Of a stretch of 14,743 nucleotides of DNA, positions 1 through 14,743 are shown piece after piece (positions within the stretch are counted from its first letter, which is position 1; every line of letters starts with the position of its first letter). Source of the stretch: a virus (taxonomy: Duplodnaviria > Heunggongvirae > Uroviricota > Caudoviricetes > Demerecviridae); IMG/VR virus record IMGVR_UViG_2974607751_000001, positions 99,533 through 114,275 of that record; one strand, 5' to 3'. The position numbers and the translations under genes were made by a program. The notes under the pieces are model-generated. The model was given only the letters and a program-made list of their open reading frames with translations, ran no database searches and had not been told where the DNA came from.

Positions 1-2
1 CT

Positions 3-242
3 TCTACTTCGCAAACAGAATCTCCTTATCTGAAGTTTGAGAAACAAGTTGGATGGGTTCTAGAAATGGGTATAGCTTCACCGCTTGCTGCAGCATTCAT
101 CAATAGATATCTAGAAATTCCTGACGAGTTCCACACACGTTATAGTACGAATATTCAGATCACAGATGAATTAATAGCTATTGCAAAAGATACACCTACT
201 AACACTGAGGCGTATCAAAAAGCATACCAAGAGTTACTGTAA
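3..242 (+). CDS. 3' end of a hypothetical early protein (first SST gene next to iss); 5' end outside window
   Basis: Open frame from position 3 (STSQTESPYLKFEKQVGWVLEMG...AYQKAYQELL) to TAA at 240-242; not in the ORF track because its start lies upstream. Confidence 0.75.
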   Translation, partial: STSQTESPYLKFEKQVGWVLEMGIASPLAAAFINRYLEIPDEFHTRYSTNIQITDELIAIAKDTPTNTEAYQKAYQELL

Positions 243-298
243 GATCCTGCATGTCTCGGTGCACAATACCTGTACCGAGACTCAAATACAAACTCTCG

Positions 299-327
299 TT
301 GACAGATACTTAAATGTATGTTATCAT
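299..327 (+). promoter_or_regulatory. Strong sigma70 promoter
   Basis: TTGACA (299-304), 17 bp spacer, TG at 319-320, TATCAT (322-327). Confidence 0.75.
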
Positions 328-333
328 AACTCT

Positions 334-462
334 ATGAGTTAATAGAATTAACCATTTAGAGTTGCCACACAGAAGGTGTGGTGGTTCAGGAATCTTAAAT
401 TACTGACTTGTAGCGTAGGTTACGGAGCGACAGGACAAGTCAACAGGTAATTTAATAAAGAT
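334..462 (+). ncRNA. Putative structured non-coding RNA
   Basis: Lies downstream of the 299-327 promoter with no RBS-supported ORF. Hairpins: gttaat/attaac, ccacac/gtgtgg, and a long stem aatctt-aaattac-tgacttgt ... acaagtca-gtaattt-aagatt (391-462). Confidence 0.35.
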
Positions 463-630
463 TACTAGAAACATCATGAGACCTTCTGGCGGGGGCAAAG
501 CTCTATATGAGAACCCTGGGGGATCTTATATTTAAAATAAAAGTAAAACTTTTGTACACATAATTTACATTCAAGATGATACACTCGGTTGCCGCTCATC
601 TGCTAGGATGGCACAACACTCTCTAGTAGA

Positions 631-1380
631 CTCCTAAGTTTCTAGGAAAACTCTCGTCAACTCAGGCGGTTTTCGTGTTCCTAGAAACTCTAGCAATAGG
701 CGGTTTAATACAGGGCGGTTATAGGGAGGGCGGTTATTTCTAGGAGACATTTTTCCAAAACACATTTCTGGAAATTACTATCGGATTTGCACACTGTGTT
801 TATAGAAATTTATGGTCGGATTTGCACAATTGCCTAAGTTTTCATGAACACATACTCTCCTGAAAAATAGCAGCATTATTTCGGGCCGAAGGCCCATGAT
901 TGCCTGAGTTTTTAGGGCCACAGGAATTTTCACTTGTCAAGCTATTTTGCTCCATTTTGCTAATAAAATTTCGCTTAATCTCCCCTTATCTCAATTCTAG
1001 CCAAAACATCCCCCATTATCCCCAAAAACGCAGCAAACCGGTGCTGAAGCACCACCACCGCTGCTCCTTCCGTAGTTCCTCCCAAAATCTCATCGGATTC
1101 GCACTTCCCCCCAAACTCACACAATCACACACCCTCTCACCGAAGTCACAAAAATCTTGTCGGATTCGCACTACTCATTCCTAGAAATTTCGTGTCGTAT
1201 TTGCACATATACGGCTGGATTTGTGCGCAGCACGAGTCTGCCCGAGTTTTTAGGAAAATTCATTGTCGGATTCGCACACTATAAAAATATTTCCCATCGG
1301 ATTTGCACACTACCAAAAATTGTCGGATTCGCACATACACGCCAGCACGTAATCCATGGAGGCAAATGTCGGATTTGCAC
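631..1380. repeat. Injection-stop-signal (iss)-like repeat region
   Basis: Non-coding, with interleaved direct repeats, located at the distal end of the pre-early DNA as in T5. Includes TCGGATTYGCAC x9, RGGCGGTT x4 (665, 699, 714, 729) and CCYRAGTTTYTAGG-like copies near 631, 831, 901 and 1239. Confidence 0.75.
781..1380 (+). repeat. 12-bp direct repeat family TCGGATTYGCAC
   Basis: Exact copies start at 781, 816, 1093, 1160, 1266, 1297, 1323 and 1369; a one-mismatch copy starts at 1195. All are on the same strand. Confidence 0.9.
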
Positions 1381-1383
1381 AAA

Positions 1384-1391
1384 AGCGCAGG
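1384..1391 (+). other. T5-type single-strand nick consensus site (R/GCGCRGG)
   Basis: AGCGCAGG, about 9.7 kb from the inferred genome end. This resembles the T5 7.9%/99.6% nick, and the strand matches the nicked strand in T5. Confidence 0.65.
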
Positions 1392-1430
1392 GCAAATAGA
1401 AAATGCCCTGCCTGCCGAAATGCGGATGAT

Positions 1431-1560
1431 AATGAGATTGATTCGCATTTGAGAAGTTGAATGTGAATGATAATGATTCGCGTTTAGAAAGCGGAATGAG
1501 AATGGTTATCATTTGATTACCGGAATACGAATGAGTCGCATAATGAGAATGATTTGCATT
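1431..1560. promoter_or_regulatory. Four tandem Fur-box-like 19-mers
   Basis: AATGAGATTGATTCGCATT (1431), AATGATAATGATTCGCGTT (1466), AATGAGAATGGTTATCATT (1495), AATGAGAATGATTTGCATT (1542). All fit the 9-1-9 AATGA(T/G)AATnATT(A/C)TCATT pattern. Confidence 0.6.
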
Positions 1561-1593
1561 TAGAAAGTGAAGTGAGAAACACTGCTATTTAAG

Positions 1594-1675
1594 TTATCCA
1601 CAGGTTTATTAACAGCACGATTTGACTTGACAAAATCCTAGCGATTTTGAGGCGTTTTCAACAGACTTATTAACA
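1594..1675 (+). promoter_or_regulatory. DnaA-box cluster, copy A
   Basis: TTATCCACA (1594, perfect), TTATTAACA (1606), TTTTCAACA (1655), TTATTAACA (1667); two pairs, each 12 bp apart. Confidence 0.6.
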
Positions 1676-1683
1676 GGTTATTC

Positions 1684-1703
1684 TACTGTATATTTATACA
1701 GTA
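1684..1703. promoter_or_regulatory. LexA (SOS) box
   Basis: TACTGTATATTTATACAGTA: one mismatch from the consensus TACTGTATATATATACAGTA. Confidence 0.7.
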
Positions 1704-1814
1704 TTCCTGCGTAGTGAATAACTCTAATATAGCTCTAAAACGCTCTGTAACGCATTCTAACGCGTTTATTTTTGGAGGAGGTATTTTAATAAGGGTAAAT
1801 TTGAGGAAGGCCAG

Positions 1815-1842
1815 AAAAAGCGGGGCCGATAGTTGCGCCCCG
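1815..1842 (-). terminator. Rho-independent terminator ending the minus-strand pre-early operon
   Basis: Minus strand reads cggggc-gcaactatcg-gccccg-cttttt, immediately after the 1849 stop codon. Confidence 0.75.
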
Positions 1843-1848
1843 TTATTA

Positions 1849-2043
1849 TTAGTCTGGTAGTCGATGTGTGATCTTTTCGCTTTCGCCGTAGGAGTCTACC
1901 AAATGTTGATAGTATCCATCGTTATCATAGATCACTTTGTCATAATCGCCGCGCTCGACTAATTGCCGATTTTCTAGCGTATCAGGCACAAAGAAAGTAT
2001 CAACGGTAACAGTAGTTTTAGTTACAACAATTTTATCACTCAT
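1849..2043 (-). CDS. Pre-early hypothetical protein (64 aa)
   Basis: ATG start, last gene of a co-directional string, followed by a terminator. Confidence 0.8.
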   Translation of the reverse strand: MSDKIVVTKTTVTVDTFFVPDTLENRQLVERGDYDKVIYDNDGYYQHLVDSYGESEKITHRLPD

Positions 2044-2058
2044 AGTAACGCCCCGTTA

Positions 2059-2154
2059 TTAATAGATGTATTGTTGAAAATAGCGGCGGATATTGTCGCC
2101 ACCGTTGGGATCATTAGCAGGCTTAATATTACCAACGAAAATATATAGTCTCAT
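2059..2154 (-). CDS. Small hypothetical protein (31 aa, MRLYIFVGNIKPANDPNGGDNIRRYFQQYIY)
   Basis: GGAG 10 nt upstream; its ATG overlaps the upstream TGA (ATGA coupling). Below the ORF-track length cutoff. Confidence 0.55.
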   Translation of the reverse strand: MRLYIFVGNIKPANDPNGGDNIRRYFQQYIY

Positions 2155-2288
2155 AGTGCCATCGCTCCTAAAATGAGAATGATTATTATTACCATTACAA
2201 GCCCGTTACTAAATCGTAAACGCTGGGAATGTTTCCCAGCGGTATTATTAGATTTATGGCTTTGCGTTTTTCGCCACCAGCTATTCAT
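2151..2288 (-). CDS. Small C-terminally membrane-anchored protein (45 aa)
   Basis: MNSWWRKTQSHKSNNTAGKHSQRLRFSNGLVMVIIIILILGAMAL; ATGA overlaps with both neighbours; hydrophobic C-terminus. Confidence 0.6.
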   Translation of the reverse strand: MNSWWRKTQSHKSNNTAGKHSQRLRFSNGLVMVIIIILILGAMAL

Positions 2289-2629
2289 TGTGCAATTTTT
2301 CGAAACGCTGTTTCGATACTTTCAGCGGTTGATTGAATATATGCGCCTTTCATAATCAGGCGCTCTGTGCATACTTTGCGGAAAATGTCAATAAATTCAT
2401 TTTCATTTTCTGCTACTAATGGCTCACCCATAACCTGTACATCACATGCGCCAAAAGTAAGAAACTGGAAGGCAAGCTCGCGAGCAACAACGGCATTAAT
2501 TTTATAGTGTGCTTTGCCTTCATAGATATTAACCACACCTTTATAAACTGGTGAAAGCTGATTTAAATAGTTTGCTAATAATGCCGGACGGCAATTAGTA
2601 ACAAAACGATTGCCCTCATAAATTACCAT
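2285..2629 (-). CDS. Pre-early hypothetical protein (114 aa)
   Basis: GGGAG RBS upstream of ATG; co-directional with the operon. Confidence 0.85.
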   Translation of the reverse strand: MVIYEGNRFVTNCRPALLANYLNQLSPVYKGVVNIYEGKAHYKINAVVARELAFQFLTFGACDVQVMGEPLVAENENEFIDIFRKVCTERLIMKGAYIQSTAESIETAFRKIAQ

Positions 2630-2744
2630 TGTGACATCTCCCAGATAGTTGCGCCGATAAATATTAGCTGACTAATGATAATTAACACAAAACCGATTGA
2701 AGGCAGGACGCCCCAATATTGAAACGCCCTTTTAATTTGTTGAA

Positions 2745-2957
2745 TCATAATACCCCACGAAACGCAGCGTAAAAAGTGGCAAAGTGTTTAACCGTTTCGG
2801 CTACCAAATTTCCGCGCTTGTCAAATTTCTTTTCTGTAACACGGAAAGCGTTTTTGTTGCGTGCTACATATTCGATTTTACAATCGTGACGCTCAAACGT
2901 GTTAACATCCACCAGCTTAAAACCTTTAGAACGGGCAAGGGAAACATTCTTTAACAT
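2745..2957 (-). CDS. Pre-early hypothetical protein (70 aa, basic)
   Basis: AGGAG RBS, ATG start, operon context. Confidence 0.85.
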   Translation of the reverse strand: MLKNVSLARSKGFKLVDVNTFERHDCKIEYVARNKNAFRVTEKKFDKRGNLVAETVKHFATFYAAFRGVL

Positions 2958-3011
2958 TTGCTTAACTCCTAGTTAGGGAATGAGGGGGCGAAAGTAACGC
3001 CCCGTTATTAA

Positions 3012-3239
3012 TTACATTAAAACAATTTTAGCCGCTTGCTTTTTGGTGCAATGGTTAGCTTTCAATTCATCTAGCAAAAATCCGGCGGTTTGCTGGTCAA
3101 TCTTATCATTATCATAAAGCTCCTGAATAGTAACATAAGTTTTACCGATCCCAAATTCAGAAACCATAACGTTGACAATAGCGGGAACGGATACCCATTC
3201 CATACCGTTAAAAATTGCAGAAGATGATGAATGTACCAT
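3012..3239 (-). CDS. Pre-early hypothetical protein (75 aa)
   Basis: AGGAGG RBS, ATG start, operon context. Confidence 0.85.
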   Translation of the reverse strand: MVHSSSSAIFNGMEWVSVPAIVNVMVSEFGIGKTYVTIQELYDNDKIDQQTAGFLLDELKANHCTKKQAAKIVLM

Positions 3240-3304
3240 TTTAACGCCTCCTAGAAATCAGGGAAAATTTTCAATCCACCGTTTCGGTGTAAAGGCATTA
3301 TAAC

Positions 3305-3333
3305 AAAAAAGGCCGCCATAATAGGCGACCTTT
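3305..3333 (-). terminator. Rho-independent terminator abutting an extended -10 promoter (TGTTATAAT, 3297-3305)
   Basis: Minus strand reads aaaggtcgcc-tattat-ggcggcctttttt, immediately followed by gttataat. Confidence 0.65.
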
Positions 3334-3346
3334 ACAAAACTTTACA

Positions 3347-3892
3347 TTACGCTATTTCGATAACTTCAATACTATGTACTTCTCTTAAAGCCTGAATGAG
3401 AACGTTGTATTCTTCCCATTCTTTCCCCTCGGGAATATAAACAAGCTGTTTTAATCGGCTTGCATATATTAACGCCTTGTTATTATTTAATCCTACGCCA
3501 CCGTTTTCAATAATCCATTTCATAACGGTAATAATAGGATCGCCGCCGTTTACATAAGTACCGGACTTACTTAATTGATATTGAAACACCGTTCCGCAAA
3601 CGCTGCTATTTTCTTCATAACTACAGCTTACATTGCAATCCTCGCAATGTTCCTCATCCAGATGATCCCCGCATTCAGGGCAAACGTAATAGCCGTCACT
3701 GCCAAAACTGGAGGCGTTTTCCATTGCGCAATCGTGCGCAAATTGATCAATATCCGTATTGGCATAGATCAAATGCTCATCCGTCCAGCTTTCACCACAC
3801 GTGCCCGTTTCACATTTGACAATAGCGATAATTTCGGTTAGTGATCTTTCGCCGTCGATCATTAAACCATACTTGCAAGGTACTTTAGACAT
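3347..3892 (-). CDS. Pre-early hypothetical protein (181 aa) with a CxxC-x8-CxxC zinc-ribbon-like motif
   Basis: AGGAG RBS; contains CPECGDHLDEEHCEDC. Confidence 0.85.
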   Translation of the reverse strand: MSKVPCKYGLMIDGERSLTEIIAIVKCETGTCGESWTDEHLIYANTDIDQFAHDCAMENASSFGSDGYYVCPECGDHLDEEHCEDCNVSCSYEENSSVCGTVFQYQLSKSGTYVNGGDPIITVMKWIIENGGVGLNNNKALIYASRLKQLVYIPEGKEWEEYNVLIQALREVHSIEVIEIA

Positions 3893-3946
3893 TAATTAGT
3901 CTCCTAACTAAAAGGGAAAGCGGGGAATAATCCCCGCTAGTAATTA

Positions 3947-4303
3947 TTATTCTGTTTCGGCGCTTTGGGTAAAGGTAGAAATGTCAATACCTTTTACCAT
4001 TTCATCGATCATTTCAGCAATATTGAAACTCTGTACCATTTCCAACATTGCCGCTTCCATTGCCGCGCCTGCTACCGCTTTTGCTTTCGCATTAGTCGGG
4101 GCGTACTGGTCAACCGCTACACTCAGTAGGTTAGCGATCACTACACGACCAATCGGCGTATCAATATAACCTTTAATCATAAACGGCGCTTTTTTCGCCG
4201 CTACTTTTGTGATTTGAGTCAGTGCAATTTTACCCGCTTCCAGTTTAGCAGCGTTTACAACGGCGGATTTGTTAGCGGCAACAATAGAAGATACTTTAGA
4301 CAT
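3947..4303 (-). CDS. Probable nested in-frame 118-aa product (MSKVSSIVAANK...)
   Basis: Internal AAAGGA RBS before the ATG at 4303, and an internal TTGACA-18-TAAACT promoter with its -35 at 4381-4386. Confidence 0.5.
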   Translation of the reverse strand: MSKVSSIVAANKSAVVNAAKLEAGKIALTQITKVAAKKAPFMIKGYIDTPIGRVVIANLLSVAVDQYAPTNAKAKAVAGAAMEAAMLEMVQSFNIAEMIDEMVKGIDISTFTQSAETE

Positions 4304-4948
4304 AATGTTATTTCCTTTATTTTCAATAGTTTGCGCATTTGCGCTTGAAGTTTGAGAGTTTACAGCCTGTTTTGTTACATTGTCAAGCGGTTTTAATGTA
4401 AATCCAGCGTTTGCAACGTTCGATTCATTCCCATACGCTAAATAATCGTTAGGAATCAACATATTACCGCTAGCGCGTTCAAAACACAATACACCAGTTG
4501 TTGCGCATACTTCATCGTCTGCGCGTCGATAGCTAGAAGACAACTTACCCCAAATGCCAGATAGTAACTCTTCAATACTATCACTCTGGACACTAATTTT
4601 TAAAGCTGTTATCTGCTCTTTTTCTTGCACGTTATATAATCGCGCAATGTAACTATCATGATCGCCACTATAACCAACAATGATAAAATCTACATCGCTA
4701 CCACGTTGATTGCGGAAAATGTTATAATCACGGTTGTAAATTACTAGCGCCCTTGTAGCGTCGAGTAATTTCGTAAACTCATCAACTGAATAATGAGTAT
4801 CATTATTGTCTAAGATTTGATCATGAATCTTTTCAACCATACTAGCGGTATGTTGCAAACTTGCCGCACTATTACCATCTAGCAGATTGCGCAAACTACC
4901 TTTAATAATGGTTGCGTTTGCTGGTACTGCAATTCTAGTAAAAGACAT
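3947..4948 (-). CDS. Pre-early hypothetical protein (333 aa), first gene of the minus-strand operon
   Basis: Long ORF with GAGGGG RBS and an upstream promoter; Ala-rich helical C-terminal domain after a low-complexity linker. Confidence 0.9.
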   Translation of the reverse strand: MSFTRIAVPANATIIKGSLRNLLDGNSAASLQHTASMVEKIHDQILDNNDTHYSVDEFTKLLDATRALVIYNRDYNIFRNQRGSDVDFIIVGYSGDHDSYIARLYNVQEKEQITALKISVQSDSIEELLSGIWGKLSSSYRRADDEVCATTGVLCFERASGNMLIPNDYLAYGNESNVANAGFTLKPLDNVTKQAVNSQTSSANAQTIENKGNNIMSKVSSIVAANKSAVVNAAKLEAGKIALTQITKVAAKKAPFMIKGYIDTPIGRVVIANLLSVAVDQYAPTNAKAKAVAGAAMEAAMLEMVQSFNIAEMIDEMVKGIDISTFTQSAETE

Positions 4949-4981
4949 TTTGTTGTCCCCCCCTCGTTAATCGGTAGGTGA

Positions 4982-5011
4982 ATGATATAGATATTTGTTC
5001 GCTAGGGGCAA
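4982..5011 (-). promoter_or_regulatory. sigma70 promoter of the minus-strand pre-early operon
   Basis: TTGCCC-18-TATCAT with a T-rich UP-like tract upstream. Confidence 0.55.
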
Positions 5012-5197
5012 GAAAAAAGAAAAGGTTTTTTATTCCTTGCCTAACGCCTGTTTTTGTGCTAATCGCGCGTTTTCTATTTCTAGCTCTCTGTAAGCGTACA
5101 CAAGGCTTTATTATAATAAGGGTAGTAGTGAGAAAACCGCTTAGAATGCGTTTTAGGCCGCTTAAATTTGATTGCGGTTGTTACTGCTACCCTTTTA

Positions 5198-5217
5198 CCC
5201 TGTATATTTATACAGTA
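5198..5217. promoter_or_regulatory. LexA (SOS) box, copy B
   Basis: CCCTGTATATTTATACAGTA; the CTG-N10-CAG core is identical to that at 1686-1701. Confidence 0.7.
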
Positions 5218-5225
5218 GGATAACC

Positions 5226-5307
5226 TGTATATAAGTCTGTGGATAAGTCGCCAAATCGCCGCCTATTGCGTCAAGTTATTTTGTGCTGTGGATAACTTTG
5301 TGAATAA
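5226..5307 (-). promoter_or_regulatory. DnaA-box cluster, copy B
   Basis: On the minus strand: TTATTCACA (5299-5307), TTATCCACA (5287-5295), TTATCCACA (5238-5246), TTATATACA (5226-5234). Three match TTWTNCACA. Confidence 0.7.
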
Positions 5308-5873
5308 CCTAAACGATAGTGGTTCTCACTTAGCCGATAGTTTCTTATAGTTATTATTTTTCTTTAATTTATAAGTATATTATATAATATGAAATAGTTA
5401 GTTGGCTAATAGGTTTTTAGATTACTAATAGTCTGCTAACTGTTCCGGACGTTACAATCCACCAGCGTGATTATCATCCTAGCGATTGTTAGTCCGCTAA
5501 CCAATCAACGCACGTCTAAACTTATTTGTCAATGAAAAATAACAGCAGAAAATACTTTTTTGAAAAATCAAGTGGATAACTTATTAAATTTCATTTTTGC
5601 TTTTTGTATAAGTTATTAACAGGGTCTAAAACGCTCTGTAAGCGATTCTAAGCGCCTCAAAGGAAAAGATAGGCAATCATAAGGGGTACACCGAGAAAAC
5701 CTCACCACGAGGATTTTAGATTTTGTCAAGTAGGGCAAAGCAAATATAAATGAAAAAATTACTTGCTAAAATGGTTGTTTTAGTGTTATTCGCGCGCCCG
5801 TTTCATTAAATTTAGTGCGCCGCTGGACGTTTGCGGGTAGTGGTTTTCTTTACTTTTCTTTACAAAAATAAGG

Positions 5874-5902
5874 TTGCGCCGATTTGAGGAATAACCTATT
5901 AT
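5874..5902 (+). promoter_or_regulatory. Pre-early sigma70 promoter
   Basis: TTGCGC-17-TATTAT with an AT-rich upstream region. Confidence 0.7.
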
Positions 5903-5968
5903 TTATCTCGTAGGACGGCAAGACGGAAACGAAAGGCCAGACTACAACGGCGGGGAAGTTTACCGCTA

Positions 5969-5981
5969 TGCTCTTTAAAAA
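5969..5981 (+). promoter_or_regulatory. rrn-type boxA (NusB/NusE) element
   Basis: TGCTCTTTAAAAA in the leader downstream of the 5874 promoter. Confidence 0.7.
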
Positions 5982-6041
5982 CTAGGGAACATCTTAAAGC
6001 CTATCGGCGGTAAACTTAGATATTATAAGGAATCGACGATA

Positions 6042-6260
6042 ATGATCAAATCAAAAAACGCTTTAGTGATTAGTGCGAAACCTGCTAGCGCATTAGATAG
6101 CAGAACAAAAAATTTGTTGACAGTAGCGCAACGATCTGTAAAATACAGATTCAAGCAATACAAGAAAGGCAAGCAGCAAGGTCTGGAAATGGTGTGGCGT
6201 AATATAATGATTGATTTATATAACTCACATCAAATCGAAAAAAGTTTAAAAAACGCTTGA
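6042..6260 (+). CDS. Pre-early hypothetical protein (72 aa, basic)
   Basis: AAGGA RBS, ATG start, first gene after the promoter. Confidence 0.8.
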   Translation: MIKSKNALVISAKPASALDSRTKNLLTVAQRSVKYRFKQYKKGKQQGLEMVWRNIMIDLYNSHQIEKSLKNA

Positions 6261-6285
6261 CACGCTAGCCGATAGGTTTTAAGAT
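6257..6285 (+). promoter_or_regulatory. Pre-early sigma70 promoter
   Basis: TTGACA-17-TAAGAT; the -35 overlaps the upstream gene's TGA. Confidence 0.8.
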
Positions 6286-6300
6286 GTTCCCCGTAGTAAC

Positions 6301-6313
6301 TGCTCTTTAAAAA
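6301..6313 (+). promoter_or_regulatory. rrn-type boxA element
   Basis: TGCTCTTTAAAAA(TTTGGAT), about 10 nt after the expected start site. Confidence 0.75.
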
Positions 6314-6424
6314 TTTGGATAACGGTAATGTTTAGGCTAACTCCTAGCGGATTATAATCTAATAGCGTTTCAAAGTATCGAGGCGCTATTGTGGAATAAT
6401 CCCCAATAAACCGGAGTATTAAAA

Positions 6425-6676
6425 ATGCAAAACGTTATTACCGCGCCGAAAGTAGGTCAATCTGTTTTCATTCCTTTTGTAACTAAAACTGATGAATTAA
6501 CCGGAAAAGCCGAACGTATCAAAGGTGCGGCGCTTGATCCTTTCGATAAAATCGAAGCGGTTTACGCGGAAACGGAACGTAGCAACAACGGCAAGCCGAT
6601 TTATACCGTCCGTGTTAAATCTGGCGACGTTGTAAAGGTCATTCAGAAAGATGATAAATGGCAAGCCATAGCATAA
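6425..6676 (+). CDS. Conserved T5-family pre-early hypothetical protein (83 aa)
   Basis: GGAG RBS; MQNVITAPKVGQSVFIPFV start recalled from T5-like phages; lies immediately upstream of A2. Confidence 0.85.
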   Translation: MQNVITAPKVGQSVFIPFVTKTDELTGKAERIKGAALDPFDKIEAVYAETERSNNGKPIYTVRVKSGDVVKVIQKDDKWQAIA

Positions 6677-6921
6677 ATTAATGCGCCTTACATATCATGC
6701 TTAGTTAGGCAATAAAGATAACTCGAAACATTCCTAGCGTGAACGGAATAATAAAGAATTTAATATTCTAGCTTTAAATAGTGTTAACTGAATAAGCTGT
6801 ATTTCTTCATTAAGGCAAGGCGTTTAACTCGTATTCGACTTTAATTAGAAATTAACAGCTTATTAGGATTAACATTAGTTAATCATAATCCCTTAATTAA
6901 TAATTGAATGGAGTATTTATT

Positions 6922-7338
6922 ATGTCTAACGTTAAAACCGAAAAAACCGCAAAATTCTCTTGGAACGAAGAAAACACCGAAAAGGCTGTTTCTATGTATT
7001 CTGAAATGGTCGCTAAAAGCGGAATTGAATTTGCTAATAGTGACGGCTTAAAAGAGATTGCCGCCGCCGTTGGCGCTGCAAGTCCGGTGTCTGTACGTTC
7101 TAAACTGACAAGCGCAAAAGCGTACCAGAAAAGCGATAAACCGCGTAAAGTTGGCGGCGGGTCTAGTGTCCGTAAAGCTCACTATGTGCGCGTCATTGCT
7201 AAACACGCCATTGATAGCGGCATTGTAAAAGACGCTGACGATCTGGCAAGTCTGGAAAGTGCAAAACTGGAAACGCTGGACGCCGTAGCGCAATTGTTAG
7301 GCGTAGCGGAGGAAGTGAAACAGGCCGCAGGTGAATAA
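6922..7338 (+). CDS. A2: A2 protein (DNA-binding, needed for second-step transfer), 138 aa
   Basis: GGAG RBS before the ATG at 6922 (the track's TTG at 6904 is unlikely); FSWNEENT...SVRSKLTSAKAYQK signature; size and position upstream of A1. Confidence 0.9.
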   Translation: MSNVKTEKTAKFSWNEENTEKAVSMYSEMVAKSGIEFANSDGLKEIAAAVGAASPVSVRSKLTSAKAYQKSDKPRKVGGGSSVRKAHYVRVIAKHAIDSGIVKDADDLASLESAKLETLDAVAQLLGVAEEVKQAAGE

Positions 7339-7346
7339 ATTTTAAT

Positions 7347-7368
7347 TAGCGGGGAATAATCCCCGCTA
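7347..7368. terminator. Intergenic hairpin after A2 (attenuator/terminator-like)
   Basis: tagcgggga-ataa-tccccgcta; a 21-bp identical copy lies at 3919-3939. Confidence 0.5.
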
Positions 7369-7396
7369 TAATTTCCCTTTGACCGGAGTTATTAAA

Positions 7397-7624
7397 ATGA
7401 TTTTCTTTCCTAGTGAAGCGTTTATTTTAGGTTTATTTATAGTTGCCGCTATATTTATATTTAATTACGGCAAATATATAATCTCTATTATCGGCATTAA
7501 TTCAGCTTATGCCGCTGATATGTTTAAACGTCAAGCTAATAAACAAAAATATCTGGCGATTATATTTTTAACGCTGGCTATTAGTTGCGGTTTTAGTTCT
7601 AGTCTTATGCCAATTCTAGAATAA
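7397..7624 (+). CDS. Small membrane protein between A2 and A1 (75 aa)
   Basis: GGAG at 7385 favours the ATG at 7397; two hydrophobic segments. Confidence 0.8.
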   Translation: MIFFPSEAFILGLFIVAAIFIFNYGKYIISIIGINSAYAADMFKRQANKQKYLAIIFLTLAISCGFSSSLMPILE

Positions 7625-7732
7625 TATTGCAAATTATAACGCCTTTTAAATTGTCCTCACTTCAGGCAAGGCGTTATATTTGGCAATATTGCCAGTATTA
7701 ATATTTATCCCTCTATAGGAGTTGATTTAGTT

Positions 7733-9400
7733 ATGAATATTTCCGCAGAAAAACAAGCTCAAATTCTGAAAATGGCTGCTGACTTTAATTTCTATGGTAA
7801 GCGTTTACGCGCTACTAAATTGGAAGTTTGCGACGATATTTCAAAAGCTGTTTATGATACGCCGAAACATTCAACCGCAATCTGCGATTGGCTGGAAGCA
7901 AATAAGCCAGCGAAACCGAAAGCGGCGAAAGCTGAAAAGGCGATTAAAAATGATGATCGCCCCGAAGCGGCGGGAATTGTTTCTAGTACCGTTGAACAAT
8001 GGGAAGTTAAATCCGGTCGCCGTTTTATTCTAACGTCGATTCAAAATAATACTTTCCCGCATAAAAACTTTTTAGCGGCGCTTGTTAATTACGCTGAATA
8101 TTGCGGCGCTGAATTGCTAATCAGTAAATTCATTTATAATAAAAATGGATTCCAGAACGGCGACGGCAGCAAAGAAAAAATTAAATATGATTCAGCGTTT
8201 GATAAATATATCTGCGATAAAAACGTATTTTTAAATAATCGCCGCTTTGCTTTCATGTCTGAAATTAACGTATTACCAACGGCAGATTATCCGCTTTCAG
8301 GATTCGCAGAAACCGCCACGGCTTTAAATATTGACGGCCTCGCAATTGGTGCGGCAAAAATTACCGCTGAAAGTGTGCCAGCGTTAAAAGGTGAAATTGT
8401 GCGCCGTATGTATTCAACCGGAACGGCGACACTTAAAAACTACATTCAGCAAAAAGCAGGACAAAAAGCCGAGGCTTTACATAATTTCGGCGCTTTGCTG
8501 GTAGAATTTGACGACGACGGCGAATTTTTCGTTCGCCAGCTTGAAACAATGGACGAAAGCGGAATGTTCTATGATCTGAATATTTGCGCTACCGCTACCG
8601 GATGTTATGAAACATCGGGCCATGTTCTAGGCTTGCAATATGGCGATATTCACGCCGAAAAATTAGATGATGATTGCGCCGTTGCGTCATGGGCTAGTGA
8701 AAACAGCTTGCTTGATATTCTCAAGCCTAAATATCAGTTTATTCATGATGTGCATGATTTTACATCCCGCAATCATCATAACCGCGCTAGTGGTGTATTC
8801 CTTGCTAAACAGTACGCCGCAGGACGTGACAAGGTTTTAGATGATCTTATCGATACTGGACGCGTTTTAGAGTCTATGGAGCGTGATTTCTCTCAAACAA
8901 TCATTGTGGAATCTAACCATGATTTAGCATTATCCCGCTGGCTTGATGATCGTAACGCTAACATTAAGGACGATCCCGCAAACGCCGAGCTATATCACAG
9001 CCTAAACGCTGCGATTTACGCCGCAATTGCAAAACAAGATGATACCTTTAACGTGCTAGATTACGCCTTGCGTAGTGTCGCAGGTTGCGAATTTAACGCT
9101 ATTTTCCTGACGACAGACCAATCATTCAAAATCGCTGGCATTGAGTGCGGCGTACATGGTCACAATGGCATTAACGGCAGTCGGGGCAATCCTAAGCAGT
9201 TTAAAAAGTTGGGACGCCTTAACACTGGTCACACTCACACGGCTAGCATTTACGGCGGCGTTTATACTGCTGGCGTGGCGGGGTCGCTTGATATGGGTTA
9301 CAACGTGGGCGCGTCAAGCTGGACGCAAACGCATTTAATTACCTATGCAAACGGGCAACGTACTTTGATTGACTTCAAAAACGGTAAATTCTTTGCATAA
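7733..9400 (+). CDS. A1: A1 protein (host DNA degradation and second-step transfer; metallophosphoesterase-like nuclease), 555 aa
   Basis: AGGAG RBS; calcineurin-like motifs GDIH, HDVHD, SNHD, HGH and GHTH; size and synteny as in T5. Confidence 0.93.
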   Translation: MNISAEKQAQILKMAADFNFYGKRLRATKLEVCDDISKAVYDTPKHSTAICDWLEANKPAKPKAAKAEKAIKNDDRPEAAGIVSSTVEQWEVKSGRRFILTSIQNNTFPHKNFLAALVNYAEYCGAELLISKFIYNKNGFQNGDGSKEKIKYDSAFDKYICDKNVFLNNRRFAFMSEINVLPTADYPLSGFAETATALNIDGLAIGAAKITAESVPALKGEIVRRMYSTGTATLKNYIQQKAGQKAEALHNFGALLVEFDDDGEFFVRQLETMDESGMFYDLNICATATGCYETSGHVLGLQYGDIHAEKLDDDCAVASWASENSLLDILKPKYQFIHDVHDFTSRNHHNRASGVFLAKQYAAGRDKVLDDLIDTGRVLESMERDFSQTIIVESNHDLALSRWLDDRNANIKDDPANAELYHSLNAAIYAAIAKQDDTFNVLDYALRSVAGCEFNAIFLTTDQSFKIAGIECGVHGHNGINGSRGNPKQFKKLGRLNTGHTHTASIYGGVYTAGVAGSLDMGYNVGASSWTQTHLITYANGQRTLIDFKNGKFFA

Positions 9401-9453
9401 TTAAATTTAATCGGCGGTTGAAATATACCGCCATTAATAAAAGGTAAAATTAA

Positions 9454-9732
9454 ATGGCTATTAAAATTAATCTTCCAGTTAGTAAAAACGCCCCTGATAC
9501 ATGGGCAATTGATACCATAATTCATGGTACTGTATACCGTAATTTAAAAGATGGTGACTGTTATATTTATCAAAATGAAAATAATGGCCATACTTATATA
9601 ATTGAATCAGGAGATTTTTATTCCTTTGAAACTGATTATGAAGCAAAGGAATATTTACAAGATAATGATATTCCTGATGTATGGAAAGAAACTAACCTTG
9701 CTTTTGTAGTGAGTTTAGAAATTAATAAATAA
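9454..9732 (+). CDS. AT-rich hypothetical protein (92 aa, acidic)
   Basis: AAGGT RBS, ATG start, fills the gap between A1 and the 130-aa gene. Confidence 0.8.
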   Translation: MAIKINLPVSKNAPDTWAIDTIIHGTVYRNLKDGDCYIYQNENNGHTYIIESGDFYSFETDYEAKEYLQDNDIPDVWKETNLAFVVSLEINK

Positions 9733-9770
9733 TTTAATCCCGTAAATATAAATAATCTGGAGTTATAAAC

Positions 9771-10163
9771 ATGAAAAACCAAAACATTCCTTTTGACCGC
9801 GCTACTTCTTCCATCGTTCTAGTTTATTCTAATGGCGAACGTTATCACGTCGAGGCGGGGCAAGTTAATTTTGATTTGCTGAATTATAACGACGCTTTGC
9901 AGGTTACTACCTTTGCTTATGATACCGGCAAAGTGGCAAGCCATACAAAAGCAAAAGGCGTTTACGCTGATACTTTGACAGTGCAAACAATCATTATTGA
10001 TGCGCTTAAATCCGGCCTAGCGTTTGCGGTTGTTAAGCCGTGTCCGGTCTGCAATCCCGAAGCTAGCGCGATGGTTTATACTTGCGCGGGGATTCGTTCT
10101 AGCGTACATGGTGAAGATCTTAGCTTTATTGGTGACGCGCTAGCGTATGGCCTCACTAACTAA
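9771..10163 (+). CDS. Conserved T5-family pre-early hypothetical protein (130 aa)
   Basis: GGAG RBS; MKNQNIPFDR start recalled for the gene adjacent to dmp. Confidence 0.85.
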   Translation: MKNQNIPFDRATSSIVLVYSNGERYHVEAGQVNFDLLNYNDALQVTTFAYDTGKVASHTKAKGVYADTLTVQTIIIDALKSGLAFAVVKPCPVCNPEASAMVYTCAGIRSSVHGEDLSFIGDALAYGLTN

Positions 10164-10170
10164 TAGTTAA

Positions 10171-10199
10171 TTGAACATTGCCAGCTAATCTAATATAAT
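10171..10199 (+). promoter_or_regulatory. sigma70 promoter for dmp, overlapped by a 12-bp inverted repeat
   Basis: TTGAAC-17-TATAAT; inverted repeat ttgccagctaat (10178-10189) / attagctggcaa (10198-10209). Confidence 0.6.
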
Positions 10200-10246
10200 T
10201 AGCTGGCAAGATTGAACTAACTACCCTTAACAGGAGAAACAAATAA

Positions 10247-10981
10247 ATGAATAAAGTTAACATGAATATTACCCGCACTTTCCCGCATATTTCCCGCGTT
10301 ATGATTTGGGATTTAGACGGAACGATTATAAATTCTTTCCATCGTGTAGCGCCTTGCTTTGATAACGCTGGCAATCTGGATTTAGTTAAGTATTCCCGCG
10401 AAGCCTGCAAACATGATTTAATTATGCAAGATTCTTTATTGCCATTGGTTGAATATATGCGCCAATGTATGAATGATGCAAATACATTAAATATTATTTG
10501 TACCGCGCGCCTAATGTCTAAAAGCGATTATTTTTATTTACGCAAACAAGGCTTGCGCGGGCGCGGTAATAGTAATATTCGCGTATTTTCCCGCGATACA
10601 TTACACAAATACTTTGAAGCGGATAAGGTTAGCGAAATATACCACAGCAAAGACGCTGTATATAAATCTTATTACTTTGAACTGTTTAAACAGCTATATC
10701 CTAATGCTGATTTTACAATGATTGATGATCATAAAGGTGTATTATCGGCGGCGGCAAGTGCTGGATTTAAAACGCTGGACGCTCAAGCCGTTAATGATAT
10801 CCTATCAATCGGGGTAACATTGATTGGTGAAACCTTTATCGATGAATCGTTAGACGAGGATAATGATTATCAATTCCTAGCCGATAGATTAAAAATGTGT
10901 TGGGAAGGTATGACCGAGGAAGAACGCGCGGAATATAGTACCACACCGCAACAATACATTGAGAAATTAAAAGTTGCCTAA
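10247..10981 (+). CDS. dmp: Deoxynucleoside-5'-monophosphatase (HAD family), 244 aa
   Basis: HAD motif I WDLDGT, ICTAR and IDDH motifs; last gene of the pre-early operon as in T5. Confidence 0.93.
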   Translation: MNKVNMNITRTFPHISRVMIWDLDGTIINSFHRVAPCFDNAGNLDLVKYSREACKHDLIMQDSLLPLVEYMRQCMNDANTLNIICTARLMSKSDYFYLRKQGLRGRGNSNIRVFSRDTLHKYFEADKVSEIYHSKDAVYKSYYFELFKQLYPNADFTMIDDHKGVLSAAASAGFKTLDAQAVNDILSIGVTLIGETFIDESLDEDNDYQFLADRLKMCWEGMTEEERAEYSTTPQQYIEKLKVA

Positions 10982-10994
10982 CAATTAAAAATAA

Positions 10995-11033
10995 AATAGT
11001 CACACTGTGTAATGATAACATGGTGTGACTATT
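10995..11033. terminator. Hairpin after dmp, between convergent transcription units
   Basis: aatagtcacac ... gtgtgactatt, 11-bp perfect arms. Confidence 0.55.
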
Positions 11034-11139
11034 AGCTTGCTAAGTACCGGGGCGGTAATGAGACTCATTCTCATCTAGGGAACCTCTGGGCACACCTTCA
11101 TGTGTAATCTTATGAAATTTGGCAAAAGTCAAATTAGCG

Positions 11140-11367
11140 CTATTTAGGAGAACTCACGGAATCAGCCCGAAATCTCCTCCGCGACGCCCGAGATCCGTCC
11201 GACCACTCTCGTTCAAACTCCTCCCTTTTCTCCGCAAACTTCCGCTCCCTTTCCGAAAGCTCCCGCGATACTCCCGCAATATATTCACGATGTTTGTTAA
11301 TAGCCCCGAGTGTTCCGAAGATTCCCGCAAGCACCCCGACAATGAAGATAGCTACAAAGCTAAACAT
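11140..11367 (-). CDS. Small membrane protein (75 aa; N-terminal TM helix, charged tail)
   Basis: Hydrophobic N-terminus; overlaps the upstream gene by 8 nt. Confidence 0.8.
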   Translation of the reverse strand: MFSFVAIFIVGVLAGIFGTLGAINKHREYIAGVSRELSERERKFAEKREEFEREWSDGSRASRRRFRADSVSSPK

Positions 11368-11554
11368 CTAATTCCCTCTCAAGTTGGTGAATACGTACCC
11401 GATCATTACGTTGGGAGTCCAGTAACTTATCCATATTAATATTCAGTTGGGTGACTTTATCCTCTAGTCGCTGTATACGACTACGATGTGACGTCATATA
11501 CCCAACAATCCAGACAAGCCATACTACAAGTGTAATAAGTCCTAACCAATCCAT
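11360..11554 (-). CDS. Small membrane protein (64 aa; N-terminal TM helix, coiled-coil-like tail)
   Basis: GGAG RBS; TAATG coupling to the upstream 34-aa gene. Confidence 0.8.
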   Translation of the reverse strand: MDWLGLITLVVWLVWIVGYMTSHRSRIQRLEDKVTQLNINMDKLLDSQRNDRVRIHQLERELDV

Positions 11555-11658
11555 TATTTATCTCCCCGCAGCTTACGTTCGATACGAGCTAGGTGGTTGT
11601 CTAAAATGCATTGCCCGATAATTACCACAACTAGTAAAGCAATAATTACTACTTCCAT
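11554..11658 (-). CDS. Small membrane protein (34 aa, MEVVIIALLVVVIIGQCILDNHLARIERKLRGDK)
   Basis: TAATG overlaps on both sides; hydrophobic N-terminus; below the ORF-track cutoff. Confidence 0.7.
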   Translation of the reverse strand: MEVVIIALLVVVIIGQCILDNHLARIERKLRGDK

Positions 11659-11792
11659 TATAACCACCCCGCCATAGCTGCTAACCAAAAGAGTACAAAG
11701 ATAAAGAATAATACAGTCCCGAATCCGAAACTATTTATCCAACTTTCGTATACTTCCCCGCGTCTGTTCTTTCTTCTGTTGTCGTCTGACAT
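11658..11792 (-). CDS. Small membrane protein (44 aa; MSDDNRRKNRR..., C-terminal TM helix)
   Basis: GGGAG RBS favours the ATG at 11792 rather than the track start at 11843. Confidence 0.7.
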   Translation of the reverse strand: MSDDNRRKNRRGEVYESWINSFGFGTVLFFIFVLFWLAAMAGWL

Positions 11793-12045
11793 CTCTTTGC
11801 TTCTCCCGTAAATGTGGTATCTGATATATCCTAGCGATTGCACGAACCATAACGACTGTCCCGATTAGATCCATTACTTCATCGAAGCCGGACTCTTCTA
11901 GTATAAAGGATGTACCCATAACATCCTCTATCGTATCTTGTATGACGTCTTGAATGATTTCATTAATCGCATCATGAACTGCTTTAGTCCTGGGATCTAG
12001 TTCAAAGTTAACAGGTTCCTGAAAGGACTTTTCTTCATCTTGCAT
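11731..12045 (-). CDS. Hypothetical protein (104 aa; acidic N-terminus, basic C-terminus)
   Basis: Co-directional with and downstream of llp; its 3' end overlaps the next gene by 62 nt. Confidence 0.7.
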   Translation of the reverse strand: MQDEEKSFQEPVNFELDPRTKAVHDAINEIIQDVIQDTIEDVMGTSFILEESGFDEVMDLIGTVVMVRAIARIYQIPHLREKQRDVRRQQKKEQTRGSIRKLDK

Positions 12046-12088
12046 TGTGTTTGCTACCTGTACCTCATCCCAGAAATAAAAATTTTTG

Positions 12089-12117
12089 TTTACTTCGAGA
12101 TCTTTTTACTTTATACT
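12089..12117 (+). promoter_or_regulatory. sigma70-type promoter pointing through llp (antisense) towards the RBP gene
   Basis: AAATAAAAATTTTTG UP-like tract, then TTTACT-17-TATACT. Confidence 0.6.
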
Positions 12118-12119
12118 AA

Positions 12120-12386
12120 TTACAAGTGACCAGATTGTTCTAGTTTAAATTTACAATCGCCATATTTGAGATCAAACTGTGACAAATCCCACCACCCAAA
12201 CTTAGTGCGTAACTGAGTTTTAGGGAATCGGTAGCCCACAGTACGTGCGTCTCGAATATCTAAAGCGTAGTGTTCTTCACCAACATGACCATAAGACTTC
12301 ACATATGCCTTACAAAATGGCTCGGGAGCTGGTACACAACCAGTCAACACTACTGCTGCAACTACGATGGCTAGTAACTTTTTCAT
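12120..12386 (-). CDS. llp: Receptor-blocking (lytic conversion) lipoprotein, 88 aa
   Basis: Signal peptide with lipobox LTGC (Cys17); divergent from and adjacent to the RBP gene as in T5/BF23. Confidence 0.9.
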   Translation of the reverse strand: MKKLLAIVVAAVVLTGCVPAPEPFCKAYVKSYGHVGEEHYALDIRDARTVGYRFPKTQLRTKFGWWDLSQFDLKYGDCKFKLEQSGHL

Positions 12387-12415
12387 AATCGTTCCTCTGT
12401 TTAATTTATAAATAT

Positions 12416-12444
12416 ATTATAGCAAAATAGAGGGGTCTAAGCAA
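12416..12444 (-). promoter_or_regulatory. Early promoter of llp
   Basis: TTGCTT-17-TATAAT, typical of strong T5 early promoters. Confidence 0.85.
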
Positions 12445-12469
12445 ATACATTTTTAAAGAAGGAGATTGT

Positions 12470-14251
12470 ATGAGTTTTTTCGCAGGAAAATTTAGTGATG
12501 GTAAAACTGTATTATCTCTAAACGCTGCTAATGGTGGTGATATAAATCAGCACTACTCTCCAAATACTAATAGTATTTTCCACTCAGATATGCCATTTGT
12601 CCTAGTTGATGGGACTTATGAGGCTGCTCTAGGTGATGCAGGTAATGGGTACTTTGTTACTCAGATGCCATGGGATATTATAAATATTAAATCCAATGAT
12701 CCTGGTAGAGTTATATTAACTGCTATTGAGATAAACGGTACTCATAGGGGTTTCCTTAATGGTACCCAATCTCAGGTTGGTCAGTTCTTAACATTCTTCG
12801 AAGATCAACCACGTGCTGGTGCTGAACTAGCTATAACATCTGCTTTTGCAATCGGTGATAGTTTAGCTCATGGTACTTATATCTATAATGGTGGTCTTGG
12901 TCATGAGGAATCTATTGCTAGGCAGGGAACTGGTGGTACTTTACTACAATCTTCCGGTTTCCAGATCTTTAGACCTGGTGGTGTTTCCGCAGGTGAAGCT
13001 ATTTCCAGAGCCTGGGGATTAATGGGCTTTCCTACTGGTGTTTCTACTGTTCCTATAGATGGTGGTAACGCCGATTATTGGGAACCTAACTGGCAAGCGC
13101 CTGTTGGTTCTGCTGGTAGAGGCCATGATTGGTTTTACGTTTGTAGTTCTAATATTCGTGGCTTCGCAGGTAAAAAAGGCGTACTACCGGATAACGTAAA
13201 CGTTATTTATCAATCTCCTGCGTATCCAGAAAAAATATATGTTTGTAGAGGTTCTACTTCTAATATGGCTGCTCAGTCTGCTAGAAAGGTGTATGTACAG
13301 GACTGGTATAACGTTACGCCAACTAAAGTTATTTGGTACGTGCTAAATCTGCGCTATTCTAATGGTAGTATGGGAGTTTCTGGTAATCCATTTACTGGTT
13401 CAGATATCTTAATATCACCATCTAACTTTACTATTAAAGGTGTTAGTCTACCAAATACAGGCTATAAATTTATTAACCAGAATGCTTTCGGAAACTTAGG
13501 CTATCGCCCTGATATGGAATATGTTGGTAATAACGCTGCGTATACCGGAGTTTTTGGTGATAATACTGCACGATGTGAATTCATCGGCTCTAGTAATGGT
13601 GGGTTATGGTCGCCCGTTAACTATGGGGGTGCAGCTTCTCAAATTAGCTTATATAAATTTGGTGTAGGTAAACAATGGTATGTAGATACTAATACTAACT
13701 CCATTGGTAATGAACATGGATCTGTGTGGAGTCCTAGTACTGTACCTCTCAGATTATTCCCAGGCAACGTTGCAAGTACTTATGTAGGGGACGATATAAC
13801 TCCATCCTACCCTGGTGCTGGTGACTTCTACACACCTTTGGCCACAGTTTGGTTGGGATTACCAAATGCTCACTCTACTGTTATATTAACTACTGAAGTT
13901 ATTATGGGTAATCTTAATACTGCTGGTATGCCTGTACGTACTTATGGTGGTAGTGCTTGGCAGGTACAAGGCAGACGTCAACAAAGTTATACAGCTGGTG
14001 ATGGTGTATTCCATCAGATTCTTACTCTGCCACCTGGCTATCTAGTACCATATCACAGCACAACTTCCTATAGTTATACCCAAACGTGGGCTAGTAGACC
14101 TGATGAGATGGCTTTTCGTAGAAATGGGTATATTTATACAGTAAAAAACCTTGGTAATGGTAATGTTGAGTTGGGTGTTATTATTCATGCTGCAGAAGCA
14201 GCTGCTATCTTCTTACCAAGACTACGTGTAACAGTTCAACGCCTAACCTAA
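12470..14251 (+). CDS. oad: Receptor-binding protein (pb5/Oad/Hrs family), 593 aa; probably the BtuB-binding class
   Basis: MSFFAGK N-terminus, IFHSDM motif and ...VQRLT C-terminus typical of pb5; located between llp and terS. Confidence 0.92.
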
Positions 14252-14261
14252 AGGAGGATAT

Positions 14262-14743
14262 ATGGCAAATGATGTATTAGTTCCCGATCTCATGTCTCCC
14301 GAAGGCATGGATGTTATTGAAGCCTATTTACAGTGCGGTAGTGATGTTCCTGCCGCTGCTCGTAGTCTTGGGATGTCTGAGATTGCATTCCGTGATATAA
14401 TGAATCGTGGGGAAGTTAAAAACTATCTTAACGATATCTTTATGGAAAGTGGCTTCCGTAATCGTGACCGTTTGTTTGGGGTTCTTGATGAAGTTATCAA
14501 ACGTAAGCTAGAGGAACTTGAAGAAACTGGCATGGGTTCTGACCAGGATATCATGGATATTCTCTGGAAGGCGCACAAGATGAAGATGGAAGAAATGAAG
14601 ATGATGGTAGAACTGGAGAAAGTGAAGGCAGCAGCCCGTACTCCGGCTAACCAGACTAACATTCAGAATAATATTATTGCTGGAAGTGGGGACGAAAACT
14701 ATATGAATCTTATTACCGCTCTAGCAGGAGGAGGTAAGAGATA
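14262..14743 (+). CDS. terS: Terminase small subunit (160 aa; stop codon cut by the window edge)
   Basis: AGGAGG RBS; [26 protein letters not shown]...ALAGGGKR; follows the RBP gene as in T5. Missing from the ORF track because the stop is incomplete. Confidence 0.88.

Follow-up and report, generated by a model that had tools for sequence, protein, structure and literature searches.

Host Fur operators are predicted in the direct repeat C block beside the first-step transfer boundary of a T5-like phage

Four 19-bp units in the injection stop region of a T5-like phage match the operator of Fur, the ferric uptake regulator and iron repressor of the host, and we consider that they are probably genuine host Fur operators situated in a direct repeat C block of the T5 type. 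Judging from these sequence comparisons, Fur is also likely to be their ligand in vivo. Papers published between 2020 and 2026 describe the stop of T5 DNA transfer at 8% of the genome as mechanistically unexplained (including 10.1101/866236 and 10.64898/2026.04.02.716235). As the stop signal acts before phage gene expression, its reader must be a host or a virion protein.

Results and discussion

Genomic setting of the array

The window, that is the whole stretch of 14,743 nucleotides analysed here, forms the final 14.7 kb of a 114,275-bp phage record and is oriented opposite to the standard T5 map. Its DNA is 80-95% identical to that of hundreds of Salmonella and Escherichia T5-like phages, and in public sequencing runs it is present only in a probable source run and as small-share contigs. 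The genes of the window that are referred to below are as follows.

About 6922-7338: A2, pre-early DNA-binding protein
7733-9400: A1
10247-10981: dmp-like gene
12470-14251: receptor-binding tail protein

The last of these is adjoined by a Cor-like superinfection exclusion gene (12120-12386, minus strand).

The segment 243-1810, flanked by convergent transcription units, holds no credible gene and is by homology the counterpart of T5 Repeat Region 3, or injection stop signal (iss), described by Davison as a conserved, unexplained cluster of repeats and palindromes (10.1101/866236). Besides the array of four units at 1431-1560, it contains the following elements.

781-1380, plus strand: nine copies of the 12-bp repeat TCGGATTYGCAC, which is direct repeat D of T5 (annotated in AY587007.1)
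1384-1391: nick-site motif AGCGCAGG, whose T5 homologue is annotated 'major single-stranded nick 1, 7.9%'
1388-1393 and 1405-1410: arms of a short hairpin after the nick motif, homologue of T5 palindrome J
1594-1602, 1606-1614, 1655-1663 and 1667-1675: DnaA-box pairs read from the sequence, directly beside the array
1684-1703: LexA box read from the sequence, in the same cassette as the DnaA boxes

The order D repeats, nick motif, four units and DnaA boxes, all within the terminal repeat, agrees with the initial annotation, which had placed the array between the nick site and a DnaA/LexA cassette. The four units thus lie 40-170 bp from the 7.9% nick, on the injected side. DnaA boxes in the equivalent block of T5 have been described by Davison (10.1101/866236). 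At 299-327, outside the terminal repeat, a near-consensus promoter (TTGACA, 17 bp, TATCAT with TG) is directed into the repeat region and has no credible ORF downstream.

Four units with the score and symmetry of Fur operators

A Fur weight matrix was built from 17 footprinted or gel-shifted sites of E. coli K-12, with sequences extracted from NC_000913.3 and site coordinates in the 9-1-9 register taken from Table 4 of Chen et al. 2007 (PMC2189734). The expected palindrome was seen in all 17 extracted sites, and these proven sites scored 17.0-28.2 bits when each was left out in turn. Applied to the array, the matrix gave the following sites.

1431..1449: Fur-like unit 1, AATGAGATTGATTCGCATT, 19.2 bits; member of repeat family D3 and homologue of a T5 direct repeat C copy
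1460..1478: weaker Fur-like site, 12.4 bits, which overlaps unit 2 and starts 6 bp upstream of it
1466..1484: Fur-like unit 2, AATGATAATGATTCGCGTT, 21.3 bits; reference copy of D3
1495..1513: Fur-like unit 3, AATGAGAATGGTTATCATT, 26.1 bits
1524..1542: degenerate unit, AATACGAATGAGTCGCATA, 7.7 bits; counterparts in close relatives range from below 10 to 14.4 bits
1542..1560: Fur-like unit 4, AATGAGAATGATTTGCATT, 22.4 bits; member of D3

The four 19-mers were found exactly at the positions at which they had initially been annotated (1431-1449, 1466-1484, 1495-1513 and 1542-1560), and the 9-1-9 pattern ascribed to them is borne out by the arms, as each unit is an imperfect inverted repeat with 6-7 of 9 arm positions complementary. 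Together the units make up a four-copy direct-repeat family (D3, 37 nt, spacings 35, 29 and 47) whose members are 68-84% identical to one another. Their scores of 19.2-26.1 bits fall within the range of the proven sites, and unit 3 shares 18 of 19 bases with a footprinted site of the fecI operator. The non-coding character that had been claimed for the array also stands: beyond the lack of a credible gene in 243-1810, the length of the array varies among relatives in steps of 23 and 29 bp, which no reading frame could tolerate. All unit-to-unit spacings in 1431-1578 of the window and in the relatives (23, 29, 35 and 47 bp) leave a remainder of 5 on division by 6; units differ from one another by entire hexamers, but none is in hexamer phase with another.

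The initial annotation had proposed a comparison of the matrix scores with AT-rich background, and we made it with two null models. In first-order Markov simulations of 114 kb with the same composition, 0.13 sites of at least 19 bits and 0.017 sites of at least 21 bits were expected per genome, against 7 and 4 observed, respectively. In dinucleotide shuffles of 1381-1593 a score of 17 bits was attained in 0.4% of the trials, whereas the real region has four such sites. Since the units lie far above both the Markov and the shuffle nulls, they are clearly better than AT-rich background. Counting matches to the classical 19-mer GATAATGATAATCATTATC was uninformative, as the units reach merely 13-14 of 19, unremarkable beside matches in coding regions; the 9-1-9 register is the right one. 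The consensus motifs of ArgR, CRP, IHF and PurR probably do not fit the units. An Rfam search of the array region for RNA elements returned no match.

We also considered whether the array could be a Fur-repressed sigma-70 promoter, with which most, though not all, E. coli Fur clusters overlap. No convincing promoter overlaps it (the candidates have 9 of 12 matches and are no commoner than in shuffles) and it lies between convergent units, so the canonical arrangement of a Fur-repressed promoter was rejected. Compared with the Fur operator clusters of E. coli (fecI, gpmA, ryhB, fhuA and entC), the phage array has the same 19-bp 9-1-9 sites, the same bit range, the same 6-bp partners and the same clustering of several sites within 100-150 bp (PMC2189734). 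It differs from them in standing off any convincing promoter, between convergent units of a virulent phage, and in being composed of polar direct repeats with conserved flanks, half of which carry a G at +5.

Identity with direct repeat C of T5

The array region aligns with T5 at 76% over 370 bp, and the four units are, by this homology, copies 1-4 of direct repeat C of the present phage, with palindromes E, G, H and I. The corresponding features of T5 (AY587007.1) are as follows.

9468-9492: direct repeat C copy 1, with palindrome E
9526-9550: direct repeat C copy 2
9571-9601: direct repeat C copy 3, with palindromes G and H
9607-9637: direct repeat C copy 4, with palindrome I
9661-9668: 'major single-stranded nick 1, 7.9%', preceded by palindrome J
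From 9672: direct repeat D

Repeat Region 3 of T5 agrees with the window in the position and order of its components (D repeats, nick motif with palindrome J, C repeats and DnaA-box block) and is a true homologue. In AY587007.1 the Fur matrix peaks at 9473 (21.6 bits), 9531 (10.5), 9577 (28.8) and 9612 (23.6), in each case inside an annotated C copy, with the 28.8-bit site in copy 3. The two phages differ in the number of strong units, which is four here and three, plus two weak ones, in T5. Davison gave 9618, at 7.9% of the T5 genome, as the nominal boundary of first-step transfer and suggested that the palindromes are possibly cut by A1/A2 (10.1101/866236); position 9618 falls inside direct repeat C copy 4.

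In the literature the T5 block is a catalogue of repeats without a ligand, and neither the Davison preprint, from which iron is also absent, nor the other T5 papers examined mention Fur. Combined Fur/T5 searches, with subscription journals mostly outside their scope, found no paper tying the T5 repeats to Fur. The repeats themselves are thus already catalogued, and what is new is their reading as Fur sites.

Conservation and pairing of the sites across T5-like phages

With A1 as a probe, 36 T5-like loci were collected from IMG/VR. The set was extended by Pectobacterium phage My1 and a Klebsiella phage, whose A1 proteins are 65% and 73% identical, respectively, and by contigs found via the D repeat. 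The bounds of each array were set independently of Fur, by the last D repeat on one side and the first DnaA box on the other. Each of the 27 distinct arrays, which come from T5, from Salmonella, E. coli and Klebsiella phages and from Pectobacterium phage My1, contains 3-6 sites of at least 17 bits and 4-9 sites of at least 10 bits within 160-440 bp. Exact Fur consensus sequences occur among the relatives, for example AATGATAATCATTATCATT (locus L026) and AATGATAATGATTATCATT (locus L018). The strong units (n=107) represent 39 distinct 19-mers that vary mainly at the centre, -4, +4 and +5, in a logo biased towards the Fur pattern because the units were picked by Fur score; the centre and +/-4 are the least informative positions of the Fur matrix.

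The array region of this phage is 72-78% identical to that of the T5 group. Simulated neutral drift at 20-25% left 0.3-0.6 strong sites, and the probability of keeping three was about 1% or less. As every array has three or more strong sites against the 0.3-0.6 expected under drift, the sites are under selection.

The arrangement of the sites also resembles that of known operators. In Chen et al. each of the eleven footprinted operators of E. coli contains pairs of sites offset by 6 bp (PMC2189734), and such pairs are found once in the window (1460 and 1466) and two or three times in most relatives, with scores such as 18.2 and 24.5 bits or 16.8 and 24.2 bits. They are made of in-phase hexamers (e.g. 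AATGCG-AATGAT-AATGAT), a pairing for which a protein that binds palindromes in general would have no need. The sequence ATTCGCATT is found in half of the strong units; its G at +5 deviates from Fur at an informative position and restores the core GATTCGCA found in the D repeats, which may point to a second ligand or to another one. In addition, the flank TTTARAAAGYGGA is conserved outside the 19 bp read by Fur, My1 included. Taken together, the G at +5, the conserved flank and the spacings of 5 modulo 6 leave room for a second ligand.

Other Fur-like sites in the terminal repeat

Of the ten sites that reach at least 16 bits in the 114-kb genome, nine lie in the terminal-repeat block of the window, whose left end is placed near 11091 by homology. 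Those beyond the array are listed below.

2172..2196: pair of Fur-like sites at 2172 and 2178, 26.1 and 18.1 bits, within a 45-codon minus-strand ORF of the pre-early operon
5312..5330: Fur-like site, 16.0 bits, in Repeat Region 2, where it adjoins the DnaA/LexA cassette's inverted copy
10856..10874: Fur-like site, 20.9 bits, within the dmp-like gene (3' part of the coding sequence)
11057..11075: Fur-like palindrome near the inferred left genome terminus, 17.9 bits

Each of these sites has a counterpart in most relatives. The counterpart of the 2172 site scores 26-29 bits in most of them and is absent in T5, and that of the 5312 site mostly scores 16-19 bits (21.9 in one relative and 17.6 in T5). 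At 10856 the counterparts reach 21-25 bits in every relative whose locus covers the place, T5 included. In My1, and in relatives whose records include the termini, the palindrome of 11057 is found 16-17 bp away from the physical left end, and T5 has unrelated sequence at the equivalent place. Codon constraints may be partly responsible for the two extra sites in coding DNA. The 45-codon ORF (2151-2288, minus strand) has a very hydrophobic C-terminus, VMVIIIILILGAMAL, and its comparison with PHROG gave no match.

Different arrays in the same slot in Vibrio and other lineages

The order of elements is shared by Vibrio phage BBMuffin, whose A1 is 33% identical: it has D repeats, GCGCAGG as its nick motif, DnaA boxes in pairs and two LexA boxes (L054:30-265 and L054:457-563). 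Judged by this distribution, the part of the stop region made of the D repeat, nick motif and DnaA/LexA boxes is far older than the Fur array. The slot between the nick motif and the DnaA boxes of BBMuffin contains no Fur-like site of at least 12 bits. Instead, it is occupied by nine tandem 8-bp units (L054:284-355) whose agreement with the MetJ box AGACGTCT extends to 54 of 72 positions, where the null reached 36 at most. MetJ operators, which are tandem 8-bp AGACGTCT boxes, differ from the Fur array in both motif and protein, and none is present in the window studied here, where six consecutive boxes match at best 24 of 48 positions. Two metagenomic T5-like contigs (L064, 960-1130, and L098) carry AGCTNAATTAGAT units followed by a perfect 18-bp palindrome, GACGTTTACGTAAACGTC, in the slot, and Vibrio phage 70E35-3 carries AT-rich units of about 60 bp (L101:4800-5020).

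As Vibrio T5-like phages have other arrays in the slot, two-step transfer cannot involve Fur universally. The Fur protein of Vibrio shares the specificity of the enterobacterial one, so the lack of a Fur array in the Vibrio slot counts against Fur. The comparison suggests that the slot accepts operators of co-repressor-dependent host repressors. The match to MetJ in BBMuffin is the second, and an independent, match to an operator of a host repressor, which makes host repressors a more economical reading than a phage protein.

Candidate ligands other than Fur

The units could be sites for a phage protein, A2 being the likeliest, alone or with A1, whose binding restarts transfer, with the likeness to Fur a case of mimicry or competition. 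We regard this as unlikely, though several observations speak for it. A2 is a DNA-binding dimer that is essential for second-step transfer and for which the literature names no target (10.1101/866236; 10.64898/2026.04.02.716235). The GATTYGC core that the initial annotation had described as shared between units and repeats is indeed found, as GATTCGC or GATTTGC, in units 1, 2 and 4 and in all nine TCGGATTYGCAC repeats. Its extension to the 8-mer GATTYGCA is common to the same units and the D repeats, the latter being conserved as far as the Vibrio phages. The deviation of half of the strong units from Fur towards the D-repeat core, and the conserved flanks beyond the Fur footprint, point in the same direction. 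Against this, a match of 20-30 bits to the matrix of another protein cannot be chance, and no phage-encoded protein or domain of the Fur family was detected in the genome, while the control genomes all gave matches. Moreover, the A2 motifs VRSKL, YQK and VRKxHYVR persist in the Vibrio phages while the array in the slot switches to MetJ-like or other sequences.

A2 belongs to no Pfam family and its PHROG label reads only 'DNA binding protein'. For modelling with AlphaFold, 47 distant homologues were gathered and 36 sequences were aligned. The resulting confident model (pLDDT 89.5) has two small helical domains, at about 16-64 and 85-137, with a basic, glycine-rich linker between them, and it has no significant match to any solved structure (best E = 0.14 in the profile search of solved structures; E of at least 1 with Foldseek against PDB). 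Lacking a match in sequence or fold, A2 is a possible ligand to which these searches add no positive support. A2, proposed as an alternative ligand in the initial annotation, is now a less likely candidate than Fur.

It is quite unlikely that cytoplasmic binding is irrelevant and that the array works as DNA in its own right or via proteins of the virion or of packaging, either as a bendable or phased AT-rich segment or as a recognition site, stalling the DNA in the tail or portal by the nick or serving the terminase or end formation. Its position 40-170 bp from a conserved nick motif and near the nominal 7.9% boundary would suit such a role, as would the related palindrome 16-17 bp from the physical left end of several relatives and the presence of some repeat array in the slot of every lineage, whatever its sequence. 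However, this leaves the specific Fur consensus, and the MetJ box of BBMuffin, unexplained; the spacings of 23, 29, 35 and 47 bp give no constant helical phase, and T5 is without the terminal palindrome.

That the Fur likeness is a functionless accident of AT-rich tandem duplication is scarcely credible: the four units are mutual copies and hence not independent draws, and the chance of one site of about 19 bits per genome is roughly 0.1, but units 68-84% identical score highly throughout, the arrays keep at least three strong sites even where A1 identity falls to 65%, conservation extends to independent Fur-like sites at other places of the terminal repeat, and array conservation and the drift simulation thereby already contradict it.

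Proposed action of Fur at the transfer boundary

If Fur is the ligand, Fe2+-Fur dimers should load on the 9-1-9 sites once the phage DNA has entered the cytoplasm of an iron-replete cell, with overlapping dimers at units extended by in-phase hexamers. The Fur, DnaA and LexA sites stand in series just downstream of the terminator of the minus-strand pre-early operon, and Fur together with the proteins bound at the adjoining DnaA and LexA boxes might form a complex of pre-existing host proteins before any phage protein is made. Our leading guess, which is speculative, is that this complex would clamp the DNA at the transfer boundary or form a roadblock there, for example to RNA polymerase that reads out of the minus-strand pre-early operon in the direction of DNA that has yet to leave the tail. 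How far the complex is occupied would follow the iron status of the host. Iron-dependent gating of second-step transfer, as proposed in the initial annotation, is a hypothetical consequence of such binding. The model in which membrane-bound DnaA holds the DNA at DnaA boxes, put forward by Davison (10.1101/866236), likewise has host proteins read the stop in a shared non-coding block. It differs in the host protein and in the sub-block, and Fur is cytoplasmic and not membrane-bound; both are models.

We put forward as highly doubtful the wider proposition that host repressors whose DNA binding is restricted to a healthy, replete cell use the stop region as a landing pad. Fur with Fe2+ would serve the enterobacterial lineages and MetJ with SAM a Vibrio lineage, with LexA and DnaA common to all; the complex would hold or gate the DNA at the 8% boundary, and pause or release would read the iron, methionine and DNA-damage status of the host before the remaining phage genome is committed.

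Two possible roles are not favoured by the data. A link to the receptor was rejected, as the array is unchanged across classes of receptor-binding protein that are only about 29% identical. The receptor-binding protein of this phage shares only about 29% identity with T5 pb5, so its receptor is probably other than FhuA, while a relative with a receptor-binding protein of the T5 type (L006) has the same four-unit array; being alike in both classes, the array does not track the receptor. The second role, suggested in the initial annotation, was sequestration of Fur leading to altered receptor expression. Fur is present in thousands of copies per cell. Sequestration is hence unlikely on stoichiometry and also on timing, as T5 degrades the host DNA and shuts off host transcription within minutes (10.64898/2026.04.02.716235). 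The main text on a genome-wide T5 screen invokes fur only for over-expression hits (FeoB and YdiE), via fhuA repression, and describes no fur loss-of-function hit (PMC7553319). As far as that text goes, Fur is probably not essential for infection.

Significance

The reading of direct repeat C as Fur operators names a specific, abundant and dispensable host protein for a signal that is read before phage genes are expressed, and the predicted operators fill the block beside the nick. If true, this would be an unusual use of the regulator's operators, away from any promoter and in a phage that is strictly virulent. Even if binding in vitro alone were to hold, it would still be a useful annotation for repeats that have been catalogued without a ligand since AY587007.1.

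Follow-up and report, generated by a model that had tools for sequence, protein, structure and literature searches.

Operator-grade candidate LexA sites and paired DnaA-type boxes in the T5-type inverted repeats that flank the accessory pre-early cassette of a T5-like phage

LexA-controlled switches are known in temperate phages and satellites (the CTXphi rstA promoter, coliphage 186 tum, Bacillus GIL01), clusters of DnaA boxes occur outside origins at datA and DARS as well as in oriC, and the invertible segments of phages include Mu G with Gin and P1 C with Cin. The closest described system to the locus presented here is the pair of 131-bp inverted repeats of phage T5, IRD'-spacer-IRC' and IRC-spacer-IRD, which carry eight paired DnaA boxes; the former is Repeat Region 3, the injection stop signal, the latter is Repeat Region 2, and palindrome D belongs to the same published description (Heusterspreute 1987; Wang 2005; Davison 2015, 2020, bioRxiv 10.1101/866236). 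It is established that first-step transfer of T5 DNA comes to a stop once protein synthesis is blocked, a finding that Davison recounts (bioRxiv 10.1101/866236).

The window analysed here, a stretch of 14,743 nucleotides of viral DNA that runs in the reverse orientation of the T5 map, contains such a pair (Table 1). Gap-free alignment of copy 1 with the reverse complement of copy 2 gives 94 identities in 131 positions, exactly the hand count of the first-pass annotation, and an independent repeat search of the window recovers the two as inverted arms. Copy 1 aligns without gaps with T5's own copy, and copy 2 aligns with its T5 homologue (NC_005859 6098-6228). These alignments identify the pair as a T5-like phage's copies of the already published T5 repeats, and the idea that a second inverted copy had gone undescribed must be given up, as both 131-bp copies and all eight DnaA boxes are in print (bioRxiv 10.1101/866236). 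The 131-bp element is in identical register in the window phage, with four pairs of DnaA or DnaA-like boxes, eight boxes in all, the members of a pair lying 3 bp apart. Its location agrees as well: both copies lie in the terminally repeated pre-early region, one by the injection-stop arrays and the other by the A2-A1-dmp operon, and a variable cassette separates the two. No structural difference from T5 was found; the window pair is another phage's copy.

Table 1. Features of the repeat pair and its surroundings, in window coordinates.
Feature	Position	Strand	Remarks
Inverted-repeat copy 1	1571-1701	+	Corresponds to T5 IRD'-spacer-IRC'; adjoins injection-stop repeat arrays
Outer block AGTGAGAAACACT	1571-1583	+	Small AGTG/CACT palindrome; invariant in copy-1 orthologues; twin at 5318-5330
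DnaA-type pair 1, copy 1	1594-1614	+	TTATCCACA strict, TTATTAACA non-strict; 12 bp start-to-start
CTTGAC(A/G)	1626-1632	+	Mid-spacer, conserved in both copies; -35-like
DnaA-type pair 2, copy 1	1655-1675	+	TTTTCAACA and TTATTAACA, both off-consensus at position 6
LexA operator-type palindrome, copy 1	1684-1703		19/20 to the 20-nt SOS consensus; core 15/16 to CTGTATATATATACAG
Second conserved block	1734-1764	+	Some 33 bp inward of the LexA box; three units of about 10 bp ending AACGC
Accessory pre-early gene cassette	1849-4948	-	Between the repeats; six ORFs, including DUF7566 at 3947-4948
Promoter-like site for cassette	4982-5011	-	Position of the annotated T5 promoter 6411-6489
Inverted-repeat copy 2	5200-5330	-	Corresponds to T5 IRC-spacer-IRD; between divergent pre-early operons
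LexA operator-type palindrome, copy 2	5198-5217		Core 15/16 to CTGTATATATATACAG
DnaA-type pair 2, copy 2	5226-5246	-	TTATCCACA strict, TTATATACA non-strict
DnaA-type pair 1, copy 2	5287-5307	-	TTATTCACA and TTATCCACA, both strict
Repeat arrays	770-1578		Neighbouring feature
A2	6922-7338		Neighbouring feature
A1	7733-9400		Neighbouring feature
dmp	10247-10981		Neighbouring feature

All 36 close IMG/VR relatives carry both copies; orthologous copies are 85-98% identical, as against 74-81% between the two copies of one genome. The proposal that identity concentrates in the binding sites stands in part. Between copy 1 and copy 2 the site columns are 92% identical and the remaining columns 70% (Fisher p=0.002), and the boxes are better conserved than the spacer among copy 2 orthologues (entropy 0.389 in the spacer, 0.213 in the boxes) and in deep comparisons; among close orthologues of copy 1 the boxes are no better conserved than the spacer (entropy 0.142 in the spacer, 0.177 in the boxes). 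The first-pass annotation had named boxes no better conserved than spacers as the outcome that would tell against it, and this outcome is confined to copy 1 in close relatives. The copy 1 spacer is as conserved as its boxes, and constraint therefore extends beyond the named sites. The clustering of sites in the repeats, both of strict DnaA boxes and of CTGT-N8-ACAG, far exceeds chance.

Each copy ends on its inner side in a CTGT-N8-ACAG palindrome whose centre is AT-rich and which resembles TACTGTATATATATACAGTA closely; the cassette-side flank is TA in copy 1 and, in the orientation aligned with it, GG on the minus strand in copy 2. The 114-kb genome holds four CTGT-N8-ACAG sites (1.6 expected), and two of them are the repeat palindromes. 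The operator-grade character of this sequence goes beyond resemblance to a consensus, and the LexA assignment of the first-pass annotation is thereby supported. A search of genome_contigs finds the exact 20-mer in at least 120 places, where about one would be expected for a 20-mer in 596 Gb, and nearly all of the genomes concerned are Beta- or Gammaproteobacteria. A gene of an SOS-type family starts within 300 bp of it in 71 of 120 places (UmuD 20, ImuA 19, PA0069 radical SAM 15, RecA 7, DnaE2 6, DinI 2, TIGR03915/UdgX 2). The palindromes thus share with the LexA operators of these bacteria (umuDC, recA, imuA-imuB-dnaE2, dinI) the form CTGT-N8-ACAG with its AT-rich centre and, for copy 1, the very 20-mer that stands before such genes in many genomes. 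They differ from those operators in their setting: the phage is strictly lytic, the DNA around them is non-coding, and the two form an inverted pair with 3.5 kb between them, DnaA-type boxes lying at a set distance from each. A promoter scan of the window found no promoter overlapping either LexA box, and both the promoter-like site of the cassette and the annotated T5 promoter lie about 190 bp away, so that classical operator action is unlikely. The same feature separates the repeats from the switches of CTXphi, 186 and GIL01, which likewise place a host LexA site on a mobile element; there, however, the site lies across a promoter and links induction to SOS, whereas T5-like phages are virulent and have no promoter under the box. 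We found no paper that mentions a LexA box in these repeats, in agreement with the first-pass annotation, and the terms LexA and SOS do not occur in Davison 2020 (bioRxiv 10.1101/866236). Each copy ends in a conserved, full-strength candidate LexA site, which is new relative to the papers found.

Conservation across the family supports this assignment and also provides part of the case for a different ligand. Together with the adjacent GGTTATCC, the palindrome is the most conserved block of the repeat in T5-type, Sugarlandvirus, Myunavirus and Proteus (Stubb, PM135) phages, and in a deep alignment of 12 sequences the majority-base frequency is 0.92 in the LexA core, 0.97 in the adjacent GGTTATYCTA, 0.64 in the spacer and 0.67 in the inner flank. 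The palindrome could instead be recognised by a phage protein or by some host protein that is not LexA, its likeness to an SOS box being incidental and the true core being the inner TGTATAWWTATACA; one candidate would be the pre-early DNA-binding protein A2, which is needed together with A1 for injection to resume. T5-type phages conserve nearly all 16 positions, beyond what LexA needs. In the Vibrio phages River4 and L049 the palindrome has A at the critical first C, and extra palindrome copies with this change are also kept in My1 and L043; the variant is unchanged in Vibrio, Pectobacterium and L043 phages and lies beside a CTAAAACGC-type motif, so that part of the family keeps a palindrome for which LexA should have little affinity. 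The A2 gene lies 1.6 kb away, and the structural model of the protein contains a helical bundle at the N-terminus that gives weak helix-turn-helix-like matches, although no significant structural match. Against this reading, the repeat-associated copies preferentially keep CTG/CAG, which is hit by only one of 15 distinct types of box substitution (binomial p=0.009). The tolerated changes (CTGG, CCAG, CTGTAC) are those seen in natural SOS boxes, and Stubb and PM135, whose A1 is 44% identical, alter the centre of the palindrome and keep CTGT/ACAG. Furthermore, a Pfam search places a LexA-type domain in no pre-early protein, action during DNA entry cannot rely on a protein still to be made, and an exact SOS operator sequence would be expected to bind LexA regardless. 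We therefore consider a phage-encoded or other non-LexA ligand unlikely.

The DnaA-type boxes were correctly read as two pairs of 9-mers per copy. All are TTWT-N-[C/A/T]ACA with 12 bp from start to start within a pair; four of the eight fit the strict consensus TTWTNCACA and the others carry A or T at position 6. The 262 bp of repeat hold four of the 12 strict DnaA boxes of the genome, and in copy 1 the near-invariant GGTTATYC comes after pair 2. The regular spacing of several 9-mers within a short stretch recalls datA, DARS and oriC, from which the repeats differ in that half of the boxes are off-consensus at position 6 and the repeat itself has no AT-rich unwinding element; Davison argues that the T5 origins map mid-genome (bioRxiv 10.1101/866236). 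In the model of that author, membrane-bound DnaA brings the DNA to a halt at the eight boxes and the palindromes are restriction-like cleavage sites for A1/A2 that free it for the second step, with no part for LexA. This model is published together with comparative box data (bioRxiv 10.1101/866236), and it accords with the strong clustering of the boxes and with the fact that they vary across relatives at positions 3 and 5, where DnaA is tolerant of change. It leaves the SOS-operator identity of the palindrome unexplained, however, half of the boxes are off-consensus, and it is the palindrome with GGTTATCC, not the boxes, that is best conserved; a 2023 paper moreover describes experimental study of these sites as lacking (PMC10644984). 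Taken unchanged, it strikes us as very unlikely.

A role as an inversion site, suggested by the first-pass annotation, gains support on the evolutionary scale. DUF7566, a 181-aa ORF and a 64-aa ORF are reversed in order and strand between the repeats of Sugarlandvirus, Myunavirus and L043 relative to T5-type phages, and the inner flank of Sugarlandvirus copy 2 is 80% identical to the inner flank of copy 1 in the window. By these comparisons the cassette has been inverted at least once in evolution, through recombination between two arms that are inverted relative to each other; the Type 2/3 cassette is an inverted homologue and not a replacement, which is not stated in the literature found. 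The arrangement shares with Mu G/Gin and P1 C/Cin a gene block bounded by inverted repeats and found in both orientations across genomes. A programmed invertible segment of the Gin/Hin/Cin type was nevertheless rejected: Pfam and PHROGs searches of 11 window ORFs, five of them in the cassette, returned no recombinase family, and orientation is fixed within each lineage, being uniform in 36 of 36 close relatives. The source run yields one contig in one orientation, and contigs cannot reveal minor forms. The flip is best seen as rare homologous recombination rather than a programmed switch.

These observations bear on a further reading, in which the palindromes and repeats would work through DNA structure and not as protein sites, with hairpins or cruciforms serving as recombination points for inversion, duplication and exchange of the cassette between phages and with recombination maintaining the identity of the copies. 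The inversion between lineages has its breakpoints within the repeats, cassette content is highly variable, spacer variants form a mosaic that copy 1 of one lineage shares with copy 2 of another, and a Logan contig from run X3 closes on itself via one palindrome. The 4-nt centre of the palindrome has repeatedly switched between ATTT and AAAT, with the intermediate absent from 53 unique sequences, a pattern typical of hairpin-loop inversion. But the family as a whole records only one or two inversions, the higher identity of orthologues than of within-genome copies speaks against recent homogenisation, the 8-9 bp AT-rich arms would make a weak hairpin, structure alone leaves the exact SOS operator sequence unaccounted for, and the ORFs searched include no recombinase gene. 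We regard this reading as decidedly unlikely.

The elements are the arms of the T5-type 131-bp inverted repeat, and it may well be, although we hold this tentatively, that they serve as LexA and DnaA landing pads bounding the accessory pre-early cassette. Lying in terminally repeated, first-injected DNA on either side of a variable accessory block, each arm would combine landing sites for DNA-binding proteins that the host already contains before the DNA enters: two DnaA-type box pairs and, on its inner end at a set distance, a LexA operator. LexA dimers and DnaA could occupy both arms on entry, before phage protein synthesis, and build nucleoprotein boundaries that enclose the cassette; the arm beside the injection-stop arrays may help to hold or pause the entering DNA, and the pair may insulate the cassette. 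The arrest of first-step transfer under blocked protein synthesis speaks for a host factor and not a phage one. The comparisons show the identity with the T5 repeats, the operator-grade sequence and its conservation, the clustering of sites and the inversion; occupancy by LexA and DnaA, like any effect on injection or transcription, is what we infer. Against this reading stand, besides the distance to any promoter and the conserved spacer of copy 1, the palindromes with A for the first C, the ACAA that replaces ACAG in four of 26 copy-2 variants, and the off-consensus half of the DnaA-type boxes. Titration of these proteins at the first-step stage looks implausible, as the entering DNA offers only two sites; an origin, protection from A1 and sensing of the host state, also proposed by the first-pass annotation, would be hypothetical roles. 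It is conceivable, if distinctly improbable, that LexA, with DnaA, functions in the T5 first-step nucleoprotein complex, seated at the inner end of both repeats while the DNA enters, and that the presence of LexA or its RecA-driven cleavage tunes the pause, pre-early expression or second-step release. If this were true, a strictly lytic phage would read the SOS state of its host through operators that control no promoter. We know of no plating defect of T5 on recA or lexA mutant hosts, and the absence of one would argue against an essential LexA-dependent step.

The outer block, read as Fur-like by the first-pass annotation, did not withstand scoring: its best match to GATAATGATAATCATTATC, a 9-1-9 palindrome, is 9/19 in copy 1 and 12/19 in copy 2, which is background level, and more than 300 genome positions reach 12/19. 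The promoter scan found no -10 partner for the -35-like CTTGAC(A/G). The second conserved block recurs in inverted orientation at 5134-5163 and directly at 5625-5651, and weaker similarity between copy 1 and copy 2 runs inward as far as this block, up to 1767, and its inverted counterpart.

The window, which runs opposite to the T5 map, covers the final 14,743 of the 114,275 bases in a T5-like genome and matches more than 500 phage records, chiefly of Salmonella, Escherichia and Klebsiella phages. The first-pass annotation had counted by hand 94 identities in 131 gapless positions between copy 1 of an inverted repeat and the reverse complement of copy 2; this figure was reproduced exactly, and a repeat search returned the same arms. 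Both arms are present in 36 of 36 close relatives and align base for base with the T5 arms. The arms are a real, non-random element, and one already described in T5. Davison's preprint on T5 and 24 relatives places a 131-bp IRD'-spacer-IRC' in the injection-stop region, with the inverted IRC-spacer-IRD roughly 3 kb leftward of it, and reports eight DnaA or DnaA-like boxes, paired and 3 bp apart; according to the same preprint, the boxes were first noticed in 1987 and the repeats received their names in the 2005 genome paper (10.1101/866236). The belief that the second, inverted copy had gone undescribed was thus wrong. That preprint contains the words 'LexA' and 'SOS' zero times and terms the palindrome at the inner end of each arm only 'palD' (10.1101/866236). 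For the LexA box, also suggested to be undescribed, full-text searches for LexA with T5 or Tequintavirus, whose scope did not extend to Davison's 2015 review (PMC4743489), returned no relevant literature. A 2023 paper states that the stop-site repeats have yet to be investigated by experiment (PMC10644984), and a 2026 paper still names only repeats, palindromes and DnaA boxes for the region. A LexA operator in the arms is apparently unpublished.

Coordinates of the inverted-repeat element and surrounding features in the window
Feature	Position	Strand	Remark
Injection-stop repeat arrays	~770-1578		
Tandem repeats with Fur-consensus matches	1428-1560		four units
Inverted-repeat arm, copy 1	1571-1701	plus	
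Inverted-repeat arm, copy 2	5200-5330	minus	
LexA-type palindrome, copy 1	1684-1703		4-nt centre within 1690-1697
LexA-type palindrome, copy 2	5198-5217		4-nt centre within 5204-5211
AACGC-unit motif	1734-1764		
AACGC-unit motif	5134-5163		inverted
AACGC-unit motif	5625-5651		
GC-rich hairpins	1817-1848, 2030-2068, 2979-3017, 3466-3487		after several cassette genes
Block of six small genes (cassette)	1849-4948	minus	
Counterpart of T5 promoter	~5011-4982		
A2	6922-7338	plus	plus-strand operon
A1	7733-9400	plus	plus-strand operon
dmp	10247-10981	plus	plus-strand operon
593-aa ORF	12470-14251		
Partial palindrome match	14127-14143		within the 593-aa ORF

The palindrome within each arm has the quality of a bacterial operator. 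Only four CTGT-N8-ACAG sites occur in the genome, and both of those in the repeat score 15 of 16 against the 16-nt consensus. When the exact 20-mer was searched in one representative genome per prokaryote species, at least 120 occurrences were found where about one chance match is expected, almost all of them in Beta- and Gammaproteobacteria, whose LexA boxes are of this type. For each side of a match, the first ORF to begin within 300 bp was taken, and these neighbors were clustered and the clusters named; among the matches listed, 71 of 120 adjoin UmuD (20), ImuA (19), PA0069-type radical SAM (15), RecA (7), DnaE2 (6), DinI (2) or TIGR03915/UdgX (2). Because the 20-mer adjoins SOS-type genes in bacteria, the phage palindrome is a sequence that bacteria use as an SOS operator. 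We strongly infer that LexA would bind the phage palindrome, and binding in vitro seems probable. At one further place, within a 593-aa ORF, 13 of 14 positions agree with the palindrome interior; the CTGT half-site is absent there, and the resemblance is probably due to chance.

Conservation of the element extends well beyond close relatives. The LexA box is nearly invariant among 53 unique sequences, and CTG/CAG is changed by only 1 of the 15 distinct types of substitution that the box shows (p=0.009). In a deep alignment that includes T5, two Sugarlandvirus phages, My1 and L043 (a relative with an inverted cassette), the best-kept columns by majority frequency are those of GGTTATYCTA (0.97), the LexA core (0.92) and box 4 (0.89), compared with 0.64 for the spacer and 0.67 for the inner flank. 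The Proteus phages Stubb and PM135, whose A1 is 44% identical, keep the full layout with CTGT/ACAG intact and a different box centre. The proposal that identity is concentrated in the boxes stands for the comparison between arms, where site columns reach 92% and the rest 70% (p=0.002), and for copy 2 orthologues, but it fails among close copy 1 orthologues, in which the spacer is equally conserved. As the copy 1 spacer is conserved like the boxes, the whole arm is constrained, beyond the sites that were named. Both arms, across genera, retain a CTTGAC in the middle of the spacer. Every one of the 53 unique sequences, like the deep set, has either ATTT or AAAT as the 4-nt palindrome centre, with no intermediates, and the centre switches on otherwise identical backgrounds; among the close relatives the copy 1/copy 2 combinations are (AA,AA) in 16, (TT,AA) in 8 and (AA,TT) in 2. 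Such switching resembles the outcome of recurrent hairpin-loop inversion, or of recombination shuffling two old alleles.

Vibrio phages carry the palindrome with A replacing the first C, and My1 and L043 have additional palindrome copies with this same substitution that directly abut a CTAAAACGC-type motif, so that the form conserved in part of the family should be a poor site for LexA. A rival explanation is that the palindrome is bound by a phage protein such as A2. A phage-encoded LexA-like binder was rejected because ten pre-early proteins searched against Pfam showed no LexA-type domain. The predicted A2 model (pLDDT 81, pTM 0.47) is helical and has two domains with a basic linker of low confidence between them (residues ~70-80); its comparison with the PDB gave no significant match and only weak helix-turn-helix-like rows, and a sequence profile turned up no relative of solved structure, an outcome that counts neither for nor against A2 as the binder. 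A2 probably starts at the ATG at 6922 rather than at the TTG at 6904. The abutting motif itself spans about 30 bp and consists of three ~10-bp units ending in AACGC (CTAAAACGC..TGTAACGC..TCTAACGC); it occurs three times in the window, is conserved out to the Vibrio phage River4, and is directly abutted by a LexA-box-type palindrome in My1, L043, and the Vibrio and Proteus phages.

Each arm also holds four DnaA-type 9-mers in two pairs, spaced 12 bp start to start. Strict DnaA boxes number 12 in the genome, against 13.5 expected, and 4 of these 12 lie inside the 262 bp of the repeat; with one position relaxed, 8 of the 44 in the genome do so. The clustering of DnaA boxes and palindrome in the arms is not due to chance. 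A model in which DnaA is the only host factor is another rival explanation. In the Klebsiella phages of Sugarlandvirus (L037, L040 and L042), copy 2 has neither the first box pair nor the AGTGAGAA block at its outer end. The Fur-like box assigned to the repeat did not survive scoring, as its matches of 9/19 and 12/19 to the Fur consensus are at background level; the outer block so named, AGTGAGAAACACT, is invariant. The four-unit tandem repeats nearby contain seven overlapping 13-14/19 Fur-consensus matches in 130 bp, against an expectation of ~46 over all 114 kb, and they far outscore the Fur-like block of the inverted repeat.

A classical LexA operator placed over a promoter was rejected. 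The window promoter scan found no promoter-like site overlapping either LexA box, and the promoters annotated in T5 around the left copy (5938-6012 and 6411-6489, with the box at 6213-6228) are about 190 bp off, as is their window counterpart from its LexA box. Copy 1 is situated past the terminator-like hairpin of the cassette. With no overlapping promoter and copy 1 in this position, operator-style repression is unlikely. The injection stop works without protein synthesis, as is established and recounted by Davison (10.1101/866236), and the arms are best read as landing pads for proteins that the host already has when no phage protein exists yet. A real role for LexA in pause, insulation or timing seems rather unlikely. 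Titration of LexA at the first-step stage was rejected, since a LexA pool of about a thousand molecules could not be depleted by the two sites that the incoming DNA carries, and LexA cleavage as an obligatory second-step release was judged unlikely, as T5 is not known to grow poorly on hosts mutant in recA or lexA. The T5 injection stop and restart have been an open question for about 60 years, and a conserved, operator-grade LexA site fused to DnaA-type boxes provides a second concrete candidate host factor that is cheaply testable.

A structural or recombination role of the repeats is a further rival. The element has a history of cassette inversion. Homologs of DUF7566, a 181-aa ORF and a 64-aa ORF were found by tblastn between the repeats in Sugarlandvirus, My1 and L043, where all three lie on the A1 strand in reversed order; T5-type and Proteus phages carry them on the strand opposite A1. 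The Sugarlandvirus copy 2 inner flank is 80% identical to the inner flank of window copy 1 and only 64% to that of window copy 2. Davison described replacement of the region by other sequences read in the opposite direction (10.1101/866236). The A1 tree leaves the four lineages unresolved; the data require at least one inversion, and two on the best tree. Cassette orientation is fixed within lineages. No recombinase family was found among the 11 window ORFs searched with Pfam and PHROGs (five in the cassette), and the inversion is most simply explained by rare homologous recombination between the arms. Recent gene conversion as the source of inter-arm identity over the whole repeat was rejected, with orthologs 85-98% identical versus 74-81% for the two copies per genome. 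Logan contigs of sequencing runs, which cannot show minor forms, contained no strand-changing joints. An inverted cassette makes the repeats the recombination boundaries of the most variable, host-takeover part of the genome, which bears on accessory-gene shuffling in T5-like phages used in therapy and biocontrol.

In the sequencing run X3, a 3,322-nt Logan contig spans exactly the cassette and carries the same 30-mer, the palindrome plus 12 nt of the copy 1 inner flank, at both ends (window 1686-1715 and 5200-5217); an adjacent 6,230-nt contig terminates in this 30-mer as well. The shared 30-mer thus joins the two cassette ends to each other in the assembly graph via one palindrome, which could reflect a circle, a tandem duplication or an artefact, and depth does not suggest duplication. 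Several cassette genes are followed by a GC-rich hairpin with a shared tail (GCCCCGTTATTA, plus strand), and this recurring hairpin may serve the minus-strand genes as a terminator module and move together with gene cassettes.

Follow-up and report, generated by a model that had tools for sequence, protein, structure and literature searches.

Consensus rrn-type boxA elements in the pre-early leader of a T5-like phage suggest recruitment of host Nus-factor antitermination

At the pre-early stage of T5 infection 8% of the genome is in the cell, and A1 and A2 are required before the rest enters. We know of no earlier work that addresses how the host polymerase becomes fast and termination-proof at this stage. 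We analysed a 14,743-nt stretch of phage DNA (positions 99,533 to 114,275 of IMG/VR record IMGVR_UViG_2974607751_000001; hereafter the window, which supplies all coordinates below), in which an earlier note had pointed to rRNA-type boxA copies as a possible hijack of host Nus antitermination. We too infer such a hijack from the sequence of the copies.

Two exact copies of the 13-mer TGCTCTTTAAAAA (5969-5981 and 6301-6313) lie on the + strand, in the sense orientation of the pre-early hdi-T5.007-A2-A1-dmp operon; an exact match was obtained in 0 of 200 dinucleotide-preserving shuffles. The upstream copy, boxA1, comprises TGCUCUUUAAAAA (5969..5981, +), and the downstream copy, boxA2, comprises TGCUCUUUAAAAA and a UUUGGA extension (6301..6319, +). 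Both contain, within TGCTCTTTAAAAA, the segment GCTCTTTAAAA, which fits the gamma-proteobacterial BoxA consensus GYTCTTTAANA (PMC5725501), confirming that the motif is a consensus rrn-type boxA. The strict form YGCTCTTTAAMAA has these two sites only in the whole 114,275-bp genome, and each of the 5 looser matches to GYTCTTTAANA is located within a coding frame, antisense to one, or before a promoter. No additional TGCTCTTTAAAAA copy is present at up to 2 mismatches on either strand of the window; the opposite operon is therefore without boxA, as the earlier note had observed.

Comparison with E. coli bears out the assignment to the rrn type. The phage 13-mer matches the boxA of the 16S-23S spacer (TGCTCTTTAAAAATCTGGAT) at 13/13 positions and that of the rrnH leader (TGCTCTTTAACAA) at 12/13, and boxA2 with its extension, including TYTGGAT, is identical to the spacer at 19/20 positions; the E. 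coli sequences given in the earlier note were correct. BLAST, which had been suggested as a check on the second copy, gave the same answer when run unguided: 6286-6335 retrieved the rrnH leader from E. coli genomes, with 25/28 positions identical. An Rfam scan of 5000-8000 and 6250-6450 returned no family at threshold. The sole suggestive match was StyR-44 (RF01830), which models the rrn spacer from boxA onward to 23S and scores 20.7 bits in the window, mostly from the first ~20 nt, against a gathering threshold of 54 and an E. coli score of 121.6.

The two copies stand behind three tandem promoters, not two as first described. In particular, P1 (TTGCGC-17-TATTAT, 5874..5902, +), the best sigma-70 match upstream of boxA1, is preceded by tandem TTTCTTTAC repeats (5844-5863), has a predicted transcription start near 5909, and has boxA1 66 nt downstream of its -10; P-H22 (TTGACA-16-TAAAAT, 6117..6144, +; 11/12 matches in the promoter scan) is located within hdi, between boxA1 and boxA2, and is annotated at the corresponding place in T5; and P-D/E20 (TTGACA-17-TAAGAT, 6257..6285, +), also found by the promoter scan and annotated in T5, has boxA2 15 nt downstream of its -10, close to the 5′ end of its transcripts (about +9). 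The gene hdi (6042..6260, +; 72 aa) is a T5.008 homologue, identified by a match to phrog_4718 and by its T5.008 position, and encodes an FtsZ-targeting host division inhibitor (PMC10714956). Downstream of the leader, the pre-early block (6425..10981, +) comprises T5.007 (6425-6676), A2 (6904-7338), T5.005 (7379-7624), A1 (7733-9400), T5.003 (9454-9732), T5.002 (9771-10163), and dmp (10247-10981), all on the + strand and assigned from open reading frames, PHROG matches, and T5 gene order, which is identical to the T5 annotation. The distance to the next start codon is 60 nt from the end of boxA1 (hdi) and 111 nt from the end of boxA2 (T5.007), and a leader hairpin (inverted repeat I3, 6349..6402, +) is positioned directly before the T5.007 ribosome-binding site. 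The T5.009 frame that is annotated across boxA1 in T5 is not conserved in this phage, indicating that the leader is non-coding.

Conservation differs sharply between the two copies. Among 38 loci anchored on the neighbouring T5.007 protein, a choice in which the motif played no part, boxA1 is present as YGCTCTTTAAAAA in 38/38. The expectation that the motif would be conserved in relatives thus holds for the first copy and fails for the second: P-D/E20 is not followed by boxA2 in T5 or in 24/29 non-redundant relatives. boxA2 is lineage-specific, limited to the clade of the window (loci L004-L006, with AACAA variants there) and, by position, to phage G001 and the Klebsiella phages; the boxA2 leader is present, unannotated, in 138 phage records. 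In T5, which lacks the second copy, A2 and A1 are therefore expressed from P-H22 and P-D/E20 with no consensus boxA following, and the term 'essential' in the earlier note overstates the case. A degenerate GTTCTTTAAAT that the T5 clade carries ~95 nt beyond P-D/E20 was considered as a replacement for boxA2 and rejected, its core varying between TTCTTT and TTCCTT. The hexamers of P1 are nearly invariant and its spacer is variable across 28 non-redundant relatives. The close relatives are 85-98% identical across the whole region, so conservation within this set says little and the argument rests on distant genera.

In the distant genera, consensus boxA recurs in pre-early regions, with 2 copies in Klebsiella phages, 5 in Proteus phages, and 1 in each of three Vibrio phage genera. 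These copies lie 6-66 nt after the -10 of a sigma-70 promoter, in flanking DNA that is otherwise unalignable; a P1-type promoter with CTTTAC repeats is also present in the Klebsiella and Proteus phages. In every whole genome with consensus copies (100-127 kb), the 12-mer is confined to the pre-early region, and reversed-pattern controls give 0-1 matches. In related loci totalling 264 kb, the strict form was counted 52 times on the sense strand and once on the opposite one (chance expectation ~0.016 per strand), where it heads a divergent operon of its own. The 20 distinct copies all fit GYTCTTTAANA and vary solely at host-variable positions: position 1 (Y) and position 11 (A or C). What is established is the presence of the motif, its match to the consensus, the strand and promoters with which it is associated, its pre-early restriction, and its deep conservation; conservation in distant genera together with confinement to pre-early leaders makes the comparative evidence for a function strong. 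There are exceptions: no boxA was found in Vibrio phage Chazly21, and in Aeromonas phage AhP_Mru1 the expected position is occupied only by a copy with 2 mismatches. A search for exact 12-mers shared by the window and distant phages recovered other conserved non-coding words and not boxA, because the distant copies carry the AACAA variant. Contigs assembled from public RNA runs span the stretch in relatives; being assemblies, they do not resolve transcript starts, ends, strand, or processing, and they may be DNA carry-over, so they are uninformative on transcription or cleavage. Many other viral contigs carry boxA and TTTGGA behind early promoters.

boxA1 belongs to a larger rrn-like module of hairpin, boxA, and long-range helix, which the earlier note did not mention. 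Specifically, the minimum-free-energy fold of the P1 transcript contains a boxB-like hairpin (GGCGG, 9-nt loop, CCGCU; 5949..5967, +) that ends 1 nt upstream of boxA1 and is kept in a GGCGG/CCGCC version in the T5 clade. The 5′ arm of the helix (T5 repeat IRA, 5985..6008, +; 24 nt) begins 3 nt downstream of boxA1 and is 96% complementary to the 3′ arm (T5 repeat IRA′, 6268..6291, +), which overlaps the P-D/E20 spacer and -10 and stops 9 nt upstream of boxA2. The resulting 24-bp helix encloses hdi; the minimum-free-energy fold and the RNAalifold consensus both contain it, and compensatory changes are present. The arm starts 0-3 nt after boxA in every clade and at +0 in E. coli rrnH, and helix scores in a duplex scan are 29-50 across clades and 47 in this phage, against a null of 19.6 +/- 3.2, in keeping with an rrn-like layout. 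In the fold of the full P1 transcript the hairpin is formed, boxA1 is unpaired, and the helix is formed (z = -5.2). In the fold of a short nascent transcript (117 nt) boxA1 is partly paired, the minimum-free-energy structure being an alternative local hairpin (5956..6017, +; 5956-5966 with 6007-6017, an 11-bp perfect inverted repeat) that encloses boxA1 and the 5′ arm and is not maintained in relatives L010 and L023. boxA2 has no preceding hairpin in P-D/E20 transcripts, which start after 5949-5967. No local hairpin is present directly 3′ of either copy, and boxC (UCUGUGUGGG, located 18-19 nt after boxA in rrn; PMC10250234) does not occur in the 45 nt after either copy.

The best reading of the phage copies is Nus-factor antitermination: on the sequence evidence, the two 13-mers are probably functional rrn-type BoxA RNA elements of the pre-early (first-step-transfer) leader. 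The presence of two exact copies just behind promoters of the first-expressed genes suggests that the phage probably borrows the host anti-termination machinery, by analogy with T7. Unmodified host RNA polymerase would initiate at P1, P-H22, or P-D/E20 and transcribe boxA; NusB-NusE(S10) would bind boxA and, with NusA, NusG, and SuhB, would convert the polymerase into an rrn-type antitermination complex, expected to be faster, to pause less, and to resist Rho. This complex would run ~5 kb to reach A2, A1, and dmp, whose products are presumed to be needed before the remaining genome enters, and would cross several untranslated stretches (133, 164, and 227 nt) on the way. A phage N-like factor would not be required, since these are the first transcripts of infection and boxA is the full host consensus. 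As boxA1 is laid out like an rrn leader, with hairpin, boxA, and helix arm in order, the boxA1-anchored 5′ arm may pair with the 3′ arm as the latter exits polymerase, and the resulting 24-bp duplex, which RNase III would probably cut, would seal off hdi just upstream of boxA2.

Several observations count against antitermination. T5 and the 24/29 relatives run their strongest promoters without a consensus boxA; the operon is mostly translated, and translation already shields it from Rho; no convincing terminator that antitermination would have to override was found within the operon; and the local hairpin could partly bury boxA1 in nascent RNA. Tentatively, and with appreciable doubt, T5-like phages may have built a miniature rRNA-operon mimic around a protein gene, with hairpin, boxA, leader-trailer helix, and second boxA, in which the host complex acts as an RNA chaperone too. 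The complex would tether the 5′ arm to the polymerase while the 3′ arm is still to emerge; hdi would be looped out, clamped by the 24-bp duplex, and cut by RNase III; and at boxA2 the polymerase would be loaded anew before continuing to A2, A1, and dmp.

A rival reading, which we regard as unlikely, puts an RNA-chaperone or processing module in place of antitermination: boxA would serve mainly to hold the 5′ helix arm at polymerase, termination resistance would be a side effect, and RNase III cutting of the hdi helix would set both the amount and the lifetime of the toxic hdi message and make the downstream 5′ end. The geometry of the helix speaks for it, in that the arm abuts boxA in every clade and likewise in E. 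coli rrnH. So does the pattern of change: complementarity is kept while the sequence differs between the window clade, the T5 clade, G001, and the Klebsiella and Proteus phages, and the mismatches are mostly G.U in the sense RNA. A boxA-boxC anchoring model has been proposed for rrn (PMC10250234), and an RNase III site hairpin directly follows boxA in T7 as well. On the other side, there is no long helix beside the Vibrio phage copies, several Proteus copies, or boxA2. The 3′ arm in the Klebsiella, Proteus, and G001 phages also covers the -10 of the promoter preceding the next boxA, and an inverted repeat that tracks promoters could stay alike through gene conversion. The processing role is compatible with antitermination, and the two can coexist.

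Two further roles for the boxA RNA are improbable. Strong pre-early promoters could flood the cell with boxA RNA as a decoy, titrating NusB, NusE, and SuhB, starving rrn, and aiding host shut-off. Placement fits such a decoy, the copies lying 10-60 nt from strong consensus promoters and often being multiplied (5 in the Proteus phage, 3 in G001), and plasmid-transcribed boxA can, as Friedman is said to have found in 1990, compete for NusB. We nevertheless consider a decoy very unlikely: T5 has one copy only, behind its weakest-looking promoter; a sponge has no need of an rrn-like layout of hairpin and helix; and T5-type host shut-off is ascribed to A1 and DNA degradation (T5 record notes). Equally little can be said for repression of the kind seen at E. 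coli suhB, in which a Nus complex blocks translation initiation of the next gene and promotes Rho termination. BoxA is able to repress as well as to antiterminate (PMC5725501), and 19 nt separate the end of the Proteus minus-strand copy from a start codon, but boxA1 and boxA2 are at the longer distances given above, most copies in relatives are >40 nt away, and damping genes needed within minutes seems counter-productive.

A DNA-level feature with no RNA role, such as the scars of a mobile hdi cassette or paired operators for a pre-early DNA-binding protein, has the textbook insertion look in its favour (direct repeat, inverted repeat, gene, inverted repeat, direct repeat), as well as the DNA-binding nature of A2, and is nonetheless close to negligible in our estimate, since the direct repeat has the sequence of the consensus boxA of the host and recurs by itself downstream of promoters in T7 and in Vibrio and Proteus phages, all copies are on the transcribed strand, the arms change between genera while the 13-mer does not, the gaps between direct and inverted repeats are unequal (3 and 9 nt), and T5 has the inverted repeats without a second direct repeat; on these grounds, mobile-element, target-duplication, and operator-pair readings were rejected.

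If Nus-factor antitermination is the true reading, dependence on host Nus factors would be a new requirement, and one easily tested, for a large phage family to which many Salmonella, E. coli, Klebsiella, Proteus, and Vibrio phages studied for therapy belong. It would also explain the conservation of T5 'Repeat Region 1' (IRA/IRA′), listed in reviews as important without a function. Taken with T7 and the other viral contigs, rrn-type boxA would be a common device of gamma-proteobacterial virulent phages, beyond rRNA operons and lambdoids. The chaperone mimic, if true, would be the first use of the folding function of the rrn complex for a messenger RNA, and would likewise supply a role for 'Repeat Region 1'.

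The helix arms are the same DNA as 'Repeat Region 1' with IRA/IRA′ in T5, for which the text of Davison (bioRxiv 10.1101/866236) gives no function and in which the words boxA, Nus, antitermination, and rRNA are absent. A search of full-text literature, with older subscription papers on T5 promoters outside its reach, returned no report linking T5-type phages with boxA, NusB, or antitermination.

The lambdoid nut site consists of boxA and boxB, is read by N with Nus factors, and in lambda has a shortened boxA. The inferred T5-type role resembles it in being that of a phage boxA RNA element that modifies host polymerase, and the C-first variant of T5, CGCTCTT, resembles the lambda boxA. The differences are that the hairpin precedes boxA1, as in rrn and unlike nut; that boxA here has the full consensus; and that no N-like gene could be expressed before these first transcripts. 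Messenger RNAs of the suhB type share with the phage a consensus BoxA in a protein-coding leader (Baniulyte et al. 2017, PMC5725501); in these, BoxA lies within ~50 nt of the start codon and represses, whereas the phage copies are farther away and multiplied behind promoters.

The rrn system comprises a leader boxB-boxA-boxC and a spacer boxA, read by NusB/NusE/NusA/NusG/SuhB/S4 (rrnTAC), together with leader-trailer helices. The phage leader shares the hairpin before boxA (3 nt before it in E. coli rrnH, 1 nt before boxA1 here), the long-range helix arm 0-3 nt after boxA, and the second boxA beyond the helix. It differs in having no boxC sequence, in a helix that encloses the 72-codon hdi with an internal promoter instead of rRNA, in a 3′ arm that doubles as a promoter core, and in being carried by a virulent phage, where factor binding is putative and read from sequence.

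T7 carries CGCTCTTTAACAA-TCTGG ~60 nt after promoter A3, in a single copy per genome and nowhere else. Mutating the T7 boxA gives a genetic phenotype that has been ascribed to failed antitermination (Savalia 2010, J Mol Biol 402:118, as cited in PMC3709561), so N-independent antitermination through a boxA behind early host promoters has a precedent with genetic backing. T7 belongs to another phage family, has one boxA, and has a local hairpin after it instead of a gene-spanning helix; its element has genetic support, the T5-type elements comparative support. The likeness lies in the arrangement: in both virulent phages, tandem strong host-polymerase promoters are followed by a consensus boxA and then by a long, RNase III-type duplex, with boxA confined to the early leader and, presumably, no N protein involved.

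The window corresponds to bases 99533–114275 of the 114,275-bp genome of a T5-like phage (Demerecviridae), shares 94–98% identity with members of that group that infect Salmonella and Escherichia, and contains the first-step-transfer (pre-early) region, its + strand being the T5 minus strand. ORFs, PHROG matches and T5 records define a + strand operon comprising hdi/T5.008 (6042–6260; encoding Hdi, an FtsZ-targeting host division inhibitor, PMC10714956), T5.007 (6425–6676), A2 (6904–7338), T5.005 (7379–7624), A1 (7733–9400), T5.003 (9454–9732), T5.002 (9771–10163), and dmp (10247–10981). The T5.007–A2 spacer (6680–6866) is variable among close relatives, since ~185–199 nt are replaced or skipped in their contigs. 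In T5, hegG (an HNH homing endonuclease gene with its own promoter; L003 5411–5929) lies upstream of 'Repeat Region 1'; the counterpart in the window (~5230–5800) has no such gene, just ~800 nt of non-coding DNA.

Two + strand promoters of this operon are named in T5: P-H22 (6117–6144, within hdi) and P-D/E20 (6257–6285). A third, P1 (TTGCGC-17-TATTAT, + strand, 5874–5902), is supported by hexamer conservation: in 28 non-redundant relatives the hexamers are near-invariant and the spacer is variable, a pattern typical of genuine promoters. The earlier note had placed two tandem promoters before the motif copies; P1 and P-D/E20 hold, and the number becomes three with P-H22. Promoters of the P1 type with upstream tandem CTTTAC repeats are found again in Klebsiella and Proteus phages. 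Specifically, tandem (T)CTTTAC repeats precede P1 (5844–5902; also L042 ~2597–2660), the unit CTTTAC-N4-CTTTACAA..TTGCRN-17-TAT(T/A) is kept as far as the Klebsiella and Proteus phages, and it heads both divergent operons in Proteus phage L043 (~4134–4190, +; 3888–3830, −).

The sequence TGCTCTTTAAAAA occurs exactly, on the + strand, at the two positions given in the earlier note: 5969 (boxA1, 5969–5981), 66 nt downstream of the P1 −10 element, and 6301 (boxA2, 6301–6313), 15 nt downstream of the P-D/E20 −10 element. P1 transcripts carry both copies, and P-H22 and P-D/E20 transcripts carry copy 2. An exact match was found in 0 of 200 shuffles. No further copy with ≤2 mismatches is present on either strand of the window, in agreement with the claim that the opposite operon has none. 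The strict 13-mer is confined to these two positions in the whole 114,275-bp genome, where each of the five matches to a looser consensus falls in a coding frame, on the strand opposite one, or ahead of a promoter. T5.009, a 35-codon ORF annotated in T5 (L003 4915–5022; window ~5925–6041), overlaps boxA1 and the adjacent helix arm; the window phage does not keep this frame intact, indicating that the boxA1 leader is non-coding, and T5.009 is unlikely to be a gene.

In E. coli, the rrnH leader contains TGCTCTTTAACAA, and the 16S–23S spacer reads TGCTCTTTAAAAATCTGGAT versus TGCTCTTTAAAAATTTGGAT in the phage, so that the host sequences quoted in the earlier note prove correct. BLAST of 6286–6335 against 5,426 E. 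coli genomes returned the rrnH leader unprompted (25/28 identical, including a common CCCCGT-N3-AAC at the 5′ side). The sole suggestive match in Rfam was StyR-44, a family that covers the rrn spacer starting at boxA; its score was far under threshold and carried by the first ~20 nt. The core GCUCUUUAA is shared by 20 distinct copies but for one GUUC variant, and other variation is limited to positions 1 (Y/A) and 11 (A/C). Directly after about three-quarters of phage copies stands UUUGG(A) (window 6314–6319; L040, L042, L045–L047), with counterparts UCUGGA in the E. coli spacer (L001 ~5038–5043) and UCUGG in T7 (L142 426–430); at the sequence level, this extension lengthens the conserved element past the usual 11–13 nt of boxA.

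Conservation differs between the two copies. At 38 viral loci gathered via the downstream protein T5.007, and hence selected independently of the motif, YGCTCTTTAAAAA is present at the boxA1 position in 38/38. Copy 2 is confined to the window's own clade, where it also occurs as TGCTCTTTAACAA and CGCTCTTTAACAA, variants used by the host, plus, by position, one 58%-identical relative, which has three boxA copies. The sequence after P-D/E20 is different in T5 and 24/29 non-redundant relatives, so the conservation anticipated earlier stands for copy 1 and fails for copy 2. The copy-2 leader is present in ~138 phage records and annotated in none. T5-clade leaders (L027 and others) have an extra ~60-nt segment with GTTCTTTAAAT, ~95 nt downstream of P-D/E20, fitting the BoxA consensus at 10/11 positions; its variable core (TTCTTT or TTCCTT) makes it a doubtful boxA candidate.

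Because close relatives are too similar for conservation to decide, distant family members were fetched via A1. Two copies are present in Klebsiella Sugarlandvirus and five in Proteus Novosibvirus, of which four lie in the leader of the A1 operon and the fifth at the head of the divergent operon; Vibrio phages 70E34-6, JSF12, and PG07 have one apiece. Chazly21 has none, and the A1-anchored locus of an Aeromonas phage has no consensus copy, only a 2-mismatch form; the sole match in that phage's whole genome is a GTTC variant far from the A1 region. Nearly all copies lie 6–36 nt downstream of a σ70 −10 element, and for 8/16 that promoter has a perfect TTGACA. In every whole genome with consensus copies (100–127 kb), the 12-mer is restricted to pre-early leaders. 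Over 264 kb of loci, 52 copies are sense versus 1, which is sense to its own operon. The Proteus minus-strand copy (L043 3793–3805), the only boxA in an opposite pre-early operon among the phages examined, ends 19 nt upstream of the first start codon, a spacing similar to that at suhB. Separately, a LexA-box-like palindrome, CTGTATATTTATACAG (1685–1702, 5200–5217, 14128–14141), recurs word for word in pre-early regions of Klebsiella and several Vibrio phages, as do AAAACCGCTTAGAATG (5133) and CTCTAAAACGCTCTGTA (1729, 5625).

The surroundings of boxA1 also resemble rrn. A 5-bp hairpin ends 1 nt upstream of boxA1, and a 24-nt arm (5985–6008) begins 3 nt past it, 96% complementary to 6268–6291, which overlaps the P-D/E20 spacer and −10 element and stops 9 nt short of boxA2. 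Folding of the full-length P1 transcript is predicted to give both hairpin and long helix with boxA1 unpaired (z = −5.2); in shorter nascent RNA an alternative local hairpin is predicted to partly bury boxA1. Arms of different sequence recreate this layout in the T5 clade (26 bp), the 58%-identical relative (31 bp), a Klebsiella phage, and a Proteus phage (18 bp, two genes enclosed), with the first arm 0–3 nt after boxA in every such phage and its partner just upstream of the next promoter–boxA. Mismatches are mostly G·U in the sense RNA, the helix reappears in the RNAalifold consensus, where it shows compensatory pairs, and helix scores are 29–50 versus 19.6 ± 3.2 for random 45-nt segments of this phage. 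Applied to E. coli rrnH, the same duplex script places the start of the 16S leader–trailer helix at +0 after boxA; in the rrn model, the 5′ arm is tethered by boxA close to the RNA exit channel and stays there until the trailer appears (PMC10250234). The phage arms are the T5 repeats IRA/IRA′ of 'Repeat Region 1', called conserved and presumably important in a preprint that is silent on boxA, Nus factors, and rRNA (Davison, bioRxiv 10.1101/866236).

The motif is observed directly, as are its setting and conservation; the best reading is that both copies are probably working BoxA elements, at which host Nus factors would set up rrn-type antitermination. Factor binding and effect are inferred, and T7 offers a tested precedent. 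According to PMC3709561, citing Savalia 2010, T7 boxA mutations render the host-polymerase inhibitor Gp2 dispensable, a phenotype attributed to early transcription no longer being antiterminated. Against a strict boxA requirement stand the lack of copy 2 in T5, the lack of consensus copies in some family members, and the translation of most of the operon; in addition, a scan of the operon revealed no convincing terminator. Among rival readings, a chaperone or processing role for boxA in place of antitermination is unlikely, a factor decoy and suhB-style repression are each highly improbable, and a DNA-level scar or operator is more improbable still.

BoxA is already known from rrn operons, lambdoid nut sites, suhB-type mRNAs, and T7; searches of the available full-text literature yielded no link to T5-type phages. 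At least 92 viral-contig stretches (IMG/VR; L050–L129) contain boxA plus TTTGGA (GCTCTTTAAMAATTTGGA). Among the matches listed, many lie in 39–46-kb contigs, 600–1500 nt from an end, with TTGACA-type promoters upstream or in a T7/T3-like context (roughly 40-kb T7-like genomes); others may represent host rrn swept into prophage calls (e.g., L125, with tRNA-like sequence upstream). Judging from these matches, early-leader boxA seems widespread among virulent phages. T7 itself has CGCTCTTTAACAA-TCTGG ~60 nt downstream of promoter A3, the sole copy in its genome. The boxA of T5-like leaders can be grouped with this T7-style early-leader boxA; less expected is the rrn-like helix that spans a gene.
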